From positions 6,424-70,423 of the IMG/VR virus record IMGVR_UViG_3300044631_002648: a stretch of 64,000 nt of DNA, one strand, 5' to 3'. Positions within the stretch are counted from its first letter, which is position 1. The number at the start of each line of letters is the position of its first letter. Positions 1 to 64,000 of this stretch are shown here, in pieces. The translations under genes and the position numbers were made by a program. The notes beneath the pieces were generated by a model that made no database searches, had not been told where the DNA came from, and saw only the letters and a program-made list of their open reading frames with translations. The DNA comes from a virus.

Positions 1-186
1 CCCTTTAGCCTGCGCCCAGGTGGAATCGTTCGGTAGCGGCTCAGTGCCGTATTCAAATGTGTCGTAGTCTTCTTCATTACGCGGGTCATATACCACGCCA
101 TATCGCAACCACTTAGCTAGGCGTTCTTTTTCTTGCTCTGGTGAAAGCTTCATCATCCTCTCCATTGCATTTCCATTATCGCGCAT
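1..186 (-). CDS. hypothetical protein, runs off the left window edge
   Basis: Reverse-strand open frame MRDNGNAMERMMKLSPEQEKERLAKWLRYG... with no stop before position 1. Confidence 0.5.
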   Translation of the reverse strand, partial: MRDNGNAMERMMKLSPEQEKERLAKWLRYGVVYDPRNEEDYDTFEYGTEPLPNDSTWAQAKG

Positions 187-189
187 GAA

Positions 190-215
190 AAAGGCGGGCC
201 TCAAAGCCCGCCTTT
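190..215. terminator. GC hairpin with CTCAAA loop and A/T flanks (possible bidirectional terminator)
   Basis: AAAGGCGGGC-CTCAAA-GCCCGCCTTT. Confidence 0.55.
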
Positions 216-562
216 CTTAATGGTTGTGGCCTCCGATGAGCAATTTTAACCTTCAGGAGCAGTGCTCAACTAAAGGGACAGTACGCCTCTGAGGCTCATG
301 CTGTGCCTTGGAAAGGTCGTAACGACCGTTCCCGTACTGTCTCACCCGTCCACCCTTGCGGCTCGCCACGCTAATGACGAGGGAAGCCGTTAAGCCTCCA
401 GGACCGACCACTCAGAAATAGTAGCACTTGCCACCACCAAGGCATCCACGAAATCAGTAGCAATCCTTAAGAACCCTGCAGTGGCCAGTGGAAATGGGAC
501 ACAATGGTGGGACTGCAGTGCTGGCGACCGCCTGCAGCCTCTGGACTTATTCCCCCATTCTG

Positions 563-919
563 ATGCTTCGTTTTCTTTCTTCTCTCCTGCTGCTGGGCAC
601 CATTGCACCATCCGCCCAAGCAGCAGCGTTTCAATGCGGCCAAGCAAGCCACTACGGCATTGGCGATGGCTACCACGGGCAACGAACTGCTTCTGGCCAA
701 CGCTTTGATGCCTACGCTATGACTGCTGCCCACCCATCGCTGCCATTAGGCTCTCGCGTCATTGTTAAGAATCGTGACAATGGCAAAAGCGTGCTAGTGA
801 CCATCAATGATCGTGGCCCTTACGCTGGTGGCCGCGTGCTGGACTTGTCCTATGGCAGCTTCTCTCGCATTGCTTCGCCTTCTCGTGGCGTAGCAAACGT
901 CTGCATCTCCCGAGCCTGA
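563..919 (+). CDS. rlpA: RlpA-like double-psi beta-barrel lytic transglycosylase with signal peptide
   Basis: ASHYG...G.RTASG.RFD...TAAHPSLPLGSRV.V.N..NGKSV.V.INDRGPY..GRVLDLS motif; hydrophobic N-terminus from ATG 563. Confidence 0.9.
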   Translation: MLRFLSSLLLLGTIAPSAQAAAFQCGQASHYGIGDGYHGQRTASGQRFDAYAMTAAHPSLPLGSRVIVKNRDNGKSVLVTINDRGPYAGGRVLDLSYGSFSRIASPSRGVANVCISRA

Positions 920-942
920 TCAGCTCACCATCCTCTCGAATC

Positions 943-1122
943 ATGCTTAACCAACTTGCTTCCCTGAGCTTTCTGCTCACCGTTTTTGGCATAGGAGCCT
1001 TTGCCATTTACGCTGCGCCTGAAGTGCAGCCCAATCACGAGGGCTTGGCCAAGTGCCAAGAGCTCCACCCCATACGCTATTGCCGAATTGCGAATGGCTT
1101 CCCCGTAGAACCCCTCAAGTGA
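943..1122 (+). CDS. small membrane/secreted protein (59 aa)
   Basis: Own translation MLNQLASLSFLLTVFGIGAFAIYAAPEVQPNHEGLAKCQELHPIRYCRIANGFPVEPLK; N-terminal hydrophobic helix, two Cys. Confidence 0.6.
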   Translation: MLNQLASLSFLLTVFGIGAFAIYAAPEVQPNHEGLAKCQELHPIRYCRIANGFPVEPLK

Positions 1123-1155
1123 TAGGCTCTTTTTCCGCAGGTTTCCTAAAGGCCC

Positions 1156-1206
1156 TTGACAGGGCCTTTTTTCATGCTCTATCATTCCTGCACGTCCGAG
1201 AGGACG
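1156..1206 (+). promoter_or_regulatory. sigma70-type promoter followed by GAGA-loop leader hairpin
   Basis: TTGACA (1156) - 18 bp - TATCAT (1180); CGTCC-GAGA-GGACG at 1193-1206. Confidence 0.7.
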
Positions 1207-1224
1207 CCCTTCCTTTTGAAAACC

Positions 1225-1620
1225 ATGACGGTCGCTTCTCATTTCCGCGTTAGCAAGAAAGCTCAAAGTGCTTTGGGCATCACTGTGCTTAACGTGCTCC
1301 AGCATTGCGTGGTCATCCGCACTGAGCGTGGCCCTCGCTTTATGAGCCGCAAAGTATTTGATTCTTGGGAAGCCAAGCAGCGTGCCCACAAGGCACGCGC
1401 ATGCCATGCCCGATATATCGCTAACAATGTGTGGATGGTTCTCGATCCCACCACGCCTACGGATGCTCACACCGTCATCCGTACTGGCGCTTATGTCAAA
1501 GGAATTGAAGGAAAATGGAGCTGCACCTGCACTGATGCCCATTTCATGCTTGAGCGTGGCCAAGAGCCTTGCTGCAAGCACATCCTTGCAGCCCACATGC
1601 AACTCAACATCGGCTCGTGA
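1225..1620 (+). CDS. SWIM-type zinc finger protein
   Basis: WSCTCTD...CCKHILA (CxC-xn-CKH) motif. Confidence 0.75.
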   Translation: MTVASHFRVSKKAQSALGITVLNVLQHCVVIRTERGPRFMSRKVFDSWEAKQRAHKARACHARYIANNVWMVLDPTTPTDAHTVIRTGAYVKGIEGKWSCTCTDAHFMLERGQEPCCKHILAAHMQLNIGS

Positions 1621-1799
1621 ACGACCCTTATTCCCCCGCATTGGACTCCCTGGAAAATAAGCTCGGCGATGCACTGGGCCTAGCCATTGGCCTCATCCGT
1701 CATCCAGAAAAGCTAGACAATCGCACCATGGCGACTATTGAAGGTGCTTTTGCTCAATGGTGTGACAAGCAAATCGATGAAATGGGAAATGAAGACTAA
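1617..1799 (+). CDS. hypothetical protein
   Basis: GTG start overlapping the previous stop (GTGA). Confidence 0.5.
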   Translation: MNDPYSPALDSLENKLGDALGLAIGLIRHPEKLDNRTMATIEGAFAQWCDKQIDEMGNED

Positions 1800-1919
1800 G
1801 GCCGCCATTCAGGAGCGGCCCCGCCAGGGTTGAGCCAGGCTTCACGAGGCTTGGCTTTAATGACGCCCCTTCGCCAGTAACGCCCATGAAGAAATCATTG
1901 GACATTGCCACCATAGACA

Positions 1920-2132
1920 ATGGCTAAATTCCCCGTGGGCACCATCGTCGATCTATATGACTTTGGTTTTCGGCAATGGAGGGGCGAATATATCGTCATT
2001 AAAACGCCTGATTCAGACCGCGCCCTTTACAAAATTCGTAACACCAAAACCAATAGCCAGCAATGGGTCAAGGAAAAATCCTTGCGCATTGGCCGCTTGG
2101 GTCCATTCTCCATCGAAAGCTTGCGCCCTTGA
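1920..2132 (+). CDS. hypothetical protein (SH3/KOW-like beta barrel)
   Basis: KFPVGTIV...YIVIK...YKIRN...QWVKEKSL pattern. Confidence 0.6.
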   Translation: MAKFPVGTIVDLYDFGFRQWRGEYIVIKTPDSDRALYKIRNTKTNSQQWVKEKSLRIGRLGPFSIESLRP

Positions 2133-2172
2133 CCACTTTGCTGTAAGATTTTGCACATGGCTGGAGACAGCC
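2121..2172 (+). promoter_or_regulatory. sigma70-type promoter followed by GAGA-loop leader hairpin
   Basis: TTGCGC (2121) - 17 bp - TAAGAT (2144); GGCTG-GAGA-CAGCC at 2159-2172. Confidence 0.6.
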
Positions 2173-2189
2173 CCCTTACCGAGGAAACC

Positions 2190-2429
2190 ATGCATCGCCC
2201 TTACGACGGCCACAAGGAATCGTCCTATCTGGCCAAGCTTGAAGCAGATCGCCAGGCCCAGCTTTCTGGCTATGGGGTTCGTCAATATCTCTGTGCAGAT
2301 GGCTCTCGCAAATGGGAAGCCTATGGTTGGGAGCGCATCACTGAGCTCCAAGTTCATTACACCAGCTATGGCATATATGACCATATGTGGCAAGCTGAGC
2401 AATTCTTCTACAACATTATCCACGCTTGA
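2190..2429 (+). CDS. hypothetical protein
   Basis: GAGG RBS before ATG 2190; ORF track. Confidence 0.6.
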   Translation: MHRPYDGHKESSYLAKLEADRQAQLSGYGVRQYLCADGSRKWEAYGWERITELQVHYTSYGIYDHMWQAEQFFYNIIHA

Positions 2430-2431
2430 CC

Positions 2432-2710
2432 ATGAGCCTCCGCACTGTTCACGGCTTCACTGTTCCTTCTGTCCACCTCAATGGCACTGGCGCTACCACG
2501 CTTCGCGAGGAATACGCTCATGCTTACGACGCATTGAATAAAGCTATTGAAGCTTTTGTTAATACCACTTGCAATGCTCGTGATTTCTACGTGCAAGACC
2601 AGCATGCCTTTGATAAGGCCCGCCACGAGCGGGCCGAAGCTCTTGATCAATTGAGAAAGAGCCAGCATTACATTGGCTCAATGCTCATGGGCATTTGTGA
2701 TCAAATATGA
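2432..2710 (+). CDS. hypothetical phage protein
   Basis: ORF with P.VHLNGTG...L...Y...NARDFYVQ pattern; tightly packed with neighbours. Confidence 0.65.
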   Translation: MSLRTVHGFTVPSVHLNGTGATTLREEYAHAYDALNKAIEAFVNTTCNARDFYVQDQHAFDKARHERAEALDQLRKSQHYIGSMLMGICDQI

Positions 2711-2803
2711 AGAAGCCTATATATCACACAGAGGGTATATATAGGAATATATATGCCCAAATAGTGCATATATAGCATTTGCAAACTTTCACTTCTTAAA
2801 AAA

Positions 2804-3109
2804 ATGCGCTTCATTTGCAATTACAACGACAACGGCCCTTATTTCGGCGTCACTCAAGGACAATATCAAGCAGTTTCCTTGAAGGAGCTTCTGATGCACG
2901 TTCGTACATGCATGGAAGATAGTGACCAGGCCATTGCAGTGTTTGATGATGATTCTGAATGCCTTGGCATGTGGCTTGATGAATCAGAGCCAGTAGACGA
3001 TGGGGAGGGCGGAATGATGCTTGGCAGGCCAGTTTATTGCTTCTATAGGCCTGGCTCAATGAGCGAAGGGATGTGGAAGCGCCATTTGAAGCATTTCAAG
3101 AGGCCGTGA
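2804..3109 (+). CDS. hypothetical protein
   Basis: ORF track, acidic. Confidence 0.6.
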   Translation: MRFICNYNDNGPYFGVTQGQYQAVSLKELLMHVRTCMEDSDQAIAVFDDDSECLGMWLDESEPVDDGEGGMMLGRPVYCFYRPGSMSEGMWKRHLKHFKRP

Positions 3110-3111
3110 CA

Positions 3112-3270
3112 ATGATTCTCATTGATTTCTTTTCTGAAGCTGCTTGCAAAGGCACTGAACTTATTGAAGGATGGTATTACTATGCGGATGATGATGATTC
3201 TTTCATCGGCGGACCATTTCTAGATGAAGAAGCTGCCATAAAGGCAGCTTTTGATGGTCATGGATGGTAA
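3112..3270 (+). CDS. small acidic hypothetical protein
   Basis: MILIDFF...GWYYYADDDD..GGPFLDEEAAIKAA. Confidence 0.55.
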   Translation: MILIDFFSEAACKGTELIEGWYYYADDDDSFIGGPFLDEEAAIKAAFDGHGW

Positions 3271-3330
3271 TTAATATTGCAGCTTTTTATTAAATAGATA
3301 ATTAATTTTTATTATTTTTTTAAATAATTG

Positions 3331-3398
3331 GGACTTGGCAAAAAGCGGTAAAGGACTCGCTGAAACGCGGTATAGGGACTTGCTAAAACGCGGTATAG
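3331..3398 (+). repeat. three tandem imperfect 22-23 bp direct repeats after an AT-rich tract (about 3268-3330)
   Basis: GGACTTGGCAAAAAGCGGTAAA / GGACTCGCTGAAACGCGGTATAG / GGACTTGCTAAAACGCGGTATAG at 3331, 3353, 3376. Confidence 0.85.
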
Positions 3399-3435
3399 TA
3401 GAAGCGCTTTAGAGGGCGCCCGCGATCCGCGCCGC

Positions 3436-3520
3436 TAGTACGCCTGTACTACCGCTAGTACGTTTCTACTACCCTGATGATGAGAATCATTCTCAATAGG
3501 CGAGCCAGTACGTTTGTACT
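3436..3520. promoter_or_regulatory. three cyanobacterial-type LexA boxes (RGTAC-N4-GTWCB)
   Basis: AGTACGCCTGTACT 3437, AGTACGTTTCTACT 3457 (1 mismatch), AGTACGTTTGTACT 3507. Confidence 0.7.
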
Positions 3521-3585
3521 ACTATGTCTTTATGCGCATACACGCATACCCGCATAGGCCTAGTTGCAAGTGAGAATCAGTCGCA
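3476..3585. promoter_or_regulatory. two Fur-type boxes
   Basis: GATGATGAGAATCATTCTC (3476-3494; 16/19 to GATAATGATAATCATTATC, includes most of the perfect 7-1-7 TGAGAAT-C-ATTCTCA at 3481-3495) and TGAGAATCAGTCGCA (3571-3585). Confidence 0.65.
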
Positions 3586-3735
3586 ATAGGAGAGCCTGAG
3601 AAGCTATGCGCCTATGCGCATAGCGGCATTGTTAAGAGAGATGTGACAATCCGCGAGGCGATGCCTCCCGCTCGCTCTCCTTGTCTGTATTGTCTCTGGC
3701 AAGGCCGCGAGGCCTCCTCTCTGCTCTCTGTTCTC

Positions 3736-4101
3736 ATGCTCGCTCCTTCTCTCAGGGCTCCCTCCTTCCCTCCCCTCTCTGACGCGCTCGAGGCGCTCGC
3801 CTCTCTGCCATGGGAGCGGATCGCCTCTGCTGCTCTCGAGGCGCTCCTGTTCTCTGTGGCTCTCTGCCACGCTCTCGCCGCTCGCCTCTGGCGCGAGCGA
3901 GGCCGTCTCTCTCCCTTCCTTCGCGCTCTGGCCTCCTGGCTCGAGCGCCTCGCCTCAGCTCTGCCCGAGCCTCTCTCCTCTGCCTCCCCTCGCGCTCTGC
4001 TGATCGAGGCTCTGATCGAGGCAGGCGAGAGCTCCTCCTCTGTGGCGAAGGCCTCCCGCTCTGCTCTCCTTCGCCGCGCCTCTCGCCTCGGCCTCCTCTG
4101 A
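3736..4101 (+). CDS. island hypothetical protein (Leu/Ala/Ser-rich, 121 aa)
   Basis: ATG in the shared CTCTGTTCTCATGCTC context; preceded by TATTGT -10 (3688) and GCGA hairpin (3702-3715). Confidence 0.65.
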   Translation: MLAPSLRAPSFPPLSDALEALASLPWERIASAALEALLFSVALCHALAARLWRERGRLSPFLRALASWLERLASALPEPLSSASPRALLIEALIEAGESSSSVAKASRSALLRRASRLGLL

Positions 4102-4159
4102 GGCTATGCTCTGCAGGAGGCCGCGAGGCCTCCCCTCTCTGTTCTCTGCTCTGGTTCTC

Positions 4160-4393
4160 ATGCTCCGCTCTGCTCTCGCCGCTCTGGCTCTGTTCGCTCC
4201 TGCCTCGGCGCTCGCTTCTCCTCTGATCGTTGCTCCTCACGAGCCGATGGTTCGCCTTGAGGCTCTCCCTCACCTCGGCGCCTCTCGCTTTTCTACTGTT
4301 CAGCATTGTCTCTCTGTGGCAGAGGCCGAGCTCTCTCTGATCACCGATAGCGAGCTCGAGACGGTCGAGGCCTGCCTCCTCGAGCACACGTGA
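4160..4393 (+). CDS. island small secreted protein (signal peptide, two Cys)
   Basis: MLRSALAALALFAPASALA signal-like N-terminus; TATGCT -10 (4105) and GCGA hairpin (4116-4133) upstream. Confidence 0.65.
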   Translation: MLRSALAALALFAPASALASPLIVAPHEPMVRLEALPHLGASRFSTVQHCLSVAEAELSLITDSELETVEACLLEHT

Positions 4394-4448
4394 GGCGCTC
4401 GCCTCCTGGCTCCTTCCGCTCCTGCCTCCCTCTCTCGCTCTCCTTCCT

Positions 4449-4643
4449 ATGTCGACTCACGAGCTCCTCGCCTCTGATCTCTCATGGCCTCGGTTCTCCT
4501 TCTCCTCTCGCCGTGAGGCCGCTCTGTTCGCTCGCGAGCTCGAGGAGGAGCTCGCCTCCCCTTCGCTCTCTCCTGCCGCTCGAGCCGAGGCCGAGGAGGC
4601 GCTCGAGGAGCTCCTCTCCCTCCTGCTCTCTCCCGTCTCCTGA
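4449..4643 (+). CDS. island small acidic helical protein
   Basis: ORF track; Glu/Leu-rich, no Lys. Confidence 0.6.
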   Translation: MSTHELLASDLSWPRFSFSSRREAALFARELEEELASPSLSPAARAEAEEALEELLSLLLSPVS

Positions 4644-4652
4644 GGCTCTGCC

Positions 4653-4937
4653 ATGCTCTCCCCCTCTGAGCTCGCCTCGCTCTGCTCTGCCGTAGAGAGC
4701 GAAGGCCGCGAGCTCTCCCCCTCTGAGCTCGAGGCTATTCTCGCGCTCCCTCCTCGCTCTGGGCTCTCCCCTCTCGAGAGGCGCCTCGCCGCGATCGAGC
4801 GCCTCCTCCCTCGCCTCTCTGGCGAGGCCGAGGAGCGCCTCCTGAGAGAGAGGCGCTCCCTCCTTCGCCTTCGCCATGGCATCCCCCTGGCGATCGAGCT
4901 CCCGCTCTCCTTCTCTGCTGCTGATCTCTCCTCCTGA
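4653..4937 (+). CDS. island hypothetical protein
   Basis: ORF track; internal LSPSEL repeat; lacks K, N, Q, T, Y, W. Confidence 0.6.
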   Translation: MLSPSELASLCSAVESEGRELSPSELEAILALPPRSGLSPLERRLAAIERLLPRLSGEAEERLLRERRSLLRLRHGIPLAIELPLSFSAADLSS

Positions 4938-4948
4938 GGCTCTCTCTC

Positions 4949-5116
4949 ATGCTCCCCTCCTACCTACGGGCTCGGCTCCTCGATCGCGCCGAGGAGCTCG
5001 GCCTCGCCTCCTCTGGCCTCCCCTTCCTCCTCGAGGAGCTCGCTAGGTGGCTCCCATCCCCCACGATCGAGGCCTTCCTCTCTGATCTCGAGGAGCTCTC
5101 CTCTGCTGATCTCTGA
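4949..5116 (+). CDS. island small acidic protein (55 aa)
   Basis: Own translation MLPSYLRARLLDRAEELGLASSGLPFLLEELARWLPSPTIEAFLSDLEELSSADL. Confidence 0.6.
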   Translation: MLPSYLRARLLDRAEELGLASSGLPFLLEELARWLPSPTIEAFLSDLEELSSADL

Positions 5117-5235
5117 TCGCGGATTGTTACGGATTGTTTCAACCCAGGAGGCAGGCTCGAGCCTGCCTCCTTTTCATGCTGTAGGATCTCGTGCATGAGG
5201 CGAGAGATCGCCTCGCTCCTTCGCTCTCTGTTCTC

Positions 5236-5475
5236 ATGCTCCGCTCTGTTCGCGCTCTCGCTCCTACGCTCGCTCTGTTCGCGGGCTCTGTAGCTTTCGG
5301 CCTCTGTGCCGCCACATACGGCAATCGCATCTCTCTGGCTCCTTCCGCTCAGGCCGCCGCTCCCTTCGCCGCTCCTTTCTCTCTGTTCGCCTCTGCCACT
5401 GCGGCCTCCTTCGCTCTCGCCGCTGCGGCCTCCTGCGACGCTGCTGAGAAGCTCTCGCGCTCCGCTCGCTCCTGA
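5236..5475 (+). CDS. island membrane protein (two hydrophobic segments)
   Basis: ATG in CTCTGTTCTCATGCTC context; TAGGAT -10 (5182) and GAGA hairpin (5197-5214) upstream. Confidence 0.6.
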   Translation: MLRSVRALAPTLALFAGSVAFGLCAATYGNRISLAPSAQAAAPFAAPFSLFASATAASFALAAAASCDAAEKLSRSARS

Positions 5476-5534
5476 GCTCCTGGCCTCCCCCTCCCATGGG
5501 GGGAGGCCTTCTCTCTGTTCGCCTCGCTCCTGCC

Positions 5535-5702
5535 ATGCTCTCTCGCTCTGATCTGATCGCTCTCCTCGAGCTCCTCGAAACCTCCGCTGCTCTCGAGGCA
5601 GAGCTCAACCATTTCTTTCCCTCCCTTTTCGAGGAGGCCTCTTTCCTTCTCAGTCTTGCTGAGCGCGTCTCGCTTGAGCTGAACACTAGGTTCCCTCTCT
5701 GA
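5535..5702 (+). CDS. island small acidic protein
   Basis: MLSRSDLIALLELLETSAALEAELNHFFPSLFEE... Confidence 0.55.
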   Translation: MLSRSDLIALLELLETSAALEAELNHFFPSLFEEASFLLSLAERVSLELNTRFPL

Positions 5703-5711
5703 GCTCCTCTC

Positions 5712-5930
5712 ATGCTCTCCTCCCCTTCCATCGATCGCGCCTCTGACGCCGCGCCTCTGCTCTCCCTCCTCGCGCTCTCGCGAGGCCTTCGCCTCGCCTT
5801 CGATCGTGGCTCCTACCTGCTGATCGAGACGGCCTCCCCCTCGATCGCTCACGAGAGCCAGAGCCTGCCAGAGCTCGAGGCCTTTCTCCTCTGGCTCCCT
5901 CTCGCCTCTGCCTCTCTGCTGCTCTCCTGA
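5712..5930 (+). CDS. island hypothetical protein
   Basis: ORF track, CTCATGCTC start context. Confidence 0.55.
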   Translation: MLSSPSIDRASDAAPLLSLLALSRGLRLAFDRGSYLLIETASPSIAHESQSLPELEAFLLWLPLASASLLLS

Positions 5931-5991
5931 GCTCTCCCTCTCATGGCCTCCGCGAGGAGGCCTCCCCTTCCCCTCCTTCTCTGCTGATCTC

Positions 5992-7107
5992 ATGGCTCCC
6001 GCTCTCCTGGCTCCTCCCGCTCCCGTCTCCCTCTCTCGCGCTCCTCGAGCGCCTCAGGAGCTCCGCTCCTTCCTTTCTAGGTTCGGCCTCTCCCTAGAGA
6101 GCCTCCTCACCTCAGGCTCTGCTAATGCGAAGCTCGCGAAGGGGAGCGGCCTCGCCTTCTCCTCGATCCTGCATCTCCTCCCCTCTCGCGGCCTCGCTCG
6201 AGCCGTCTCCCCTGGCTCCCATGCCTCTCCCGTGAGAGGAGAGCTCCCTGGCCTCCGTGCTCTCGCTGATCGCGAAGGCCTCACCGCTCGCGCTCTCCTG
6301 TTCGATGCCTGCCCCTTCGCCTCCGAGGCCTGCCGCGAGCTCTGCCTCGCCTTCTCTGGTCATGGCGGCATGAGCCAGAGCGTAGGAGCCTGCAGGGCTC
6401 GGCGCTCGCTCGCGCTCCTCGCTGATCGTGAGGCCTTCGCTCGCTCTCTCCTATGGGCAATCGGCCTCTCCTACCGCAAGGCTCGGCGCCTCGGCCTCCC
6501 CTTCGCGCTCCGTCTCAATGGAACCCAGGAGCTCCCTTGGACTGAGGCCTGGCTCTCTGTTCGCCTCTCTCGTGAGGAGGCCGAGGCTCTCTCTGCTCTG
6601 TTCGATGCTCCCATCCCTCAGGGCATCCGCACCATCCCCGAGGCGCTCGCCTCTGTGCCCTTCCTTGAGCTGTACGACTACGCGAAGGCTCCTGTGTACG
6701 GACGCTCTGGCCTCCTCGCCATGAGGCAGGCAGGCATTCACACCACGGCCTCCCTCGCTGCTGATCGTGAGGGAGGAGCCGCTCGCGCTCTGGATGCAAT
6801 TGAGGCGGGCTTCTCTCTGGCAGTGCCGATCCTGGCCAGCAAGGGAGAGGAGCTCCCGCGCTCCCTCCTCCTCAGAGATGACAATGGGAGAGAAGCTCTC
6901 CTGCAGTGCATCGATGGGGACGCGAATGATCTCAGGATGCTCGATCCTTCGCCCGCTCCTGGCTTCTCTGGCCTCGCCGTTCTCCTCCGTCTCAAGCGAT
7001 CGAGAGGAGCCGATCCCTCCGCGGCCTCTCGCTTCGCTCTAGCTCCTGGCTCTGGCGCCTTCGCTCCCATGGCAGGAGGCGGCTCTTTCGCTTTCTCTCG
7101 CATTTGA
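5992..7107 (+). CDS. GP88-like protein (Cys-cluster, radical-SAM-like phage family)
   Basis: NAKLAKG, CPFAS.AC...CL..SGHG, RLNGT, YDYAK, IDGD..DLR.LDP motifs recalled from the GP88/DUF7227-type family. Confidence 0.75.
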   Translation: MAPALLAPPAPVSLSRAPRAPQELRSFLSRFGLSLESLLTSGSANAKLAKGSGLAFSSILHLLPSRGLARAVSPGSHASPVRGELPGLRALADREGLTARALLFDACPFASEACRELCLAFSGHGGMSQSVGACRARRSLALLADREAFARSLLWAIGLSYRKARRLGLPFALRLNGTQELPWTEAWLSVRLSREEAEALSALFDAPIPQGIRTIPEALASVPFLELYDYAKAPVYGRSGLLAMRQAGIHTTASLAADREGGAARALDAIEAGFSLAVPILASKGEELPRSLLLRDDNGREALLQCIDGDANDLRMLDPSPAPGFSGLAVLLRLKRSRGADPSAASRFALAPGSGAFAPMAGGGSFAFSRI

Positions 7108-7137
7108 GAAGCTCTCCTCACCCTGAGGCTCCCTCCC

Positions 7138-7371
7138 ATGGCTCTCCCCTTCTCTCTCTCTACCGTCACAGAGTACGGTCACACTGAGGAGCTAGCCTCC
7201 TTCGCCTCCCTCGAGGAGGCAGAGGAGGCGCTCTCCTCCCTCTACGATGCTCTCGAGGAGGCCTCCTCCTCTCGAGCCTTCTCTCTGCAATCCGCGATCA
7301 GCGAGCTCGAGGAGCAACTCTCAGAGGCTCGCCTCTGCGCAGAGGCAGAGGCAGAGGAGGAGGCCTCCTAG
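7138..7371 (+). CDS. highly acidic small protein (candidate DNA mimic)
   Basis: About a quarter Glu, two Arg, no Lys. Confidence 0.6.
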   Translation: MALPFSLSTVTEYGHTEELASFASLEEAEEALSSLYDALEEASSSRAFSLQSAISELEEQLSEARLCAEAEAEEEAS

Positions 7372-7372
7372 G

Positions 7373-7612
7373 ATGCCCCTCCTCCTCCCCCTCCCCTCCA
7401 TAGGCTCCCGCTCCCTCCTCCTAGTCTCTCGCTCCTCCCCTCGCCTCCCCCTCCTCGCCTCCTTCGCCTCCTGGCGATCGAGAGAGGCAGGATGGCTCGG
7501 CCTCCTCTCTCTTCGCCTCCCTGGCCTCTGGCTCCTTCGCCTTCGCTCCCTCCCATCCCGTGAGAAGCTCGATAGGCTCGGCCATGGCGTAGGGTCTAAC
7601 TTCCTTCCATAG
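7373..7612 (+). CDS. island hypothetical protein (Leu/Arg-rich)
   Basis: ATG 1 nt after the previous stop; followed by a terminator-like hairpin. Confidence 0.4.
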   Translation: MPLLLPLPSIGSRSLLLVSRSSPRLPLLASFASWRSREAGWLGLLSLRLPGLWLLRLRSLPSREKLDRLGHGVGSNFLP

Positions 7613-7641
7613 CCTCTCTCAAGGCCTCAGAAGCTCCTCTC

Positions 7642-7680
7642 AGAGCCCGCTCTCCTTCCATAGGATGGCGGGCTTCTCTG
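7642..7680 (+). terminator. putative intrinsic terminator
   Basis: AGCCCGC...GCGGGCT stem followed by pyrimidines. Confidence 0.45.
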
Positions 7681-7762
7681 TATGCGCTCCTATGCTGCCA
7701 CACGCATAGAGGGCAACTGGGGGATTATCCCCTATTCGCATAGGCGCATAACGCAAAGCATG

Positions 7763-7790
7763 AAAAAGCCGACCCCGTAGGTCGGCTTTT
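7763..7790. terminator. bidirectional intrinsic terminator between convergent island genes
   Basis: AAAAAGCCGACC-CCGTA-GGTCGGCTTTT. Confidence 0.75.
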
Positions 7791-7795
7791 AATGG

Positions 7796-7948
7796 TCAGT
7801 CTAGAGGGATCTCTAGGGCCTCGAGCTCGCTGATCATGCTGCGTACGCTGCTGATCATGCTTTCGAGGCGCTTCTCGCTCTCCTGGTGGCGCTTCTCGAG
7901 CTCTGCGAGCTGAGCGGCGAACAGGTCGGCGATCGAGGGGGAGGCCAT
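7796..7948 (-). CDS. island small coiled-coil protein (50 aa)
   Basis: Own translation MASPSIADLFAAQLAELEKRHQESEKRLESMISSVRSMISELEALEIPLD; GAGA-loop hairpin (7972-7989) upstream on the - strand. Confidence 0.65.
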   Translation of the reverse strand: MASPSIADLFAAQLAELEKRHQESEKRLESMISSVRSMISELEALEIPLD

Positions 7949-8053
7949 GGGGGATCGGTTGTAGAGGTGCGCGAGCGATCTCTCGCTCGTGAACCAGTCT
8001 GTCAGAAATCCGCGCCGATCGAGGCCGATTGCTGCATTTCTTCAAACAGTTTC

Positions 8054-8122
8054 GCTTATGTCAGTCATAAGCAAAGCTGATAGTGTAAATGTACTACAGC
8101 GCGGTAGCGGGAATGATTATCA
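8054..8122. promoter_or_regulatory. right-border cluster: palindrome, LexA-like box and Fur-like box
   Basis: GCTTATG-TCAGT-CATAAGC 8054-8072; TAGTGTAAATGTACTA 8081-8096; CGGGAATGATTATCA 8108-8122. Confidence 0.5.
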
Positions 8123-8171
8123 GTATTGGCGTGGGCATACCCCTCCGAAAAACGGCCTCATTTTTCATCAA

Positions 8172-8588
8172 CTATTTTCCCCTATGCATATCTGCATCAC
8201 TCTCTAGTAGATAATCAAGGGCTGCGCTAATCAATGCGGGGGAATCATCGAAATGACCAAGACCTAAATTGCAAGGGCTGCAAATGTAGCCTCTAAATTT
8301 GTCAGTGGTATGACAATGATCCAACACCCATCGTTCTGTGTGTTTTGTGCAGATGGGACACGGCCCTGGAGGAGGGGCTGGATTATTGCGTTTTAGACGA
8401 TTGCGAAGGCGTGCGTGATCGCGAATGCATGTTTTACAGCGTGAATCAAGATTATCTACATTGCGAGGCTGAGCTGGAAAGGCAATGAGAGGCTTTTCTT
8501 CATTGCAAAGTTGACACCTTTTTGCTGGACCTTCGAGAGGACTGAATGGCAGCGATGAGGAGAGTAGTGACAATTGCGACGATGCCAC
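8172..8588 (-). CDS. endonuclease VII-family (His-Me finger) homing endonuclease
   Basis: CxxC zinc ribbon plus CPIC...LDHCHTTDKFRGYICSPCNLGLG motif. Confidence 0.85.
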   Translation of the reverse strand: MASSQLSLLSSSLPFSPLEGPAKRCQLCNEEKPLIAFPAQPRNVDNLDSRCKTCIRDHARLRNRLKRNNPAPPPGPCPICTKHTERWVLDHCHTTDKFRGYICSPCNLGLGHFDDSPALISAALDYLLESDADMHRGK

Positions 8589-8709
8589 TGTTGCAACAAT
8601 TCTTTACAGAGCATAGTCATGAAAACTTAGTTGGCACATGGCGAGTCAAGGCCTTATGGCCGCAGACGAGCCATTATGGCGAGGCTCCATTCAGAACTTT
8701 CCATCACAA

Positions 8710-9020
8710 AGAGCGGCCTCAAAGCCGCTCTGTTTGAAAACAAGCCAGACATTCCCTTCCATTGTTATTTCCAGAACAAAGGCGCCCCTCAAAGGGCGCC
8801 TTTTAGTGCCAAAAGCCATTGTTTACGTGTGTTTTTGAGCCATCCGCGCAGTTGCACGCATTTTCCCCTTGCATTTACCAGGCGTACTGGAGCGACGCCG
8901 CTTTTGGGGCGGCGTCTCAGAGCTGGAAGGACATTTGCCAGTCCTAGAAGGCTTGCGAGGGGCTTGGCGTCGAGAGCTTTTTGTTGCCCTGAAGCGCTCA
9001 GTGGCCGCTTTGGGGCGGCC
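8710..9020. repeat. cluster of four GC hairpins with conserved CYCAAA loops, two per orientation
   Basis: 8710-8731 and 8778-8803 (loop CTCAAA); 8894-8916 and 9003-9020 (loop TTTGGG = CCCAAA reversed). Confidence 0.8.
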
Positions 9021-9200
9021 CCTCGCTTAGTGCTGAATCACTGGTGAGACGTTTTCACTGGTGAGGCGTCGCTCGTCAGTGTCGCTTGTCAGAAGACGTA
9101 CGTTGCACTATGCGTATAGCATAACGTGGGCTGATGGTGATCTGTTTTCCCCATTGCTCCCAATCGTGCTACTGTAGGCCAGTTCGGCCTTTCGTGTATC

Positions 9201-9869
9201 ATGGTGAACACCACTCAATGGTGCTTAATTTCCCACTGGGAATTTAGTGACTGGCTCTGGCGTATTGATTTCACGCTCCATCCAGACGCATTGTTTGATC
9301 AATTGCTGTTTTCGTACCACGAACGGCTCATGGTGATCAAAGCTTTTGAGACCATGGGAAATCGCCAACAGCAAATTGAAGAGCGTTTTGCTGAATGCCA
9401 CAAAGGCGGTCCTTGGTACGCCCCTCGACCAGAGCTAAGGCGGTTCGTAGAAGATGAGGCAATGTGTGAAACGCTTACGGCTAAGCATTTGTTTGGCATG
9501 AGAGAAGGCCGCCTTAATTGGCGGCCTGCAAGGCTTGATATGCGATCAAAAATGGAAAGAGCTCAAGGCGAAGGGGAGCTGCCAAAATTTGTGCGGAATG
9601 CGGAGCGTTTTGTGATGTGGGCCGTCGATGACGTGACGGGAGATGGTGAGGCGTGTTTACCGAGGGGAATCATTCAGCATCCAGCGAATTCCCTTTATCA
9701 GCCAAAAACTATTTACAACACCATTCGCATTCTTGTCGAGCAAGAGAAAGTGGCTAAAGCTTCGTCTGGGAGGCTTTTGTTGACCGACAAGGGGCAAGAG
9801 GAAATTGATGGATTAAAAAAAGTGGAAGAATTAAAAAGAAAAGGCAGTGTGAGGACATTGCGTCTGTAA
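9201..9869 (+). CDS. hypothetical protein with C-terminal winged-helix-like segment (start uncertain)
   Basis: TIYNTIRILVEQEKV...GRLLLTDKG resembles a wHTH recognition helix and wing. Confidence 0.55.
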   Translation: MVNTTQWCLISHWEFSDWLWRIDFTLHPDALFDQLLFSYHERLMVIKAFETMGNRQQQIEERFAECHKGGPWYAPRPELRRFVEDEAMCETLTAKHLFGMREGRLNWRPARLDMRSKMERAQGEGELPKFVRNAERFVMWAVDDVTGDGEACLPRGIIQHPANSLYQPKTIYNTIRILVEQEKVAKASSGRLLLTDKGQEEIDGLKKVEELKRKGSVRTLRL

Positions 9870-9940
9870 AAGCTGAAGTTTGTATAAACAACCACTTTCC
9901 CTTCATTGTTCTCTCTCTAGCGTGAAGAGACACAGCGGAA

Positions 9941-10135
9941 ATGACTATGTGGGACGACCTTCCAGAGCCCTTCATGGTCGGCGCCATCAAACTTTGGCCT
10001 GCCCATAGTCGTCCTGGCTATACGTGGTTCATTGCTCACGAAGGTAAGCCTTATTACTTTCGGAGTAAGAGCGAGGCCATGCTTTTTGCAAAGGACAGGC
10101 AGTCCATTGAAGATCCTGAAATGCTGTGCGATTAG
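9941..10135 (+). CDS. hypothetical protein
   Basis: ORF track. Confidence 0.55.
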   Translation: MTMWDDLPEPFMVGAIKLWPAHSRPGYTWFIAHEGKPYYFRSKSEAMLFAKDRQSIEDPEMLCD

Positions 10136-10226
10136 CGAAAGATTTGATTAAGAGGCCAGTGACCGTAGCTAAGCTGGTTCCGTTCAAGAGCCGCCTTTGA
10201 GGGCGGCTCTTTCGTCTCAATCACTA

Positions 10227-11645
10227 ATGACAATGACGGAGAAAGTTGCTCGCACAGGGCGCGTACAAAGCTGGCTTGATGATCCAGAGGGGCGTCTTGC
10301 CGTTAGCTGCACAGTATTCAACGTGCAGGACAGTATGGAAGGCGAAGATGGCATTGAAGCTTCTTGGCGTTTTGTGAGTCATGGCCTGCGCAATGGTGCT
10401 GGCGTGGCAGTCCATTTGTCTGATTTGCGGCCCAAGGGAGAGGAAAACGGAAAAGGCCTTGTAGCGAGTGGTCCAGTTAGCTTCGGCAAAATCTATTCCA
10501 CATTGAATGAAATTCTGCGTAGGGGCGGAAAGTATAAGAACGGTGCAATTGTTCTCCACATTGATTATTCCCACCCTGATGCATTGGAATTTATCAAGGC
10601 ATCGCGAAGTGAGCTTCCTTGGGTGAAGCGTTGCGTGAATGTGGATAGTGAATTTATGGAGAAAAGTTCTCCTGAATTGATTGATGCATTGCTGAAGGGA
10701 ATTGCTTCGGGCGACATTTGGCTAAACAAAATTCGCTACGACCAACGCGGCGAACGCATTCGTGCGAATGTATGCCTGGAAGTGTATTTGCCCCATCGCG
10801 GCACTTGTCTGTTGCAGCATGTCAATATGGGCGCCTGCACCATTGAAGACGTTGTAGGAGCCTTTAAGGAGGGCATGCAGCAGCTTTGTGAGCTGCATGC
10901 CTTTACTGGCGTGGGCGACACTGGAGAATACCTGCCTGCAGTGGTGGATCGGCAAGTGGGCCTAGGCATGCTGGGCCTCGCTAATTTCCTGGCGCAGGAA
11001 GGCATTTCCTATAAGGACTTCGGCCTGGCCCTAAAGGATGTGAATGATGGCAAGGGTGGTGCTGTTACAAATGCACGTACTGCCGCCATTGTTTTGAAGC
11101 AAGCGATCATGGAGGCTGCTGCAATTGCCCGTCAGTACAACATGGATCGGGCCTTCTGCATTGCCCCTACTGCCTCATGCTCCTATCGCTACACAGACTT
11201 GCGTGGATTTACTACCACTCCTGAAATTGCTCCCCCGATTGCTCGCCATGTGGACCGCGATAGCGGCACATTTGGCGTGGAAAGCTTTGACTACGGCGAT
11301 GTTGAGACGGCAGCAGATGTGGGCTGGGAAGATTACAAGCGTGTGGCTGATGAACTGGTTCGTATGTACCAGAGCAGCAATTTGTTCCATGGATATAGCT
11401 TTAATTCTTGGAGCGATGTTGTCATTTATGACGAAGCCTTCCTCAAGGATTGGCTAGCATCTCCTCAGACGAGCCTCTACTATTCGCTGCAAGTTCTACC
11501 AGACACGCAGCGTAAAGATGATGCCTACGCGGCATTAGATGACGACTTTAAGAGCATGTTTGGTCTCGACGATGAGTCGATGGCTGATCAGAGTTCTGCG
11601 TCTTGTGATTTAGAGGCTGGTTTCTGCAGCTCATGTGCTGAGTGA
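10227..11645 (+). CDS. nrdA: ribonucleotide reductase alpha subunit, compact cyanophage type
   Basis: ARTGRVQSW, VSCTVF, NVCLE catalytic loop, APTASCS, SLYY, C-terminal CSSCAE. Confidence 0.92.
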   Translation: MTMTEKVARTGRVQSWLDDPEGRLAVSCTVFNVQDSMEGEDGIEASWRFVSHGLRNGAGVAVHLSDLRPKGEENGKGLVASGPVSFGKIYSTLNEILRRGGKYKNGAIVLHIDYSHPDALEFIKASRSELPWVKRCVNVDSEFMEKSSPELIDALLKGIASGDIWLNKIRYDQRGERIRANVCLEVYLPHRGTCLLQHVNMGACTIEDVVGAFKEGMQQLCELHAFTGVGDTGEYLPAVVDRQVGLGMLGLANFLAQEGISYKDFGLALKDVNDGKGGAVTNARTAAIVLKQAIMEAAAIARQYNMDRAFCIAPTASCSYRYTDLRGFTTTPEIAPPIARHVDRDSGTFGVESFDYGDVETAADVGWEDYKRVADELVRMYQSSNLFHGYSFNSWSDVVIYDEAFLKDWLASPQTSLYYSLQVLPDTQRKDDAYAALDDDFKSMFGLDDESMADQSSASCDLEAGFCSSCAE

Positions 11646-11704
11646 CCAATTAAAAGAGGGGGCCAGCGGCCCCCTTTCGTATCCACACTATTCCATCGTT
11701 TGAA

Positions 11705-12442
11705 ATGGCTACTGCCGAGAAAAGTCCTTATTTGTCAATGATTGCCAAGAAGCGGCCTTGGCAGGCCACACCTGTTGGCCGTGATCAAGTTGTAGAAGGA
11801 AGTGAGGCGACAATTTTCCGCGCTCTCGCATTGCGGCATCTAGAACTTCCCGTTCGTGAGCTTTTGGAGCAAGGGCTTCAGCGCGACTTGCCATCGACGC
11901 CTGGTGTGATCGAGGCTTTGCGTCACAATCAGCAGGATGAGGAGCGCCATGACGAGGCGCTCAACTACGTTGCTGCCGCTCATGGCGTAAATGAAAAAGC
12001 TGAAAAAGAAGCGGGCAACATCCTAAGGGCATGGAATGAGCACCCTGCTCACCCCATCCTCAAGGCAGCAATCTTAGAGCGATCCATTTTCTTTATCATC
12101 CTTCCCTTTTTCCGTTTTAACGGCGATGTTGGGATGCGAACTGTTTCGCGGGATATTAGTCGCGATGAGCAGGTGCATGTTGGTGTGCATAGTCTTGTTG
12201 CAATGGAGTTAGGAGAGGGTGCTGGCGAAAGTTTGAATAAGCTACGCCGAGCGACAGCGTTGTGGGCATTTGATGAGCTTGGGCGTAGTGACAACAAATG
12301 GTTAGACAAAGACTTTTGGCTGCGCTCAAGCGACAGTTTGTTTGAACGTGGCAAAGCTGAGGGCCTCACCGAATCCCGCGCATCGGTGATGCCAGCTTTC
12401 TTTGAGACCGCTAATTACAACTTGCCTTCTTACGGACGCTAG
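11705..12442 (+). CDS. nrdB: ribonucleotide reductase beta subunit (ferritin-like)
   Basis: Two ExxH motifs (DEERH, DEQVH) and LE...F, directly after the alpha subunit. Confidence 0.85.
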   Translation: MATAEKSPYLSMIAKKRPWQATPVGRDQVVEGSEATIFRALALRHLELPVRELLEQGLQRDLPSTPGVIEALRHNQQDEERHDEALNYVAAAHGVNEKAEKEAGNILRAWNEHPAHPILKAAILERSIFFIILPFFRFNGDVGMRTVSRDISRDEQVHVGVHSLVAMELGEGAGESLNKLRRATALWAFDELGRSDNKWLDKDFWLRSSDSLFERGKAEGLTESRASVMPAFFETANYNLPSYGR

Positions 12443-12501
12443 GTCTACCAGCGCTTTTAAGCGGAGGAGCGCTAAGATATTTCTTCTTTGAGTGCTCCTT
12501 C

Positions 12502-13023
12502 GTGGAAAAGCAGTGTGCGATGTGCGGTGAAATCAAATCCGCCCGTGAGTTTTACAAGGAAAAGAGAGTACATGATGGCTTGACCGCACGCTGTAAAAAT
12601 TGCACGCGGGAGGCCGCTAACACAAGTTATCAAAACAGAAGGGAAATTGTCCTCGCATCACACAAGGAAAAGTATTGCGCAAAGAAGAATAGAGCCTCAG
12701 CATTGATGAAAAACTATGGGATGACCATAGAGGAATGGAACGAAATGTTCGCCAGTCAAAACTATAGATGTGCAATTTGTGGGTCAAAAGATCCGCTCAA
12801 CACGGCAAAAAACTTTGTCGTTGACCATTGTCATTCGCTTGGACATGTGAGAGGCATACTATGTTCGCCGTGCAATGCAATGCTTGGCTTTGCCCACGAT
12901 GATCCAAATGTTTTATGGGATGCCATGACTTATTTGCTGTCACGCCCCGTTGGCGAGACCGTCGAAGAGCGAAAAAAACGGCATGGGTACAAGGGGAATG
13001 ACAAGAGTGAAAAGCTGCGCTAA
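12502..13023 (+). CDS. endonuclease VII-family homing endonuclease
   Basis: YGMTIEEW..M...Q..RCAICG...VDHCH..GHVRGILCSPCN. Confidence 0.88.
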   Translation: MEKQCAMCGEIKSAREFYKEKRVHDGLTARCKNCTREAANTSYQNRREIVLASHKEKYCAKKNRASALMKNYGMTIEEWNEMFASQNYRCAICGSKDPLNTAKNFVVDHCHSLGHVRGILCSPCNAMLGFAHDDPNVLWDAMTYLLSRPVGETVEERKKRHGYKGNDKSEKLR

Positions 13024-13080
13024 TATTTCCAAGGTGTGAGGAGAAGGGGCGCCCCGCAAAGGGCGCCCTTTGTCTTGTCT

Positions 13081-13602
13081 ATGGTCAATTGCTGGCTCAT
13101 TTCAGACACGCATTGGGGCCATGAAAAGGCCTATACGTTTCTGCGTCCTGATGGGGAGAAGCTGCGTCCTTTTGGGGACGCAGCAGAAGCAGATGAAGCA
13201 ATGGTGGAGCGATGGAATGCCGTGGTTAGGCCCAAGGATCGCATCTACCACCTAGGGGACGTTGCCATTCCACGTAGGGGCCTAAAAGTGTTGGAAAAGC
13301 TCAATGGGCGGAAAGTGTTGGTACGCGGGAATCACGATGTTTTTAAGCTTTCAGACTATGCACAGTATTTTGATGATGTGAGGGGGTGTTTTTATCACCA
13401 CGAATTTATGCTGAGTCACATTCCCTTGCATCCCGAGCTATTTCAACAGCGCTTTAGAGGCAATATTCACGGTCACCTCCATTGTCATAACGTGAGGCTC
13501 TCTGATGGGAGCCTAGATCGAAGGTATTTCAATTGCTGCGTCGAGCAAAATGATTTTGCGCCTTTCCATTGGGACGAGGTAATGGCCTATTTCGACCTAT
13601 AG
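13081..13602 (+). CDS. calcineurin-like metallophosphoesterase
   Basis: SDTHWGH, HLGD, GNHD, SHIP, HGHLH motifs. Confidence 0.9.
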   Translation: MVNCWLISDTHWGHEKAYTFLRPDGEKLRPFGDAAEADEAMVERWNAVVRPKDRIYHLGDVAIPRRGLKVLEKLNGRKVLVRGNHDVFKLSDYAQYFDDVRGCFYHHEFMLSHIPLHPELFQQRFRGNIHGHLHCHNVRLSDGSLDRRYFNCCVEQNDFAPFHWDEVMAYFDL

Positions 13603-13632
13603 TTTATTTATCGCCTCGCATCATGCGAACTA

Positions 13633-13875
13633 ATGGAAAGAGCAGGATTGGCTCCTTCCGACGAATTAAATGGTGGCCTCAATCCCAGAAGGACGTTTAA
13701 TACGCCCATCAGGGAGCCATGGAATGCGCCCATTCATAATACGTTGAAGGCCATTGATAATCACATGGCTTTGTACTTTAGAGACGGTAATAAGTGGCAT
13801 TTGGCGAAAGCTGATATGTTGCGGGAATACCTGCGCGAGCTAAAGTCTTGGATTCACGAACAGGAAGGAAAGTGA
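13633..13875 (+). CDS. hypothetical cyanophage protein
   Basis: ORF track; TPIREPWN...LKAIDNH pattern. Confidence 0.6.
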   Translation: MERAGLAPSDELNGGLNPRRTFNTPIREPWNAPIHNTLKAIDNHMALYFRDGNKWHLAKADMLREYLRELKSWIHEQEGK

Positions 13876-14066
13876 GCTGGAGGCTTTGGGCGAAAGCGCT
13901 GGGCGAGAAGGCGGGAAAGAATGAAAAAGAGGCAGATATGGTGGCTCTTATTAGAACTATTATTCTTTCCTCATACATCGTTACCAATTTGTTCATTGTC
14001 GCTGGCGTGATCCGCCATTGGAATGATATTGAATACAGTTTGCCAGCAAAAGAAAAGGGGCCCTGA
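13872..14066 (+). CDS. small membrane protein
   Basis: WRLWAKALGEKAG...AD.VA.IRT.I...Y..TN.FIVAGVIRHW. Confidence 0.6.
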   Translation: MSWRLWAKALGEKAGKNEKEADMVALIRTIILSSYIVTNLFIVAGVIRHWNDIEYSLPAKEKGP

Positions 14067-14077
14067 GGCCCCTTTTT
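14053..14077. terminator. bidirectional terminator
   Basis: AAAAGGGGCC-CTGA-GGCCCCTTTTT between convergent genes. Confidence 0.75.
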
Positions 14078-14084
14078 ATTGAGA

Positions 14085-14204
14085 TTAGAACCAGTGCGGT
14101 TTGGGCACGTAAGCCACGCCTCGATAGACGAGAGAGGCCATTTGTGCTTCGCGCAGGCGTGCGGCTTTCTCAAGCTGTTGCTTGATCAGTGCAAGAGGGT
14201 TCAT
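14085..14204 (-). CDS. DUF4278-like small peptide (39 aa)
   Basis: Own translation MNPLALIKQQLEKAARLREAQMASLVYRGVAYVPKPHWF; L.YRGV.Y signature. Confidence 0.8.
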   Translation of the reverse strand: MNPLALIKQQLEKAARLREAQMASLVYRGVAYVPKPHWF

Positions 14205-14220
14205 GGTGGTTCCCGATGAT

Positions 14221-14274
14221 GCTGTCCCCGTTCCGTGACAGCGAGTCATGCGCCCTGTCGCCAGGGTGAACGTA
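14221..14274 (-). ncRNA. glutamine-II (Downstream-peptide) riboswitch
   Basis: CGTTCA-CCCTG(GCGA)CAGGG-CGCA...CGGAACGGGG with GCTGTC/GACAGC pairing; upstream of a DUF4278-like ORF; TACACT -10 at 14279-14284 (- strand). Confidence 0.8.
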
Positions 14275-14288
14275 CCTTTAGTGTATCA

Positions 14289-14361
14289 AGCCCCCGTCAG
14301 GAATTGAACCCGACTCTCCGCTTTACAAGAGCGGTGCATCGCCACTGAATGCTTCAAGGGC
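14289..14361 (-). tRNA. trnT: tRNA-Thr(UGU), no encoded CCA
   Basis: Cloverleaf GCCCTTG/CGGGGGC, anticodon arm CCGCT-CTTGTAA-AGCGG, T-arm TCGGG-TTCAATT-CCTGA. Confidence 0.92.
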
Positions 14362-14694
14362 AAGGGCGGGAGTAGGACGCGATAGTCCAATAATGGCCGT
14401 GCGGCGGCCCTCCCGCTGCTTCATCGTCCTGGTACGGACATTGCGGAAAGGATCTTCCCCTCCTTTCCTGGATCAGGAAGTGCCTGAACCACTTCCTAGA
14501 TGGGACTTTCATCCCCAAAACCACTTAGGCGTCCCCTCGTGGCTGCATCGCGAATGCTCAAAAACTATAAAGGAAATCTGGACGAGGAGGAAGCTCTTCG
14601 CCATCTTCGGGCTCAATATCAACAGGCCATTCCAGGGCAAACATCCCTGGACATTCCTCCAAATCTTCTTGATAGGACTCTGGGATGCACATAG

Positions 14695-14835
14695 CTACTG
14701 GCGCCAGGTCCAATACACTACTCCGCCTTGTTCCAAAATCCAACGATGGTGGTGGCGTGCCTCATGGAGCGGCACGCAAGCTTGATGCTTGCGGCCGCCA
14801 AGAACGTATTGCATGCAGACTGTATTGCCGTTCAT
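14695..14835 (-). CDS. hypothetical protein
   Basis: ATGA overlap with the CP12 stop. Confidence 0.45.
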   Translation of the reverse strand: MNGNTVCMQYVLGGRKHQACVPLHEARHHHRWILEQGGVVYWTWRQ

Positions 14836-15074
14836 ACGTCGTATAGACGACACTCTGCGGCATCTGGGCTCTGTCGGCACAAAATCTCCCAGCGTGTTGA
14901 CGTGGAAAAAGGGAGCTCTGCCTCCTTTCTATACGCTGCCATAGCCTCCACGTAGGCATTATTTGCTGCACATGCCTCGGCGCTGTCTGCCCCATGCTCA
15001 TTGAAAGCCATGGTGAACGCAAAAGAAGTATCTACTACTTTTGCGAAGGCCACGTGAAGGGCTTCTTTGTCCAT
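14832..15074 (-). CDS. cp12: CP12-like Calvin cycle regulator
   Basis: C-terminal CRQSPDAAECRLYDV (C-x8-C-xx-YD) and GADSAEACAA region. Confidence 0.8.
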   Translation of the reverse strand: MDKEALHVAFAKVVDTSFAFTMAFNEHGADSAEACAANNAYVEAMAAYRKEAELPFSTSTRWEILCRQSPDAAECRLYDV

Positions 15075-15108
15075 TGCATTATCCTGAACACTTTTAGGCT
15101 AAACAGTT

Positions 15109-15291
15109 TCAGGAAGATTGCTCTAGTTGTTGTTTCTTTTTCAAGATTTGTTGAGCTTTGCGTAGGCGAGGCAGTAACGAGGGCTGATAGAAATGCTCTG
15201 CCGCCAGCAATTGAAGAGCAGTCTGGCGGTCGCCTTCTAATAGTGCTACCAAGAATTGTACTTCCTTGTAATTAAGCTCAATCGTTTCCAC
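15109..15291 (-). CDS. hypothetical protein
   Basis: ORF track. Confidence 0.5.
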   Translation of the reverse strand: METIELNYKEVQFLVALLEGDRQTALQLLAAEHFYQPSLLPRLRKAQQILKKKQQLEQSS

Positions 15292-15331
15292 TTGGACATT
15301 GTGAAAATAAATTCTTGAACATACTAGAGGG

Positions 15332-16696
15332 TTAAATGAAGCCGTCTAGCCAATTAGCCTCATCATCTTGATTCGCAGCGTGAATGGCCGCTGCTAGAGC
15401 GAATGCATGGTCGTCAATGCCAGTTTGTTTGCCACCAGTTACTGTCCATTGTCCGCCTGCTCGATACACCACTGTTAGGCCTTTAATTTCACTAATTGCC
15501 TTTTCGTGGTTGTAAATATTTACTTGCCCAGCGTTAAATAGCTCTCGCATTTTGGAGAATGCTTTTACTTTGGAATTGATGGTCCAAGTTAGTTCTTCAA
15601 TGGGAAAATCGCCAGTGAGGGCCTGGATTGTACCTGCACTGTTGTATTGGTCCATGACAATCTTGTCAAACAAATAGAGCTTATGCTGCTCGCGTATCCA
15701 TTCCTCAACGGCGTTAATATTCACTTCCTTCCTTCCATTGATTTCAAAGTCTGCAACAAAGGTGTGAAATTTATCAACAACTAATGTGCCATTGTTGAAA
15801 TGAACGATGCACGCAGTGTAGTTGTCTCGGCCCAGGCCGCCGCGAGCAGGGTCAAGAGCCAGCACGTAGGTGCCCATAAAGGCCTCCTCGGGGGGCAGTG
15901 CCTTGCGCTTGTCATCAATGCAAGCTTCTACTACGTCGGGGGCAATGAGGGCTGAGAGATTGGCGGAGAACTGCGCTCCGTATTCCACATTGAACTTATC
16001 TGGATCGCGCTGGCGCTCAAGCTCTAGGAAATCGCGAGAGATGGTGGGGTTCATCTCCCACGTTGGGAGGTTTACAGCTTGCAAGTGAGGAAACCGCCCT
16101 GAGGCGGCTTCCTTGAAGTGCTGATAAAAGAGGCCATCAGTGAGCCATGGGGAGGAGAGCTCAAGGATTTTGCCATCGCTGCCGAACTGTGCCACTGCAG
16201 GAGAAAGTGCTTGATAGATGCCGTTGGCACCAGAGTTGGCGTCTCCATCTACTGCGAAGGCGAGCTCATCAAACACGCAAGCGCAGCAAGCGAGACCACG
16301 AGCAGCACGGCCAGAAGTGGGAATGGCTTTAAAGACGCAGCCATTGCTCATTTCGAGCTGATCTGCAGTTTCGCGCTGGATTTCTTGGGCGAAGGGGCTA
16401 TCAAGGATGAGCTGGCGAACATTATTAAGAGCAATGCGACTCTGATCTTGACTGTTTGCCACTGTTAGCACGTACCATTTCTCGCCTTTTCGTACTTTGC
16501 TTTTGTATTTCTCTTCCAGCACGAAGCAAATGTAGACACAAGCGACTGCGGCCATTAGTGTTTTGCCGCTACGACGACCGAGTGCCCAAGTTGCTTGCGA
16601 AAATCCTCCTTCAAAGAAGCTGTCAAGAATTTCAGCTTGTTTTGGATAGAGCTCTAGGCGCAAAGCATGCTTTGCGAAGTCTGAACATCTAAGCAT
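15332..16696 (-). CDS. terL: terminase large subunit
   Basis: YPKQ Q-motif, GRRSGKT Walker A, VFDE Walker B, ALDPA nuclease Asp, DDHAFA. Confidence 0.93.
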   Translation of the reverse strand: MLRCSDFAKHALRLELYPKQAEILDSFFEGGFSQATWALGRRSGKTLMAAVACVYICFVLEEKYKSKVRKGEKWYVLTVANSQDQSRIALNNVRQLILDSPFAQEIQRETADQLEMSNGCVFKAIPTSGRAARGLACCACVFDELAFAVDGDANSGANGIYQALSPAVAQFGSDGKILELSSPWLTDGLFYQHFKEAASGRFPHLQAVNLPTWEMNPTISRDFLELERQRDPDKFNVEYGAQFSANLSALIAPDVVEACIDDKRKALPPEEAFMGTYVLALDPARGGLGRDNYTACIVHFNNGTLVVDKFHTFVADFEINGRKEVNINAVEEWIREQHKLYLFDKIVMDQYNSAGTIQALTGDFPIEELTWTINSKVKAFSKMRELFNAGQVNIYNHEKAISEIKGLTVVYRAGGQWTVTGGKQTGIDDHAFALAAAIHAANQDDEANWLDGFI

Positions 16697-16737
16697 GTTT
16701 CCATTCCATTGCTGCTGCTTAATTTAAAGCAAGCTTG

Positions 16738-17319
16738 TTAGATAGGTCTCCGCCAGATGCCATCAATTTTGCGATAGGTGACAGCTTTTGTGTCTCGAAT
16801 GAACGCATCATGTGGCTCCCATCGAATGATGTCTTTATTGGGTAGTCCAGCCCTTGAAAAACCTTGGCGACCAAACCATTTTTGGATGGGGGGATTACTG
16901 CTGTAGTAGCGTTCCACTGTTTCGCTTGGCGGCTTGTAAGCACGAAGAGCATCTAGGCGATGGTATGCAATAAGGGAGTCGTCGGACGTTACTTGCAAAA
17001 TCACATCTGCTTTTCCGCGTAGCCAGCCAGGATGCCCAGTGATTCCTGTGTATTCCAAGAGAACGGGGCGAAGAAGGGAATGCGTTGGATGGTTGCAAGT
17101 TTTAGGGGCCTTCACTTCTACTTTGTATTCAACATTTCCTCTGCTAACTATGTAATCGAAATGATGAATTCTATTTTCTTCCGCTGAACTTTGCCTGTAT
17201 TCCCAGCCCATGTGGGTAAGGAATTCAGGAGCAATTACGAATTCAGCTTTGTTTCCAATGGCTTGACTGCGAGCCAAGCGATCACTGAGTGGGTGGGGCG
17301 ACACATCTTTTGGAGACAT
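16738..17319 (-). CDS. PD-(D/E)XK nuclease-like protein
   Basis: G..AE...E..IHHFDY...KVEVK...LLEY..ITG.PGWL.GKAD. Confidence 0.65.
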   Translation of the reverse strand: MSPKDVSPHPLSDRLARSQAIGNKAEFVIAPEFLTHMGWEYRQSSAEENRIHHFDYIVSRGNVEYKVEVKAPKTCNHPTHSLLRPVLLEYTGITGHPGWLRGKADVILQVTSDDSLIAYHRLDALRAYKPPSETVERYYSSNPPIQKWFGRQGFSRAGLPNKDIIRWEPHDAFIRDTKAVTYRKIDGIWRRPI

Positions 17320-17387
17320 AAGTGGGCTTATGCATGCTTTTCAGTGTAGTGATTAAATAGAATGTGACTATTAAGCATTTCTTATAG

Positions 17388-19259
17388 ATGGCTGACATTA
17401 CGCAAAGCAGCGCTGATCTTGGTCATTTCAGGGCCGATGGCATCAGGGCTGATGGGCTGCAAAACGTCTTTACTGGCATGGGAACTTCCCGTGACAAGAC
17501 CACTCGTACTACTGTCAAGCCCATCAGCTTTATGGGCTATGAAGACCTTGAGGGTCTTTATGCGCACTGGCTGATGCGTCGCATTGTGGACCTTGTGGCC
17601 GATGAGAGCACACGCGAGGGTTTTGAGATTCTGTTTGGTGGGGAAGGTGTGAATGCTGAAACGCTTTCTGGCGTTGAGCAGGCTATTGAAGATCTAGAAA
17701 TTCTCTATTCATTTAACGAAGCAGCTCGCACTTCCCGCCTTTATGGCGGAAGTGCTTTGCTTCTTTACATTGACGACGGGCGTCCGTCTGACATGCCAGT
17801 TGATCGGAATAACATTCGTGCCGTTGAGGGCATGGAATGTTTAGATCGCCATCAAATTGCACCTCTTATTAGTGAAGAAAGTCTGTACGACTATTCAAAG
17901 GCAACTTATTATCAAATCATCTCTGGCGATCTAATTCAACAGCCCAATCTTCGCGCCATTCATAAAGATAGGATTTTGCGTTTTGATGGCATTTGGTTGC
18001 CTTATCGCACGCGCCAGAAGAACTATGGCTGGGGCATGAGCGTGCTGCAGAGTGTATTTGAAAGCTTCAATCACTATTACAGCGGCACTTCCTCCATTGC
18101 CACTCTTCTCACTGAATTCGACATTTTTGTTCACAAAGTGAGGGGCTTGGCTTCGATGCTTGTTGCAGGCAAGGAAAGTCAAGTGAGGGACCGCCTGCAA
18201 TTGAACGATATGAGCAAGAGCATCTATCGCGGCTACGCGATTGATGCGGAAAAAGAAGAGCTGGAATTTATTGGCCGTAATTTTGGTGGCGTATCGGAAA
18301 TCCTTGAGAAGCTCCGTATTGACATCATTGCAGCCTCTGGCATCCCACATACATTGCTATTTGGTCAGTCGCCGTCAGGCCTTGGTGCCACTGGCCGTTC
18401 TGAGGAGCGTGATTTTGCGAAAGTCTGTCACCACTACCAAGAAACTCATTTTCGTAAGCCACTGACAAAGCTGATGGAATACATCATGCTGAGCAAGACT
18501 GGGCCGACGAATGGAAGGGTGCCTGATAACTGGCGCGTGAGCTTCAAGCCGTTGTTCGAGATGAATGAGCGGGAAATTGCCGATGTGCGTGCGCGTGTGG
18601 CTGCTGTTGATGCTCGCTACATCCAAGTGGGCGTGCTTACGCCTCAGGAAGTAGCAGACAGTCGCTTTGGTAAGAGCGAGTACAGCATTGAGACCACCAT
18701 CGATCCATCTATTGCGCGTGAAATGCCCGCAAAGATTGGTGGTAACGGTCAAATGGTGGTTCCTCCTGGCGGTCGTGATCCGTTGGATCAAGCGAATGGC
18801 ACGTTGCCGATGGATGGCACTCGCGGGGCTTCTCCTGATGACCAGACGTTAGACGGAGCGGGTCTTTATTTGCCGCGAGATCTTGAAGAAATTCGCGGTG
18901 ATGTGGAATTCAAGGACAAGGAGCTCCATCAGAAAGCAATTGCCGCAGCGAAGGCCAAGTTCAAGACTTGGCCGAGCGCTGTTGCTGGTGCCTATGTCAC
19001 GCGAAAGTACAAAGAGCTGTACAAGCGCAAGCACGGCAGCATGGAAGGTGCTTTCAAGGGCAAGAAAGAGACTGCGGAGTATTTCAAAAAGGATGCCATT
19101 GAGCCACTAAAGGCCGAGGGTCTCATTCTTGGTGACATCGACGAAGCCTCTCTAGTTTCCCAAGCAGATATTGACGCCGCATTGAACCAATGGAAGACCG
19201 AAGCGCCTGAGCGCTTTAAGGACATTCTGGAGGCATCTGATGCTCAGCCCACTGAGTGA
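17388..19259 (+). CDS. portal protein (DUF1073/HI1409 type) with C-terminal extension
   Basis: DGLQNV.TGMG..RDK, RRIVD..A.E.TR, RLYGG, WG.SVL, IP.T.LFGQSP.GL.ATG. Confidence 0.9.
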   Translation: MADITQSSADLGHFRADGIRADGLQNVFTGMGTSRDKTTRTTVKPISFMGYEDLEGLYAHWLMRRIVDLVADESTREGFEILFGGEGVNAETLSGVEQAIEDLEILYSFNEAARTSRLYGGSALLLYIDDGRPSDMPVDRNNIRAVEGMECLDRHQIAPLISEESLYDYSKATYYQIISGDLIQQPNLRAIHKDRILRFDGIWLPYRTRQKNYGWGMSVLQSVFESFNHYYSGTSSIATLLTEFDIFVHKVRGLASMLVAGKESQVRDRLQLNDMSKSIYRGYAIDAEKEELEFIGRNFGGVSEILEKLRIDIIAASGIPHTLLFGQSPSGLGATGRSEERDFAKVCHHYQETHFRKPLTKLMEYIMLSKTGPTNGRVPDNWRVSFKPLFEMNEREIADVRARVAAVDARYIQVGVLTPQEVADSRFGKSEYSIETTIDPSIAREMPAKIGGNGQMVVPPGGRDPLDQANGTLPMDGTRGASPDDQTLDGAGLYLPRDLEEIRGDVEFKDKELHQKAIAAAKAKFKTWPSAVAGAYVTRKYKELYKRKHGSMEGAFKGKKETAEYFKKDAIEPLKAEGLILGDIDEASLVSQADIDAALNQWKTEAPERFKDILEASDAQPTE

Positions 19260-19902
19260 TGCATGGCCTCGGTTTGATGCCGAATGGTCATATGACACTA
19301 ATCTGGGGCGCTATAGGCGCCCTTCTGGTCAATTTATGAGCCAGAAGGCTGTAATGGCCCTTGTCGATGGTCGCATTGACAAGCTTGGCCAACAGCTACG
19401 CCGTTTCACTCAAATGCTGGCCGATGGCAACATCACAATTGATCAGTGGCAAGGGAGTATCCGCGAGGCAATTAAAGCTGCTCATATTCAAGCAACAGTG
19501 CTTGGCCATGGCGGTAAGGACGGTATGGGCAGTGCGGAGTATGGCCGTATCGGTCAAAGGCTTCGTGCGGAATACACTTATCTTCAGAAGTTTGCTGGCG
19601 ATATTTTGGCTGGCCGCGTTTCTACTGCCATGGCTCTTGCTCGTGTGCAGCTATATGCTGAAAGCGTGCGAGGTTCTTACTGGGAAGGCTCCACAATTCG
19701 CCAAGAGCGACAAGGCTATTCCTTGATGCGGCGCATTCTTGATCCGCAAGCGCAGCATTGTGATGATTGTGTGCGTTATGCAGGCGCTGGACTTGTTTCC
19801 CTAGGTAGTTTGCCGATGCCTGGACAGCGTTGTGAGTGTCGTTCACGGTGTAGGTGCAGCGTGGAATACAGGCGTAATGCGGTGCCGACCGTTCCTGTTT
19901 AA
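19240..19902 (+). CDS. minor head protein (Mu gpF / SPP1 gp7-like)
   Basis: After portal; C-terminal HCDDC...PG..CEC..RCRC. Confidence 0.7.
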   Translation: MLSPLSDAWPRFDAEWSYDTNLGRYRRPSGQFMSQKAVMALVDGRIDKLGQQLRRFTQMLADGNITIDQWQGSIREAIKAAHIQATVLGHGGKDGMGSAEYGRIGQRLRAEYTYLQKFAGDILAGRVSTAMALARVQLYAESVRGSYWEGSTIRQERQGYSLMRRILDPQAQHCDDCVRYAGAGLVSLGSLPMPGQRCECRSRCRCSVEYRRNAVPTVPV

Positions 19903-19940
19903 AAACAAGGCCTAACATTGCGCAAGACATTGCGCTTTGT

Positions 19941-21137
19941 ATGGCCAAAATTCTTTATTGCGGAGACGCAGCAGTTCAGACGGGCTTTGGGCGGGTAGCC
20001 GAGAATCTGCTTCCTGAGCTTGCGAAAGAGCATGAAGTGGTGGTGCTCGCCGTGAACTGGTGGGGCGATCCGCATGAACTGCCCTATCGCATGTATCCCG
20101 CAAATGCTGGTGGTGCCGATCCGTTTGGCTCCCATCGTATTCAGGAGCTTTTGATCAAGGAGAAGCCTGATCTGGTGTTTGCCGTTAATGATATTTGGGT
20201 GTTGAACAAGCTTTGGAGGGTAGCAAAGCCCTTGAAAGAGAAGCTTGGTTTTAAGTGGTATGGGTATTTCCCCACTGATAGCTATGGCTTCTTTCCTGAA
20301 GTGTTTGAGGATTGCAAAGAGTGGGACGGTATGGCCACTTATACGGAATTTGGCCTCGAAGAAGTTCGTAAAGCGGGCTGCGAAATGCCGTGTGACGTGA
20401 TTCCGCATGGCATTGATCGCTCTACGTTTTTCCCAGTGAAGAAAGACGAAGCGCGGAAGGCGATGGGCGTACCCGAGGATGTGTTTATTGTCTTCAATGG
20501 CAATCGAAACCAGCCACGTAAGCGCATTGATTTGACAATTAAGGCATTTGTTCAGTTCGCCCTTGATAAGCCCGATGCGCGGCTTTGGCTCAATATGGGA
20601 CCAAAAGATCAAGGATGGGATTTGATTCCGCTGTTTAAGCGTGTGTCTCGTGACTATGGTTACGATCCTGCTGGCAAGCTAATTCTTACAAGCAAGGATT
20701 TTGATGTGATGAATTGCTTGCCCATTGACAAGCTCAATCTTGTGTATAACACCTGTGACGTGGGTGTTAATACGTGTATTGGCGAGGGCTGGGGCTTGGT
20801 TAATTTTGAGCATGCCGCCACCCGCACTGCTCAAATCGTTCCAGACCACACATCGCTGAAAGAAATTTTTGGTGGCATTCCGCGTATTCCCATTGAAAGC
20901 TGGGAAGTTGATTGTAATTATGGCCTTGATCGTGGCGTGCCTTCCGTGAATGATCTAGTGCGAATTCTTGATAATTATTACGAGCATCGTGATAATCTTG
21001 ACAAGGTTGCGCAATGGTGTTACGACGAACTTCAGGACGACAAGTATTCCTGGATCACGATTGGCGCGAACGTATTGAAGATTGTCAATAAAACCTTGGG
21101 GCAGACCACTGCTGGCAAGGGATTTGGCGATGAATAA
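19941..21137 (+). CDS. GT-B (GT4-like) glycosyltransferase
   Basis: TGFGRV, IPHGID, NRNQPRKRID, GEGWGL..FEHAA. Confidence 0.9.
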   Translation: MAKILYCGDAAVQTGFGRVAENLLPELAKEHEVVVLAVNWWGDPHELPYRMYPANAGGADPFGSHRIQELLIKEKPDLVFAVNDIWVLNKLWRVAKPLKEKLGFKWYGYFPTDSYGFFPEVFEDCKEWDGMATYTEFGLEEVRKAGCEMPCDVIPHGIDRSTFFPVKKDEARKAMGVPEDVFIVFNGNRNQPRKRIDLTIKAFVQFALDKPDARLWLNMGPKDQGWDLIPLFKRVSRDYGYDPAGKLILTSKDFDVMNCLPIDKLNLVYNTCDVGVNTCIGEGWGLVNFEHAATRTAQIVPDHTSLKEIFGGIPRIPIESWEVDCNYGLDRGVPSVNDLVRILDNYYEHRDNLDKVAQWCYDELQDDKYSWITIGANVLKIVNKTLGQTTAGKGFGDE

Positions 21138-21816
21138 ACGCCGTGTGAGCGTGGGAATTCCCACGCTTTCTTGCTACGACAAACTCATTCGTTTGTGTAA
21201 TCATTTGATCAATGATGAGCACCCTTGCATTGAGGCGGAGGTGCTCATTCTTGACAATGGCGGACGAATGAAAGAAAGTTCTGCGGTGGATGAGCTGGCG
21301 GAATGTTGCGATCTTTCTAGGTGGAAAGTAGCGGTGCCGCCGTACAATCTTGGTGTGGCCAAGTCTTGGAATTATCTTATTAATCAGCTAAATCAATGCA
21401 TCATCGCTAATGACGATGTGATGTTTGGCCTTAATGATATTGCGGCCTTTCTAGAGGCCGCTGACGCTAATCCAGGTACGATTATTCTCGAGACCAATCA
21501 TTCCGTTGGCGGTTTTTCTACTTTTTATGTGAATCGTCCCGAGCGCTGGCTTGGAATGGGCGGTTTTGACGAGCTATTTGCCCCTGCTTATTTTGAGGAT
21601 AATGACTGCCGCTGGCGATTACTTCTAGAGAATAATCCCGCAGTAAAAGTCAATCTTTCTTCATGGAAGCATGAAAATAGCAGCACATTGCACACAGGTG
21701 ATGATCGTTACAAGAGAATGCACTGGTGTTGCTTTGAGCGGAACAAGGCTTACTACCAAGCAAAATGGGGAGGCCTTCCTGGAAATGAGCAATTCACTTC
21801 TCCATTTGGCAAATAG
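21130..21816 (+). CDS. GT-A (GT2-like) glycosyltransferase
   Basis: IPTL, ILDNG, NLGVAKSWN, NDD, GGFDE.F.PAYFEDND. Confidence 0.88.
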   Translation: MNKRRVSVGIPTLSCYDKLIRLCNHLINDEHPCIEAEVLILDNGGRMKESSAVDELAECCDLSRWKVAVPPYNLGVAKSWNYLINQLNQCIIANDDVMFGLNDIAAFLEAADANPGTIILETNHSVGGFSTFYVNRPERWLGMGGFDELFAPAYFEDNDCRWRLLLENNPAVKVNLSSWKHENSSTLHTGDDRYKRMHWCCFERNKAYYQAKWGGLPGNEQFTSPFGK

Positions 21817-21818
21817 TT

Positions 21819-22364
21819 ATGGCTCATTTTGAACAGCAACAATTTGTTCAAAGTGTGAAAGACGAATTCCCGTCGTTCTTTCATGGTGGAAGAATTGTGG
21901 AAATTGGTAGTCTTGATATCAATGGAAGCGTGAGGCGTTTCTTTGATGCCCCAAAAGAATATGTGGGCGTAGACGTTGGTGCGGGGAAAGGCGTTGACGT
22001 GGTGTGTGAAGGACAGAGCTATGACGGTGCCACTGGCAGTTTTGACGTGGCCATTTCTGCCGAATGCTTTGAGCACAACCCCTATTGGGAGGCAACGTTT
22101 GCCAATATGCATCGCATGGTGCGCGATGAAGGACTAATTGTGATGACATGCGCGACGACGGGGCGCCCTGAACATGGCACAACAAGAAGTGACATGGGCA
22201 GCAGTCCGCTAACGGTGGGCAAGGGCTGGGACTATTACAAGAATTTGATTGAGGAAGATTTCTATAACGCTTTTCCTATTGGTTGCATGTTCTCAGAACA
22301 TTGTTTTAAGGTGAACACAAGTAGTCACGATTTGTACTTCTGGGGGCTTGTAAGCAAGCTATAG
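21819..22364 (+). CDS. class I SAM-dependent methyltransferase
   Basis: VEIGS..ING, YVGVD...G.GVDVV, FDVAIS.ECFEH. Confidence 0.88.
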   Translation: MAHFEQQQFVQSVKDEFPSFFHGGRIVEIGSLDINGSVRRFFDAPKEYVGVDVGAGKGVDVVCEGQSYDGATGSFDVAISAECFEHNPYWEATFANMHRMVRDEGLIVMTCATTGRPEHGTTRSDMGSSPLTVGKGWDYYKNLIEEDFYNAFPIGCMFSEHCFKVNTSSHDLYFWGLVSKL

Positions 22365-22916
22365 ATCATCTTTGGCTTGCCATTTAGAAAGTTCTTTTCG
22401 CTGGTGTTCCGAGTTTGAGAGAACTTCCAAATTCTCAATGTCGTTGTTTAAATGGTTGTCATCAATATGGTGAACATGCTCCCAACTTTCAAGTTTACGT
22501 CCCAGATATTGTTCCATTAGCCATCGGTGTTCCCTGACTTCTTTTCCGTTTACAGAAATAGTTTTGTAAATCTTGCGACCTGAACCCCCCTTGAGCGCCT
22601 GGGCTCTCCTTGTAACTGGAGATGCTTCGCGTGCCTTTTGTGTGTTTTCGGGATTAGCTAGAGAGGTGCACCGCCGAGAACAAAACTTGGCCGTATCTGC
22701 TCTATATTGAGGCACGTAAAATCCCGAGTCGCATAGCTTGCAGTTCAAAAGGACGCCTTTTGCTTGTCGTCCTTTTATTTTTCCAATTTTTCGTAAGTAC
22801 GAAACTTGGCAGGTGCGACAACAGTAAACATTCGTCTTTCTCCTTGGGGAGAATGCGGCGCTACAGTTAAGACAGGGCTTGGGGTCCACAAAAAGCAAAT
22901 CAACTCCCATCACCAC
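22359..22916 (-). CDS. HNH homing endonuclease with Zn-finger repeats
   Basis: EHRWLMEQYLGRKL...EHVHHID..HLNN.IENL; FCSRRC repeats. Confidence 0.88.
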   Translation of the reverse strand: MVMGVDLLFVDPKPCLNCSAAFSPRRKTNVYCCRTCQVSYLRKIGKIKGRQAKGVLLNCKLCDSGFYVPQYRADTAKFCSRRCTSLANPENTQKAREASPVTRRAQALKGGSGRKIYKTISVNGKEVREHRWLMEQYLGRKLESWEHVHHIDDNHLNNDIENLEVLSNSEHQRKELSKWQAKDDL

Positions 22917-22935
22917 AGCAGATAGCGAGACTCAA

Positions 22936-23283
22936 ATGGCAAAAGCATCGCCTAAACAGCAGCGCAAGATTTCAAGAGTTTTGAGGGAGTTCAAAGCTGG
23001 AACCCTTAAAAGCAGTAGTGGGGAAAAAATTACGGACCCCAAACGCGCGTTGGCGATTGCGCTTTCAGAAGCTGGTGTGTCACGCGAAATACAGAAAGAT
23101 AAGAGCGATGCTTATTGGGACGCCTATATCGACACTATGTGCGGCTCGATGAGCAAGGGCGGCATGGAAGAAGAGGAAGAGGGGGAAGAGGAAGAAGAAA
23201 TGGAAGAGGAGATGGACGCCAACGCTGCTGAGGCTCGCTGCAAAGGCTATCTTTCTTCCCTTAACAAAAGAAAAAAGCGCTAA
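22936..23283 (+). CDS. DUF6496-like basic domain with poly-Glu tail
   Basis: KISRVLREFKAGTLKSSSG.KI...K.A.AIALSEAG. Confidence 0.75.
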   Translation: MAKASPKQQRKISRVLREFKAGTLKSSSGEKITDPKRALAIALSEAGVSREIQKDKSDAYWDAYIDTMCGSMSKGGMEEEEEGEEEEEMEEEMDANAAEARCKGYLSSLNKRKKR

Positions 23284-23627
23284 GGGGCGACGCCGAAAGC
23301 TTCGCCCCTCCTGCCAGCGTAAAGAGTGCTGCACGGCGCGGCCTTGAGCTGCGCCGAAAGCACGGCAAGGGAGGGCTTACTACAAAAGAAGCTGGAGAGC
23401 AAGGCATTGGAAGCGGCGTGGCACGAGCCACGTCGCTAGCTAACGGAGAGAAGGTTAGTGCAAACACCATTCGTCGCATGGCTGCATTTTTCTCGAGGCA
23501 TGAGAAGAACAAAAGCGGTGGTGAAAATGACGCGGGCTACATTGCTTGGCTTTTGTGGGGCGGCGATGCGGGGAGATCTTGGGCGAATCGTACGCTTAGG
23601 ATGCTGGAAAAGCGTCAAGAAAAATGA
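23271..23627 (+). CDS. conserved phage head-associated domain, probably reached by -1 frameshift from the upstream ORF
   Basis: A AAA AAG at 23271-23277; -1 frame FAPPASVKSAARRGLELR...VARA..LANG...IAWLLWGGDAGRSWA with no start codon for its N-terminal third. Confidence 0.7.
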   Translation, partial: KKALRGDAESFAPPASVKSAARRGLELRRKHGKGGLTTKEAGEQGIGSGVARATSLANGEKVSANTIRRMAAFFSRHEKNKSGGENDAGYIAWLLWGGDAGRSWANRTLRMLEKRQEK

Positions 23628-23938
23628 TGGAAGGCCTCAGGATGGTGCGTGAAGAGGAAGACGGCATCAGTGTGATGCAGGCCTTGCAAATTCTGTCCCG
23701 CAATGCCCATCGCAATACTTCTCGTTGGGAACTTGTTGAAAAGCAAGTATTTAAAAATGGGCGTCTCGAAGAAACTCACGAATATGTGGTGAGTGTTTAC
23801 GACGTGCCTGATTCGCAATTTGAGCCTGCAAAGTTTTTGATTTTTGAGGCAGTAGCAATGGCGAAGGCTTACATCATGGACGGCATTGAAGAGCAGCTTG
23901 CTTCTATTCGCGAAGAAGATGAGGACGATGAGGATTAG
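23624..23938 (+). CDS. hypothetical protein
   Basis: ATGA overlap; ORF track. Confidence 0.6.
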   Translation: MMEGLRMVREEEDGISVMQALQILSRNAHRNTSRWELVEKQVFKNGRLEETHEYVVSVYDVPDSQFEPAKFLIFEAVAMAKAYIMDGIEEQLASIREEDEDDED

Positions 23939-24225
23939 TCCTTCGTCGCATGAACGACGAAGGACGGATAGCCAAGAAGCCAGAGCACACTGAGCTGAAA
24001 AACGCCGCTCATCACTTTAATTTGAGCCACATCTGGGGCGAGGATGCCACTTTCAATGCGAGAGATGGTGGCCTGATCGCAAAACAGCAGTTCCGCCAGC
24101 GCTCTTTGTGACAAACCACAACCTTGGCGAGCTTCCCGCACTCGGGAACCAATGAGAGCTTTAGCTTCGGAATAGGAGGAGCGTGGGCTTTTGACTTTAC
24201 GCCCGCCCAAATCTTTTTGCGTCAT
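23935..24225 (-). CDS. XRE-family HTH regulator
   Basis: IGSRVREAR...GLSQRALAE...QATISRIESG. Confidence 0.88.
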   Translation of the reverse strand: MTQKDLGGRKVKSPRSSYSEAKALIGSRVREARQGCGLSQRALAELLFCDQATISRIESGILAPDVAQIKVMSGVFQLSVLWLLGYPSFVVHATKD

Positions 24226-24285
24226 TCTATGCAGAATAGCATAATGTCTAGTAGACTATGCAAATGAAGCCCTTACAGTATATGT

Positions 24286-25482
24286 ATGAGCACCACATCT
24301 TGTCGGTACGACGTTTCTCCTATTGAGAAATATGAAATGACACCTGAAGGTTATCTTCGGGTGTGGGCTTCTATTGCACGTACTGGCATTCAGCATTACA
24401 CCGATGCTGACGGTTCTATCAGGAAGGAATTCCGCCCTGAAACCGAGGTGGCGTCTCCAGAAAGCCTTGCCTCATTTGCGGGGAAGGCCATCACGATGGA
24501 ACATCCTCCTGTTCTTTTGGACAGTGAGAACACCAAAGATTACCAAATTGGTTTTACTGGTTCAGAAATTGTCTATGACAATGGCTTTGTAAAGGCCGTT
24601 ATGACAGTGACTGACCGCGAAACCATTGATAAGGTGATGAAAGGTGATGTTCGTGAAGTGAGCGCTGGCTATAGGGTCAATTATGATCCGACGCCTGGCG
24701 TTACCGATAGTGGCGAGCATTACGACGGCATCCAAAAGGAAATCAGTGGTAATCACGTTGCTATCGTTCGTCGGGGCCGAGCTGGCCCGCAGGTGAGGCT
24801 GCATTTGGATCGCCTAGATGCTGCTGACCCCTCCCTAATTTCCACTGAGGAAAATCAAACAATGAGCGCAAAAGTCGTTTTCGACGGCGCCGAGTTTGAG
24901 GTGAGCGAGAGCGTTGCTCTGGCGATCACCAAAGAACGCGAAGACGCCAAGATGTCCTACGAGGACATGAAGAAGAAGTACGACGAGCTGCAGGCCGCTG
25001 CTGATTCCATGAAATCCGAGATGGATGCAATGGAAAAAGAAATGAAGGGCAAGATGGACGGGGCCGAAGGCCGCGCCGATGCTCTGGCCGAGCAAGTTGA
25101 CTCTCTGAAAGCCGAGCTGGAAGAAGCCAAGCAAATCAACGTGGATTCCATTGTTGAAGATCGTCTGGCTCTCATCTCCAAGGCCAAGCCTGTGCTGGAT
25201 GCTGCCTATGAATTTGGCGGCAAGAGCGACCGTGAAGTGATGGTTGATGCCATCAAGGCAGTTCGCGGTGATTCTGTTGCTCTGGACGAGCGTTCCGACG
25301 ATTACGTCCTAGCAATGTTCGACACCATCTCTGAAGATGCTGCCAATCGCGCTGATTCCACTGAGGATCTGCGTAAGGCAGTGGCTTCTATTGCCACTCC
25401 TGCTTCTGCTCCTTCCTCCTATATGGAGAAGCTGCAGAATGCTTGGAAGTCCCCTCTCTCCATTTCCAAGGAGGCTAAGTAA
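24286..25482 (+). CDS. DUF2213 prohead protease/scaffold protein
   Basis: TPEGYL...IARTGIQ.Y, ITMEHP, EVSAGY, NHVAIV.RGRAG; coiled-coil C-terminal half; possible nested start at 24862. Confidence 0.9.
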   Translation: MSTTSCRYDVSPIEKYEMTPEGYLRVWASIARTGIQHYTDADGSIRKEFRPETEVASPESLASFAGKAITMEHPPVLLDSENTKDYQIGFTGSEIVYDNGFVKAVMTVTDRETIDKVMKGDVREVSAGYRVNYDPTPGVTDSGEHYDGIQKEISGNHVAIVRRGRAGPQVRLHLDRLDAADPSLISTEENQTMSAKVVFDGAEFEVSESVALAITKEREDAKMSYEDMKKKYDELQAAADSMKSEMDAMEKEMKGKMDGAEGRADALAEQVDSLKAELEEAKQINVDSIVEDRLALISKAKPVLDAAYEFGGKSDREVMVDAIKAVRGDSVALDERSDDYVLAMFDTISEDAANRADSTEDLRKAVASIATPASAPSSYMEKLQNAWKSPLSISKEAK

Positions 25483-25485
25483 TCC

Positions 25486-26055
25486 ATGGCCGTCACTTTT
25501 ACCCCCAGCACAGGCGCTGCAGGTGGTGTTCAGTCCAGCTATCCGCTGGAACTGACCGCTGCTCTGGAAGGCCAGTTTGCTGACATTGCTGATAATAATG
25601 TTGCCACTTTCGTGAACGAAACTGGCGCTGGTGTTGCTTTTGGCGACCTGCTGGTGGTTAACACTGGTGGTTCCGTTGGTAATTCCGCTAAGACCATTGC
25701 CGCCACTGGCGACACTGTGGTGGGCGTGAATGCTCTCACTTACATCGAAGAGAAGGCCACTGATGCCAATGGCCGCCCTGCCGCTTCTGATGAGCAGGCT
25801 CTCAACGTGATTAACAAAGGCGTTGTTGCTGTCTACGTGACTGGCGCCGTTGATCTCACCTCCCCTGTGCGTGTGCTGTATGCCACTCACACTGGCACCA
25901 CTGCTGGTGCTCATCCTGGTCGCTTCTCTCACGTTTTCGTGAGCGGTAAGACCCGCCGTCTGACTGCCGCCCGTTGGGTGTCGAAGACTACTGGTGCTGG
26001 TATTGCTCTGCTGGAGCTGAACGGCCCTGATTTCACCCTTGCCGCCGATTCCTGA
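25486..26055 (+). CDS. capsid decoration/cement protein
   Basis: Position between protease and MCP; Gly/Ala/Thr-rich beta protein. Confidence 0.7.
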   Translation: MAVTFTPSTGAAGGVQSSYPLELTAALEGQFADIADNNVATFVNETGAGVAFGDLLVVNTGGSVGNSAKTIAATGDTVVGVNALTYIEEKATDANGRPAASDEQALNVINKGVVAVYVTGAVDLTSPVRVLYATHTGTTAGAHPGRFSHVFVSGKTRRLTAARWVSKTTGAGIALLELNGPDFTLAADS

Positions 26056-26067
26056 TAGGAGGACACC

Positions 26068-26982
26068 ATGAGCGAATTTCGTATGGATGAAGCGGGTCTG
26101 TTTCTTGAGCGTCAGCTTGAGTACATCCGCCCTCAAGTGTTTGAAGTCGAATATGCCGACATCAAATACGCAACAATCCTGCCTGTAACCAGCGAAGCTG
26201 GTCCTGGCGCCCAAACCTTCACCTACCGCATCATGGATGCGACTGGTGACTTCAAGCTCATCTCTGACGCTGCAGATGATCTGCCGCGTGCTGATGTGAG
26301 CCAGATCGAGCGGAGCATCAACATCCGTTCGTTCGGTGGTTCCTTCGGTTATACCGTGCAGGAACTGCGTGCCGCTCAAATGGCCAACGTGGCCCTGGAG
26401 CAGCGCCGCGCCGCCGCTGTGCGTCGTGCTTATGAAGAGAAGGTTGAAGACATTGCAATGTTCGGTGAGGCTTCTGTTGGCCTCGTCGGCTTCTTCAATA
26501 ACTCCACTGTTGATGTGCTGGCTGCTGATAAGTGGTTCACTGGCGCTACCGCCACTGGCACCACCTCTCAGGACATGCTGGAGCTGCTGAACCAGGGTGT
26601 TACCGCCATCATCAATGGCTCCAATATGAAGGAGCAGCCCGACACCATTCTGATGTCGTGGGAAGATTACAACATTGTTTCCACCACTCGTAACTCCGAT
26701 TCTTCGGACGTGACTGTGCTGGAATACTTCCTGCGTACCAACCCCTTCATCCGTAATGTTGAGCCCATCAATCAGCTTGATGCTGATAAGAGTGCTCTGA
26801 CTAAGAATCGGATGGTGGTTTACAAGCGTGACCCCCAGAAGGTGCAACTGCACATTCCTCAGCCTCTTGAGCTGTTCCCCCCTCAACAGCGCGGTCTGGA
26901 ATTTATTGTTCCTGCCCATGCTCGCGTTGGTGGCGTCTCTCTGTACTATCCGAAGAGCGTCATTTACGTTCAGGCTCCCTGA
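26068..26982 (+). CDS. major capsid protein (DUF2184 type)
   Basis: FLERQLEYI...Y, DDLPRAD, YT.QEL.AA, VP.HAR.GGV..YYP; GGAGG RBS. Confidence 0.92.
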   Translation: MSEFRMDEAGLFLERQLEYIRPQVFEVEYADIKYATILPVTSEAGPGAQTFTYRIMDATGDFKLISDAADDLPRADVSQIERSINIRSFGGSFGYTVQELRAAQMANVALEQRRAAAVRRAYEEKVEDIAMFGEASVGLVGFFNNSTVDVLAADKWFTGATATGTTSQDMLELLNQGVTAIINGSNMKEQPDTILMSWEDYNIVSTTRNSDSSDVTVLEYFLRTNPFIRNVEPINQLDADKSALTKNRMVVYKRDPQKVQLHIPQPLELFPPQQRGLEFIVPAHARVGGVSLYYPKSVIYVQAP

Positions 26983-27052
26983 GGAAGCCTTTAGGTAGTT
27001 CGTCAAGAAAAGGGTGGTTAAGCTAATGAGCAGTTCTTTTTTGAACAAAACA

Positions 27053-27439
27053 ATGCTTATTGCTTACCGCCCTGAACTTGAGAATCCGCCGCGAGAAGCC
27101 AGCTTTGGAGTGATTACTAAGCGAGGCGTTATCAGCCTTGCTCCTGGACTTAATCAGGAAATTCCTGATGAGCAATGGGAAGAAGCAAAACTGAACCCTA
27201 CGGTGCAGAGTCTTCTTCGCATTGGAGCCCTTGAGGAAATGAAGGAGCGAGTGGAAATCGAGACTATTCCTAAGTCTGCAGAAAACCTTTCGCAACTTCC
27301 CCTTAGTCAAGCCATCCAGGCCATTGAACTTCTCCATGATGAAGACAAGCTTTCTGATTGGAAGAAGATTGAAGGTCGTGTGAGGGTGCGCAACGCGATT
27401 AACCGTCGTCTTGAAGCCATTCGCACAGGAAAAGCATGA
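27053..27439 (+). CDS. hypothetical virion-module protein
   Basis: L.PGLN...W pattern after MCP. Confidence 0.6.
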   Translation: MLIAYRPELENPPREASFGVITKRGVISLAPGLNQEIPDEQWEEAKLNPTVQSLLRIGALEEMKERVEIETIPKSAENLSQLPLSQAIQAIELLHDEDKLSDWKKIEGRVRVRNAINRRLEAIRTGKA

Positions 27440-27747
27440 CAGTCACTTATTCTGGGTTCTTACAGCGTTTCCCTGAATTCAGCCCTCATCCTTCAGGGAT
27501 TGTGAATGGCGCCATTGAAAGCGCAACAGCAGATGTATCCTCTGACATTTTTGGTGATCAGACTGACCGTGCCGTGCGTTTTCTAGCTGCTCACATCATT
27601 GCTATTCAGCTTGCCCAAATGGGCGTCCAAATTGGCGCTACAGATGGAAAAGTGTATGGCAATGGGCTGGACGCCACATTGTATGGTCAGGAATTTAAGC
27701 GCCTTACAGAAGCGGCCTCTTCTTCATTGCTTGGTTTTGTTGTCTGA
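27436..27747 (+). CDS. head-tail adaptor (DUF4054-like)
   Basis: F..RFPEF, LAAH, T.YGQEF. Confidence 0.8.
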   Translation: MTVTYSGFLQRFPEFSPHPSGIVNGAIESATADVSSDIFGDQTDRAVRFLAAHIIAIQLAQMGVQIGATDGKVYGNGLDATLYGQEFKRLTEAASSSLLGFVV

Positions 27748-28136
27748 TGACTAATCCTGCCCCGCCACTAGCTAATGCCACATTGGTGTTTGCAGTGGCG
27801 AGCGGATATGCGACAGATGCGGCCACTGGTAATTACGTTGAACTCACTGGAGATCAAACGTACTATGCCACATTGAAGCAGAGCAAGGATCCTCGGTACG
27901 ATCAGCGGCTAGGGACTGACGAAAACGTCATCTATATGAAAGGCCGCCTAGTTGGTCCTCTTGCATTTTCGGGAGTGCCCCCTGGAAGCGTGGCTGGTGC
28001 CACCATTGAAAATCAGGAGGGGCGTTTTGAACTGCTCCCTACGACTGAAATGACTGACCACTACCGTCAGTTTTTGGGCACTCCAATCCACGGCTACTTT
28101 AGAGTTGTGGGAGCAGGAAGTGTCCTTAATCGTTAA
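27747..28136 (+). CDS. putative head closure protein
   Basis: Synteny. Confidence 0.5.
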   Translation: MTNPAPPLANATLVFAVASGYATDAATGNYVELTGDQTYYATLKQSKDPRYDQRLGTDENVIYMKGRLVGPLAFSGVPPGSVAGATIENQEGRFELLPTTEMTDHYRQFLGTPIHGYFRVVGAGSVLNR

Positions 28137-28159
28137 TCACGCTCCTTCGCATTGTTTCA

Positions 28160-28738
28160 ATGGCCATTCAACATCCCACACAGATCATCAAGAGCCAGGA
28201 CACTATTGTGTATGTGGGCGCTCTTTCTGGCGCCACTCGTCCTGCAATTACTCCCGCCACTAACGGCGTTCTTAGTCGTCCCACTTCTGGCGTTCCTGCC
28301 AATAACTTTTTCTTGGGCGGCGTCACAAATGCCACTGTTTCCTTTAACGATGGCGAAACCGAATATTTCCTGCTTGGAAATGGCGGTTTTGCTGATGGCG
28401 TGAAGGTGACGCAGCGTTGCCAAGCATCCATCACTTCTTATTTCCAGAAGGATCTGGATGGCAGCAATATTGACAATACCCAGTTTGACGAAGCTTTCGA
28501 TCTGATCCTGCGCGGTCGCACCGATAAGGATTACGAAGTGTATGTTGAAATCTTTAAGTTCTTGGGTGGTCAAACTTATGACCTCACTTGCTTTGCTGCC
28601 ACTGTGATGAATTACAACGAGAGCTATCCTGCTGATAATCTCGTTGAAGCCACTTTTGATCTGATGAGCCGTGGCACCTATGGTGCTGGCCGCTGCACCA
28701 TTTCTGGCGGCATTCTGCCCACCAACCCCAACTCCTGA
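28160..28738 (+). CDS. major tail tube protein
   Basis: Synteny, size, beta-rich, followed by terminator. Confidence 0.7.
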   Translation: MAIQHPTQIIKSQDTIVYVGALSGATRPAITPATNGVLSRPTSGVPANNFFLGGVTNATVSFNDGETEYFLLGNGGFADGVKVTQRCQASITSYFQKDLDGSNIDNTQFDEAFDLILRGRTDKDYEVYVEIFKFLGGQTYDLTCFAATVMNYNESYPADNLVEATFDLMSRGTYGAGRCTISGGILPTNPNS

Positions 28739-28761
28739 TCTTTGGACTAGAGAGTTTCTCA

Positions 28762-28786
28762 TTAGCCCCCGAAAGGGGGCTATTTT
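28762..28786 (+). terminator. intrinsic terminator
   Basis: TAGCCCCC-GAAA-GGGGGCTA-TTTT. Confidence 0.8.
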
Positions 28787-28792
28787 AATGAT

Positions 28793-29197
28793 ATGAACGT
28801 CCTCCAACTGCGCGACACCGTTTCCCAACTGCTGTCTGGATTAATCGGCACTTATACATTGCCGAACAATACCACTCAGCCTGCATTGTATGTTGTTGGT
28901 CAGCAGGGAGTGCCCAAAGGATGGAAGGCCACTGGTTTGGAGGTGACTATTCGCCAGTACCCTAGGCAAACATCTCGTCCGCTAGTAGGAACAGTACAGA
29001 TCAACCAGCTATGGGAAATTGTGCTGGTTAATTACACTCCTGGATCAAAGGTGCTGGAGGAGGCAATTTTAAAGATCTTGAGGCATTTCCCTGATGCCAG
29101 GACAAGTTATCAAGACTATAGTGACATTGCTTACGAGCAGTATCGAGTTTTGATTCCTGAAATCGAGCTGCCCACTCAATTTATGATCAGGCAATGA
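28793..29197 (+). CDS. putative tail terminator/completion protein
   Basis: Synteny. Confidence 0.5.
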   Translation: MNVLQLRDTVSQLLSGLIGTYTLPNNTTQPALYVVGQQGVPKGWKATGLEVTIRQYPRQTSRPLVGTVQINQLWEIVLVNYTPGSKVLEEAILKILRHFPDARTSYQDYSDIAYEQYRVLIPEIELPTQFMIRQ

Positions 29198-29430
29198 AGC
29201 TTGTCAAAAGCAAATGCGAGAAAGCTTGGCTGTTTAATACAGCCAAGCGAAGTGATGAGATAATTGCGGGGCTTGCTTGCTTTTTGCCTGGATGTGAAGA
29301 AAGCGTACAAGTGGAAATGGGAGGCAAGGAATGGCATGCGATGGTTCCTGCGAAGGCAGTGAATAGTCCTGTGCCAGTAAAAGTGACTAACGCTAGACTC
29401 TCTCTGCTTATTAGCGCTTCCCATGAGTAA
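29194..29430 (+). CDS. hypothetical protein
   Basis: ATGA overlap. Confidence 0.55.
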   Translation: MKLVKSKCEKAWLFNTAKRSDEIIAGLACFLPGCEESVQVEMGGKEWHAMVPAKAVNSPVPVKVTNARLSLLISASHE

Positions 29431-29962
29431 ATATTCTTCGTTTTTTCTTCTCAGCAGTCCCGAGTACGAAAAGCTTGGAGATAAGTTGCGCCTGCGCAAA
29501 TATGGCAGTTGGCTGGCGGAAGAAGCCTGGCTTAGGGAAGAGCAGTCACAAAAGCGTGCATTGTTTACCTTGAAGGCTATTGATCTAGCGCGCAAGATTG
29601 CAAAAGACAAGGGAATTGAAGATGCAGAAGCTTTTGAGCTACTGCAGAACAGTGGCATGATTGACGAAGAGCTAATGGGAGGCTATGCAGCAGAGGCCAC
29701 TGCATTGATGGAGAATATGCCCTCCAACCGCACTCAGCTTGAGCAGCTTGTCACTATCTTCTTCCGCAATCGAGGCGAAGTGCTACAGGGCAAGAAATGG
29801 GAAGCCACTGATGACTGGACCGAGGAAGACACAAAGATGCTTCCTAAATTGGTTCTTGAGCAAGTGGAGCAATTCATGCTTAGCGAGGATTCCACTGGCG
29901 TAGTAGGCGAAGAGGGCGAGGAAAAAGAAGAAGAAGAAGAAGAGGAAGAAGCAAAAAACTAA
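29423..29962 (+). CDS. tail assembly chaperone (gpG-like)
   Basis: Ends GCA AAA AAC TAA with A AAA AAC slippery site. Confidence 0.75.
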   Translation: MSKYSSFFLLSSPEYEKLGDKLRLRKYGSWLAEEAWLREEQSQKRALFTLKAIDLARKIAKDKGIEDAEAFELLQNSGMIDEELMGGYAAEATALMENMPSNRTQLEQLVTIFFRNRGEVLQGKKWEATDDWTEEDTKMLPKLVLEQVEQFMLSEDSTGVVGEEGEEKEEEEEEEEAKN

Positions 29963-30366
29963 TCAGTCGGTTAGCTGAACAGTCTGACGCTGTGTTGAGC
30001 AGGGCAACAGATTGGACATTTTTGTATTGCCAGCTAACCGCTTTAAACCTTCCAGACCCTATTTTCCACGCATCGAACTTTGCGCGATTGCCAGTACGTT
30101 TGATTACAGACGTACTGGATAATCATTCAAAGATTTCTCGCATGCGTGCCAATGCGAATAGTTTGGCCACTGCAAAGATGGGGGCGATGGTGGCATCTGC
30201 GCTTGGCAGCAAGGGAAATCAAGTGAAGGTGACTGACTTTTTGCCATACGAAATGGAAAAAGACACGGGAAGCGTGTCTGAAGAGACTAAAGAAGTGCTC
30301 AAATGGGCACTTAAATCCCAAAAACTTCCGCCCGCCATTGTCGCAATGCTGGGAAGCGAATTGTAG
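29953..30366 (+). CDS. tail assembly chaperone extension (gpT-like, -1 frameshift)
   Basis: -1 frame is open from the slippery heptamer at 29953-29959 through 30366. Confidence 0.7.
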   Translation, partial: KKLISRLAEQSDAVLSRATDWTFLYCQLTALNLPDPIFHASNFARLPVRLITDVLDNHSKISRMRANANSLATAKMGAMVASALGSKGNQVKVTDFLPYEMEKDTGSVSEETKEVLKWALKSQKLPPAIVAMLGSEL

Positions 30367-30410
30367 TAAATGCTAGATTAGCAATAGCATATAGTCGGCG
30401 CATTGTAGTT

Positions 30411-30929
30411 GTGACGTATCAACTTCGATTTGAGAGCAATGCGTTTAAGGCAGACAGCGCCATTAGCAAAGCTTTGGATGCATTGCAGCGAACTATTAAT
30501 GGCGCCAAGAAGGTGGCGGGCGTGAGGGTAAGAGAAGAAGAGGTGAATAGGCTTGTAAAGCTTAGGGGAATAAATCAGCGCGTGTTTGCACGCGCAATGG
30601 ACTGGGCCGATAATGATTTCGACCAGCAAATCCTTTCCGAGCAATGGGATTGGAAAGGACCTGATTTTGAAACAAGAAGAAAGAATGGCCAGACAGTTAC
30701 TGAGCCTCGCGATATTGTTGATACTTCCGCATTGTTAAACAGTAAACGCAGGGAAGATTCAGCAGGTTCCATTACGGAATTTGAATGGACCGCACCTCAT
30801 GCAGAAGGAGTGCATGATGGTTATGTGGCTAGGGGCGGCAATCGAAACCCAGCAAGACCATGGACAGAGCCCACTATTGAAGATTTAGACGAAATTATTC
30901 AAGGCTTATTCGAGGAGGGCACTAAATAA
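30411..30929 (+). CDS. tail completion-like protein
   Basis: PRDIVDT..L..S, VHDG, PARPW (HK97 gp10-like pattern). Confidence 0.6.
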   Translation: MTYQLRFESNAFKADSAISKALDALQRTINGAKKVAGVRVREEEVNRLVKLRGINQRVFARAMDWADNDFDQQILSEQWDWKGPDFETRRKNGQTVTEPRDIVDTSALLNSKRREDSAGSITEFEWTAPHAEGVHDGYVARGGNRNPARPWTEPTIEDLDEIIQGLFEEGTK

Positions 30930-33900
30930 TGGCACGTTATACCATTGATTTCTCTACCAATGCGAGCGCCGTCGTTCGCGAGATAGAGAGAGTTAACAGA
31001 GAAATCACCAATGTTGCCAGAAATGGCAAGAAGGTGACAATTAATCTTGATACGAGCGGGCTCAAGACGCAGATCAGTGCGACGTTTGCGCAGCTCAATC
31101 GAGAGATTGCCTCTATGCAGGCAAAGCTGTCGAAGCTTCAAATTGGTAGCCAGCCATTTAGAAAGACTGCGGCGGCTATGGGCTTCCGCGAGGGGCAGGT
31201 AGAAAGGGGGCAAATGATTGCGCAGCCCCTAAGGCTGCGCGGACAGGCTCAATCTTTTGAACAGGATTCGCTTGTTCGTTTACAGAAAGAGCTGCAAGCG
31301 GCGCAGATTGAGGCTTCGCAAATCAGGCCCGCCACTGAGCCATGGGTGAGGCTGCAGGGCGAGATTGCTCGCATTAATGGGGAGCTAAGGCAGGCGGATA
31401 AGCTTGCGGAGAATATTCAGCTCACCCGTGACCTTGGGGCGTTTTCTCCTGGCAGCTTGAATCAGCTTGAAGCGAAGCTGACAATTTTGCGCAATCGTGC
31501 GCGAGAGATTTCTCCTGATACGACAGAGTGGAAAAATCTAAACAAGGAGATCGTTAAGGCTGAACAAGGTATTGAGAGGCAAACCAAAAAGCCTTTGTCG
31601 CGAGGGCAGCGCCTGGGCGCTGCTGGTGGCGCATTTCTCTATGGAGGAGGGCTTGGCGGCGGCGTAGGCAGTGCTGTTGGTGGTATTGCTGGCGGCCTGC
31701 TTGGAGGAGTGCCAGGCGCCTTTACAGGCGCCGCTATTGGTCAAGCAGTAGATACTCTTGGGCAATATGCTGCTGCTGTTGCAAAGATAGTCGGAGAGGT
31801 AAATAAGGCCCGAGTTGCGCTTGCTGGTGTCACCAGAGATCAGCAGGACTATGAGACTGCACTGGCAGCAGCAACTGATGCAAGCAATAAATTCCTTTTA
31901 CCGATTAGTGATGCGACTAGGCAGTTTGCTCGTTTGCAAGCGAGCGTAGCTGGCGCTGGATTTCAAACTGATACGACAAAGAAAGTTTTTGATGGCATTG
32001 CTGCAGCCATTGTTGCCACTGGCGGAAAAACAGAAGATTTAAACGGAGCGCTGCTTGCTACTGCGCAGGTATTTAGCAAAGGAAAAGTAAGTGCCGAAGA
32101 ACTGAGGGGTCAAATTGGTGAACGACTTCCTGGGGCGTTTACTGTCTTTGCCTCTGCTGTTGGCAAGACTCCACAGCAACTAGATGATGCGCTCCAGAAA
32201 GGCGAGGTAACGCTTTCCGACTTTGTTCTATTTACAGAAGAATTAACAAAGCGCTATGGCAAGACTGCCGAAATTCTTGCAACTGCTCCAGAAAATGCTG
32301 GCGCTCGCTTGCAGGTGGCATTGCAAGACGCTTCCGTTCGATACGCGGGATTTTTCCAGGTAGTTGGAGCTGGCTTCCAAGATAGTTTGACTGGTGTTTT
32401 AAATTGGGCTCGTCAAAACGAAGATAGCATCAAGCGCGTTGTAACAGTATTTGCCATTGGCTTTAATACACTTGGTGGATTAATTGGCAAATTTACCAAG
32501 TTTCTTGTCGATTCGTTTAATGGTGCATTTGCGCAGTTACTTGGGAACCTCGACACTGTTCTTGCGCGTATTGAAGATGCTATTAACAGAGCAGTTGGTG
32601 CAGCATCTCTAACTCCCGCGCAAATCCAAAAATTCCAAGAGCAAGCAGATAAAGCAACCAAGGCTAAGTATGGTGCCCGAATTGACTTAGGAGGCCGCAA
32701 TGGTCCCATTAATACTGGGCTAATTCTTGATCAAAATGCTGCGAGTCAATATTACAACAAATATTTCAACGATCTTGTTGATACCGCTACTAAATCTCGT
32801 GGAGCCAAGAAATATACAGAGGAAGTCCAGAAAAAACTATTCCCAGACTTTAAGCCTTCTTCTTTTGGTAGTGGACTTGGCCAAAATCCTGGAGGTATTC
32901 CAGGTGCTGGTGGCGGTGGAGCTGGTGGAAAAACTGCCCGTGAGCGCCAACTTCGTGATTTCCAAAACGAACGAATCGCTGAACTAAAAACCAACGAAAA
33001 AATTGCACAGCAGCGCCTTGATCAACAGCGCCAGCTAGAGATTATTGATGAAACGGAATACGCCATTGCTTCTGCTAGTAATAAACGCAAATTTGAGCTT
33101 CTTGTTATTGAAGAAGCATTGGCGCAAAAGAGGGCAAGTATTGGCGAATTTGAAGCCAATGTAAGAGAAAAGCAGCTTGGCGTGTTTGAGCAGCTCGCTG
33201 AAAATGAAAGAACTCTTGTTGAGGAAGAGTATAAAACTGCGGTGCAAGGAGCAAAGCTGCAGCTATCTAGGCCCTTTAAGGATGCAATCAGGGACGAAAA
33301 TATAGAGATTGGCAAGCAAACTCTGTTGCTGGAGAATCTTCAAAAGGGTTTCGCGGAGTTGACACCAGAGCAAGAAGCAAATCTGATTATCGAAGAAAAA
33401 ATTAAGGATTTACGCACAAAACAGCAGGCTCTAATTCAAGCAGAGATTGACAATCTAAGGACGGTCACTCTCGAAAGAATTCGCGGAGCTAATGCTCTTC
33501 AAAGAGAGACTGAGCTTCTTAGGCTTCGTAATCAAGCTGCAGTATTGAGGGCTCCCCTCGGACAGGAGCGCCTTGTTGAGCTTCAGCAAAACCCCAATCT
33601 CACGCCAGAGCAAGCCAAGGCTCAATTTGCTCTCGAAGAACAAAATCGTCGATTGCAAGTATTGCGTGAAGGCGCAGCAAGCTTGGCTGGAACAATCAAT
33701 TCCACACTCGGTGATTCCATTGTCAATCTTGCTACTAATTTTGGCAATGCTCAACAGATTGGCTTAAATTTCCTGCAAACTCTTGCCGATGGCTTTAAAC
33801 AGCTTGCCAATACAATCATCCAAGAATTAACCAGGGCTTTTGTTAACCAAGCTGTATCAAAGATTTTTGGTTTTGCACTTAGCTTCGTTCCTGGACTGGG

Positions 33901-34330
33901 CAGCTTTAGTGGAGGCGCTGGTTTTGGTCAGCAAACTCAATTGCCTTCTGGTGTTGGCATTGGTGCTGGTAATGGCATTATTCAGAATCCAGGAGGGCAA
34001 GGTTTTGGCACTCTTGGACCTAATTTTGGTTTCAGACAATTCGCTCAGGGCGGTGTCGTCACTGGTCCCACTCTCGGTCTTGTAGGCGAAGGTCGCTTCA
34101 ATGAAGCCGTTGTCCCCCTGCCCGATGGCCGTCGGATTCCCGTAGATCTTGGTGGCAATACTGGTAACAACATTTCCACTAACATTGTTGTCAATGTGAA
34201 CAATGGCCAAGCCTCGTCTCAAGTGAACGGCTCGAACGGTCAAGCGTTTGGTCGTGAGCTTGAAGGCGCTGTACGCAGTGTCATCCTGAAAGAAAGCCGT
34301 CCTGGCGGCATCATTTACAGCCAGCGTTAA
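30929..34330 (+). CDS. tape measure protein
   Basis: QVFSKGKVSAEELRGQIGERLPGA tape-measure domain; FAQGGVV...GE...EAVVPL C-terminus. Confidence 0.93.
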   Translation: MARYTIDFSTNASAVVREIERVNREITNVARNGKKVTINLDTSGLKTQISATFAQLNREIASMQAKLSKLQIGSQPFRKTAAAMGFREGQVERGQMIAQPLRLRGQAQSFEQDSLVRLQKELQAAQIEASQIRPATEPWVRLQGEIARINGELRQADKLAENIQLTRDLGAFSPGSLNQLEAKLTILRNRAREISPDTTEWKNLNKEIVKAEQGIERQTKKPLSRGQRLGAAGGAFLYGGGLGGGVGSAVGGIAGGLLGGVPGAFTGAAIGQAVDTLGQYAAAVAKIVGEVNKARVALAGVTRDQQDYETALAAATDASNKFLLPISDATRQFARLQASVAGAGFQTDTTKKVFDGIAAAIVATGGKTEDLNGALLATAQVFSKGKVSAEELRGQIGERLPGAFTVFASAVGKTPQQLDDALQKGEVTLSDFVLFTEELTKRYGKTAEILATAPENAGARLQVALQDASVRYAGFFQVVGAGFQDSLTGVLNWARQNEDSIKRVVTVFAIGFNTLGGLIGKFTKFLVDSFNGAFAQLLGNLDTVLARIEDAINRAVGAASLTPAQIQKFQEQADKATKAKYGARIDLGGRNGPINTGLILDQNAASQYYNKYFNDLVDTATKSRGAKKYTEEVQKKLFPDFKPSSFGSGLGQNPGGIPGAGGGGAGGKTARERQLRDFQNERIAELKTNEKIAQQRLDQQRQLEIIDETEYAIASASNKRKFELLVIEEALAQKRASIGEFEANVREKQLGVFEQLAENERTLVEEEYKTAVQGAKLQLSRPFKDAIRDENIEIGKQTLLLENLQKGFAELTPEQEANLIIEEKIKDLRTKQQALIQAEIDNLRTVTLERIRGANALQRETELLRLRNQAAVLRAPLGQERLVELQQNPNLTPEQAKAQFALEEQNRRLQVLREGAASLAGTINSTLGDSIVNLATNFGNAQQIGLNFLQTLADGFKQLANTIIQELTRAFVNQAVSKIFGFALSFVPGLGSFSGGAGFGQQTQLPSGVGIGAGNGIIQNPGGQGFGTLGPNFGFRQFAQGGVVTGPTLGLVGEGRFNEAVVPLPDGRRIPVDLGGNTGNNISTNIVVNVNNGQASSQVNGSNGQAFGRELEGAVRSVILKESRPGGIIYSQR

Positions 34331-34333
34331 TCC

Positions 34334-34687
34334 ATGGCACAGCCCACTTTAGTTCTAGACGTTGAATACGGCCTTACTGCCAGAAGAGGCACGCGCGTCA
34401 GGCGCGTGCAATTTGGCGATGGCTTCGAGCAAGTGTTTCCTGATGGCCTGAATGCTGACCTTAGGGAATACGACATTAGGACAGTACCCATCACTGATGA
34501 GCAAGCTGTTGCGTTAGATGAGACACTCTCTGAATTGCAGGGAGATTTCTTTGTGGCCCAGTTCTTTCAAGATAGTGAAGAATACAAATATCGCCTAGTC
34601 CCTAATCAATGGAGCTGGGAAAGTCTTGGTCCTAATTCCAACATCATTTCGTTTACTTGCCGTCGCATTTACGATTCGAGGAGCTGA
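34334..34687 (+). CDS. lambda gpM-like minor tail protein
   Basis: VQFGDGFEQ..PDGLN. Confidence 0.85.
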   Translation: MAQPTLVLDVEYGLTARRGTRVRRVQFGDGFEQVFPDGLNADLREYDIRTVPITDEQAVALDETLSELQGDFFVAQFFQDSEEYKYRLVPNQWSWESLGPNSNIISFTCRRIYDSRS

Positions 34688-34690
34688 TAA

Positions 34691-36175
34691 ATGTCGCTTG
34701 AAAACGATGTAAAAAGAGGATGGCATGAAGCGATTGTTGAGCTTTATGAAATAGACCTATCCACCATTGGAACTGGACTTTCGGACAAGTTTTTCTTGAC
34801 GAATCAAACAATGCCAGATAATTCGGCGGTGCGATTCAAGGGAAAAACATATACGGCTTTTCCCATCGAGGCTGGAGGTTTTGACAAGAATACAAGCGGA
34901 CAATTTGCCCGTCCTGAAATTACTGTTTCTAATGTTTTTGGCACATTTAGTGCTGCCATTGCTTCTGCAGAAGATTTAGTTGGTGCGAAAGTCACTCGTC
35001 GCCGCACATTGTTCAAATATCTGGATAACGGTCCTGATCCTGATTCGAGCCAAGAGTTTCCTGAGGATGTGTTCTTCATTGAACGCAAAAGTGCGGAAAC
35101 CAATTTGACTGTCACATGGCAGTTGGCCAGCAGAATCGATGTGGAAGGCATCTTGCTGCCGCGCCGTGTGATCACACAGGATGCATGCGTATGGCGCTAT
35201 AGGGGGCCTGAGTGTGGCTATTCGGGGCCACCAGTGGCCAATGAGTTTGACGGAGCTCCAGAGGGCTCTTCTGGTGCAGCGCAGGCCTATATCAATGCTC
35301 TCAGGGCATTGCTTGAGGCAAATGCAAGATTAAATTCCGCAATTGCAGAATTGGCAAATGCCGAAGCAGCAGAAGAAGTTGTCTGTGATATCGACATTAT
35401 CAAAGAAGGCGAGCCTGAATTTAACCTTCGCGATTCCAACGGTCCTTATACGTTTGGCATCTTGCAGGGCGGGCAATATTTCGCCGCTTACAAAGATGAC
35501 ACCCTTGTTCCTCCAGGGAAATTTGGCTTTGACAAACCTGTTGGAGAGGGAGAAGTTGGAGATGCTGCTTTTGGTGACCCACAAAATACTGGAAGAGGGC
35601 CAAACGGCAATGGCACTGGCCCTCTTTTCGCTATCAATCTTTTCCAGGCCATAAGAGATCCAGAAACTGGAGAAGTTACTGATGTTGTGCTAGTAAGCTC
35701 CACTTACGATCCGCCAAGAACATTTGCTTTTCGAGATTTAGAAGGCGAATTTGTTATTTGCATTGATGGCACCATCAGAAGGGAAGGCCCTATTAAAGAA
35801 CAGACAGAACCTGGGCAAGTACCGCCCACCGATGCTTTTGGCGGTCTTGGTGGTCAAGAATTTGCTTTTGCAGTGGGTGATCGAGAGGATAGAAATGCTG
35901 GCCCTGTGACTGATTTACGATTTCTTGAGCTATCAAGTGCTCAGTGTGACGCCGCAACGGGACGCACTGAAGATGCCCAGGCAGAGCTTGATGCTGCCAC
36001 TGCAGCGCAAGCAGCAGCTCAAGCTGCTTTCAATGCAGCTTTAGCTGCGCTTCCCGCAAATGATCCGCTTAGAGCAAGTGATCAATGTGGAAAGCGTTTG
36101 ACGAGCTGTCGTTTGCGTTTCGGCACGTCTACACTGCCCTTTGGCGGATTCCCTGGCGCCAATTTGTTCCAATGA
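34691..36175 (+). CDS. lambda gpL-like tail tip protein with large insertion
   Basis: VELYEIDL, P.ITVSN, DLVGAKVTRRRT..KYLD, LPRR.I...C.W.YRG.ECGY ... CGKRL..C.LRF...PFGGFPG. Confidence 0.88.
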   Translation: MSLENDVKRGWHEAIVELYEIDLSTIGTGLSDKFFLTNQTMPDNSAVRFKGKTYTAFPIEAGGFDKNTSGQFARPEITVSNVFGTFSAAIASAEDLVGAKVTRRRTLFKYLDNGPDPDSSQEFPEDVFFIERKSAETNLTVTWQLASRIDVEGILLPRRVITQDACVWRYRGPECGYSGPPVANEFDGAPEGSSGAAQAYINALRALLEANARLNSAIAELANAEAAEEVVCDIDIIKEGEPEFNLRDSNGPYTFGILQGGQYFAAYKDDTLVPPGKFGFDKPVGEGEVGDAAFGDPQNTGRGPNGNGTGPLFAINLFQAIRDPETGEVTDVVLVSSTYDPPRTFAFRDLEGEFVICIDGTIRREGPIKEQTEPGQVPPTDAFGGLGGQEFAFAVGDREDRNAGPVTDLRFLELSSAQCDAATGRTEDAQAELDAATAAQAAAQAAFNAALAALPANDPLRASDQCGKRLTSCRLRFGTSTLPFGGFPGANLFQ

Positions 36176-36879
36176 TCAAGCTTTCCCATTCCCTTAAAAA
36201 GGCCATTGCTTTTCAGGCTTCGCAATGTGCGCCCGAGGAATGCTGTGGATTCATTGTCGATGGTGAGATCATGCCATGCAAGAACGTGCATGATTCGCCA
36301 ACTACTAATTTTGCCATCAGAGCAGAAGACTATGTGAAGGCAGAGGAAAAGGGTAACATTGACGCCATTTACCATTCTCACATTGGAGGAATGGACGGCT
36401 TTTCAAAGCATGATGCAAAAGCGTGCAAACAGTCCAACATTCCGTGGGTGATGATTCAGCTTCCCACTCATAATTTCCATTACATCGATCCAACTGGCGA
36501 AGCGCCCTATGAAGGGCGCGAATGGTGCTATGGAGTGAGTGATTGCTATTCGTTGTTCCGCGATTTCTATGCTCGTGAATTCAATATTCACTTAGATGAT
36601 TTTGAGCGTGGCGATGACGAGGAATGGCTCAATCCTGAATGGCGCATGTTTGTTGATAATTACAGCAAGCAAGGCTTTTATGAGGTGGGCAGGCCAGAGC
36701 AAAAGGGCGATATGTTGCTGATGCGTCTTCAAGCGCCAGGGCCTAACCATGTGGGAGTGATGAATGGTAATGGTGCATGCTTCTACCATCACCTATCAAA
36801 CCGCCTTTCTCAGTCTTCTGTGTATGGTGGATACTGGGCTAAAGTGACAGTTAAAGTGTTGCGACATAAGGATCTATGA
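36172..36879 (+). CDS. lambda gpK-like protein (JAB/MPN + NlpC/P60)
   Basis: PEECCGFI, YHSH, DCYSL.RD, PNHVG. Confidence 0.9.
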   Translation: MIKLSHSLKKAIAFQASQCAPEECCGFIVDGEIMPCKNVHDSPTTNFAIRAEDYVKAEEKGNIDAIYHSHIGGMDGFSKHDAKACKQSNIPWVMIQLPTHNFHYIDPTGEAPYEGREWCYGVSDCYSLFRDFYAREFNIHLDDFERGDDEEWLNPEWRMFVDNYSKQGFYEVGRPEQKGDMLLMRLQAPGPNHVGVMNGNGACFYHHLSNRLSQSSVYGGYWAKVTVKVLRHKDL

Positions 36880-37487
36880 CGGGCACTAAAAGACGCTGGG
36901 TGGAAGTGAAGCTCCTTGGAGAGCTTGGTCGTAAGTTTGGCCGCCATTATCGCTTTATGGCATTGAATGCGCGTGAAGTGATTATTGCTTTGTCGCGACA
37001 GATTGAAGGGTTTCAGGAATATTTAGCCAATGCCCATGAGAACGGTATTGGCTTCAAGCTTGTTACGAAAGATCCAGAGGGTCTTGATTATGACGGAGTG
37101 TTTTTAAGCTGTGATCGCTTGGTGATGGCTCCAATTGTTACTGGAGCAGGCGGCAATGTAGGACAGATTTTGATTGGTGCTGCTCTTATCGCCTTAGCTT
37201 TCATTCCTGGCGTTGGCACTGTTGCCGCTACTGGTGCGTTTAGCAGCGTCGGCACCGCATTGTTTGGTCTTGGCGCCAGCTTGTTTCTTACTGGTATTGC
37301 AGGCTTATTGTCACCGCCTGTTCAAACGCCGACAAGTGATACAAAAAAGAAAGAAAGCTTTATTTTCGATAGGGCCACTGAACTTACCACTCAGGGCTTT
37401 CCCGTGCCATTGATTTATGGACGTTATCGCGTGCAGTCTTCTTTGGTGATTTCCTCCTCCATTGCTACTGAGCAAATTCCCATCTGA
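36876..37487 (+). CDS. lambda gpI-like tail assembly protein
   Basis: LLGELGRKFG, QGFPVPLIYG. Confidence 0.9.
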   Translation: MTGTKRRWVEVKLLGELGRKFGRHYRFMALNAREVIIALSRQIEGFQEYLANAHENGIGFKLVTKDPEGLDYDGVFLSCDRLVMAPIVTGAGGNVGQILIGAALIALAFIPGVGTVAATGAFSSVGTALFGLGASLFLTGIAGLLSPPVQTPTSDTKKKESFIFDRATELTTQGFPVPLIYGRYRVQSSLVISSSIATEQIPI

Positions 37488-37489
37488 TA

Positions 37490-39472
37490 ATGCAAAAGCT
37501 TTACGGAGAGAATCAGCGTTGGTGGATCACTGGCTCTGGCGGCGGTGGCAAAGGCGGCGGTGGTGCTCCCACTGAAGAACCTGACACGCTGCGAAGCAGG
37601 GCTGAAGCAAGTATTGTCGCAGCTATTTGCGAAGGCGAAGTAGAAGGCTTTCCAAGTGATGACCCAGAGGAACGAGGAAAGTTCATCTTCCTCAATGACA
37701 CACCGCTAATCAGCGAAAACGGCACTCCCAATTTCAATACAAAAGGCGATTCTGATGTAGAAATTCAGTTTGCAACTGGCACACAGTCGCAATCGCCATT
37801 GCAAGGTTTCCGCGACGTACGCATTGAACAGAGCATTGGCACAAAGCTTACAAAAGCTGCGGGGCGAGTGTCTGTAACCACCACACGCTCTGACATCAAT
37901 CGCATTGTTATTCGCATTGGAGTGGGATCACTTTTCAAAGTGGAGGACGAAGGGGATATTGTTGCTACATCCGTTGACTTCAATATCAGGATTTTTGATT
38001 CCGTTGGTGAAGAGCCAATTGTTGATGAAGATAAAACAATTGAAGGAAAGAGTAGAGGGCCATTCGATAGGGAGTATTTTTATGGCTTAACTGGCACTGG
38101 CCCGTGGACCGTTCGCGTGAGGCGTCTTAGCAATGATGCGAAAGATCTAAAAGTAAACAGTGATTTATTCTTTAAAGCAATTGTTGGCATCCTCGACGAT
38201 AAACTTGCCTATCCAAATACAGCATTAATTGGTGCCAAGTTTTCTGCTGAGGCATTCTCTAGCGTTCCCAGAGTATCGGTGGAAATTAAAGGGCTGAAAG
38301 TAAGAGTGCCCACTGGTATTAGTGCCGATGGTGTGTGGAGTGGAGAATTTACCACTGAATACAGCAACAATCCCGCATGGGTGTTCTTTGATCTGATCAC
38401 GAACGAACGCTATGGCACTGGACTTTTTATTGAGCCCGACGATGTGGATGTATTCTCGTTGTTCAAAATTGCTCAATATTGCGACGAGCAAGTATCGAAT
38501 GGCAGGGGCGGCTCCGAAAAGCGTTTCACTTTTAATGCTGTTATTAACAACAGGGCCGAAGCTTATGAAGTGATCAATGGCATCGCTGCTGCCTTTAGGG
38601 GCATGATTTATTTTGCTCAGGGCGCAATCATGGCCACCCAGGATCGCCCTGGATCAGTTGTGAGACAGTTCTCGCCTTCCAATGTGATTGTCGATGTCAA
38701 CGATCAAGGGGAATTAACTGGATCGCCTTTCATCTATGAGGGCACCGCCCTTAGGGCGCGGAGAACGGTGGCGCTTGTTTCCTATAACGACCGCGATGAT
38801 GATTTCAAGAGCAAAGTTGAATATGTAGAAGATCCGCAAGGTATTGCGCGATATGGCATTCGTGAAACTGAAATTAGAGCATTTGGCACTACCAGTCGCT
38901 CTCAGGCGCGACGAGTGGGCTATTGGACATTGCTCACCAACATGAATGAAACCGAGACAGTCAGCTTCAAGCTGACTGGCGAAGGTTATTTCTTAATGCC
39001 AGGAGAAATCATTGAAATTATCGATCCCAACAGGACGCCAGGATTAGCAGCGGGAAACATTGTGGAGGCCAGTACTGTGGGCATGGTGCTAGACCGAGAA
39101 GTGATGCTGGAAGCAGGAAAGTTTTACACAATGCTTATTCGCGATGGTAACCAGGAATTCAATATGACCATTACCAGCCCACCTGGCATGGTTTCCGTGG
39201 TGTCAGTTGCGCCTGCACTTACGCAGGCGCCAGAATCAGGATCCACGTTCTTCATTCGTGAAGCAGCAGCGGAAGGCAAGAAATATAGAGTGATGGGCCT
39301 CACTGAAGATGCTGGTATTGTCACTGTTCTCGCCACTGAATATTTTGAAGATAAATATGAGCTCATCGACAATCTGTCGCTGGGCTCGCCAACATTAATG
39401 TCTGTGGCATCTTCTCAAATGATTTCGATGCCTACTGTCAATCCTTCTTCTATTTCTTTTGCGGGACTATGA
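37490..39472 (+). CDS. lambda gpJ-like central tail tip (short)
   Basis: GGGKGG...D.LRS, ICEGEVEG, YPNTA, NNPAW..DL.T..RYG, YCDE.V. Confidence 0.9.
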   Translation: MQKLYGENQRWWITGSGGGGKGGGGAPTEEPDTLRSRAEASIVAAICEGEVEGFPSDDPEERGKFIFLNDTPLISENGTPNFNTKGDSDVEIQFATGTQSQSPLQGFRDVRIEQSIGTKLTKAAGRVSVTTTRSDINRIVIRIGVGSLFKVEDEGDIVATSVDFNIRIFDSVGEEPIVDEDKTIEGKSRGPFDREYFYGLTGTGPWTVRVRRLSNDAKDLKVNSDLFFKAIVGILDDKLAYPNTALIGAKFSAEAFSSVPRVSVEIKGLKVRVPTGISADGVWSGEFTTEYSNNPAWVFFDLITNERYGTGLFIEPDDVDVFSLFKIAQYCDEQVSNGRGGSEKRFTFNAVINNRAEAYEVINGIAAAFRGMIYFAQGAIMATQDRPGSVVRQFSPSNVIVDVNDQGELTGSPFIYEGTALRARRTVALVSYNDRDDDFKSKVEYVEDPQGIARYGIRETEIRAFGTTSRSQARRVGYWTLLTNMNETETVSFKLTGEGYFLMPGEIIEIIDPNRTPGLAAGNIVEASTVGMVLDREVMLEAGKFYTMLIRDGNQEFNMTITSPPGMVSVVSVAPALTQAPESGSTFFIREAAAEGKKYRVMGLTEDAGIVTVLATEYFEDKYELIDNLSLGSPTLMSVASSQMISMPTVNPSSISFAGL

Positions 39473-39867
39473 CGACAAGAGTGGAGATCACTTGGAATGT
39501 CCCGCAATATACGGGCTACTCCATCCTTAATACATTAAATCCAGCTATTTGCTGGCAGCGTCCAGTTAACAATCCCCTCATTCGTTCTTTTCAGGTGCAA
39601 ATGTTGCGCCAAGAAGAGGATATGTGGATGGACCTGGGGCAGACTGAGAAAAACTACGTTTATGTGGATGCTGTTGATTATGACATTAGATCTTCATATG
39701 TGATTCGCATTGCTACAATTGGCTTAAATGGGAAGCGTAGTGGTTGGTCTTATAGCTCTCGCTATGTTGCCTCTCCATTGCGATTTGATTTTGCCGCTGT
39801 TGATCCCGTTAGGCTACCAAACGGCGAAACAAAGCCGAACCAACGCCTTCTATTCTTGATGTTTTAA
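39469..39867 (+). CDS. FN3-like protein (possibly split gpJ C-terminus)
   Basis: ITWNVP...Y.IRI..IG.NG.RS.WS; ATGA overlap. Confidence 0.55.
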   Translation: MTTRVEITWNVPQYTGYSILNTLNPAICWQRPVNNPLIRSFQVQMLRQEEDMWMDLGQTEKNYVYVDAVDYDIRSSYVIRIATIGLNGKRSGWSYSSRYVASPLRFDFAAVDPVRLPNGETKPNQRLLFLMF

Positions 39868-39869
39868 TC

Positions 39870-40277
39870 ATGGCACTTTTCGGTCTTGATGCGGCGGGCA
39901 ACTCAGCGTACGTGCAGGCGCAGGGTGATGGCAGCATTACTGTTCCCTATATCTTGCAGCATGACATTCTGCCATCTGGCATTAAGAGCGCATGGGTGTC
40001 GAGTACAAGTGGAGTGGTTGTCGTTTCTGGAGTGACAGGAAAGTCTTTGCGTGTATTAAACGTAGTTTGTACGGCAACTAGCGGAGGTACTGTTCAGTTC
40101 CGCAGTGGCGCTTCTGGCGTTACATTGACGCCTGCGTTTCCCGTGTATGTATCAGGCTCTCCATTGTCCTACGGCAGTCCCATGGGACTATTTCAGACAA
40201 CTGCTGGAGAGGCTCTTCAGACTGTAGTTAGTAGCGGCATCGAATACCAGACTCTCGTCACATACCGCGAGGTGTAA
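39870..40277 (+). CDS. virion structural protein
   Basis: Beta-rich, tail region. Confidence 0.55.
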   Translation: MALFGLDAAGNSAYVQAQGDGSITVPYILQHDILPSGIKSAWVSSTSGVVVVSGVTGKSLRVLNVVCTATSGGTVQFRSGASGVTLTPAFPVYVSGSPLSYGSPMGLFQTTAGEALQTVVSSGIEYQTLVTYREV

Positions 40278-40279
40278 GC

Positions 40280-41110
40280 ATGGCTCGTATTGTCGGCTTT
40301 CTTGAGGGAGCCAATGGTCCACTGAATGGACGGCTTTTTGTCAAGGCGGGAGGCGCCTTTATTGGCGCCCCCGCCAAGGACTTGTCGTTCAAGGTGCAAG
40401 ACGGCATTGTTGACATTGAACTGCCAGCATGCCCTCCTGGCATGCCTTACTTTGTTGATTGGAAAGACACTGGTGACATTAGTCGCCTGCAATACGTAGA
40501 GCGCTGGCGTGTTCCAGCGGCTCCAGAGGTGAGCATCGAAGAGGTGCGAGGGCTGGTAAAGGCAAAACAGTCTCGCGTGCATGCAAATAGCGCAAAAGCG
40601 GAGCTGCTTGAAGCAAAGATGCTTAAAAGCGAGCTTGCAGAACTGGCGGCTAGTGTTCAAGCTCTTGAACAGGAAAATGCAAAACTATTGAGAGAAGTCA
40701 GCGAAGCTGAAAGTAAGGCTGCTGCAGCGCGAGCGAAGAGCGCATCAATGGTTTCAGAATTGTCTCATGCTCAAACCGAAGCGGTGAAGGCGAGACTTTC
40801 TCAACAAGAAGTGGTTATCGAGAAAATTGTAGAAAAGACCGTTACGCCTGCGGAATTCCAGCAAATCATTAGTGAACATCGCCAAGAGCTTGAGCTTATC
40901 AAGCAAGAAAACGAGGCCTTGAAAAAAGAAGCCCAAGATGCGTTTTCTCTTACAACGCATTATGCAAGTCTTCATTCCCAAATTGATAGACTTACATTGG
41001 AAAAGCAGCAGCTTTTATCTCGCATTGATGACCTGAAGCGTCCCAAGCGCAGCACTACATCGTTGCGTAACGAAGCAATTGCAAACCTCGACCGTCTAAT
41101 TAGTGGCTGA
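40280..41110 (+). CDS. coiled-coil protein
   Basis: Long heptad region. Confidence 0.6.
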   Translation: MARIVGFLEGANGPLNGRLFVKAGGAFIGAPAKDLSFKVQDGIVDIELPACPPGMPYFVDWKDTGDISRLQYVERWRVPAAPEVSIEEVRGLVKAKQSRVHANSAKAELLEAKMLKSELAELAASVQALEQENAKLLREVSEAESKAAAARAKSASMVSELSHAQTEAVKARLSQQEVVIEKIVEKTVTPAEFQQIISEHRQELELIKQENEALKKEAQDAFSLTTHYASLHSQIDRLTLEKQQLLSRIDDLKRPKRSTTSLRNEAIANLDRLISG

Positions 41111-41787
41111 TGGAAAGCATTAATGTAACCGTGAGAGAGGGCGACAGCTTTGATGAGCTGTACCTCGCTTTCCAGAAGCCTATTGGCACGTTTCGCGACT
41201 TCACTAATTCTGAGCTAATTGCTCAAATCAAGGAGACGTTTGGAGGTGAAGTTGTTGACACTTACAACATCACTAAGCTCGCGACAACTGGACATTTAAA
41301 GCTTGGTCTTTCGTCATCGCAAACCGAAGCATTGCGGAGAAACATCGCAATTGGCTACGAAGAGCGAGTGATTACTTATGATGTGGGCCGACAAGCTGCT
41401 GACCCAGCGGATATTGGCGCTCTCTACTTGTGGGACTTGAAAGAGTTGTTCTACGTTGAAGAGGGCAATGGTATTTTGAACATTACGCAGGGATCATTGA
41501 TTGATCCGCTTCTGCAAACATTCCGCCTTCGCGTGGAAACGATTGGTCGCCATAATCTTGGCCCCTCTGACATTGTTCGCATTACTGGAACAAGCGTTGC
41601 TGGCTACAATAGCACTTACACTTTTAATACACTGAGCATTGTTAATGAGCGGGTATTTGAAATTATACCCGCGCTAAATGTTCCCGTATTTAGTGCCGCT
41701 TCTTTTGGAGGCACTCTAAGAGTGCTAAAAGAGGATACGATTGTAATAGGCACACTGCAGGTTAAGCCCCGCATCACATCGATTTAA
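41110..41787 (+). CDS. BppU-like baseplate/fibre attachment protein
   Basis: NVTVREGDSF...AQIK...LGLS..QT..L...WDL...GTLQV.P.IT. Confidence 0.6.
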   Translation: MESINVTVREGDSFDELYLAFQKPIGTFRDFTNSELIAQIKETFGGEVVDTYNITKLATTGHLKLGLSSSQTEALRRNIAIGYEERVITYDVGRQAADPADIGALYLWDLKELFYVEEGNGILNITQGSLIDPLLQTFRLRVETIGRHNLGPSDIVRITGTSVAGYNSTYTFNTLSIVNERVFEIIPALNVPVFSAASFGGTLRVLKEDTIVIGTLQVKPRITSI

Positions 41788-41793
41788 GGAATC

Positions 41794-43344
41794 ATGCCTG
41801 ACATTGAAGAAGGTCAACAGGTAGTAACAGTTGGCAGATCAGAGCCTATTCAACCAGGCCAAGCGACTATGGAAAAGTCGCTGCCAGTTGCTATTGCCAG
41901 CGATCAGAGTCCGATTCCTATCCTTGACAATCTGAGCGCACCTTCAGAGGTGCGCGATGATTTGCTGGGCAATCCTCGCATTCAAACCAGTCTTTCGATT
42001 TGGGATTCGGTCAATATTCTTGACATCGATCCCAAGCTATGGAAGAAAACACAAGTACTAGAGGGTAGTCCCCTCTTTTCAACTGTCACCCACCTGCCTC
42101 TTGAGAGCGGCGCGCAGTTGCTTGTGAATAGCAATGCGCCCAACTCTACACAGGCGCAGTTGCAGAGCCGCCTTGTCTTCCCTTATCAGACAGGTCGTAT
42201 TACTGACGCAAGCTTTGGTATTAGCTTGCTGCTCAATCAAAATGCCACGCACGAAGCTGGTATTTACGACGAAAAGAACGGCTATATCGTGCGTTTTATT
42301 GGCGACGAAGTGTTCTTTGTTCGCCGCACTAATTCTGGGGAAACTCCTCAGAACAATGGTGCTCCTGCTGGCTCGACTGACTTTACAGTCACTGATCCCA
42401 CATCGATTTACTTCCAGCATCGTTACCGCTTGCTGCCAGAGGATCCCTCCGTCATGGAAGAGATTGTTCCTCGCAGTGCCTTCACTGGTGACAAGCTTGA
42501 TGGCGTGTTTCCGAGCGTTCACACGCTGAGCTTGTCCAATGTGACAATGTTCCGCATCCAGATGGGCTGGTATGGCGGTTCAGCCTGCAAATTGCTGGCT
42601 TACGTGCCAATTGACGAGAACCTGCCGCAGGGTTCGGAGCCCAAGAATGCGCGATGGGTGACCATCCATCAAATCAATACTTGCGACCGCATTCCGTTCC
42701 CAAGCCTTGGCAATCCGAATGTTCCGCTCACGTTCCGCGTTGAGAAAAATGGCAGCCTGCCGCAAGCGGTATTCCTGAAGATTTACGGCACCAAAGTTGA
42801 AATTGACGGCGGCGATGCTACAAAGTTTGATATTTACTCACGTGCATCTTCTGCGGTGCAGATCAATCCTGGAGTGCAACGTCCTCTAATCTCCATTCGA
42901 TGCAAGGAAAATATTGTTAACAATCAAGGTGCTATCACAAAGAATATTCTGCGTGCTGTGCCATTGTATGCCAACCTTTCTTCAACAAATAGGACTAAGT
43001 TTACGCTGATTAAGAATGCCAGTGGCATTGTAATTAATGGCGAAACTGTCGATCCTCAAGAGCAAAGCATCGCATGGTCATCAGCGGGTCAACTTTCTGC
43101 CATTGAAGTGAATACCACCGCTTCTGGTATTACTGGCGGTCAGGTGATTACTACATTTTTCACTGGTGATCAAGACGGACAGAATCTTGATCTAACCGAA
43201 ATTTTCCGTTACAACCGTGAATTCCTCACTCGTCCAATTTCAAACGAAGCTGGACAAGCTGGCGATGTTCTGACGCTTGTTGCAGAAAGCTTGGCGGCAA
43301 GTGGCAACACTGTTGCTGGCTCTCTCACCTGGGGCGAACGCTGA
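41794..43344 (+). CDS. virion protein, lectin/jelly-roll family paralogue 1
   Basis: FPYQTGR, G.YDE.NG, MFRI..GWYG motifs shared with the 43373 and 53260 ORFs. Confidence 0.65.
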   Translation: MPDIEEGQQVVTVGRSEPIQPGQATMEKSLPVAIASDQSPIPILDNLSAPSEVRDDLLGNPRIQTSLSIWDSVNILDIDPKLWKKTQVLEGSPLFSTVTHLPLESGAQLLVNSNAPNSTQAQLQSRLVFPYQTGRITDASFGISLLLNQNATHEAGIYDEKNGYIVRFIGDEVFFVRRTNSGETPQNNGAPAGSTDFTVTDPTSIYFQHRYRLLPEDPSVMEEIVPRSAFTGDKLDGVFPSVHTLSLSNVTMFRIQMGWYGGSACKLLAYVPIDENLPQGSEPKNARWVTIHQINTCDRIPFPSLGNPNVPLTFRVEKNGSLPQAVFLKIYGTKVEIDGGDATKFDIYSRASSAVQINPGVQRPLISIRCKENIVNNQGAITKNILRAVPLYANLSSTNRTKFTLIKNASGIVINGETVDPQEQSIAWSSAGQLSAIEVNTTASGITGGQVITTFFTGDQDGQNLDLTEIFRYNREFLTRPISNEAGQAGDVLTLVAESLAASGNTVAGSLTWGER

Positions 43345-43372
43345 TCGCCTTTTACATTGTTTGTGATTGCTC

Positions 43373-45553
43373 ATGGCAACTTATTACCAGCTTGGTCCTG
43401 AAGTAGGACGGAACCGTGTTGTTGTTGCGAGCGGCGCCAATGCTGGCGAAGTGCTCCAGGAAGCTGGTGAGTTTCCAGAAGGCCAAAAGTTCATGGCGGA
43501 GAGCATTCCAGTGGTGGCCCCACTGAAAGGCACTCCGCTTCCCATTAGTCCATATCTAGAAAAGCCTTCAGAAGTTAAGACTGACCTTCTCGGTAATGAC
43601 CGAGCAAGCAAAGCTCTTAGTCTTTTTAATTACACGGATGATTACGATTTCCGCGACGATGTTTACGTAACGGAAATTCAAGGCCTGAATGAAACAGGCG
43701 AAAACGATGAGGAAAGCGCCAAGTGGAGTCAGCTTGAGCGTGTAGGTATTAATTACAGCCCACTTCCCATTGGAAGCTTCCGTCACGATCCAAAGCGTCG
43801 TGGCATCAATATTGAACTTGCGAAAGCTACTGGCGGCTTCCAGCGTGCTCGCTTGAGCACGCGGAAGCGCTTCCGTTATCAAACTGGCCGCACATTGCGC
43901 ATGTCCGTATGTGCGCAGATGAGCCTTGCTGATCTGCCCGCATGCGAAAAGCTATGGGGTATTGGAGATAGTCAAGATGGCTTCTTCTTTCAAATTAGGG
44001 CTTCTGGCGTAGGCGACGATTTCAGAATTATTTATCGTCGTTCATCGGGCGATGGACTAACGAAAGAAGTGGTTGTTCCGCGTAGCGAATTCAACCATGA
44101 CCCGATGGATGGCACTGGCCTTAGTGGTGCCAACATTGATTTCACCAAGAATGCTATGTACTTGGTGGAATGGGGCTGGTATGGCGCCAGTTCTGCCCGC
44201 TTCTATGCATTTCTTGTAGATGAACAGGAGAATCTGCCTGTAACTGTCAAGAAGGTGCCTCGCGGTCGTTGGATTTTGATGCATGAATTGCTTATCCCCG
44301 ATACGCTTAATGCGCCAAGCTTGGGCACGCCTGTTTTGCCCTTTACGCTTGAGATTAGTAACACTGGCTACCTTGTTGAGCCTCAGTTCATCTTTAAGTA
44401 TGGACTTAGTGTGCAGGTGGACGGCGGCGAAAGTGAGAAGGCCGAAATCCTTGGTGCAGACTTGTCTAATGGACGGGACATTGGTCCCATTCTTGGCGGA
44501 GTGGCGCCATCCTCCTTCTTCCCAATTTTTGCCATTCGAGCAAAAGATTTCGCGAACAACAATATTTTGAATACGCTCCAAGGTCTTCCAAAGACATTGG
44601 AGCTGTTTGCAAATTACGGCACTGAGCTTGCTGTCATTCGAGACGCGGAATTCGACAGTCTTGATGAAGTGGGCCATTTCAATGGCAATCTTCCTGATGA
44701 TTCGGAAGGCGATTTTGGGCTCGCCGAATCGCTATTGCTAGCTCCTGGCGGCAATCTGTTGATTGCCACCTTGCTCTTCCCTGATGGCTTGAATGAGGCG
44801 TTTCAGATTATTGATGATGCTGTGCTCCAAGGTGTCTTGGTGACGCCTGATGGGTTTGAGCCCACCGATCCATTCCTGTTGCTTACAGAGCCTCCCGAGC
44901 AGCTTCCACTGTCGCTCCAGGACCGCTACATGGCAACTGACATGGGCACCTTGGAGGGCAACTATGTGGTGAAGAAGCTTGTGCGTGGCAAAGAACTCAC
45001 TCGCGTTTACATTCCGCCCAACAAAAATACCAACGTCAATCTCACCGCTATTTACGACTTGGTGCGAGAATCAATTACCACCGAATATGACAGTAAGTTT
45101 GATTTCCCAGTAGTGAATGAGGATTATCAAATTGTTGATATTTCTAACACTGGAGTGATCACGCTGGATAGGAAGCACACCATTGAAGAGGGCTTCCGTT
45201 TTGTTGTTAATAATGTCACTTACTATGCGCGTAGTATTCTCGGTGAATTTACACTGACAATTTCTGCCGAGCGCAAAGGCCCTCTGCTCATTCCACCTTT
45301 TGCAGAGCTTGAATATTGCCGAGTGTTTTACGACGTTGTTCTTGACAATGCAGTGGCCACTCGCGCACGTCCAATCGAGCAAAGCATTGTTGCATTTGCA
45401 GCGCGTCGAGTGGAAGATGGATTGCTTGTTACAAACTTCGGAGAAAAGAATGCTCAATGGATTAGGGCATCGAACTGCTCCACTAGCAATTCCTATAATG
45501 TGGTGAGCCCTGTGCCTGAAGTGAGGGCATTCCTTAACTATGGCTTGCGATAA
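43373..45553 (+). CDS. virion protein, lectin/jelly-roll family paralogue 2
   Basis: FRYQTGR, G.GD..DGFFF, FNHDPMDGTG.SG..IDFTK..MY..EWGWYGA. Confidence 0.65.
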   Translation: MATYYQLGPEVGRNRVVVASGANAGEVLQEAGEFPEGQKFMAESIPVVAPLKGTPLPISPYLEKPSEVKTDLLGNDRASKALSLFNYTDDYDFRDDVYVTEIQGLNETGENDEESAKWSQLERVGINYSPLPIGSFRHDPKRRGINIELAKATGGFQRARLSTRKRFRYQTGRTLRMSVCAQMSLADLPACEKLWGIGDSQDGFFFQIRASGVGDDFRIIYRRSSGDGLTKEVVVPRSEFNHDPMDGTGLSGANIDFTKNAMYLVEWGWYGASSARFYAFLVDEQENLPVTVKKVPRGRWILMHELLIPDTLNAPSLGTPVLPFTLEISNTGYLVEPQFIFKYGLSVQVDGGESEKAEILGADLSNGRDIGPILGGVAPSSFFPIFAIRAKDFANNNILNTLQGLPKTLELFANYGTELAVIRDAEFDSLDEVGHFNGNLPDDSEGDFGLAESLLLAPGGNLLIATLLFPDGLNEAFQIIDDAVLQGVLVTPDGFEPTDPFLLLTEPPEQLPLSLQDRYMATDMGTLEGNYVVKKLVRGKELTRVYIPPNKNTNVNLTAIYDLVRESITTEYDSKFDFPVVNEDYQIVDISNTGVITLDRKHTIEEGFRFVVNNVTYYARSILGEFTLTISAERKGPLLIPPFAELEYCRVFYDVVLDNAVATRARPIEQSIVAFAARRVEDGLLVTNFGEKNAQWIRASNCSTSNSYNVVSPVPEVRAFLNYGLR

Positions 45554-45555
45554 AC

Positions 45556-46368
45556 ATGGCTGAAGGTAGTCAAATCATCAATCTGACAGAGGATGGTCTG
45601 CCAGATCAATTAGTTGATCGCGCTTATGCATTTTGCATTGGCACTCAACTTCTTCAAACGCCATCATTTGATCCTCGCAACGGCAAGCTGCAGTTCAAGG
45701 TGAGTCCTGATCTGTTGAATGTAGGTGTTTCAGGTAATACAAGGCCTACAACGGCTCTTGGCTTGGCTACAAAAGCAAACATTTCCACATTGTCTGTTTG
45801 GCGCTCTGATTCTGAAATTTCAGACGATGGCAGGCAGTTCGGGGTGTATGCGCTTGGTTTTGCGGAGAACGTCAGCAATGGAACCCTAGTTGCGGTGACA
45901 ACTGCTGGCCAGACAATTGCAAGCCTTGCTAAAAATCGCATTGGCAGCAATGTTGATATTGGCTTCGATACTTTTGTTAGCTCAGGGCATGGATACACAC
46001 TTGGTGATGCTGTAGTAATTTATAGCGGCAACACTCCCGCTCCATTGCAAAGTGGCGTTACTTACTACGTCATTCCTTCTGGTGTAGATAGGTTTAAGCT
46101 TGCTGAAAGTCGTGCTGCTGCAGTTATTGGCAGTGGTATTGACATTGTTGTTAGCGGCGGTCCTGTCTACCTTCGTAGTGATGACGTGTGGGAACTGCGA
46201 CGCAATGGCCTCACTGGAACAGTGGGCGTTTATCGTAATGATTTTCTCATCTATACTTATAGTGGTACTACGTTAGAGTCTTTGCGGCCCTTTTTCTGGA
46301 CCAGGGAAAAGTCTGCGAGTGCTACCATACCTGTATTCAAGGAAATCAAAGTTAGCGGGGCTTCCTAA
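45556..46368 (+). CDS. virion structural protein
   Basis: HGY..GD.V...P.PL..G.TYYV....D.FKLA module shared with the next gene. Confidence 0.6.
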   Translation: MAEGSQIINLTEDGLPDQLVDRAYAFCIGTQLLQTPSFDPRNGKLQFKVSPDLLNVGVSGNTRPTTALGLATKANISTLSVWRSDSEISDDGRQFGVYALGFAENVSNGTLVAVTTAGQTIASLAKNRIGSNVDIGFDTFVSSGHGYTLGDAVVIYSGNTPAPLQSGVTYYVIPSGVDRFKLAESRAAAVIGSGIDIVVSGGPVYLRSDDVWELRRNGLTGTVGVYRNDFLIYTYSGTTLESLRPFFWTREKSASATIPVFKEIKVSGAS

Positions 46369-46371
46369 TCA

Positions 46372-48261
46372 ATGGCTCAGAGCAGACTCATCACGGATCT
46401 TGTTGAGCTTATTACGCCCAACAATGATGATATTTTTGTCATTGTTGACAACACATCGGACCCCTCGCTTTCCGTTACCAAGCGCATCAGCTACGCCAAT
46501 TTGAAGGAAAGCCTTCAAGACGTTCTTGATGTATTTTTTGAGCAAGGCGTTGGCGTAAATCTCGCCTATAGCGATGTTGCCAATACTATTACTATCTCGG
46601 TGGTCAATGATACCACCACTCAGAAGAGTATTTATAGCAATAGTGGAACAACAGTTGGCACCCGCCAACAACTCAACCTCGTTCCTGGCGCTGGCGTAAC
46701 GATCAGCGGCGTTGATAACAACGCCGCCAATCGCGTTGACCTGACTGTCAATACGACAAACGTAGCCACTGCTACTAACCTTGCGGCAAATAATCAATCT
46801 GCTTCCATTGTGAAGGAGATTGTTACGCAAGTTGACGGGACGAAAGACCTTAAGATTCGCCCCATTGAAGCTGGCAGCAATAAGGTAGCTGTTACCACTG
46901 GCTCCACTGGCAATAGCGTTAGTGTTGACGTGGTGCCTGGCAATATCAGCATTAATGATCTTGCCACTAACCAGCCACTGTCCGTTGCCCTTGGTGGCAC
47001 CAATGCTTCTACGGCTTCTGCTGCTCGCGTGAGCCTTGGCGCTGCTGCTCGTGGCGATAACAGCGATATTACAAGCCTCAATGGTATTACCACTCCATTG
47101 TCCATCCCTCAAGGTGGCACTGGCGGTTCCACGTCCCAAACTGCGTTGTTTGGGCTGGAAGGTATTTCCACGGCAGTAAACGTGGGTTCCACTGGTCAAT
47201 CTTTGATTGTCAATGGCAAGTCTGCAGTTGCTGGTGAATATCGCGTTGAACTGAAGAGTATTCGTCCTGGTTCAACAAGGGCGAGCGTTTCCACTGTTGG
47301 CTCGGAGATTGTTGTTGATGTTAATGCAAACAACGTACTTAACGCAGCTTCTCAAAATGTCAATCTGAATGGCTTCCGCATCACTAATTTGGCGCTTCCG
47401 ACAAGTGCTAGTGATGCTGCTACTAAAGAATATGCAGACTCTGTTGCACAGGGCCTGTCTGTTAAGGAAGCATGTCGTGCATCTAGCACGGCTAATTTTG
47501 ACGCCACCTATTTCAACTCTGTCGGCACTGCAAGTTCTGTAGACATTAGTGCTGACACGATTACAATTAACAACCATCCGTTCACCACTGGTGAGCGTGT
47601 GTATGTTTCGACCACTGGTAGCTTGCCCACTGGTCTTCAGTCACTCACTGAATATTTCATTATCAATGCGGGCGTCAATCTCATCAAGCTGGCACTAACT
47701 GCCGCTGATGCTGTTGGCGGCACTGCAATCAACATTACTACCACGGGCTCTGGCACTCTCACTGTTGCCAATACGCTCTATTTAGTAGCCACTGCCAATG
47801 GTGCGTTCTCTGCTGATGGCGTGACGCTGGCAGAAGGCGACCGCGTGCTGATGAAGGATCAGACGGATGCCACATTGAACGGCATCTACTTCGTCAGCGA
47901 CACTGGCGCGGCTAATCGCCCTGCAGTACTTACTCGCGCTGATGATGCCAATGCAAGTGATGAACTCACTGCTGGTGTGTTCACCTTCATCATTGAAGGC
48001 ACCACACAGGGCGGCATTGCCTACGTACAAGTTACTGACAACCCCATTCTTGACGTAGATGATTTGGTTTGGACAGTGTTCTCTTCGAGCGCTGTTCCGC
48101 CCAATTCACTTGACAATGATCGTTTTGTGCAAGTGACGCAGGCAACCGTGAAGGGTCGTGCTGCTGGCGCTGGCACTGGTGACGTGCAAAATCTCACCGC
48201 TAATCAAGTGGTGGGGATTATCAATACCGCCACCACTGCCATTGACGCTGGCACTTACTGA
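46372..48261 (+). CDS. tail fibre protein
   Basis: RITNLA.P...DAATK.Y.D, KEACRAS, GDRVL.KDQT...NGIY, C-terminal IDAGTY. Confidence 0.8.
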   Translation: MAQSRLITDLVELITPNNDDIFVIVDNTSDPSLSVTKRISYANLKESLQDVLDVFFEQGVGVNLAYSDVANTITISVVNDTTTQKSIYSNSGTTVGTRQQLNLVPGAGVTISGVDNNAANRVDLTVNTTNVATATNLAANNQSASIVKEIVTQVDGTKDLKIRPIEAGSNKVAVTTGSTGNSVSVDVVPGNISINDLATNQPLSVALGGTNASTASAARVSLGAAARGDNSDITSLNGITTPLSIPQGGTGGSTSQTALFGLEGISTAVNVGSTGQSLIVNGKSAVAGEYRVELKSIRPGSTRASVSTVGSEIVVDVNANNVLNAASQNVNLNGFRITNLALPTSASDAATKEYADSVAQGLSVKEACRASSTANFDATYFNSVGTASSVDISADTITINNHPFTTGERVYVSTTGSLPTGLQSLTEYFIINAGVNLIKLALTAADAVGGTAINITTTGSGTLTVANTLYLVATANGAFSADGVTLAEGDRVLMKDQTDATLNGIYFVSDTGAANRPAVLTRADDANASDELTAGVFTFIIEGTTQGGIAYVQVTDNPILDVDDLVWTVFSSSAVPPNSLDNDRFVQVTQATVKGRAAGAGTGDVQNLTANQVVGIINTATTAIDAGTY

Positions 48262-48303
48262 TCAAACTGAGGTCATTTTCACTTTTTCATTCTGTAATTA
48301 ACA

Positions 48304-49479
48304 ATGACTGCACAAGTTCCCATTTACAACCTGCGCAGCGGGACCGCCTCTAAGCGGCCCGCTGCTTCTGGCCTTGCTTTTGGTCAGATTGCCATTAATT
48401 ACAACCACAGTGATCCAGCTATCTACTTGCGTGGTAGCAGCGATGACTTAGTAAAAGTGGCGCCTGTATTTGTTGGCAGTGGCGCTCCTAATGCTACGCC
48501 TGCAAGTGGTGGTGCTTCTGGCAATACTGTTGGTGAGCAATGGCTGGATATTACTGGTGGAGACTATGTAACAAAGGTTTGGGACGGCACTGCGTGGCGT
48601 TCTCCTGTTATTACAAGCGCGCTGATTAAGAACGGCACGATTGTTGATGAAGACATCAATGCTTCTGCTGGCATTGCAGTGACGAAGCTTGGCAATGGTG
48701 CCTTGCCCACTGGTATTACCATTGCTAGTGACAATATTGTCAATGGCACTATCGTCAACGCTGATATTAACGCTGCGGCGGCAATTGCTCTGACGAAGCT
48801 CGATAGCGGCGCTTTACCGAGTGGCATCACTGTTAGCAGTGACAATATTGTTGATGGCACCATTGTCAATGCTGATATCAATGCGTCTGCTGCTATTACA
48901 TATGGCAAGCTGAGCCTTGGCAATTCTATTGTTAACGCTGACATTAATTCCGCTGCTGCCATTGCCGATACAAAACTAGCAACCATTACAACTGCAGGAA
49001 AAGTAAATGGTGGCGCTGTTACGAGTGGAACCATTAGTGGCTCCACTGCTATTAATATCAGTGGTTCGATTGTTACCACTAGCGGTATTTCTGGTAACAA
49101 TGTAGTTGCAAGTGGAACCCTTGCTGTTGGCCAGTCGAGCGCAGCAACATTTGTAGAACTTGATTTGAACGGAGCATTTGCTCAGACTCCTCAAGCGGTG
49201 GCCGCTCTTGATATTGACTGCTCGCTTGGCAATTATTTCACAAAAACAATTAATGGCGCTAGTACCTTCACGTTTAGCAATGTGCCTTCGGGAAGGGCTT
49301 ATAGCTTCATGATTGAAATCACGCAAACTTCTGGCGCTATCACCTGGCCAGCAAGCGTGAAATTCAATACTGACACTGCCCCCACATTAACCGCTGGCAG
49401 GACACACCTATTTGTGTTTGTCACTGATGACGGTGGCACCCGCTGGCGCGGTGCGGCACTGGTAGACTACGTCAATTGA
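48304..49479 (+). CDS. tail fibre protein with IVNADIN.SAAIA..KL repeats
   Basis: RSGTASKRP N-terminus; four repeats; IDCS.GNYF...WP..V.F C-terminal domain. Confidence 0.8.
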   Translation: MTAQVPIYNLRSGTASKRPAASGLAFGQIAINYNHSDPAIYLRGSSDDLVKVAPVFVGSGAPNATPASGGASGNTVGEQWLDITGGDYVTKVWDGTAWRSPVITSALIKNGTIVDEDINASAGIAVTKLGNGALPTGITIASDNIVNGTIVNADINAAAAIALTKLDSGALPSGITVSSDNIVDGTIVNADINASAAITYGKLSLGNSIVNADINSAAAIADTKLATITTAGKVNGGAVTSGTISGSTAINISGSIVTTSGISGNNVVASGTLAVGQSSAATFVELDLNGAFAQTPQAVAALDIDCSLGNYFTKTINGASTFTFSNVPSGRAYSFMIEITQTSGAITWPASVKFNTDTAPTLTAGRTHLFVFVTDDGGTRWRGAALVDYVN

Positions 49480-49493
49480 TTTTGGAGAAATAG

Positions 49494-51410
49494 ATGGATC
49501 CCACTTCCAAGCTTATTGCATTTGCCGCTGCTGGTAAAAAAGAAGAAAAGTTTTATATAGAGGATGTATTTTCCACTTTTCTGTATTCGGGCACAGGAAG
49601 TAGCCAAACTGTTACAAATGGCATTGATTTAGCGACTAAGGGAGGGATGGTTTGGATTAAGCCACGAAATTCATCCAACAGCAACTGCGTTTATGACACA
49701 GTACGAGGAGCTGGAAAAGAGCTGAATACAGACAATGCCAGTGGAGCGATCAACGATCTAAATCGCTTAAGCGGCTTCACTTCGACTGGCTTTACACTGG
49801 GAAGCGGAACCAGTGTAAATAGTGCTACAGGCACATACGTTTCTTGGACATTCCGCGAGGCGCCAAAATTCTTTGATGTTGTCACTTATACAGGTGATGG
49901 CGTCTTAGGTCGTAATATTGCGCACAATTTAGGGAGTGTTCCTGGTTGTATTATTGTCAAGAAAGTTAGCTCTTCCACGAACTGGGTGGTTTACCATCGA
50001 GCCAGAGGCGCAGGTACGTTTTACTTTTTGAATTCATCTGCGGGCGCTTCTACTTCTGGTGCATATTGGAACAACACCACGCCTACTAGTACAGTATTTA
50101 CCGTTGGAAATGACACGACAGTCAATGCCAGTGGAGATAGCTATGTCGCCTATTTATTCGCTCACAATGCTGGTGGCTTTGGCCAAAACGGCGATCAAAA
50201 CGTGATCACTTGCGACCAGTTTGTTACTGATGGGAATGGTGCCGCAACCATAAATCTTGGCTGGGAACCTCAATGGATATTAGTCAAAAGAAACAATGCT
50301 GCCATTGGCTCTTTTGTTGATAATTGGAATTTACTAGATGTATCGAGGGGGCTTGATCTGTCTGGCACTAGTTATTACACATCGGCAAATCTAACAAACT
50401 CTGAAAGCTCTGCTATTGGCGCTTATTCAATAGGTAACACTGGATTCACGCAAGTAGTCGGCGGGGATCCAAGCGTACGTTATATTTACATAGCCATTCG
50501 TCGTGGGCCGATGAAAGTGCCTACGGACGCTACAAAAGTTTTCAGTGCGAGTACAGCGGCGAATGATAGCGTCAACGGGGCAACTACAAACTTTCTTGTC
50601 GATGCATTGTTTGACTTAAGGAGAGGCACCACCTCTGGCGGCTCAACTGTCTTGACGCGAATTACTGGCAACAAGTTTTTGTCAACTCCTTCAACTGGCG
50701 TAGAGCAAAGCGGCGCTAATCGTTGGTACGACATAAGCAATGGAATAAAGGCGCCAAATATTTATGGCGATGCTACTGTCTACGAACTATTTGGCCGTGC
50801 TCCAGGTTTCTTTGATGTAGTACCTTACACAGGAACTGGATCGTTGAGAACTGTAGCCCACAATCTTGGAGTGGTGCCTGAATTAATAATTGTCAAATCT
50901 CGAACAAGCATTCAGCCTTGGTGCGTTTATTCTGCTGATGAATATAACAGAAGTGGAAGTGTACTGCGCCTAAGCTCTTCCGATCCCGCCTCATTTAGTT
51001 TCTTTTCTCGATTTGGAGAGCTCCCCACTTCTTCTGTGTTTTCAGTGGCGTCTGATGGTGAGACAAATACGAACGGCGCTAATTACATCGCCTATCTCTT
51101 TGCCACCTGTCCAGGCGTGAGCAAAGTTGGCAGCTACACAGGTGACAACTCTATTCTTAATATTGACTGTGGCTTTACCAATGGGGCTAGGTTTGTCCTC
51201 ATTAAACGCACAGATGCATCGGCGCAATGGCTTGTTTTCGATTCAGCCCGTGGCATCGTCAGCGGAAGTGACCCTTATTTATCCCTTAATTCAACTGACC
51301 CCGAAGTATCTTCTGATGTAATTGACCCAAATCCGTCTGGTTTTGCATTACCTAGCGGAACTTTTGCCAACACGAATGGCGGCAGTTACATCTTCCTTGC
51401 CATTGCTTAA
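49494..51410 (+). CDS. tail fibre/receptor-binding protein with repeated FFDVV.YTG.G modules
   Basis: Repeated FDVVTYTG...HNLG.VP..IIVK, YVAYLFA. Confidence 0.75.
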   Translation: MDPTSKLIAFAAAGKKEEKFYIEDVFSTFLYSGTGSSQTVTNGIDLATKGGMVWIKPRNSSNSNCVYDTVRGAGKELNTDNASGAINDLNRLSGFTSTGFTLGSGTSVNSATGTYVSWTFREAPKFFDVVTYTGDGVLGRNIAHNLGSVPGCIIVKKVSSSTNWVVYHRARGAGTFYFLNSSAGASTSGAYWNNTTPTSTVFTVGNDTTVNASGDSYVAYLFAHNAGGFGQNGDQNVITCDQFVTDGNGAATINLGWEPQWILVKRNNAAIGSFVDNWNLLDVSRGLDLSGTSYYTSANLTNSESSAIGAYSIGNTGFTQVVGGDPSVRYIYIAIRRGPMKVPTDATKVFSASTAANDSVNGATTNFLVDALFDLRRGTTSGGSTVLTRITGNKFLSTPSTGVEQSGANRWYDISNGIKAPNIYGDATVYELFGRAPGFFDVVPYTGTGSLRTVAHNLGVVPELIIVKSRTSIQPWCVYSADEYNRSGSVLRLSSSDPASFSFFSRFGELPTSSVFSVASDGETNTNGANYIAYLFATCPGVSKVGSYTGDNSILNIDCGFTNGARFVLIKRTDASAQWLVFDSARGIVSGSDPYLSLNSTDPEVSSDVIDPNPSGFALPSGTFANTNGGSYIFLAIA

Positions 51411-51434
51411 TTTTCTTTTCATCATTAACTAATC

Positions 51435-51929
51435 ATGGAACTCCGCAATCGCACTACTGGCACCATCACTACTGACAGCCAATTCCGCGCTGAATTTCCC
51501 ACTACCAGCTTCCCTCGCGTGTTGACACCAGAGATTTTGGACAGCTATGGCTACGATCCAATCCTCGAAGGTCCGCAAGCCACTGTCATTCCTCCCTATC
51601 AATACAGCCAACGCGCTGGAGTGGAAGAAATCAATGGACAATGGTTCGCTAAATACATTGCTGGCCCAGTTTTCGAGGATTACACCGATGAAGAAGGCGT
51701 AGTCCACACCGCTGCGGAACAGTACGAAGCTTATTGCTTTGCAAAAGACACTGAGCAAGCGAAAATCATTCGTACAGAACGCAACAAGCGTCTTGCCGAT
51801 TGCGATTGGACACAACTTCCCGATGCCCCAGTCGACACTGCAGCATGGGCGGCTTATCGTCAATTACTGCGGGAAGTACCTTCTCAAGATGGTTTCCCTT
51901 GGGAAATTGTTTGGCCTGAGGAGCCCTGA
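51435..51929 (+). CDS. tail fibre assembly chaperone
   Basis: R.ERN..LA.CDWTQLPD...W..YRQ.LR.VP.Q.GFP...WP. Confidence 0.85.
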   Translation: MELRNRTTGTITTDSQFRAEFPTTSFPRVLTPEILDSYGYDPILEGPQATVIPPYQYSQRAGVEEINGQWFAKYIAGPVFEDYTDEEGVVHTAAEQYEAYCFAKDTEQAKIIRTERNKRLADCDWTQLPDAPVDTAAWAAYRQLLREVPSQDGFPWEIVWPEEP

Positions 51930-51931
51930 TA

Positions 51932-52066
51932 ATGGCTAAGCCTCGGAAAAGTCTTTCAGGCTCTGTTCTCATTGAAAGCAAACCTAAAACAACTTCAATT
52001 GGTCAAGGCAGGAACTCACGGCCTGCTAGGAGAGGTAAAAAGCCTCTCAGGGGACAAGGCCATTAA
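51932..52066 (+). CDS. small basic protein (44 aa)
   Basis: Own translation MAKPRKSLSGSVLIESKPKTTSIGQGRNSRPARRGKKPLRGQGH. Confidence 0.65.
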   Translation: MAKPRKSLSGSVLIESKPKTTSIGQGRNSRPARRGKKPLRGQGH

Positions 52067-52579
52067 AGGAGAAAACTCCCCATATGCAAACTTTTCTGCT
52101 ACTTCTCGGGCGGCTATTGCCGCCTCTTTTGTTGCATAGGCACCAATAAAGTAAAGCTTGCCAGAGACATAAAATTCCGCTTTCCAATATTCAATTCCAC
52201 CAATAATACACTGGCGGACACCAGCTTTACCAGATGTATTATTTTTGCGCAAACGCCTAGAGTTTCTTGCGTTTTGCATGTGAGTAGCAACGCGCAAATT
52301 TGCGGGATTGTTATTAGTGGGATTGCAGTCAATGTGATCGACAAATGAATCTCCTGGGTCTATGCCATTGTGCAATGCATAAGCCACGCGATGAGCAAGC
52401 ATTTTTTGCTCTTTGTATTTAATTTCAATGTAACCATCGGGCCTTAAATACCCAGCACGTCTGCCTACGCGAGCCTTGAAGTAGTTAATCCTCCAGACCA
52501 CCTCATTGCCCTTTATTTCAAAGGCCTCCTTCAATGATTCAATCGGAGGAAGAGGCTTGATTCGCACTTTGTTACCCAT
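52016..52579 (-). CDS. HNH homing endonuclease with AP2-like domain
   Basis: AHRVAY...VDHID..PTNN...NLR...N..N...NTSG..GV...A...R..AE. Confidence 0.88.
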   Translation of the reverse strand: MGNKVRIKPLPPIESLKEAFEIKGNEVVWRINYFKARVGRRAGYLRPDGYIEIKYKEQKMLAHRVAYALHNGIDPGDSFVDHIDCNPTNNNPANLRVATHMQNARNSRRLRKNNTSGKAGVRQCIIGGIEYWKAEFYVSGKLYFIGAYATKEAAIAAREVAEKFAYGEFSPLMALSPERLFTSPSRP

Positions 52580-52757
52580 AAAAGCGGCAGTACGATGGTA
52601 GCACGAGACGAAACAGGGTCAAGGAAGGAGTAGTCGTCCTTCCCATGGACGCAAACTAAAGCGCGGACAAGGCTAATAAAAGAGGGCTTTAAAGCCCTCT
52701 TTTTTAATGCCAAGCATGATACGCGCTATTGTATAAAGAAAGGCTGCCTTTACTTCC

Positions 52758-53090
52758 ATGGCTCAAATGATGCTCAATGGAGAGCAGCATGATGCTGTTC
52801 TCATTCGTGGTGATGAGAATGGTGGTCCCATTCCCGTTTCCATTGCTAGTGGTGTCACGCTTAATGGCGTGAGCATTGGCGCTGAAATTGAAATTTCTAA
52901 TAATGCTGGCAATCCAGTGCCAGTGGTGCAAGGCTTTAATATTCCTGCATACGATGCTGTCAATCTTTCTTACACTGGCAGTAATTTAACTGGCGTTGTG
53001 TATAAAAGTGGTGGCACTGGTGGTTCAACAGTAGCCACTTTGGCGTTGACATATAGTGGCTCCACTCTTGTTTCTATTGCCAAGAGTTGA
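52758..53090 (+). CDS. virion-associated hypothetical protein
   Basis: IPAYD...LSY...LT.V.YK.GG..G.TVATL.LTY. Confidence 0.6.
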   Translation: MAQMMLNGEQHDAVLIRGDENGGPIPVSIASGVTLNGVSIGAEIEISNNAGNPVPVVQGFNIPAYDAVNLSYTGSNLTGVVYKSGGTGGSTVATLALTYSGSTLVSIAKS

Positions 53091-53092
53091 TC

Positions 53093-53260
53093 ATGCCATA
53101 CGTTTTTAATCCGCTAACTGGCAATTTAGACAGCACTGGTGAAGCAATAAATAGCTTTACCACCATTGAAGTGAGCGAAGGGATTATTGTTAATAATACG
53201 CAAATCATCGGCTCAGGGCTTGTGGTAAGTGGCGTCACCATTGATTGCGGAGAGTTTTAG
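53093..53260 (+). CDS. small virion protein
   Basis: MPYVFNPLTGNLD...IDCGEF. Confidence 0.55.
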   Translation: MPYVFNPLTGNLDSTGEAINSFTTIEVSEGIIVNNTQIIGSGLVVSGVTIDCGEF

Positions 53261-54486
53261 TGGGACAAATTAAAGTAAATAACGACCAGTTTGAAACTCA
53301 CATTCTGGCCGATCATCGAGGGAAGCTTCTTGCCGTTGGACCAGATAGTGGCTCTGTAGATGCTTTTGGCCGACAGCGTGTAAGTGCTCCTTTCACTCTG
53401 TTTGATAGCACCATGCGCTACACCAAGCGCACAGATCAATGGTTTGAAATAGTCACGACTGGTGGCACGACAAATTACCTGGTGAACGAAAGCAGTTTGG
53501 AGCTTACTACTGCCACCACTTCTGGCAGTGCCGTTCTAAGACGCACCAAGCAGCGCTTTCCGTATCAGCCAGGCAAGAGCTTGATGGCTCTTCAAAGTTT
53601 TGTTGGCGCCACGCCTACTGCAGGCCTGGTGCAGGAAGTGGGCTATTTTGATGATCAGAACGGAGTGATGGTACGTGCCAGTGGCACTGACATTCAGTTT
53701 GTTGTTCGCAGTAGTAGCACTGGATCGATTATTGAAGAAGCGGTCAATCAAGCCAATTGGAACATTGACGCTTTTGAGGAACTTGATTTCTCGAAGGCTC
53801 AAATTTTAGTTATCGACTTGGAATGGCTTGGTGCGGGTCGAGCGCGTTGTGGCTTTGTCATTGACGGAGAAATTCGCTATTGCCATGAATTTAATCATGC
53901 GAACAATGCGGATAGGTCTTATATGACAACGGCTATTTTGCCGTTTTCCTATCGCATTGCAAATACCACTACACAGTCTGCTAGTCGCACGCTCAAGCAA
54001 ATTTGCGCAAGCCTATTGAGCGAGGGAGGGTATGAGCCCGATGGCGCCATCTATTCAATTGCGCATAGCCTAAGTGCAGTTGCCAATGAATCTGGAGAGC
54101 GCTTGACGGCAGCCATTCGCATGGCGAGCGGTCGAACTGGCAATGTCATTCTTCCAGCTCGCGTGGATGTGGCCTGCGAAAGTAGCAGCTTGGTGATGTG
54201 GCGACTGCGGCTCAATCCAACCATTTCTGGTGCAACATGGGCCCCAGCCTCCAATGGCAGAGGTAATGTAGAAACTACGACAAGTGGTAGTTCCATTAGT
54301 GGTGGAACAGTTGTTCTTGCTGGCCTCCTTTCTCAAGGGCAGTCCACCAATTTAAGTATTGACGTGGCTGTACGCCTGGCCCTTGGCGTTAACGCTAGTG
54401 GTGAGAGCGACGTGCTAGCTCTTACTGTTGACAGCGCCATATCATCCAAGGCATTGGGACAATTGGGCTGGGTGGAGATAGCTTGA
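53260..54486 (+). CDS. virion protein, lectin/jelly-roll family paralogue 3
   Basis: DAFGRQRVS.PFTLFDS, YQPGKS, GYFDD.NG, LDFSKAQI..ID.EWLG.GR.R.GF. Confidence 0.75.
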   Translation: MGQIKVNNDQFETHILADHRGKLLAVGPDSGSVDAFGRQRVSAPFTLFDSTMRYTKRTDQWFEIVTTGGTTNYLVNESSLELTTATTSGSAVLRRTKQRFPYQPGKSLMALQSFVGATPTAGLVQEVGYFDDQNGVMVRASGTDIQFVVRSSSTGSIIEEAVNQANWNIDAFEELDFSKAQILVIDLEWLGAGRARCGFVIDGEIRYCHEFNHANNADRSYMTTAILPFSYRIANTTTQSASRTLKQICASLLSEGGYEPDGAIYSIAHSLSAVANESGERLTAAIRMASGRTGNVILPARVDVACESSSLVMWRLRLNPTISGATWAPASNGRGNVETTTSGSSISGGTVVLAGLLSQGQSTNLSIDVAVRLALGVNASGESDVLALTVDSAISSKALGQLGWVEIA

Positions 54487-54590
54487 GCAAATAAAACATT
54501 CGTTGTAGATGGCAGGGCCGAGGCTGCGCACGAAGCCATTTGCGACGCCATAATGTCTTGGATTGATTACCACCAGAAAGAGCTGAACGA

Positions 54591-54965
54591 ATGGCGCTAT
54601 TTGGCGGCACGTCTAAACCTTCCTCTTCCTTCACCCAACGTATCTACAACGTCTTCCGAGGGGACAAGCGTGAGCAACAGCTAGAGGATTTGGAGAAGTC
54701 CTTCCAGGAGCGCACCAAGCAGCTTGCGCAGGAAGACTACGAATGGTGGAACGAGCTATCTGTAGAAGATCAGCAACGTGCCTTTCGTTCAGTGTGTAGG
54801 CGCATTCATCAAGGAGACGTGGTAGAGCGTGGCAGTTATCGCCATGTGCTTTATGACGTTTTCGGTTTTGATGCTGATTCCTATGTCGATGGGATGGATA
54901 GTGGCTATATGACCATCCACAATCTCATTCAAGAGGCAATTGCATTTCGCCAGGGTGAGCGTTAG
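54591..54965 (+). CDS. hypothetical protein
   Basis: GSYR.VLYDVFGF..DSY..GM..GY..IHN. Confidence 0.6.
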   Translation: MALFGGTSKPSSSFTQRIYNVFRGDKREQQLEDLEKSFQERTKQLAQEDYEWWNELSVEDQQRAFRSVCRRIHQGDVVERGSYRHVLYDVFGFDADSYVDGMDSGYMTIHNLIQEAIAFRQGER

Positions 54966-55401
54966 TCCACGCTCCCCTTATTCCCATGGAACCATCTGGT
55001 AGTTCGTAATAAATAGCATTTTCTAGAACGACGCGCTGAGGGTAGGGAAGCTTACTGGCATATTCAAGAATAGTTTTATTTGTCATTCTTGGCTTGTAAT
55101 TATTGCGCTCCTGCTCTTCATAAGCCTTTATTGCGCCATCCACATCGCCTTGTATTTTCTTTTTGAGAAGATTTGGCCTTTTGTTGATTTCCCTATTGAA
55201 ATAATCATCAAGATCGCGGAGATGTGGAGGAAGCTTGCCTTTTGGTAAATGCTTTCTAATTTCAAGATATGTTTCGAGAATGCTTTCGCGCTCAATTTGG
55301 CATTTGACTGCCAATGCGGCAATAAGAGACGCAACTACAAAAACAATGATTGCGGAGCGATTTGGAATTTTGGCTAGTAGGCGGAATTCAGGAAGCTTCA
55401 T
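54925..55401 (-). CDS. membrane-anchored hypothetical protein
   Basis: N-terminal TM helix; downstream of lysin. Confidence 0.55.
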   Translation of the reverse strand: MKLPEFRLLAKIPNRSAIIVFVVASLIAALAVKCQIERESILETYLEIRKHLPKGKLPPHLRDLDDYFNREINKRPNLLKKKIQGDVDGAIKAYEEQERNNYKPRMTNKTILEYASKLPYPQRVVLENAIYYELPDGSMGIRGAWTNAHPGEMQLPLE

Positions 55402-55678
55402 TGAATTCCTCCAGCGCTTTGCTCACAATGTCTTCCGCATTGATCGGCTTTCGCTTCTCTCGCATTTTCTTGCTGTCGAAGAGCAATGTAGGCGTGATAC
55501 TGCCATCGTCTTCTTTCTTTAAGCGCACGCCAAAAGGCGTGCCGCTTGGCTGTAGTTCTATTTCTTGCGAAGAGCGGAGCTTAATGTCTCCGAGGGCTGT
55601 ATTGAGCTGCAGGGCGCCTGTGCGGCCAAGTTGATCGAGGGCTTCCTCTGCGTCACCAGGAAGCCCTTCCACGCCCAT
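55388..55678 (-). CDS. hypothetical protein
   Basis: ORF track. Confidence 0.5.
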   Translation of the reverse strand: MGVEGLPGDAEEALDQLGRTGALQLNTALGDIKLRSSQEIELQPSGTPFGVRLKKEDDGSITPTLLFDSKKMREKRKPINAEDIVSKALEEFNEAS

Positions 55679-55680
55679 TG

Positions 55681-56628
55681 TCAGCCTTCTTGATAGACCG
55701 AAATAAAGATGCTGCCGCTCTTCAGGAGCGGCATTACGAAATCACGTAGATGCACATTATGCATACGCACGCAACCGTGAGTAGCAAGAAGAGGCTGCAT
55801 GGGCGCCCAAGCGCCTGGCCATCCATTGCCACTACCACCGCCATGCAACATGATTCCTGCGCGTCCCACTTTGGCTTCTTGGCCTTCTAGATCGATCATG
55901 TCAAGGCTGTACCAGCCATAGGCCATGAGCGTACGATCAAACGGAGGCTTGTCACCATTGATTTCATAATCTCGGTAGACAGTGCCCACCTTGTACAAGC
56001 CAGGAGGCGTATCTGTGTTGCGCAGCTTCCATTCGTAATCGCTGCCTTGTCCACGGGCCAGAGCGGGAAGCTCCCACAAGAGCTTCCCTTCGGCATTGAA
56101 ACACTTGGCAGTTTCCACTACGTCATTAACGACGATGTGATGGTCGCCAGTTTTGAAGCCGAATTCTTTAGGAGATTTTTTAGGGCCAATCATGGGAGAA
56201 GTGCGAGTTGATTCAGGGGCATATTCCTTCATCAATCGCGATAATTTAGCAGGGTATTCTGGATCCGTAGCATACGATTGCTCCTTGAGCATTCGCGCCG
56301 CTGCGTAACGATTCGGGGCGTGATTGATACCTTTGAATTGCCGATAGTCTTTGTACCAGCGTGTGACAAGATATTCAATGCATGCAGCAAGGCTTGGGAA
56401 ATCAATAAATCCCGCCTTGATTGTCACCCATTGACCGTCATACCATTCTTGCGTAGTGGTAGTAGTGCCACTACCTTTTGCACCGATGTAATTATGAAGG
56501 CCCGAGGTGTGACGCCCAAATCCACTCTCTAGGCAGCACTGGGCCGCCACAAGCTCAGGATATTTTGCGCCACATCGACGGGCAATTTGAAAGCATTCGT
56601 CCCAGAACGCTCGGTTACTGGGCCACAT
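55681..56628 (-). CDS. endolysin: GH73 glucosaminidase + YkuD-like L,D-transpeptidase domain
   Basis: AAQ..LESG.G, NY.G.KG, YATDP.Y..KL; TPPG.Y, I.LHG...THGCVRM. Confidence 0.88.
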   Translation of the reverse strand: MWPSNRAFWDECFQIARRCGAKYPELVAAQCCLESGFGRHTSGLHNYIGAKGSGTTTTTQEWYDGQWVTIKAGFIDFPSLAACIEYLVTRWYKDYRQFKGINHAPNRYAAARMLKEQSYATDPEYPAKLSRLMKEYAPESTRTSPMIGPKKSPKEFGFKTGDHHIVVNDVVETAKCFNAEGKLLWELPALARGQGSDYEWKLRNTDTPPGLYKVGTVYRDYEINGDKPPFDRTLMAYGWYSLDMIDLEGQEAKVGRAGIMLHGGGSGNGWPGAWAPMQPLLATHGCVRMHNVHLRDFVMPLLKSGSIFISVYQEG

Positions 56629-56632
56629 TGCT

Positions 56633-56776
56633 TTAGCCCTTCACACGGAAAATAGCTTTCAGGCCTGTCATTACAAGCTGAATGATGTTGTTTTCTTTGT
56701 AAGGCGTTTTTTCAATGATTTGATCGGCCGCGGCAATAATGATGCCACCAACCACGAACCATTCAATGCTGCCCAT
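56633..56776 (-). CDS. small membrane protein (holin candidate)
   Basis: Own translation MGSIEWFVVGGIIIAAADQIIEKTPYKENNIIQLVMTGLKAIFRVKG just upstream of the lysin. Confidence 0.6.
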   Translation of the reverse strand: MGSIEWFVVGGIIIAAADQIIEKTPYKENNIIQLVMTGLKAIFRVKG

Positions 56777-56805
56777 TGGAAATCTCCGAGAGGGTTTCTT
56801 TTAGC

Positions 56806-57033
56806 CTAGCGACGAATTTCCAAGCTTCTCACCCGTGCCTCTAGCTGTTGCACGTTTTCAGTGAGTGTGTCCAAATTTTTAGTAATTGCTTCCACTTGCG
56901 TGGTGATGCGAATTTGCTGTTGCCCTACAGCAATCATCATGCCACCAGAAGCCAATAGCATTCCTGCCGTGACTGTTGCCACAAAGTTTGCAAGTCCTTC
57001 TTTCACTGCTAGCTTTGTAGCATTTTCCTCCAT
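56806..57033 (-). CDS. membrane protein with coiled coil (lysis cassette)
   Basis: TM helix followed by heptads. Confidence 0.55.
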   Translation of the reverse strand: MEENATKLAVKEGLANFVATVTAGMLLASGGMMIAVGQQQIRITTQVEAITKNLDTLTENVQQLEARVRSLEIRR

Positions 57034-57098
57034 ATTAACACCATCTCACTGTTCAAATTGAGACGATAGATTAGTGTCAGCCAACTGAAGATAGCGTC

Positions 57099-57623
57099 AT
57101 GTTTGTGGCGTATGAGCCCGATGATTACATCACTGGCCTCATTGAATTGCGCAAGTCGGACGCCACGCGACGCTTCAGGAAATCCATCTTTGACGACTAT
57201 CCGCTTCGCGGCCCGCTAGGGCAGTCCGCGTGCGCTTATTGCGGGCGATGGAATGAAAAGTTAACGATTGATCACATTGTTCCCAAGAGCAAAGGCGGCC
57301 CTCACTTCGCCCGCTGGAACATGGTGCCCGCTTGCAAGCGTTGCAATTTGGCCAAAACTGATTTGCCAGTGTTTGAATGGTGGCGTCCCACTGATCAATG
57401 GTCAAAACAGCGAGAGGAAGTGTTGATGGCCTGGACCTACGCCAATAGCTTCATCGATGCCCATACTGACAGTGATGAATACTGGCGCTTCTTGGCTGAA
57501 AAGCGCGTGGTGCAGAATGAAATAGTGCGTCGCATTAAAAAAGGGCCATTTCGTGGCCCTTTTTCTTTAGCCGATTTGGGAGACGTGGGAGGATTAATCG
57601 ACAATGGCTGGGCTGCTGCTTAG
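57099..57623 (+). CDS. HNH endonuclease
   Basis: CAYCG...LTIDHIVPKSKGG....N.VPAC..CN. Confidence 0.9.
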   Translation: MFVAYEPDDYITGLIELRKSDATRRFRKSIFDDYPLRGPLGQSACAYCGRWNEKLTIDHIVPKSKGGPHFARWNMVPACKRCNLAKTDLPVFEWWRPTDQWSKQREEVLMAWTYANSFIDAHTDSDEYWRFLAEKRVVQNEIVRRIKKGPFRGPFSLADLGDVGGLIDNGWAAA

Positions 57624-57756
57624 TCTTAGCAATTGGATTTTGCGTTCTTCGACAAGGTGTGCGGAGGATACGCAACTTTTTAAACCGAGCGATGGGAAGG
57701 AAATTTCATAAACTTCCTGATCATGGCAATCCACGTAGAGGCGCACTTCTGCATCG

Positions 57757-57993
57757 TCAGGGCTCATGCTTAATGGCCTCCAGAGTGAGATTGAGCTCTT
57801 TGATTTGACGCTCTGGCCAATCTCGTGTTTCCTTCAAACCTTTCACAAGGTCATCAACGAACGCTTTAGCGCCACTGTCTTTAGCATCGTCGCAAAGATA
57901 TTCGGAAATGGTGTCCAGCAAGCGCTCATAGCGCTGTTGGCGCCATTGACACTGCCAGTCAGTTTCAGTATTGGGAGCGTGTTCAATTGTCAT
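57757..57993 (-). CDS. hypothetical protein
   Basis: ORF track. Confidence 0.5.
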   Translation of the reverse strand: MTIEHAPNTETDWQCQWRQQRYERLLDTISEYLCDDAKDSGAKAFVDDLVKGLKETRDWPERQIKELNLTLEAIKHEP

Positions 57994-58237
57994 AGCGAAC
58001 ATCAGGAGCGAAGGCATCAGTGATTTCTTTCATTGCATCGTATTTGACGAGATGATTTAGATACCACTGTGCCTTACGAAGATCTTCACGGCCATTCTTA
58101 TGGCGTTCACGCCAAACATATTTGGCGATGTTCCCTTTTAAAAAGCCGCGAAATTCTTCTGGCGTAAGCTGAGCCTCGATGGCTTCAATGCATTCAATGG
58201 AGCCCTCCGCCGTGTAATGGTCGGGAGAGTTGACCAT
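57983..58237 (-). CDS. DUF3310 protein
   Basis: VNSPDHY...IECIEAI...GFLKGN..KY.WR..HKNG.EDL.KA.WYL. Confidence 0.9.
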   Translation of the reverse strand: MVNSPDHYTAEGSIECIEAIEAQLTPEEFRGFLKGNIAKYVWRERHKNGREDLRKAQWYLNHLVKYDAMKEITDAFAPDVRYDN

Positions 58238-58244
58238 ATTTAGT

Positions 58245-58958
58245 TTAGAAGGAGGAGTCATTGGCTTTGAAGGCTGCGAAAGCTTCGCTAACAATAGGCT
58301 CAGCCAGTTCTGCAAGGCAGTCGGCATAGGCACGAATTTCCCATTGTGCGTCGGAAGGCTGACGCAAGCTCAGGAAATGCAGGAGTGCCTGAAGGCTGCA
58401 GGTCCAGACGAAGCTCGTGTAGTGGCACGTCGGCAGGATGCCACGTGCCTGCTCTTTGCTCACACCAACGGCCAGAAGCGTGGAATAGGCCTCTCGTATG
58501 GCTTGTAGTGCCTCTGCGTATTTCAGCTCTGCCACACGAGCACTCCCCACATCGAGCGGACCATCAGAAGCTTGCTTATTACTGGTGCTTTGCTTTCTAA
58601 ATTCTTTCGGAAAATAAAACTCTTCGCTATCAGCAGGGCAGTAGCGGAAGCTTTTTTCGTTCCAACCAAGCTGATCATTTGCAAACGTGCCACCAATCAC
58701 ATGCTTCCACCATTGTCTTGCAACGAATAGCGGAGCTTTCACTTGCCATTTGAAGACAACTCCCCTGAAAGGGCTGGTATGTCGATGGGCGACCAAGTAA
58801 TTGAGAAGTTTTTGTTCCCTTGGTCCAAATTCTGGACTTTCAAGGTCAAAGCTTTGCCGCGCATCACAAACAATGTCCATTGAGCTTCCCATCCAATCGA
58901 GAAGCCGAACACTGCCAATGCCGTCACCGAGGGGATCATGGATGGTGAAATCAGTCAT
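58245..58958 (-). CDS. thyX: flavin-dependent thymidylate synthase
   Basis: H.SPF, AP.FVARQW.KH, NEKS.RY, EQARG.LP, AQWEIR. Confidence 0.93.
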   Translation of the reverse strand: MTDFTIHDPLGDGIGSVRLLDWMGSSMDIVCDARQSFDLESPEFGPREQKLLNYLVAHRHTSPFRGVVFKWQVKAPLFVARQWWKHVIGGTFANDQLGWNEKSFRYCPADSEEFYFPKEFRKQSTSNKQASDGPLDVGSARVAELKYAEALQAIREAYSTLLAVGVSKEQARGILPTCHYTSFVWTCSLQALLHFLSLRQPSDAQWEIRAYADCLAELAEPIVSEAFAAFKANDSSF

Positions 58959-59317
58959 TGTTCTGGGCGAAGTCTTGAAATTGCTGATAAACCAATGCGG
59001 GCAGGATGTTGGTCACCTTCATCCCAAGCCACTCGTGCTTTTTGAACTGCTCTGCCTTTTCTGTCCTGTTCGGTTTCAAGAGAAAGAACCGTTCCTTTGA
59101 ATCCTGAATATATCCATCCATCAGAAGTGAGTGATACCAAGACCACCCGTTGTCCTGTGGTGAAGGGAGCATGTTTTGGAGTGCGAAGTGACTGACGAAA
59201 CGGCATTCTCGGGAGAACCGTAATCAAAGGTTCGGCATCTTGTGCAGATTCCACTGGCCGTACAAATGTCTTCCGCCTATCGCGCAGGGTTACGCTAGAG
59301 GAAAACGAAAGAGCCAT
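58955..59317 (-). CDS. hypothetical protein (KOW-like C-terminus)
   Basis: ATGA overlap with thyX; start uncertain. Confidence 0.45.
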   Translation of the reverse strand: MALSFSSSVTLRDRRKTFVRPVESAQDAEPLITVLPRMPFRQSLRTPKHAPFTTGQRVVLVSLTSDGWIYSGFKGTVLSLETEQDRKGRAVQKARVAWDEGDQHPARIGLSAISRLRPEQ

Positions 59318-59696
59318 GCAGTACAGCGTTCCAGTGGTGGTTGATTACGATGGGAAGAAATGCATTGCAGCTATGGGTCCGTTTGAGCGCAGCATGGAGC
59401 GGGAATTCTCGCTTGCCGTCAATAAGAAGGCAATTGCAGAATGCAGCGACATGGAGCAGCTCAAAGAAGTGGCTACCAACCTTCTGGTGGGATTTAGCAA
59501 TCTGCAGGGGGCCGTAGGCGGTTTGATCAAAGAGAACATGCAACTGCGTCATGCAATCGGCTTGCGTGAAGCTGATTTACAAGCCGCAGAGGAGCTTATG
59601 AATCATGCAGCGACGCTTCTAGAACAGCAGCAATCATCTGGGCCCAACAAGCCTCCCCAATCTTCTCAATCCAAGTGGCGTCTGTGGCCGTGGTAG
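59316..59696 (+). CDS. hypothetical coiled-coil protein
   Basis: ORF track. Confidence 0.5.
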   Translation: MQYSVPVVVDYDGKKCIAAMGPFERSMEREFSLAVNKKAIAECSDMEQLKEVATNLLVGFSNLQGAVGGLIKENMQLRHAIGLREADLQAAEELMNHAATLLEQQQSSGPNKPPQSSQSKWRLWPW

Positions 59697-59997
59697 ACGT
59701 AAGGAGAAATACTTTCCAACCACCCATCATGGCCAGATTGTATTTTCTTGCATCGCGGTCATAACCAGAGCCCGATACATGGCGGCCCCTCATGTAGGTG
59801 CCGCCTTGTATCTCGATTAGAGACTTGCTTTCGATGTGAGCGAAATCAGCTCTATATCGCTTGGATCGTTTGCTTTTGGCATAGCGCTCTTGAAAATCTG
59901 CTTCCCAAGTTGGCACATCACTGAACTCGCGAACAAGCTCTAATTGGGGCCACTGGACTTTCCACTCATCGTGGAATTTATCCTCAAGAGCGCTCAC
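59596..59997 (-). CDS. PD-(D/E)XK (DUF559/Vsr-like) endonuclease
   Basis: YRADFA...IEIQGG....GRH...GY..D..KYN.A...GW. Confidence 0.8.
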   Translation of the reverse strand: MSALEDKFHDEWKVQWPQLELVREFSDVPTWEADFQERYAKSKRSKRYRADFAHIESKSLIEIQGGTYMRGRHVSGSGYDRDARKYNLAMMGGWKVFLLTSTTATDATWIEKIGEACWAQMIAAVLEASLHDS

Positions 59998-60001
59998 AAG
60001 A

Positions 60002-60571
60002 TCATACTTTCGCAGCAGTTACGCTAGCGCCTTGATCTTGATACTTACCTTCGTAAGGCTTGCTCACTTCACCACAGCGAAACAACACCACTTGAGCAAC
60101 GCCTTCATTTGCATACACGCGAATGTAGCGGTCAGTGGGATTGACGAAGCTCATCGTTAGGTAGCCACACCAGCCAGGTTCGATGGGAGTGATGTTGGCA
60201 ATGAGACCAGCGCGTGCATAGGTGGATTTACCCCAGCACAGTCCCATCACATCGTTTGGCATGTCAAACCGTTCGATGCTCACGCCAAGACCAATGGCAT
60301 GTGGAGGAATAATAAAGAACGAGCCTTTCTCATCCTGTACCAGGCCTGTTGTGATGCCCTCAGGAGCATCTTTCACATCGAAGGTGGATGTGGCTTGCGG
60401 CGATGCGTGAACGATGAATTGCTTAGAAGACAGGCGAATGTCATAGCCGCTTTGACTAAGGCCAAAGCTTAGAGCAGGCTTGCCGTCAACAACTTTTGTC
60501 TTTTCGCCCACATAGGGCATGAAAATGTCGTTTTCAGCGAGTTTGCTGATTTCGATGTCGTTAAGGAGCAT
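60002..60571 (-). CDS. dcd: dCTP deaminase
   Basis: SFGLS.SGYDIRL, GKSTYARAG, TPIEPGW.G, YANEG.AQ, GKYQ.Q. Confidence 0.93.
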   Translation of the reverse strand: MLLNDIEISKLAENDIFMPYVGEKTKVVDGKPALSFGLSQSGYDIRLSSKQFIVHASPQATSTFDVKDAPEGITTGLVQDEKGSFFIIPPHAIGLGVSIERFDMPNDVMGLCWGKSTYARAGLIANITPIEPGWCGYLTMSFVNPTDRYIRVYANEGVAQVVLFRCGEVSKPYEGKYQDQGASVTAAKV

Positions 60572-60611
60572 GAGGAAAGGGGCGCTTTAGGCGCCCCCGT
60601 AAAGGAACAGA

Positions 60612-60887
60612 TCAGAAGAGATCGTCAGAAGCGGCTTTTTTGCCGCCACCAGCAGCCTTACCAGAGTTGTCCCACATGGAGGCATAACCCTTGGCGCCAT
60701 CGACCTTGCCTTTCACTTGCACTTGGCCAGTGAAGCTGGGCTGAGAGTCGTTGGTTTTGCGGTCGTTAGTCCACAGCGATGCTGCGAGGCTATACATGCC
60801 ACGGTCATTAGGACCAGCTTCCTTGGCCTCGCGGAACACGTCTGCGGGGATGTCAATTGCGACTTTGTAGAGGGGCTGAGAAGCCAT
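60612..60887 (-). CDS. putative ssDNA-binding protein
   Basis: ND.K.....P.FTG beta-rich body, acidic DDLF tail; next to exonuclease/SSAP. Confidence 0.55.
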   Translation of the reverse strand: MASQPLYKVAIDIPADVFREAKEAGPNDRGMYSLAASLWTNDRKTNDSQPSFTGQVQVKGKVDGAKGYASMWDNSGKAAGGGKKAASDDLF

Positions 60888-60934
60888 GGTTGAAAAAGAA
60901 GAACGGAACAAGAGTAGCCACTATGGACGAGGGA

Positions 60935-61696
60935 TCAAGCCCCTTTGTCCATAGAAATTGTGAAGGGCACACGCCCTGGATAGTGCTCAAAGAAGAACTG
61001 TTGAGTCTTCTGCACCATGACGCCAGCTTGGGCTACAAGCTCACTGGCATCGAGGCTCACAATTTGAGCCTCCTCCCCTTCTCCAGTGTCGGGATCGTAA
61101 ATGGCGATAGCGCAATGCGCCTCATTGATTTCGATGTCATACATCTGCTCAATGGCCTGCACGTAGGCTCCAAGCTGCATGCGATAGTCCGCAAGCTGCG
61201 AGTCACTTTTGTGCTTGTAACTGGTTTTCCAATCAAGCAGGGCATAGGCTCCGCTTTTCATGGTGGCAAGCATGTCAAATGTGCCTGCGTAACCAATTTC
61301 CCGAGAAGGGCAATACCAAGAAATGGCGCTTTCGACGAGCTGAGGCTCGTCTATCTGGTCTAGGAAGTCTTGGATGCTTTGGTAATAAGGGAGGAATTGA
61401 GGCGCATTATCAAAATGCGTCTCAATATCCTCCCCATTGAAAAGATCTTCCAACACTCCATGAAGCCAATTGCCACGTTCTACGGCATTGCGCGTACGGC
61501 GATTTGCTTCCGCATCGCCAACACGCTTGCGCCAATTGATTAGCGCCATGGTTTTACCAATTGGGGCGGTGGACGAGGCGACTGTAGTGACAGAAGGCAG
61601 GACGATTCCTGCTGGAACATTTGGCAAATTCTCCGAAACGTAGTATCTTTTCTTGTTTAATTGGAGCCTATTGGGCTCGTAGCGTTTGAATTTCAT
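60935..61696 (-). CDS. PD-(D/E)XK exonuclease
   Basis: PSVTTV, L..WR..VG, RG..LH, YAGTFD, LLDWKTS, QL.AY. Confidence 0.88.
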   Translation of the reverse strand: MKFKRYEPNRLQLNKKRYYVSENLPNVPAGIVLPSVTTVASSTAPIGKTMALINWRKRVGDAEANRRTRNAVERGNWLHGVLEDLFNGEDIETHFDNAPQFLPYYQSIQDFLDQIDEPQLVESAISWYCPSREIGYAGTFDMLATMKSGAYALLDWKTSYKHKSDSQLADYRMQLGAYVQAIEQMYDIEINEAHCAIAIYDPDTGEGEEAQIVSLDASELVAQAGVMVQKTQQFFFEHYPGRVPFTISMDKGA

Positions 61697-61887
61697 TGAT
61701 AATTACGCACGCAATAGGAGCCTGAGATGTAGTAACCCATGGGACAAGTGCTTCCCTGGCGTTGGATGGCATTGCGAGCCGTTTGCGTGGGCACGCAATA
61801 GCCGCTAGAGATGTAGTAGCTGATGGGGCAGGAGCCAGTGCGAGGAAGAGGCTGCGCCAATTGGGCCAAAATGAGAAGAGAAATCAT
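61693..61887 (-). CDS. small secreted Cys-repeat protein
   Basis: Two R.GS.CP..YY.S..YCV repeats after a hydrophobic N-terminus. Confidence 0.65.
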   Translation of the reverse strand: MISLLILAQLAQPLPRTGSCPISYYISSGYCVPTQTARNAIQRQGSTCPMGYYISGSYCVRNYQ

Positions 61888-62213
61888 TTTTCGTTCACAT
61901 CCCAGAAGTATTCGCAGCCCTCTTCATCACAGGGTGGTGCTGCAAACTGTGACTGCCATTTGCTCGCAGGCGCAAGATAACGCCAGCAGTTTTCCTTAAT
62001 AGGGCATCCATCTCCCGTACACATTGCAATGTCAGGCATGAGGTGTCGATTAATAAACGGCTTAAGAAACGCAGGATCAAGAAGACCATCATTAATAACA
62101 CAAGCAAGCAAAGCCGCAATGCGTTTTGGACTATCAATGAGATCATCTGGAAAACTCCAATAGGCCTCATTAGCCTTCTCCCACCATTGTTTTTTGAATG
62201 CGTTTTCCTGCAT
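61884..62213 (-). CDS. hypothetical protein with Cys-rich C-terminus
   Basis: DIAMC.G.GCP.KE.C.RY...CEYFW; start uncertain. Confidence 0.5.
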   Translation of the reverse strand: MQENAFKKQWWEKANEAYWSFPDDLIDSPKRIAALLACVINDGLLDPAFLKPFINRHLMPDIAMCTGDGCPIKENCWRYLAPASKWQSQFAAPPCDEEGCEYFWDVNEK

Positions 62214-62427
62214 CGATGATGCCTTGGCGATGCTCGCTGATGTATTCATCAAAGGCTTGAAGAATGGTGCTTTGAAAGAAGCCGCAGCCCATGAGGTAGC
62301 AGGCAAAATCTTCTACAAGCTCTGGAGCTGCCTCTTTATAGGAAGTGAAAGTCACTTCATAAGAAGGAGCGCCAAAGCGATCAACAAATGAATGGGTCCA
62401 TTTGTGGGGCATCACTTGGAGGTCCAT
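62170..62427 (-). CDS. hypothetical protein
   Basis: ORF track. Confidence 0.5.
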   Translation of the reverse strand: MDLQVMPHKWTHSFVDRFGAPSYEVTFTSYKEAAPELVEDFACYLMGCGFFQSTILQAFDEYISEHRQGIIDAGKRIQKTMVGEG

Positions 62428-62606
62428 AGCCGTGCTATGCGAAGGATGAGAAAAGCGCTGACAGTTGCTGTACCAGCCAATACGAGAAACAGGCCGAGCG
62501 GGTCATGCTGAAAGTAAGTGGGGAGGAAGCTCAGTAATGGGACCATCGTTTTCGTCAAAGGCGATTTCTCCAGCGAAGGCCCTCGCTAAGAGGGCCGCCG
62601 CCACAT

Positions 62607-63527
62607 CTACTTTTTTGCTTCTGCAAATGCCTTGACACTGGCAATGGCAGTATCAACTCCCTGTGCGCAGCCATCACGAATGGCATCAAGGTCTTTAGTG
62701 ATTTGCGCTTTTGTCACCTTCACGCCAGTTTCCTTCACCCAAGAAGTGACAAGAGTGGTGATTACATTGCCAAAAGTGGCAAGATCTTTCACTTCAGTGG
62801 CACGAGAAAAGCCGACGTTCTCAAGGGCGCTCTTAGCTGCAAGCTGACAGGTGCGCTCATCTGTCATACCAAGTGGATTGGCAGCGCAAAAGCTCACGAG
62901 GGCTTCTTTGCAATCAAAACTAGAAGTGCCACCAGAAGCCTCCGCTGTTGAAGGTGCAGCCTGTTTGGCCACAGGAGCAGACTTTGGGGAATCTTGCTGG
63001 AGAGCAGGACGTGCTTGACGTTGATCTTCCTCTTTGGGAATGTCTTCACCTGCATAGAGACGCAGACCGAGGCCAGTGAAGGTGGCAATGCACTTAACTG
63101 CAGCACGCTGACAATTGTCGCTAATGGCGCGACCGTCTAGTTCTTTGATGGCATTGTGCTTCCGATCCATTACAGGGAAGATCAGAGAGACAGTACGACG
63201 GCAACCATCAGTGAGATAAGGGCGAAGGTAGTAATACCCAGGACCGCCAAAAACCACTTCACCAATGGTTTTCTCTTCAAAAGCGACGAAATACGTCGGG
63301 AAATGTTCTTTGAGATAGCGGTAAGCAAAGGGCCAGGAGAGGTAGGAGAGGCCTTTGTAGTCCTTCTCAATGTGAGGACCAATGTCAGGGGTGTCGTATG
63401 CAGCCTTAAAAGCTTCGGCACTGATTTCAAGGGGAGAGAACACGCCGTTGTAACGGTCGAGCATGGACTGTTGAGCAGGATCGGAAGACATGAGAGAAGG
63501 GAAGATGGGCGAGTTTGGAACGTTCAT
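62607..63527 (-). CDS. Sak3/DUF1071-like single-strand annealing protein
   Basis: LSYLSW..A, PVMD.K.NAI, QR..VK.IA..GLGL.LYAGED.P. Confidence 0.85.
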   Translation of the reverse strand: MNVPNSPIFPSLMSSDPAQQSMLDRYNGVFSPLEISAEAFKAAYDTPDIGPHIEKDYKGLSYLSWPFAYRYLKEHFPTYFVAFEEKTIGEVVFGGPGYYYLRPYLTDGCRRTVSLIFPVMDRKHNAIKELDGRAISDNCQRAAVKCIATFTGLGLRLYAGEDIPKEEDQRQARPALQQDSPKSAPVAKQAAPSTAEASGGTSSFDCKEALVSFCAANPLGMTDERTCQLAAKSALENVGFSRATEVKDLATFGNVITTLVTSWVKETGVKVTKAQITKDLDAIRDGCAQGVDTAIASVKAFAEAKK

Positions 63528-63802
63528 CGGTAGCTCATCACAGGGATGTTGGCTCGTTTGTTCTCGTCTGATGCGTCATAAAAGATGACGAGATACTTTC
63601 CTGGCTGCTCTGCATCGCCAATAACAATGCTTTGACCAGGAAGGGGCCAGTCATTTACTTGACGAATGTCTGAAATGACTTCGCATTGATGTTCATCAAA
63701 GATGTCGTCGTAAACGACAGCTTCGCAATACAGTTTCACTTCGCAATCTTCATTGGTGCGAAGGTAACCATCGAGATGGTTGCGTAGTTCAGAAGCTTTC
63801 AT
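63524..63802 (-). CDS. hypothetical protein
   Basis: ORF track. Confidence 0.5.
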   Translation of the reverse strand: MKASELRNHLDGYLRTNEDCEVKLYCEAVVYDDIFDEHQCEVISDIRQVNDWPLPGQSIVIGDAEQPGKYLVIFYDASDENKRANIPVMSYR

Positions 63803-63998
63803 CGGGGAAAAGGGCGGAGGGGTCTACCGATTCCTGCGTATGGTCGAAGCATTGCTCCCATGCATTGTCTGCGAGGGTGGCGCTTCCTTCCCATACGGGA
63901 GTGGAGCGAATGAGACGCTCCAGAGTTTCACTGTTGGACTTTCGGGCTTCATGGGCAATGTCGCCCAAGTGATTGAAAGCGGTGTCGGTGAGGGTGAC
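63789..63998 (-). CDS. ribbon-helix-helix-like protein, 5' end outside the window
   Basis: VTLTDTAFNHLGDIAHEARKSNSETLERLIR. Confidence 0.55.
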   Translation of the reverse strand, partial: VTLTDTAFNHLGDIAHEARKSNSETLERLIRSTPVWEGSATLADNAWEQCFDHTQESVDPSALFPDESF

Positions 63999-64000
63999 GT

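Follow-up and report, generated by a model that had tools for sequence, protein, structure and literature searches.

LexA- and Zur-type operator sequences ahead of an A-poor gene island in a Synechococcus-type phage: a candidate control region

Introduction

LexA modules are known from temperate phages, among them coliphage 186 (tum), CTX-phi and GIL01 (with gp7). Cyanophages also borrow regulators of their hosts, the second of these, next to PhoB, being NtcA. Host PhoB controls cyanomyovirus genes, namely pstS of P-SSM2 and several genes of S-PM2d (PMC10976474). For the hosts themselves, the cyanobacterial LexA consensus is given as AGTACWNWTGTACT, or RGTACNNNDGTWCB (PMC3091678), and in Synechococcus WH8102 the Zur boxes of znuA and znuC overlap the -10 elements of these genes (PMC9337993). 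A literature search judged on titles and abstract openings yielded no description of LexA or Zur boxes in the genome of a cyanophage.

The phage considered here is S-CBS4-related and of Synechococcus type, with a genome of 70,423 bp (the 70.4-kb record). A stretch of 64,000 nucleotides, called the window, was analyzed, and all coordinates refer to it. In this phage, operator-like sites occupy a 370-base intergenic gap directly before an oddly composed gene island.

Results

Operator-like sites in the intergenic gap

The gap and its surroundings hold the following features, from left to right.

3107-3121, plus strand: TGACAATGATTCTCA, a 7-1-7 palindrome with one mismatch, which overlaps the probable start codon ATG (3113) of the ORF at 3073/3113-3270
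3271-3329, unstranded: AT-rich spacer after the upstream ORF, read from the sequence
3330-3398, plus strand: three 22-23-bp direct repeats, GGGACTyGsyrAAAnGCGGTAwAG
3436-3451, plus strand: LexA box 1, TAGTACGCCTGTACTA, with the 14-mer AGTACGCCTGTACT at 3437-3450 (0 mismatches), in the first 20-bp tandem unit
3456-3471, plus strand: LexA box 2, TAGTACGTTTCTACTA, with the 14-mer AGTACGTTTCTACT at 3457-3470 (1 mismatch, in the right arm), in the second 20-bp tandem unit
3475-3498, unstranded: Fur-family (Zur-type) box 1, with the perfect 7-1-7 palindrome TGAGAATCATTCTCA at 3481-3495, midway between LexA boxes 2 and 3
3506-3521, plus strand: LexA box 3, CAGTACGTTTGTACTA, with the 14-mer AGTACGTTTGTACT at 3507-3520 (0 mismatches) and TACTAT after it
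3523-3563, unstranded: 8-bp repeats TATGCGCA / TACACGCA / TACCCGCA, left arm of a 39-nt imperfect inverted repeat
3571-3596, plus strand: second copy of the 26-bp repeat, holding the degenerate Fur-family box 2, TGAGAATCAGTCGCA, at 3571-3585 (2 mismatches)
3604-3629, unstranded: repeats TATGCGCC / TATGCGCA / TAGCGGCA, right arm of the 39-nt imperfect inverted repeat
3642-3650, plus strand: TGTGACAAT, a word resembling an extended -10 element right where the island starts, conserved in many relatives

The initial annotation had described the left border of the island as a dense array of host LexA and Fur boxes. All five strings that it named are in place, and the array is not a product of chance. 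A repeat search recovered three copies of the 20-bp repeat, two in tandem (3432-3451 and 3452-3471) and one further on (3502-3521), as well as the 26-bp repeat, whose two copies lie 90 bp apart (3481-3506 and 3571-3596) and are 88% identical. The three 22-23-bp direct repeats also came from a repeat search and had been missed earlier; their last copy ends in the TAnnnT hexamer TATAGT (3394-3399). Two further elements absent from the initial annotation are the 8-bp clusters of the TATGCGCA type (3523-3563 and 3604-3629) and TGACAATGATTCTCA at 3107.

When scanned against shuffled sequence, as had been proposed, LexA-type words exceeded expectation in the 64-kb window. The strict pattern RGTACNNNDGTWCB was matched twice (0.18 expected; two or more matches in 1 of 100 shuffles) and fits two of the three boxes of the window, the third lying one mismatch from AGTACNNNNGTACT. 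With up to one mismatch, AGTACNNNNGTACT occurred four times where 0.50 matches were expected (four or more in 0 of 100 shuffles); three of the four are packed into 84 bp, and the single other site in the 70,423-bp record is at window position 30103. Matches to TGAGAATNATTCTCA with up to three mismatches were not enriched in the 64 kb (5 versus 4.05 expected). The three best of them, with 0, 1 and 2 mismatches, all lie at 3107-3585, and no further site with up to two mismatches occurs anywhere in the 70,423-bp record. For AGTAC-N4-GTACT and TGAGAAT-N-ATTCTCA together, every good site in the 70.4-kb genome falls inside 3107-3585, within 480 bp.

GATGATGAGAATCATTCTC is present at 3476-3494, as annotated, and the perfect palindrome TGAGAATCATTCTCA at 3481-3495. 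The match of 16 of 19 positions to the classical Fur box was made by eye against the E. coli consensus, which is 19 bp long. Against the RegPrecise cyanobacterial Zur motif NTNANAATGATNATCATTNTNAN, taken from PMC9337993, the segment 3475-3495 has 2 mismatches over 16 specified positions; this pattern has two matches in the window versus 0.41 expected, a count reached in 7 of 100 shuffles and hence only marginally above chance. The degenerate form of box 2 is itself kept, with an identical 15-mer in the relative L350. Because of this conservation, and because the 26-bp repeat is longer than the palindrome, another protein may read box 2. The copy at 3107 is probably a by-product of coding sequence; only ATGATTCTCATTGAT (M-I-L-I-D) is kept there in relatives, and the palindrome is gone in distant ones.

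As a single strand, 3521-3632 is predicted to fold into a long hairpin with Fur-family box 2 at its tip (-45.7 kcal/mol, z = -3.4, none of 200 shuffles as stable).

Counterparts of the boxes in host genomes

Cyanobiaceae genomes were used as stand-ins for the host of the phage. Across five picocyanobacterial stand-ins, perfect AGTAC-N4-GTACT sites lie directly upstream of genes for RecA (L154), an S24 umuD-like ORF (L164) and DprA (L155, L168). Ten ORFs flanking host sites were tested, of which four had no family, one was DUF3104 and one was an epimerase beside a one-mismatch site. The lexA genes carry GGTACA-N2-TGTAYT in three of the five genomes and GGCACAAATGTACT in a fourth, words that match published Prochlorococcus lexA boxes (PMC3091678). 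Genome-wide, the loose LexA 14-mer is not over-represented in the hosts (12-26 per genome versus 27-64 in the reversed control).

In a family-wide sample of Cyanobiaceae stand-ins (L405-L409 left out as partial or sub-threshold), 22 of 25 recA loci have a LexA site with at most one mismatch, with the operator consensus ttcgcTAGnGTACGyyTGTACTAc. In 5 of these 25 genomes the recA operator has exactly the 14-nt core of phage box 1, GTACGCCTGTACTA. At host recA, the LexA box overlaps the -10 element TAGCGT, placed 17 nt after TTGGCG. The phage counterpart has TAGTAC, without the final T, as its -10 hexamer and AGGGCG at the -35 position, so that the host type is only partly kept.

In the five stand-in genomes, the Fur-family word TGAGAATNATTCTCA with up to two mismatches occurred 29 times forward versus 2 times in the reversed control. 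The best sites lie between ZnuA and ABC_tran/ABC-3 (L144) and at ZnuA (L138); the other top-five sites lie before a CobW_C (COG0523) protein (L139), before an AbrB-like gene (L140) and inside atpF (L137). Among further ZnuA-family loci, 3 of 30 have a box with up to three mismatches, whereas none of 30 gene-body controls does. No box was found at the 25 ZnuA-family loci with the best scores (best upstream match at least 4 mismatches), the box being confined to the second paralogue group, which agrees with the second, Zur-independent paralogue described in PMC9337993. Iron genes were represented by 15 short flavodoxins only (L440-L454), and 1 of these 15 loci has the 7-1-7 word upstream with up to two mismatches, no better than the gene-body control.

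The initial annotation had suggested that iron status gates early genes. Its Fur-family 7-1-7 palindrome holds up, and its proposal of Fur and iron is borne out only in part, as the best host copies mark zinc genes. We consider zinc status the more likely signal, because the host copies mark znuA/znuCB and a COG0523 gene, because only one of the 15 flavodoxin loci has the word, and because of the fit to the RegPrecise Zur motif.

The exact 15-nt palindrome matched at least 119 stretches in IMG/VR; among 80 of these matches, none has a LexA-like box within 500 bp, six have two copies and none is a relative.

Conservation and placement across related phages

We surveyed 26 loci of the family, amounting to 308.7 kb, of which islands make up 62 kb. 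From the 31 GP88 loci, L359 (no upstream DNA), L362 and L363 (partial) and L364-L367 (28-30% identity) were dropped. Near-duplicates among the loci are window/L004, L338/L339, L344/L346 and L357/L358, and L343 is the same contig as L006.

The conservation check proposed by the initial annotation bore out the LexA boxes at the level of sequence: the palindrome fits the cyanobacterial consensus, the same site stands upstream of host recA, umuD-like and dprA genes, and it is kept in related phages, with conserved arms around variable spacers. The counterpart of box 2 is perfect in L005-L008, and GTACTACTATG of box 3 is unchanged in all six aligned sequences. Among 51 distinct phage LexA-like boxes from 17 loci, the central spacer is variable, T stands at -1 in 47 and A at +14 in 49. 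Since these two positions lie outside the search pattern, they indicate agreement with a 16-bp palindrome.

The 26 loci contain 64 LexA-like boxes. The 700 bp to the left of the island, 5.9% of the DNA, account for 32 of them and the 700 bp to its right for 19; the 62 kb of islands contain none, and 13 lie elsewhere. The boxes are 20-30 times denser at island borders than elsewhere. A box within the fixed 700-bp left window occurs in only 13 of the 26 loci, with clusters further left in three more, so LexA control would not be obligatory for the island. Loci without left boxes or clusters carry other repeat arrays. On the right, where the sites of the window are decayed, 13 of the 22 loci with enough flank have at least one LexA-like box.

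The arrays occupy one fixed slot in every relative, from the conserved repeats to the island start. In the same slot, L345 has 14 copies of CTTAACC in 170 bp, other relatives have runs of TGATCA, and L355 combines three LexA-like boxes with three perfect TGAGAATGATTCTCA. A Pho-like pattern was not enriched in the five host stand-ins (15 forward versus 32 in the reversed control). The upstream ORF led to five contigs, each of which has the array, with A-poor DNA after it wherever the sequence is long enough. A scan of IMG/VR for the tandem-LexA-unit junction returned 48 stretches, with the array only in the five contigs already found.

Across the family, nothing in the region is better conserved than the 22-23-bp repeat, present in 2-4 copies in 21 of 26 loci and always left of the variable arrays. 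The AT-rich spacer (3271-3329) is not conserved: L005-L007 differ there and are less AT-rich. Of the 26 loci, 10 have the word TGTGAC[AG]A where the island begins. The S-CBS4 sequence as deposited ends at positions that correspond to 3006 and 9921, on either side of a 6.9-kb region. S-CBS4 was considered as a relative without the island and rejected as such, its record merely stopping at both flanks.

The A-poor island and the regulators encoded by the phage

The island and its right border comprise the following.

3643-7612, plus strand: A-poor island, 10% A and 63-66% GC, with about 10 plus-strand ORFs, the presumed target of the control region
5992-7107, plus strand: GP88-family protein (Pfam GP88, PHROG 1617, both of unknown function)
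7681-7756, unstranded: cluster of TATGCG/CGCATA repeats bounding the island on the right
8082-8095, unstranded: decayed LexA-like site AGTGTAAATGTACT (2 mismatches), about 470 bp right of the island
8108-8122, unstranded: decayed Zur-like site CGGGAATGATTATCA (3 mismatches), beside the decayed LexA-like site

Most island ORFs are without a known family. Third-codon-position changes dominate in the island ORFs, for example 104 versus 33 and 20 at the other positions when the GP88 ORF is compared with L343. On the template strand of the island, TT dinucleotides make up 0.8%, versus 7-8% elsewhere. TATGCG/CGCATA hexamers are concentrated at the two borders, with 11 of the 21 in the window at 3531-3617 or 7681-7745.

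In the Atlas, the GP88-like protein matches GP88 clusters only. Its AlphaFold model has a pLDDT of 72.5, and Foldseek returned no match at E <= 0.001. VIA-align gave mostly radical-SAM and TIM-barrel chains, with a best Z of 6.1; such an assignment was rejected, as this score is too low to indicate more than a shared arrangement.

A search of the 70.4-kb record with the four families LexA_DNA_bind, FUR, Peptidase_S24 and Phage_integrase (tyrosine type) gave no match at E <= 0.1. The LexA boxes therefore stand without a match to the S24 repressor, LexA domain or tyrosine integrase expected beside them in an SOS-inducible temperate-phage switch.

Discussion

The sites in the gap are real, non-random and conserved, and their sequence is that of SOS and zinc operators in the host. 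Binding by host proteins, the promoter acted on and the sign of the effect are what we infer from these sequences. We rate as about even the chances that transcription running rightward into the island is controlled by LexA and Zur of the host. The segment 3330-3650 would then be the control region of the A-poor island, made of host-regulator operators: three LexA boxes, near-copies of the host recA operator, and one strong (3481-3495) and one weak (3571-3585) Fur-family box of the type that marks host zinc-uptake genes. In an unstressed, zinc-replete cell, dimers of host LexA and Zur would sit on the boxes and hold down rightward transcription of the island (3643-7612), which would be released by LexA self-cleavage after DNA damage and by loss of zinc from Zur. 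The three 22-bp repeats and the TATGCGC repeats may be recognised by a protein encoded in the phage or the island.

This reading is suggested by the confinement of the sites, their identity with host operators, their family-wide placement at island borders and the lack of phage LexA, Fur and S24 matches. Counting against it, a consensus scan of 2700-4200 found no plus-strand sigma-70-type promoter, not even at TGTGACAAT, the boxes lie 125-210 bp upstream of the first island ORF, and the number (2-5), spacing (16, 20, 31-32, 41 and 50 bp) and orientation of LexA boxes differ among relatives. The same scan gave one minus-strand promoter-like and one terminator-like match inside the island, both at chance level. 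Four metatranscriptome runs contain only 0.06-0.11 of the sampled sequence words, a share that carries no information on expression.

Alternatively, the arrays may serve as decoys, soaking up host LexA and Zur (and other regulators in relatives) on many replicating genomes; this would induce SOS, recombination and zinc-uptake genes of the host to the benefit of the phage and regulate no phage promoter. Tandem amplification with varying numbers (2-5 LexA-like boxes and the arrays of L355 and L345), unconserved spacing and orientation, the lack of a clear promoter overlapping the boxes, and boxes on both sides of the island all fit such a sponge. We nevertheless regard it as unlikely, given that a pure decoy needs no fixed position and the arrays keep one slot in every relative, and that three to five sites per genome form a small sink unless copy number is high. 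Whereas the amplified, swappable arrays of relatives keep the decoy idea alive, the position of the array before the island favours gating of genes, the two ideas between which the initial annotation had left a choice. Its further suggestion, a landing pad that pauses or pulls entering DNA, belongs with packaging sites among genome-end elements, and phage T5 does have a repeat-rich injection-stop region. The region is repeat-dense, and the S-CBS4 ends lie on either side of it; yet S-CBS4 breaks off on the right within the homologue of ORF 2804-3109 and begins on the left 20 bp upstream of the homologue of ORF 9941-10135, so that its ends look like an unclosed gap rather than physical ends. With the terminase genes about 12 kb away and the record of the window ending elsewhere, we find an end or entry element very improbable.

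A reading by phage or island proteins strikes us as distinctly unlikely. The sites would then be an iteron origin, a site of partition or recombination at the edge of a mobile cassette, or operators for some phage repressor not yet recognised, and their likeness to host operators would stem from mimicry or shared ancestry, with no control by the host. In favour of this, the three 22-23-bp direct repeats next to an AT-rich stretch look like an iteron origin, the island has TATGCG-type repeats on both sides, the S-CBS4 record ends flank the 6.9-kb region, the 26-bp repeat exceeds the length of a Zur box, and most island ORFs lack a known family. Of the features of an iteron origin, however, only the repeats are both present and conserved: the AT-rich stretch is not conserved, and GC skew is uninformative, as it shows no V-shape, its minimum is an effect of island composition, and the cumulative curve gives no origin signal with the island set aside. 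Moreover, two unrelated motif families each match a validated host operator, flanking bases included, and the phage gave no LexA, Fur or S24 match. That quite different arrays fill the slot in different relatives could also mean functionless hypervariable tandem repeats with accidental operator likeness. This is hard to credit where arms are conserved while spacers vary, where sites are palindromic and identical to host operators, and where their density at island borders is so far above that elsewhere.

A more general idea, which we offer tentatively, is that the slot is a swappable sensor cassette. Different lineages would install arrays for different host regulators (LexA, Zur, PhoB-like CTTAACC, TGATCA or others), which would either switch the island on under host stress or sponge up the regulator, and the cargo of the LexA version would be UV-hardened. 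With so few TT dinucleotides on the island template, transcription could proceed on damaged DNA just when LexA is cleaved.

If host LexA and Zur do control the island, DNA damage (sunlight, UV) and trace-metal status would join the signals that decide picocyanobacterial infection, and the differing arrays in the slot would form a natural experiment in how viruses rewire or titrate host regulators. The DNA fragment concerned is short and well defined, and suited to binding, reporter and infection experiments.

Comparison with known systems

The closest counterparts are the LexA operators of picocyanobacteria (recA, umuD, dprA, lexA), which have the same 14-16-bp palindrome with flanking T and A. 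The asymmetry of the recA operator, GTACG..TGTAC, is common to all three boxes of the window. The phage sites differ in standing three in a row with 20- and 50-bp spacing, and in replacing the host -10 TAGCGT by TAGTAC, which makes the palindrome perfect and weakens the -10.

With the Zur boxes of marine Synechococcus (SynZur of WH8102; znuA-znuC and bmtA; PMC9337993), the phage shares the 7-1-7 palindrome, at 2 mismatches over 16 positions, and bmtA has two Zur boxes in one region, as the phage does. The phage context and the degenerate second box set it apart, and the metal (Zur versus Fur or PerR) is suggested only by the host genes that carry the word.

Coliphage 186 tum, CTX-phi and GIL01 resemble the array described here in having host LexA boxes before phage genes, with the SOS state deciding expression. 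In contrast to them, our phage gave no match for a tyrosine integrase, S24 repressor or LexA domain; the putative target is neither an antirepressor nor a lytic promoter but an island of unknown function, and a metal-regulator box is added.

Control of cyanomyovirus genes by PhoB is likewise a case of a host global regulator borrowed through its binding sites, and the 14 CTTAACC copies of L345 fit the PyTTAAPyPy(T/A) published in PMC10976474. Compared with that case, the locus described here points to another regulator in another phage family, with tandem arrays instead of single boxes.

Arrangement of the proposed control gap

The gap at 3271-3642, immediately left of an A-poor, GC-rich gene block (the island), carries an ordered series of motifs. 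All five strings that the initial annotation had read as LexA and Fur boxes were found where it placed them, a repeat search showed its 20-bp and 26-bp repeats to be real, and its overall observation was confirmed.

Features of the gap, left to right
AT-rich stretch, leftmost
3330-3398: three direct repeats of 22-23 bp, the last terminating in TATAGT
Two small GC palindromes
3436-3451 and 3456-3471: LexA-type boxes 1 and 2, in two 20-bp tandem units each with TAGTAC-N4-GTACTA (box 2 with one mismatch)
3481-3495: perfect palindrome TGAGAATCATTCTCA
3506-3521: LexA-type box 3
Three 8-bp TATGCGCA-type repeats
3571-3585: TGAGAATCAGTCGCA, in a degenerate second copy of the 26-bp unit
Another three TATGCGC-type repeats, inverted
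TGTGACAAT, at the island's first codon

The strict cyanobacterial LexA pattern matched twice in 64 kb (0.18 expected), and AGTACNNNNGTACT with at most one mismatch matched four times (0.5 expected), three of these within 84 bp; none of 100 shuffles reached four. At three mismatches, the 7-1-7 word TGAGAATNATTCTCA was not enriched in the 64-kb window (5 versus 4.05 expected). The closest three matches to it, with 0, 1 and 2 mismatches, fall within 3107-3585, and the remainder of the 70.4-kb genome holds none with two or fewer.

As a single strand, 3521-3632 is predicted to form a long hairpin (-45.7 kcal/mol, z = -3.4) with the second Fur-family box at its tip, to which we attach no claim. TATGCG/CGCATA hexamers occur on both sides of the island, with 11 of the window's 21 copies within 3531-3617 and 7681-7745, and may mark the ends of a cassette or be bound by an island protein.

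LexA-type boxes and host operators

As stand-ins for the host, we used five picocyanobacterial genomes obtained via a 16S primer and then a 31-genome sample of the same family. Upstream of lexA, four of the five carried GGTACAAATGTATT (twice), GGTACATCTGTATC or GGCACAAATGTACT, and the fifth had no clear site; GGTACAAATGTATT is reported as the lexA box of Prochlorococcus MED4 (PMC3091678). Genome-wide, the loose LexA 14-mer was not over-represented in the five stand-ins (12-26 per genome versus 27-64 for the reversed control). Perfect sites nevertheless stood directly upstream of RecA, an S24 umuD-like ORF and DprA (two genomes); the remainder of the ten flanking ORFs examined were a DUF3104 gene, an epimerase and four without a family. 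Across the family-wide sample, 22 of 25 recA loci had a site at one mismatch or fewer and 24 at two or fewer, with the consensus cCCCTTGGCGAacTGGcc.TgAttCG.TAGcGTACG.cTGTACTAc.

Box 1 of the phage shares its 14-nt core GTACGCCTGTACTA with 5 of the 25 recA sites, together with flanking GCTAG and AC. Against the commonest host form, GTACGTCTGTACTAC, boxes 2 and 3 show one or two changed central bases. This match in core and flanks identifies the phage boxes, as judged from sequence, as recA-type LexA operators, and the LexA reading of the initial annotation gains support at that level from the recA, umuD-like and dprA operators. A mitomycin-C-responsive gene set with predicted LexA boxes has been described in marine Synechococcus (PMC3744912).

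The Fur-family boxes

With at most two mismatches on the forward strand, the phage palindrome occurred 29 times in the five stand-ins, compared with 2 for the reversed control.

Stand-in sites with at most one mismatch
Intergenic, with ZnuA on one side and a divergent ABC_tran/ABC-3 pair on the other
Beside another ZnuA gene
In front of a CobW_C (COG0523) gene that is accompanied by a metallophosphoesterase
In front of a gene for an AbrB-like regulator (the only copy without a mismatch)
Within atpF (regarded as a chance match)

In the larger sample, no box was present at the 25 ZnuA-family loci with the highest scores, three of the other five had one (three mismatches or fewer) and a fourth had four mismatches; gene-body controls gave 0 of 30. 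Occurrence at only some ZnuA loci fits the report that just one of the two WH8102 znu systems carries a Zur box (PMC9337993). Only 1 of 15 short-flavodoxin loci had the word at two mismatches or fewer. In a scan that is only marginally significant by itself, 3475-3495 lies two mismatches from the RegPrecise cyanobacterial Zur motif. The palindrome could be read by Fur or PerR instead, but the stand-in zinc-gene sites, the ZnuA and flavodoxin counts and the RegPrecise fit together indicate that it is probably a zinc-type (Zur) box of the Fur family. The proposed Fur/iron assignment therefore stands as to family, whereas the znuA and COG0523 sites and the single flavodoxin locus make Zur and zinc more likely than iron.

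Six-frame searches covering all 70,423 bp gave no match at E <= 0.1 to LexA_DNA_bind, FUR, Peptidase_S24 or a tyrosine-integrase domain; the majority of island ORFs lack a known family. Among the matches listed, three unrelated IMG/VR contigs (L190:902-983, L192:10150-10259 and L223:12206-12278) each carry two exact TGAGAATCATTCTCA 58-95 bp apart, which may be Zur-type boxes on other phages.

Conservation and exchange of arrays

The upstream ORF (2804-3109), used as a query, matched eight stretches, five of which encode a relative. The layout, and with it the boxes, is conserved in all five contigs. L004 is virtually identical to the window and the other four differ (three at 77-78% protein identity). 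The box arms AGTAC and GTACT are retained, and the four central bases vary (GCCT, GTTT, GCTT, ACTT, ATTT, AAAT, GTCC and others).

The island's GP88-like protein retrieved 31 loci and one contig binned in an Aquiluna MAG. After removal of L359 (no upstream DNA), L362-L363 (partial) and L364-L367 (28-30% identity), 26 loci including the window (308.7 kb) were analysed. They contain 64 LexA-like boxes, a count that overstates independence because several loci are near-duplicates.

LexA-like boxes (at most one mismatch) in the 26 loci: region, boxes, share of DNA
700 bp left of island: 32, 5.9%
700 bp right of island: 19, 5.1%
Inside islands (62 kb): 0, 20%
Elsewhere: 13, 69%

Nine of the 13 boxes elsewhere form clusters in three relatives (L355, L357, L358), left of the island but beyond the 700-bp window. 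Just outside the search pattern, T occurs in 47 and A in 49 of 51 distinct boxes, which independently supports a 16-bp palindrome, TAGTAC-N4-GTACTA. About a third to half of the relatives lack LexA-like boxes in the slot. In the densest relative (L355:288-441), three perfect TGAGAATGATTCTCA and three LexA-like boxes are interleaved at 16-bp spacing over about 150 bp.

Different arrays occupy the slot in other relatives. In L345 (6181-6350), a 170-bp stretch contains 14 CTTAACC words, with two Zur-like boxes after them; the words fit a published Pho-box consensus (PMC10976474), and the Pho-like pattern was not enriched in the five stand-ins. TGATCA runs occur in L338-L342 and L349-L354, with at least nine copies in L338:1900-2060 and L340:6080-6230, about a dozen GTAACATTT in L336 (3790-3900), and other repeats in L360 (6950-7080) and L361 (2560-2790). 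Further arrays, with L356:3620-3740, L360 and L361 among the loci, consist of ATACGTATCATTATC units, runs of CGCGCGCAC, or units of 15-27 bp of unassigned kind. L336 is the 8.9-kb contig JBBAMI010000022.1, binned with an actinobacterial Aquiluna sp. MAG. Its GP88-like gene is 66% identical, and it also has TATGCGCATAG repeats and an A-poor island; either a phage contig was put in the wrong bin, or the contig belongs to a relative infecting a different host.

The island and its genome

On the plus strand, the island (3643 to about 7612) is 63-66% GC with just 10% A, and has about ten plus-strand ORFs whose products are rich in Leu, Ala, Ser, Glu, Arg and Pro. One encodes a GP88-family protein (5992-7107; Pfam E = 5e-11, PHROG 1617 E = 1e-25). 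Differences from relatives fall mainly at third codon positions (104 against 33 and 20 for the GP88 ORF versus L343, a relative). This bias and the GP88-family match indicate that the ORFs are genuine genes. Three cysteines of the GP88-family protein (C107, C114, C118; C-x6-C-x3-C) are invariant in 13 sequences, and the protein's predicted model shows weak likeness to radical-SAM and TIM-barrel chains (best Z 6.1).

In the island template strand, dipyrimidine steps make up 17% and TT 0.8%, versus 25-27% and 7-8% in the remaining genome; a template nearly free of thymine-dimer sites behind putative SOS operators is suggestive. Two minus-strand genes read leftward toward the island's right end, an endonuclease VII/HNH-like gene (8172-8588, Pfam E = 4e-14) and a 50-aa coiled-coil-looking ORF (7796-7948), and a hairpin-plus-T-run lies at about 7766-7792.

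The 70,423-bp source record (IMG/VR) is rated complete, and the window takes up its bases 6424-70423. Its nearest named relative is Synechococcus siphovirus S-CBS4 (host Synechococcus sp. CB0101), with 80-86% DNA identity across shared genes. A 173-aa ORF (12502-13023) lies about where S-CBS4 has an annotated endonuclease VII. The region's sampled words were present at 0.93-0.98 in lake-water-labelled DNA runs and at just 0.17-0.21 in estuary- and marine-labelled runs.

Regulatory model and alternatives

The family keeps a fixed order: conserved repeats, variable arrays, TATGCGC repeats, TGTGACAA, island. This fixed order, with such sites absent elsewhere in the genome, points to the gap as the place from which rightward transcription of the island would be controlled. 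Repression there would come from host LexA and Zur, relieved by DNA damage and by zinc shortage, respectively. We regard this gating as the best reading and give it an even chance of being correct. A consensus scan of 2700-4200 called no plus-strand promoter, the host -10 (TAGCGT) is not retained in the phage boxes, and the boxes stand 125-210 bp from the first island ORF.

The main rival, also raised in the initial annotation, is that the array is a decoy for host regulators; tandem amplification, variable spacing of the boxes and the other arrays in the same slot lend it some support, and we consider it unlikely. The iterons and the TATGCGC repeats, the latter also present at the island's right end, may serve as an origin or in partition or recombination, and such a role would be compatible with either reading. 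There is little support for packaging or entry: the S-CBS4 record does end on both flanks of the 6.9-kb array-plus-island region, but these ends cut or closely abut genes and so look like an unclosed gap. Its deposited ends (69416 and 1) map to window positions 3006 and 9921, the right interrupting the homologue of ORF 2804-3109 and the left 20 bp upstream of that of ORF 9941-10135; the region may be missing from the published record owing to a gap in the assembly.

Comparison with known systems

LexA boxes on temperate phages are of a known kind. Cyanophage genes under host PhoB control are likewise reported (PMC10976474). In the literature surveyed, judged at title and abstract level, we found no report of such LexA/Zur boxes in cyanophages. 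What appears new is the combination of recA-type LexA operators with zinc-type boxes in a cyanosiphovirus, and their position before an island whose composition is extreme, within a slot whose arrays are swapped between lineages. In contrast to the temperate phages, the phage described here has no recognisable lysogeny genes, and its LexA boxes are joined by boxes of the probable zinc type.

What the first reader, a model, noticed from the sequence alone, without database searches (positions are those of the whole stretch)
3650..8030. A 4.4-kb gene island written in a reduced DNA vocabulary: candidate stealth, first-injected genome end
Seen: between sharp borders the DNA is dominated by CTC/GAG, CGC, GCC and GATC words. 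Adenines on both strands sit mostly in GAG or GAT (all 11 A in 4501-4620 are in GAG, and top-strand T is mostly CTC). AC/GT, AA and TA are scarce, while the flanks are ordinary. It still encodes about 12 tightly packed genes with promoters and terminators, on both strands, so strand skew alone does not explain it. The proteins are pushed toward L/S/A/E/R/P and lose K/N/T/V/Q/Y (the 4653-4937 product has no K, N, Q, T, Y or W). Palindromes are not avoided in general: CTCGAG, GAGCTC, CGATCG and GGCC abound. Known: GATC, CGATCG and GGCC are methylated by orphan MTases in Synechocystis, and T5 injects a restriction-site-poor first-step segment. Inference: selection acts on the DNA words themselves. 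Possible causes are (a) collapsing k-mer diversity to avoid A-centred type I/III R-M or BREX sites, (b) removing GTN PAMs of cyanobacterial type I-D CRISPR, or (c) avoiding contexts that the phage hypermodifies so host RNAP can read the early genes.
Basis: partly seen in the sequence, partly recalled or inferred. Interest (0 to 1): 0.95.

Follow-up and report, generated by a model that had tools for sequence, protein, structure and literature searches.

The report
Swappable cyanophage gene cassette in reduced DNA vocabulary
A 4-kb block of real genes in a freshwater cyanobacterial virus is written almost entirely in a few DNA words such as CTC and GAG, and this style travels with the gene block rather than with the virus, but it does not look like a way of hiding a first-injected genome end from restriction enzymes.

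Summary
Window 3650-7680, plus a small block at 7796-8000, has about 10% A and 40% C on the sense strand. A.T pairs sit mostly in CTC/GAG, and 4-mer entropy is 6.2-6.9 bits against 7.4-7.7 elsewhere.

It is not an artefact. All 27 related IMG/VR contigs carry the same island at the same locus. It holds about 11 real genes, including a GP88-family protein with a weak radical-SAM-like fold.

The rule acts on nucleotides. It holds at codon junctions and in untranslated spacers, and it exceeds synonymous-codon shuffles by about 22 SD.

The stealth, first-injected-end reading is not supported:
- The assembly closes into a circle.
- The S-CBS4 record ends at this locus cut a gene, which suggests an assembly gap.
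- Islands carry 50-75 times more CTCGAG, GAGCTC and CGATCG per kb than their flanks, which purge these palindromes.

The new result is that a contig 93-95% identical in both flanks carries the orthologous cassette, with the same genes in the same order, written in a different GC-rich dialect. The vocabulary therefore belongs to an exchangeable cassette lineage.

The cause is unknown. My best guess is selection on the transcribed nucleic acid, with slippage contributing. The scan has noted this style before on other DNA (e1-5872909, e1-6035745, e1-6097610).

The parts
3437..3520 (.). Three palindromic boxes of the form AGTAC-N4-GTACT (LexA-box-like) just upstream of the island
   Evidence: 4 matches in the 64-kb window at up to 1 mismatch, 3 of them here. 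None of 100 shuffles reached 4; in 28 loci (27 relatives plus the window), 52 of 55 such boxes lie within about 400 nt of an island border. They lie upstream in 16 of 28 loci and downstream in 14 of 28. The wider consensus used is recalled, and binding is untested.
3630..3650 (+). Conserved promoter-like motif at the left border; the vocabulary starts within about 10 nt after it
   Evidence: a run of invariant columns across 7 of 7 aligned cassette borders. Searches show the composition switch. Its role as a promoter is inferred. The sigma-70 scan did not list it.
3650..7680 (+). Core of the reduced-vocabulary island (sense strand is +)
3736..4101 (+). Gene, 121 aa, family present in 22 loci; function unknown
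   Evidence: differences to relatives by codon position are 0.181, 0.085 and 0.256. 22 of 22 copies are intact. Indel lengths are 6, 9 and 15, with one of 8; the orthologue in L051 is 55% identical. No Pfam or PHROG hit.
4160..4393 (+). Gene, 77 aa, N-terminus looks like a signal peptide (read by eye)
   Evidence: the orthologue in L051 is 62% identical. Start chosen at the ATG that follows a repeated hairpin and CT-rich module.
4449..4643 (+). Gene, 64 aa, acidic (pI 4.4)
   Evidence: differences by codon position 0.106, 0.058, 0.180; 10 of 10 intact; all indels 3 nt. for pI.
4653..4937 (+). Gene, 94 aa, with no K, N, Q, T, Y or W
   Evidence: 0.187, 0.124, 0.291; 9 of 11 intact; indels of 3 or 6 nt..
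4949..5116 (+). Gene, 55 aa, acidic (pI 4.2)
   Evidence: 0.150, 0.089, 0.251; 15 of 21 intact; family present in 19 loci.
5117..5200 (+). Internal stretch of ordinary composition with a GC hairpin followed by TTTT (about 5147-5174); probable end of the first transcription unit
   Evidence: Read directly. Not listed by the terminator scan, which needs 5 T.
5236..5475 (+). Gene, 79 aa, hydrophobic and Ala-rich, signal- or membrane-like N-terminus (read by eye)
   Evidence: the frame of ORF 5191 gives 0.199, 0.151, 0.348; family in 18 loci. L051 orthologue 54% identical.
5535..5702 (+). ORF, 55 aa; coding status not verified
   Evidence: too few homologues (1).
5712..5930 (+). Gene, 72 aa
   Evidence: 0.121, 0.069, 0.190; 6 of 6 intact.
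5992..7107 (+). GP88-family protein, 371 aa
   Evidence: Pfam PF17338, E 5.4e-11, 43.2 bits against a cut-off of 24.4. phrog_1617, E 1.4e-25; 0.183, 0.127, 0.395; 24 of 25 intact. AF2 model pLDDT 88.4. Best structural neighbours are radical-SAM enzymes at Z 5.0-6.5. C107, C114 and C118 are invariant.
7138..7371 (+). ORF, 77 aa, very acidic (pI 4.1; 19 D+E against 2 K+R)
   Evidence: phrog_3550, E 2.9e-4. Only 2 homologous loci, so support is weak.
7373..7612 (+). Gene, 79 aa, basic and hydrophobic
   Evidence: L051 orthologue 62% identical; the region is conserved in several relatives.
7755..7782 (.). Hairpin flanked by A5 and T4, a bidirectional terminator-like site in a stretch of ordinary composition (7680-7795)
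   Evidence: Read directly. Composition. Not listed.
7796..8000 (-). Second, small low-vocabulary block that is G-rich on the + strand; contains ORF 7796-7948 (50 aa) on the - strand
   Evidence: codon-position signal is weak (0.265, 0.284, 0.353; 6 of 6 intact).

Best explanation
The island is an exchangeable accessory gene cassette of S-CBS4-like cyanosiphoviruses. It is probably early or operator-controlled. It sits at a fixed hot spot between a small conserved ORF (3073-3270) and the endonuclease VII / ribonucleotide reductase genes.

It holds about 11 real genes in one or two rightward transcription units, plus a short leftward one. The units start after a conserved promoter-like motif, end at hairpins, and are bracketed by LexA-box-like palindromes.

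The transcribed DNA of this cassette lineage is held in a reduced word set. A.T pairs occur almost only as CTC/GAG or in GATC. AC/GT, TA and TT/AA are avoided.

The force responsible acts on nucleotides. It does not act through codon or tRNA choice, RNA folding or restriction-site avoidance. The sense-strand excess of C and T would follow if proteins under this rule can obtain hydrophobic residues almost only from CTC (Leu).

The vocabulary is inherited with the cassette and is not imposed by the phage backbone. I think the most likely force is long-term purifying selection on the nucleic acid of the cassette, either its transcript or its transcribed duplex. Slippage-type micro-duplication adds to the low complexity. 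The molecular target of that selection is unknown.

Shown: real genes, the nucleotide-level rule, conservation, cassette exchange, and no restriction stealth. Inferred: selection rather than drive, promoter and terminator roles, and early expression.
For: Real and conserved. 27 of 27 GP88-bearing relatives have an island of A 0.09-0.15 and C 0.34-0.42 at the syntenic locus. The 7-kb stretch is held at 0.95 or more of its words in 4 lake-water runs, 3 of which may be the source.

Genes are real. Differences follow codon position 2 < 1 < 3, indels are multiples of 3, and ORFs are intact.

The rule is at nucleotide level. At codon junctions, CT, TC, AG and GA are enriched (z 6.9-9.9) and TT, CC, AC, GT and TA are depleted (z -4.5 to -7.1) against synonymous shuffles. 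Entropy is 22 SD below the shuffles. The odds are symmetric under reverse complement.

The bias is bounded by regulatory DNA of ordinary composition.

It is not RNA structure. Mean folding z is -0.86 in the island and -1.65 in a control region.

It persists. Cassettes whose GP88 is only 59-69% identical (dS about 1.3) keep AC/GT at 0.21-0.29 and AG/CT at 1.68-2.0.

It is a cassette property. L051 is 92.8-95% identical to the window in both flanks. It carries five orthologous genes in the same order, 50-62% identical in protein. Its Leu codons are CTG (41 of 81) rather than CTC (56 of 81), and its Glu codons are GAA (7 of 9) rather than GAG (9 of 9).

The proteins are dragged along. Replacements from L051 to the window run 124 toward L/A/S/E/R/P and 48 away from them.

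Exchange is supported. L012 and L013 are 95.0% identical in the island and 73.8% in the flanks.

Slippage contributes. There are 27 TRF rows, against 8.3 +/- 2.7 in dinucleotide shuffles and 15.9 +/- 4.9 in order-3 Markov sequences.
Against: No target of selection was found.

The orthologous cassette in another dialect on a near-identical backbone shows that this vocabulary is not required for the cassette to exist there.

The lower synonymous divergence of island genes (dS 0.14-0.78, against 0.76-3.2 in the left-flank ORF and 1.4-3.5 or saturated in RNR) is confounded by recent horizontal spread of the cassette. It is therefore weak evidence for synonymous constraint.

Polarised recent changes are balanced: 54 away from the vocabulary, 42 toward it and 48 neutral. 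That fits any equilibrium, whether selective or mutational.

The excess of micro-repeats fits a mutational drive.

Early expression, promoter use and LexA binding are untested.

The - strand block is short, and its sense strand is T-poor rather than A-poor.
Confidence: 0.45

Rival explanations
1. Neutral molecular drive. The cassette sits in a recombination hot spot. Replication slippage, micro-duplication and biased gene conversion keep regenerating the lineage's own simple words. Protein-level selection only filters the result. The vocabulary has no function.
For: There is an excess of short tandem repeats: 27 rows covering 636 nt, against 8.3 rows in dinucleotide shuffles and 15.9 in order-3 Markov sequences. 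Two cassette lineages have different dialects on near-identical backbones. The dinucleotide odds are symmetric under reverse complement. Amino-acid composition is dragged along, 124 replacements against 48. Cassette exchange occurs.
Against: In the GP88 gene, TRF found repeats only at 5988-6037. Yet the whole gene is biased: L/A/S/E/R/P make up 0.66 of residues and A3 is 0.08. Point substitutions must therefore carry most of the bias there. T-ending GCT, TCT and CCT codons used before C do not fit GC-biased conversion. I know of no mutational process that yields CTC/GAG words (recall). The bias has been held across dS of about 1.3.
Confidence: 0.25
2. The island is the first-injected genome end, and its collapsed vocabulary hides it from type I/III R-M, BREX or type I-D CRISPR until anti-defence genes are expressed.
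For: Word diversity is low: 61% of 6-mers are absent against 24% in controls, and 88% of type-I-like motifs against 64.5%. GT/AC is 3-fold lower, and lower than synonymous shuffles. Several products are small and acidic. The S-CBS4 record ends fall at this locus. CCGG and the GC-only palindromes GGGCCC, CGGCCG and GCGCGC are absent from the island.
Against: The record closes on itself through a 178-nt overlap. The S-CBS4 ends cut a gene, and two other contigs break at the same border. Islands carry 50-75 times more CTCGAG, GAGCTC and CGATCG per kb than the flanks, which purge them. 123 GT sites remain. Three relatives have purged CTCGAG from the island without leaving the vocabulary (0 CTCGAG in L017, L020 and L029). 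In L017 and L020, Leu-Glu is written CTAGAG or CTTGAG. Site avoidance is therefore a separate and weaker layer. An orthologous cassette without this vocabulary sits in a near-identical backbone.
Confidence: 0.06
3. Self-compatibility with a cassette-encoded nucleic-acid enzyme. GP88, or another product, modifies or cuts DNA or RNA in particular sequence contexts. The genes expressed with it are written only in contexts it does not touch, or only in contexts it protects. This includes the reader's option (c).
For: The dialect changes together with the GP88 subfamily (about 50% identity) on the same backbone. GP88 is the one gene shared by all islands found. Its model resembles radical-SAM enzymes, some of which act on nucleic acids or nucleotides: Z 5.0-6.5, with 18 of the first 19 rows of this superfamily by their titles or my recall of the enzymes. 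It has three invariant Cys. The bias is limited to transcribed DNA.
Against: There is no evidence that GP88 acts on nucleic acid. Z below 8 can reflect a common fold only (note). The canonical CX3CX2C motif is absent. Foldseek found nothing at E up to 0.001. The rest of the phage genome is not written this way and would be exposed to the same enzyme. Genome-wide palindrome avoidance argues against broad protective modification (inference).
Confidence: 0.1
4. Transcript hardening. The words remove A/U-rich and UA, AC and UU sites cut by RNase E-type and toxin endoribonucleases. They also remove internal promoter and terminator-like signals. The aim would be a long-lived, evenly transcribed early mRNA.
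For: TT, TA, AA and AC are depleted in the sense strand, including at codon junctions. The bias covers UTRs and spacers and stops at regulatory DNA.
Against: GT is depleted as strongly as AC, and the odds are strand-symmetric. An RNA-only target does not predict this. The other-dialect cassette does not avoid WW steps beyond its GC content: AA/TT 0.84-1.31 and AT 0.94-1.55. No expression or decay data are available. The cleavage preferences are recalled, not tested.
Confidence: 0.1

Closest known systems
Phage morons and accessory gene cassettes (own promoter and terminator, composition unlike the neighbours, variable among relatives)
   Same: Own promoter-like motif and hairpin ends. GC 0.65 against about 0.49 in the genome. 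Variable gene content among relatives. Replaced as a block on a near-identical backbone.
   Different: The composition is not merely foreign GC content. It is a word-level rule, with AG/CT odds of 2.0 and AC/GT odds of 0.27, kept across saturated divergence. It is shared by about 11 unrelated genes and their spacers.
T5 first-step-transfer (pre-early) region and the T7 class I early region with gene 0.3 (features recalled)
   Same: A compact block of small, partly acidic proteins of unknown function that may be expressed early.
   Different: No evidence for a leading end or terminal repeat. Rich in palindromes that the rest of the genome avoids. No Ocr or ArdA family hit at E up to 1.
CpG and UpA suppression in vertebrate RNA viruses, linked to ZAP and RNase L (recalled)
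   Same: A dinucleotide rule that is independent of the reading frame, visible at codon junctions, and that distorts codon and amino-acid use.
   Different: A DNA phage. Different dinucleotides (AC/GT, TA, TT/AA). Confined to one cassette. Strand-symmetric. No sensor known.
Cryptically simple, slippage-prone coding sequence
   Same: Excess of short low-copy tandem repeats, with indels in multiples of 3.
   Different: Repeats cover only 636 of 4451 nt. The well-folded enzyme gene has the same vocabulary with almost no repeats.
Earlier notes of this scan: e1-5872909 (shares 5 of 180 short words with the 3736-4101 gene), e1-6035745 and e1-6097610 (CT/GA-style operons in other cyanophages)
   Same: A pyrimidine-rich coding strand, GT/AC depletion, and a style kept by relatives. 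The follow-up agents likewise did not find that restriction avoidance explains it.
   Different: Those notes name Ocr-like or ArdA-like first genes, and none was found here. I did not see their sequences.

Membership tests
Pfam GP88 (PF17338), for ORF 5992-7107 | Score above the curated gathering threshold | tested here: met
   43.2 bits against a 24.4 cut-off, E 5.4e-11. The L051 orthologue scores 41 bits. phrog_1617, E 1.4e-25.
Radical-SAM superfamily, for GP88 | CX3CX2C cluster motif (recalled definition) | tested here: not met
   The invariant Cys are C107, C114 and C118, that is CX6CX3C. Variant spacings exist in the superfamily (recall).
Radical-SAM superfamily, for GP88 | Partial TIM-barrel fold similar to solved members | tested here: inconclusive
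   VIA-align over the wide library: rows 1-19 are almost all radical-SAM enzymes, Z 5.0-6.5, 158-202 residues aligned, rmsd 3.9-6.1. The tool notes that Z below 8 may be a common arrangement. Foldseek found no match at E up to 0.001. A profile search of PDB sequences gave 0 hits at E up to 1.
Leading-end early region (T5 FST or T7 class I type) | Lies at the physical end that enters first | tested here: inconclusive
   The record ends overlap by 178 nt at 99.4% identity. The S-CBS4 ends at this locus cut a gene.
Leading-end early region (T5 FST or T7 class I type) | Poor in restriction sites relevant to the host | tested here: not met
   CTCGAG, GAGCTC and CGATCG are at 3.84, 4.89 and 2.05 per kb in the islands. 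In the flanks, which avoid them, they are at 0.05, 0.09 and 0.04 per kb. CCGG and the GC-only palindromes are, however, absent from this island.
Leading-end early region (T5 FST or T7 class I type) | Encodes known anti-restriction or host-shutoff proteins | tested here: not met
   No Pfam family other than GP88 above threshold in 10 + 8 + 8 proteins. PHROG hits are to families of unknown function only.
Moron / exchangeable accessory cassette | Own regulatory ends, atypical composition, replaced or variable among close relatives | tested here: met
   (ends). (composition). (variation and exchange).
LexA (SOS-box) regulated operon | Palindromic boxes matching the cyanobacterial LexA consensus in the promoter region (consensus recalled) | tested here: met
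   Three boxes at 3437, 3457 and 3507. 52 of 55 boxes in 28 loci lie next to island borders.
LexA (SOS-box) regulated operon | Bound and repressed by LexA | not testable with these tools
   Needs a gel-shift assay or expression data. A phage repressor could bind the same palindromes.
GC-biased gene conversion tract | Weak-to-strong bias at all silent sites | tested here: not met
   Third positions are T 0.235 and G 0.232. GCT (82) exceeds GCC (74), which exceeds GCG (28). TCT (68) exceeds TCC (58).

The most novel reading that the evidence does not exclude
Each cassette lineage is written in a private nucleotide dialect matched to the sequence specificity of a nucleic-acid-modifying enzyme that it encodes itself, the radical-SAM-like GP88. 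The cassette uses only contexts the enzyme leaves alone, or only contexts it protects. That would keep this operon readable or safe while the rest of the DNA or RNA in the cell is altered. Different GP88 subfamilies would then dictate different dialects on the same phage backbone.
Probability: 0.1. Interest if true: 0.9.

Novelty: new variant of a known kind. Interest (0 to 1): 0.66.

Why it matters
If a nucleic-acid-level force can hold about 11 unrelated genes, their spacers and their UTRs in a handful of words for as long as it takes silent sites in neighbouring genes to saturate, then phage genomes contain a layer of information that gene annotation does not see. That layer visibly reshapes the proteins: six amino acids make up 73% of residues.

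The natural pair of orthologous cassettes in two dialects on near-identical backbones is a ready-made experiment for finding the target. The target could be an RNase, a DNA-binding or modifying factor, or nothing at all if the cause is pure drive.

There are also practical consequences:
- The island breaks assemblies, and the S-CBS4 reference record probably lacks about 7 kb at this locus.
- The skewed composition may hide these proteins from homology searches. That is an inference, and the less skewed L051 orthologues also gave no family hit.
- The GP88 family gains a structural lead.

Tried and rejected
RNA secondary structure as the target. 200-nt windows of the sense strand give a mean z of -0.86 against dinucleotide shuffles. 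A control region gives -1.65. There is no signal.

Codon or tRNA selection. Rejected as the sole cause, because the same dinucleotide rule holds at codon junctions and in untranslated spacers.

Antisense coding. The long - strand ORFs of 141-214 aa are expected, because stops are rare on a T-poor strand. I estimated roughly one stop per 90 codons per frame. That estimate is my own arithmetic from rough trinucleotide counts read, not a tool result. The codon-position signal follows the + frames.

UV-lesion avoidance on the template strand. Considered and dropped, because GAG (CTC on the template strand) is enriched. This is my own arithmetic from the frequencies and recalled photoproduct yields.

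A phage RNase E as the reason for A/U avoidance. The 243-aa homologue of the S-CBS4 gene annotated 'Rnase E' (genome 3443-4174) reads like a helix-turn-helix followed by a charged low-complexity tail. I did not run it against Pfam.

A wider second clade. GP88 homologues about 50% identical (L037-L057) first looked like weaker islands. They proved to be a different GC-rich dialect, with GA/TC 0.64-0.78, CA/TG 1.24-1.51 and GGCC at 24.9 per kb.

Functions of the small proteins. Pfam and PHROGs were run on both dialects. The protein atlas was tried on the 121-aa protein (no usable hit) and on GP88 (only unnamed or DUF7227 viral clusters at 0.89-0.90).

Genome contigs. One hit only, an 8.9-kb contig binned as an Aquiluna MAG that carries the same island. 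It was not pursued and may be a mis-binned phage contig.

Literature. Searches for 'S-CBS4' returned 19 papers, and I saw listings and abstract starts only. 'PF17338' returned 0 papers. A search on cyanophage, palindrome avoidance and restriction gave listings only. A six-term search on compositional islands in phage early genes returned 1 irrelevant paper. I read no paper. The original S-CBS4 description is not in the library listing, and what I say of it is recalled or taken from the GenBank record. On these searches alone, I found no published description of this vocabulary. No supplementary files were consulted.

Sequencing runs. All 24 listed runs are kept as contigs, none as raw reads.

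Full report
WHERE THE WINDOW LIES

The window is bases 6424-70423 of a 70,423-bp IMG/VR virus record that CheckV rates as complete. It is collinear with Synechococcus phage S-CBS4 (NC_016766, 69,420 bp, host CB0101) at 64-87% nucleotide identity.

Window 3007-9920 has no counterpart in the S-CBS4 record. That record's last base aligns to about window 3006, and its first base to window 9921.

THE OBSERVATION

It is confirmed. In 1-kb windows the island has A 0.09-0.15 and C 0.36-0.41. Its 4-mer entropy is 6.23-6.90 bits, against 7.41-7.73 bits elsewhere.

Half of all A in 3650-7620 lie in GAG or GAT, against 13% outside. 49% of T lie in CTC, against 5% outside.

Strand-symmetrised dinucleotide odds in the core are AC/GT 0.27, TA 0.31, AA/TT 0.59, AG/CT 2.03 and GA/TC 1.89.

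The borders are sharp. The core runs from about 3650 to about 7680. A stretch of ordinary composition follows, carrying a hairpin flanked by A5 and T4 (7755-7782). A small second block at 7796-8000 is G-rich on the + strand. Inside the core, 5117-5200 is ordinary DNA with a GC hairpin followed by TTTT (read directly). The simple scan lists neither hairpin.

NOT AN ARTEFACT, AND NOT PRIVATE TO THIS GENOME

A search of IMG/VR with the largest island protein found 31 loci. Of these, 27 (L005-L031; 59-92% identical in that protein) carry an island at the syntenic place. Each is 1.4-4.2 kb long, with A 0.09-0.15, C 0.34-0.42, G 0.21-0.28 and T 0.22-0.29, and has ordinary flanks. The remaining four, 28-30% identical, have no such island.

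The 7-kb stretch around the island is held at 0.95-0.98 of sampled words in four lake-water runs, three of which may be the source. Three more runs hold 0.38-0.59. All of these are contigs.

I therefore have no depth or read-end data.

THE GENES ARE REAL

ORF 5992-7107 is a GP88-family protein (PF17338, 43.2 bits against a 24.4 cut-off; phrog_1617).

For 3736-4101, 4449-4643, 4653-4937, 4949-5116, the frame of 5191-5475, 5712-5930 and 5992-7107, differences to relatives follow codon position 2 < 1 < 3. Indels are almost all multiples of 3, and most copies are intact.

4160-4393, 5236-5475 and 7373-7612 have orthologues in a second cassette type.

5535-5702, 7138-7371 and the - strand ORF 7796-7948 are weakly supported.

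Over the 11 ORFs counted (1179 codons), codon use is extreme. Leu is CTC in 166 of 226 cases and Glu is GAG in 104 of 109. L, A, S, E, R and P make up 73% of residues. N, K, Q, Y, T and V fall to 0.13-0.31 of their frequency in the rest of the genome (which counts 10 genes, 1083 codons).

THE RULE ACTS ON NUCLEOTIDES

Neither amino-acid composition nor codon usage alone gives the low entropy. Island proteins recoded with the genome's codon usage give 7.63 bits. The genome's proteins recoded with island codon usage give 7.66 bits. Even both together, as synonymous codons shuffled among sites, give 6.961 +/- 0.016 bits, against 6.605 observed.

At codon junctions the same dinucleotides are favoured and avoided as inside codons. 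CT, TC, AG and GA are enriched (z 6.9-9.9). TT, CC, AC, GT and TA are depleted (z -4.5 to -7.1).

Untranslated spacers such as 4394-4448 and 5931-5991, and the 5' leader 3655-3735, obey the rule.

The odds are nearly the same for each dinucleotide and its reverse complement. In double-stranded terms the rule is that an A.T pair is flanked so that the T strand reads CTC.

The sense-strand skew (477 CTC against 152 GAG) may be a by-product of coding. Under this rule Leu (CTC) is almost the only hydrophobic residue available, so the pyrimidine-rich strand has to be the sense strand. This is an inference.

RNA folding shows no special signal.

RESTRICTION SITES

The whole genome has no CCGG. Outside the island, 91 are expected by Markov model and 230 by base composition. 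Inside it, 0 are observed against 7.4 and 43 expected.

Outside the island, in this genome plus S-CBS4, 15 of the 18 most under-represented 6-mers are palindromes. This is the usual mark of type II avoidance. The list includes GAGCTC, CGATCG and CTCGAG.

In this genome outside the island, CGATCG is 0 (expected 7.7-14.9) and CTCGAG is 2 (expected 8.4-14.9). GAGCTC is only mildly low, at 12 against 14.9-18.

In 214 kb of flanks from the 27 relatives, CGATCG, CTCGAG and GAGCTC occur at 0.04, 0.05 and 0.09 per kb. In 81 kb of their islands they occur at 2.05, 3.84 and 4.89 per kb.

Within this island they are at the level its vocabulary predicts. Leu-Glu is written CTCGAG in 17 of 22 cases and Glu-Leu is written GAGCTC in 22 of 25.

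The island does avoid GC-only palindromes that the genome avoids. GGGCCC, CGGCCG and GCGCGC are each 0, and CCGCGG occurs at one site.

Three relatives have no CTCGAG in the island at all (L017, L020 and L029). In L017 and L020, Leu-Glu is written CTAGAG or CTTGAG.

Site avoidance therefore operates inside the island as a separate, lineage-specific layer. It does not explain the vocabulary. For the palindromes that the backbones purge most visibly, the island is the most exposed DNA in the genome. Given the cassette mobility described below, the mismatch between island and backbone is most simply a trace of cassette exchange between backbones with different restriction histories. This is an inference.

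THE GENOME-END IDEA

The record's first 178 nt match its last 178 nt at 99.4% identity. The assembly therefore closes on itself and defines no end.

The S-CBS4 record stops inside the homologue of ORF 2804-3109. It restarts just before the homologue of ORF 9941-10135.

Contigs L059 (100% identical to the window) and L060 also stop at about 3714 and 3782, within about 130 nt of the island's left edge.

The simplest reading is that assemblies break here and that the S-CBS4 reference lacks this region. This is an inference, and a real deletion is not excluded.

It also has a 3-fold drop in GT/AC, although 123 sites remain.

THE CASSETTE IS EXCHANGEABLE, AND THE VOCABULARY GOES WITH IT

Contig L051 matches the window at 92.8% identity over 2979-3586, 95.0% over 8638-9134 and 93.8% over 9880-10088. 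Between these stretches it carries 3.6 kb that barely aligns.

That DNA encodes, in the same order, orthologues of 3736-4101 (55% identical), 4160-4393 (62%), 5236-5475 (54%), GP88 (50%) and 7373-7612 (62%). It also holds one extra gene of ordinary composition.

It is GC-rich (0.65-0.69 in four islands of this dialect, 0.61 in L046; L051 itself was not in that table) but written differently. At residues identical in both cassettes, Leu is CTG in 41 of 81 cases against CTC in 56 of 81 here. Glu is GAA in 7 of 9 cases against GAG in 9 of 9 here.

In that dialect GA/TC is depleted (0.64-0.78), CA/TG is enriched (1.24-1.51) and GGCC reaches 24.9 per kb.

Of 326 amino-acid differences, 124 go from other residues in L051 to L/A/S/E/R/P here, and 48 go the other way.

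Other contigs place the second dialect at the same locus. One example is L055.

Within the first dialect, L012 and L013 are 95.0% identical in the island and 73.8% in the flanks.

The vocabulary has also lasted. Cassettes with GP88 only 59-69% identical (dS about 1.3) keep AC/GT at 0.21-0.29 and AG/CT at 1.68-2.0.

REGULATION AND CONTENT

A run of invariant columns (window 3630-3650) marks the left border in 7 of 7 aligned cassettes, and the vocabulary begins just after it.

Three AGTAC-N4-GTACT palindromes lie at 3437-3520. In the 28 loci, 52 of 55 such boxes lie next to an island border, on either side. The wider consensus used there is recalled, and binding is untested.

Seven of the 12 island ORFs are small and acidic (50-77 aa, pI 4.1-4.9).

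GP88 gives a confident model (pLDDT 88.4). Its nearest solved structures are radical-SAM enzymes at Z 5.0-6.5. It has three invariant Cys spaced CX6CX3C. This is a lead, not an assignment, because Foldseek and sequence searches of the PDB found nothing.

WHAT HOLDS THE VOCABULARY

Slippage contributes. The island has 27 short tandem repeats covering 636 nt, against 8.3 +/- 2.7 in dinucleotide shuffles and 15.9 +/- 4.9 in order-3 Markov sequences. The remaining 54 kb of the window has 17.

The GP88 gene, however, has almost no repeats and the same bias. Point substitutions must therefore be steered as well.

Island genes show lower dS than flank genes in the same genome pairs. One example is L011: 0.14 and 0.45 against 1.12, at similar dN. 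Cassette transfer confounds this comparison.

Recent polarised changes are balanced, with 54 away from the vocabulary, 42 toward it and 48 neutral. That fits any equilibrium.

I therefore favour selection on the cassette's nucleic acid, at about 0.45. A neutral drive stands at about 0.25. A match to a cassette-encoded enzyme and transcript hardening stand at about 0.1 each. The stealth-end idea stands at about 0.06.

EARLIER NOTES OF THE SCAN

e1-5872909 shares 5 of 180 short words with the 3736-4101 gene and describes the same style. e1-6035745 and e1-6097610 describe it in other cyanophages. The follow-up agents likewise did not find that restriction avoidance explains it. I did not see their sequences.

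Noticed in passing
window 2804-3109 and 9921-10135; S-CBS4 record ends (L001, L004): The S-CBS4 reference record ends inside the homologue of ORF 2804-3109 and restarts just upstream of the homologue of ORF 9941-10135. It has nothing for window 3007-9920. The reference probably has an assembly gap of about 7 kb here. Contigs L059 and L060 also stop at the island's left edge.
   Followed up: partly
whole record (G000:C1), both ends: The first 178 nt of the record match the last 178 nt at 99.4% identity, although the record is classed as linear. The assembly closes into a circle of about 70.2 kb.
   Followed up: partly
whole genome: CCGG is completely absent (0 observed; 91 expected by Markov model, 230 by composition). 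CAGCTG, ACGCGT, GACGTC and TTCGAA are also absent outside the island, both here and in S-CBS4. S-CBS4 itself has 129 CCGG, so CCGG avoidance is specific to certain lineages.
   Followed up: partly
window 3437-3520; island borders in L005-L031: AGTAC-N4-GTACT palindromes (LexA-box-like) bracket the cassette on both sides in most relatives and are almost absent elsewhere in the loci (52 of 55 lie next to a border).
   Followed up: partly
window 3268-3400: About 60 nt of nearly pure A/T followed by three repeats of about 22 nt, just left of the operator region. This could be an origin or another signal. It is also the place where the read-laying filter tripped.
   Followed up: no
window 3700-3745, 4113-4165, 5198-5245: A repeated module precedes three genes whose products start ML(A/R): a GC hairpin, often with a GCGA or GAGA loop, then a CT-rich run, then ATGCTC. 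This points to internal duplication of gene starts.
   Followed up: no
window 5992-7107 and alignment A1: The GP88 family, which has no known function, gives a confident model whose nearest solved folds are radical-SAM enzymes (Z 5.0-6.5). It has three invariant Cys spaced CX6CX3C and an invariant GHGG-like stretch.
   Followed up: partly
L051 1477-1734: The other-dialect cassette carries one extra 85-aa gene of ordinary composition (rich in K, N, Q, Y and I) inserted between biased genes. The bias there is gene-by-gene and not a blanket property of the locus.
   Followed up: no
genome 3443-4174 (outside the window): The homologue of the S-CBS4 gene annotated 'Rnase E' reads like a helix-turn-helix protein with a long K/E-rich tail. 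The annotation may rest on low-complexity similarity only.
   Followed up: no
L036 (contig binned as an Aquiluna MAG): An 8.9-kb contig in an actinobacterial MAG carries the same island (GP88 66% identical; AC/GT 0.29). It is probably a phage contig binned by mistake.
   Followed up: no
window 8172-8588 (-): An endonuclease VII family gene (PF02945, E 4e-14) lies just right of the cassette, in DNA that is also missing from the S-CBS4 record.
   Followed up: no
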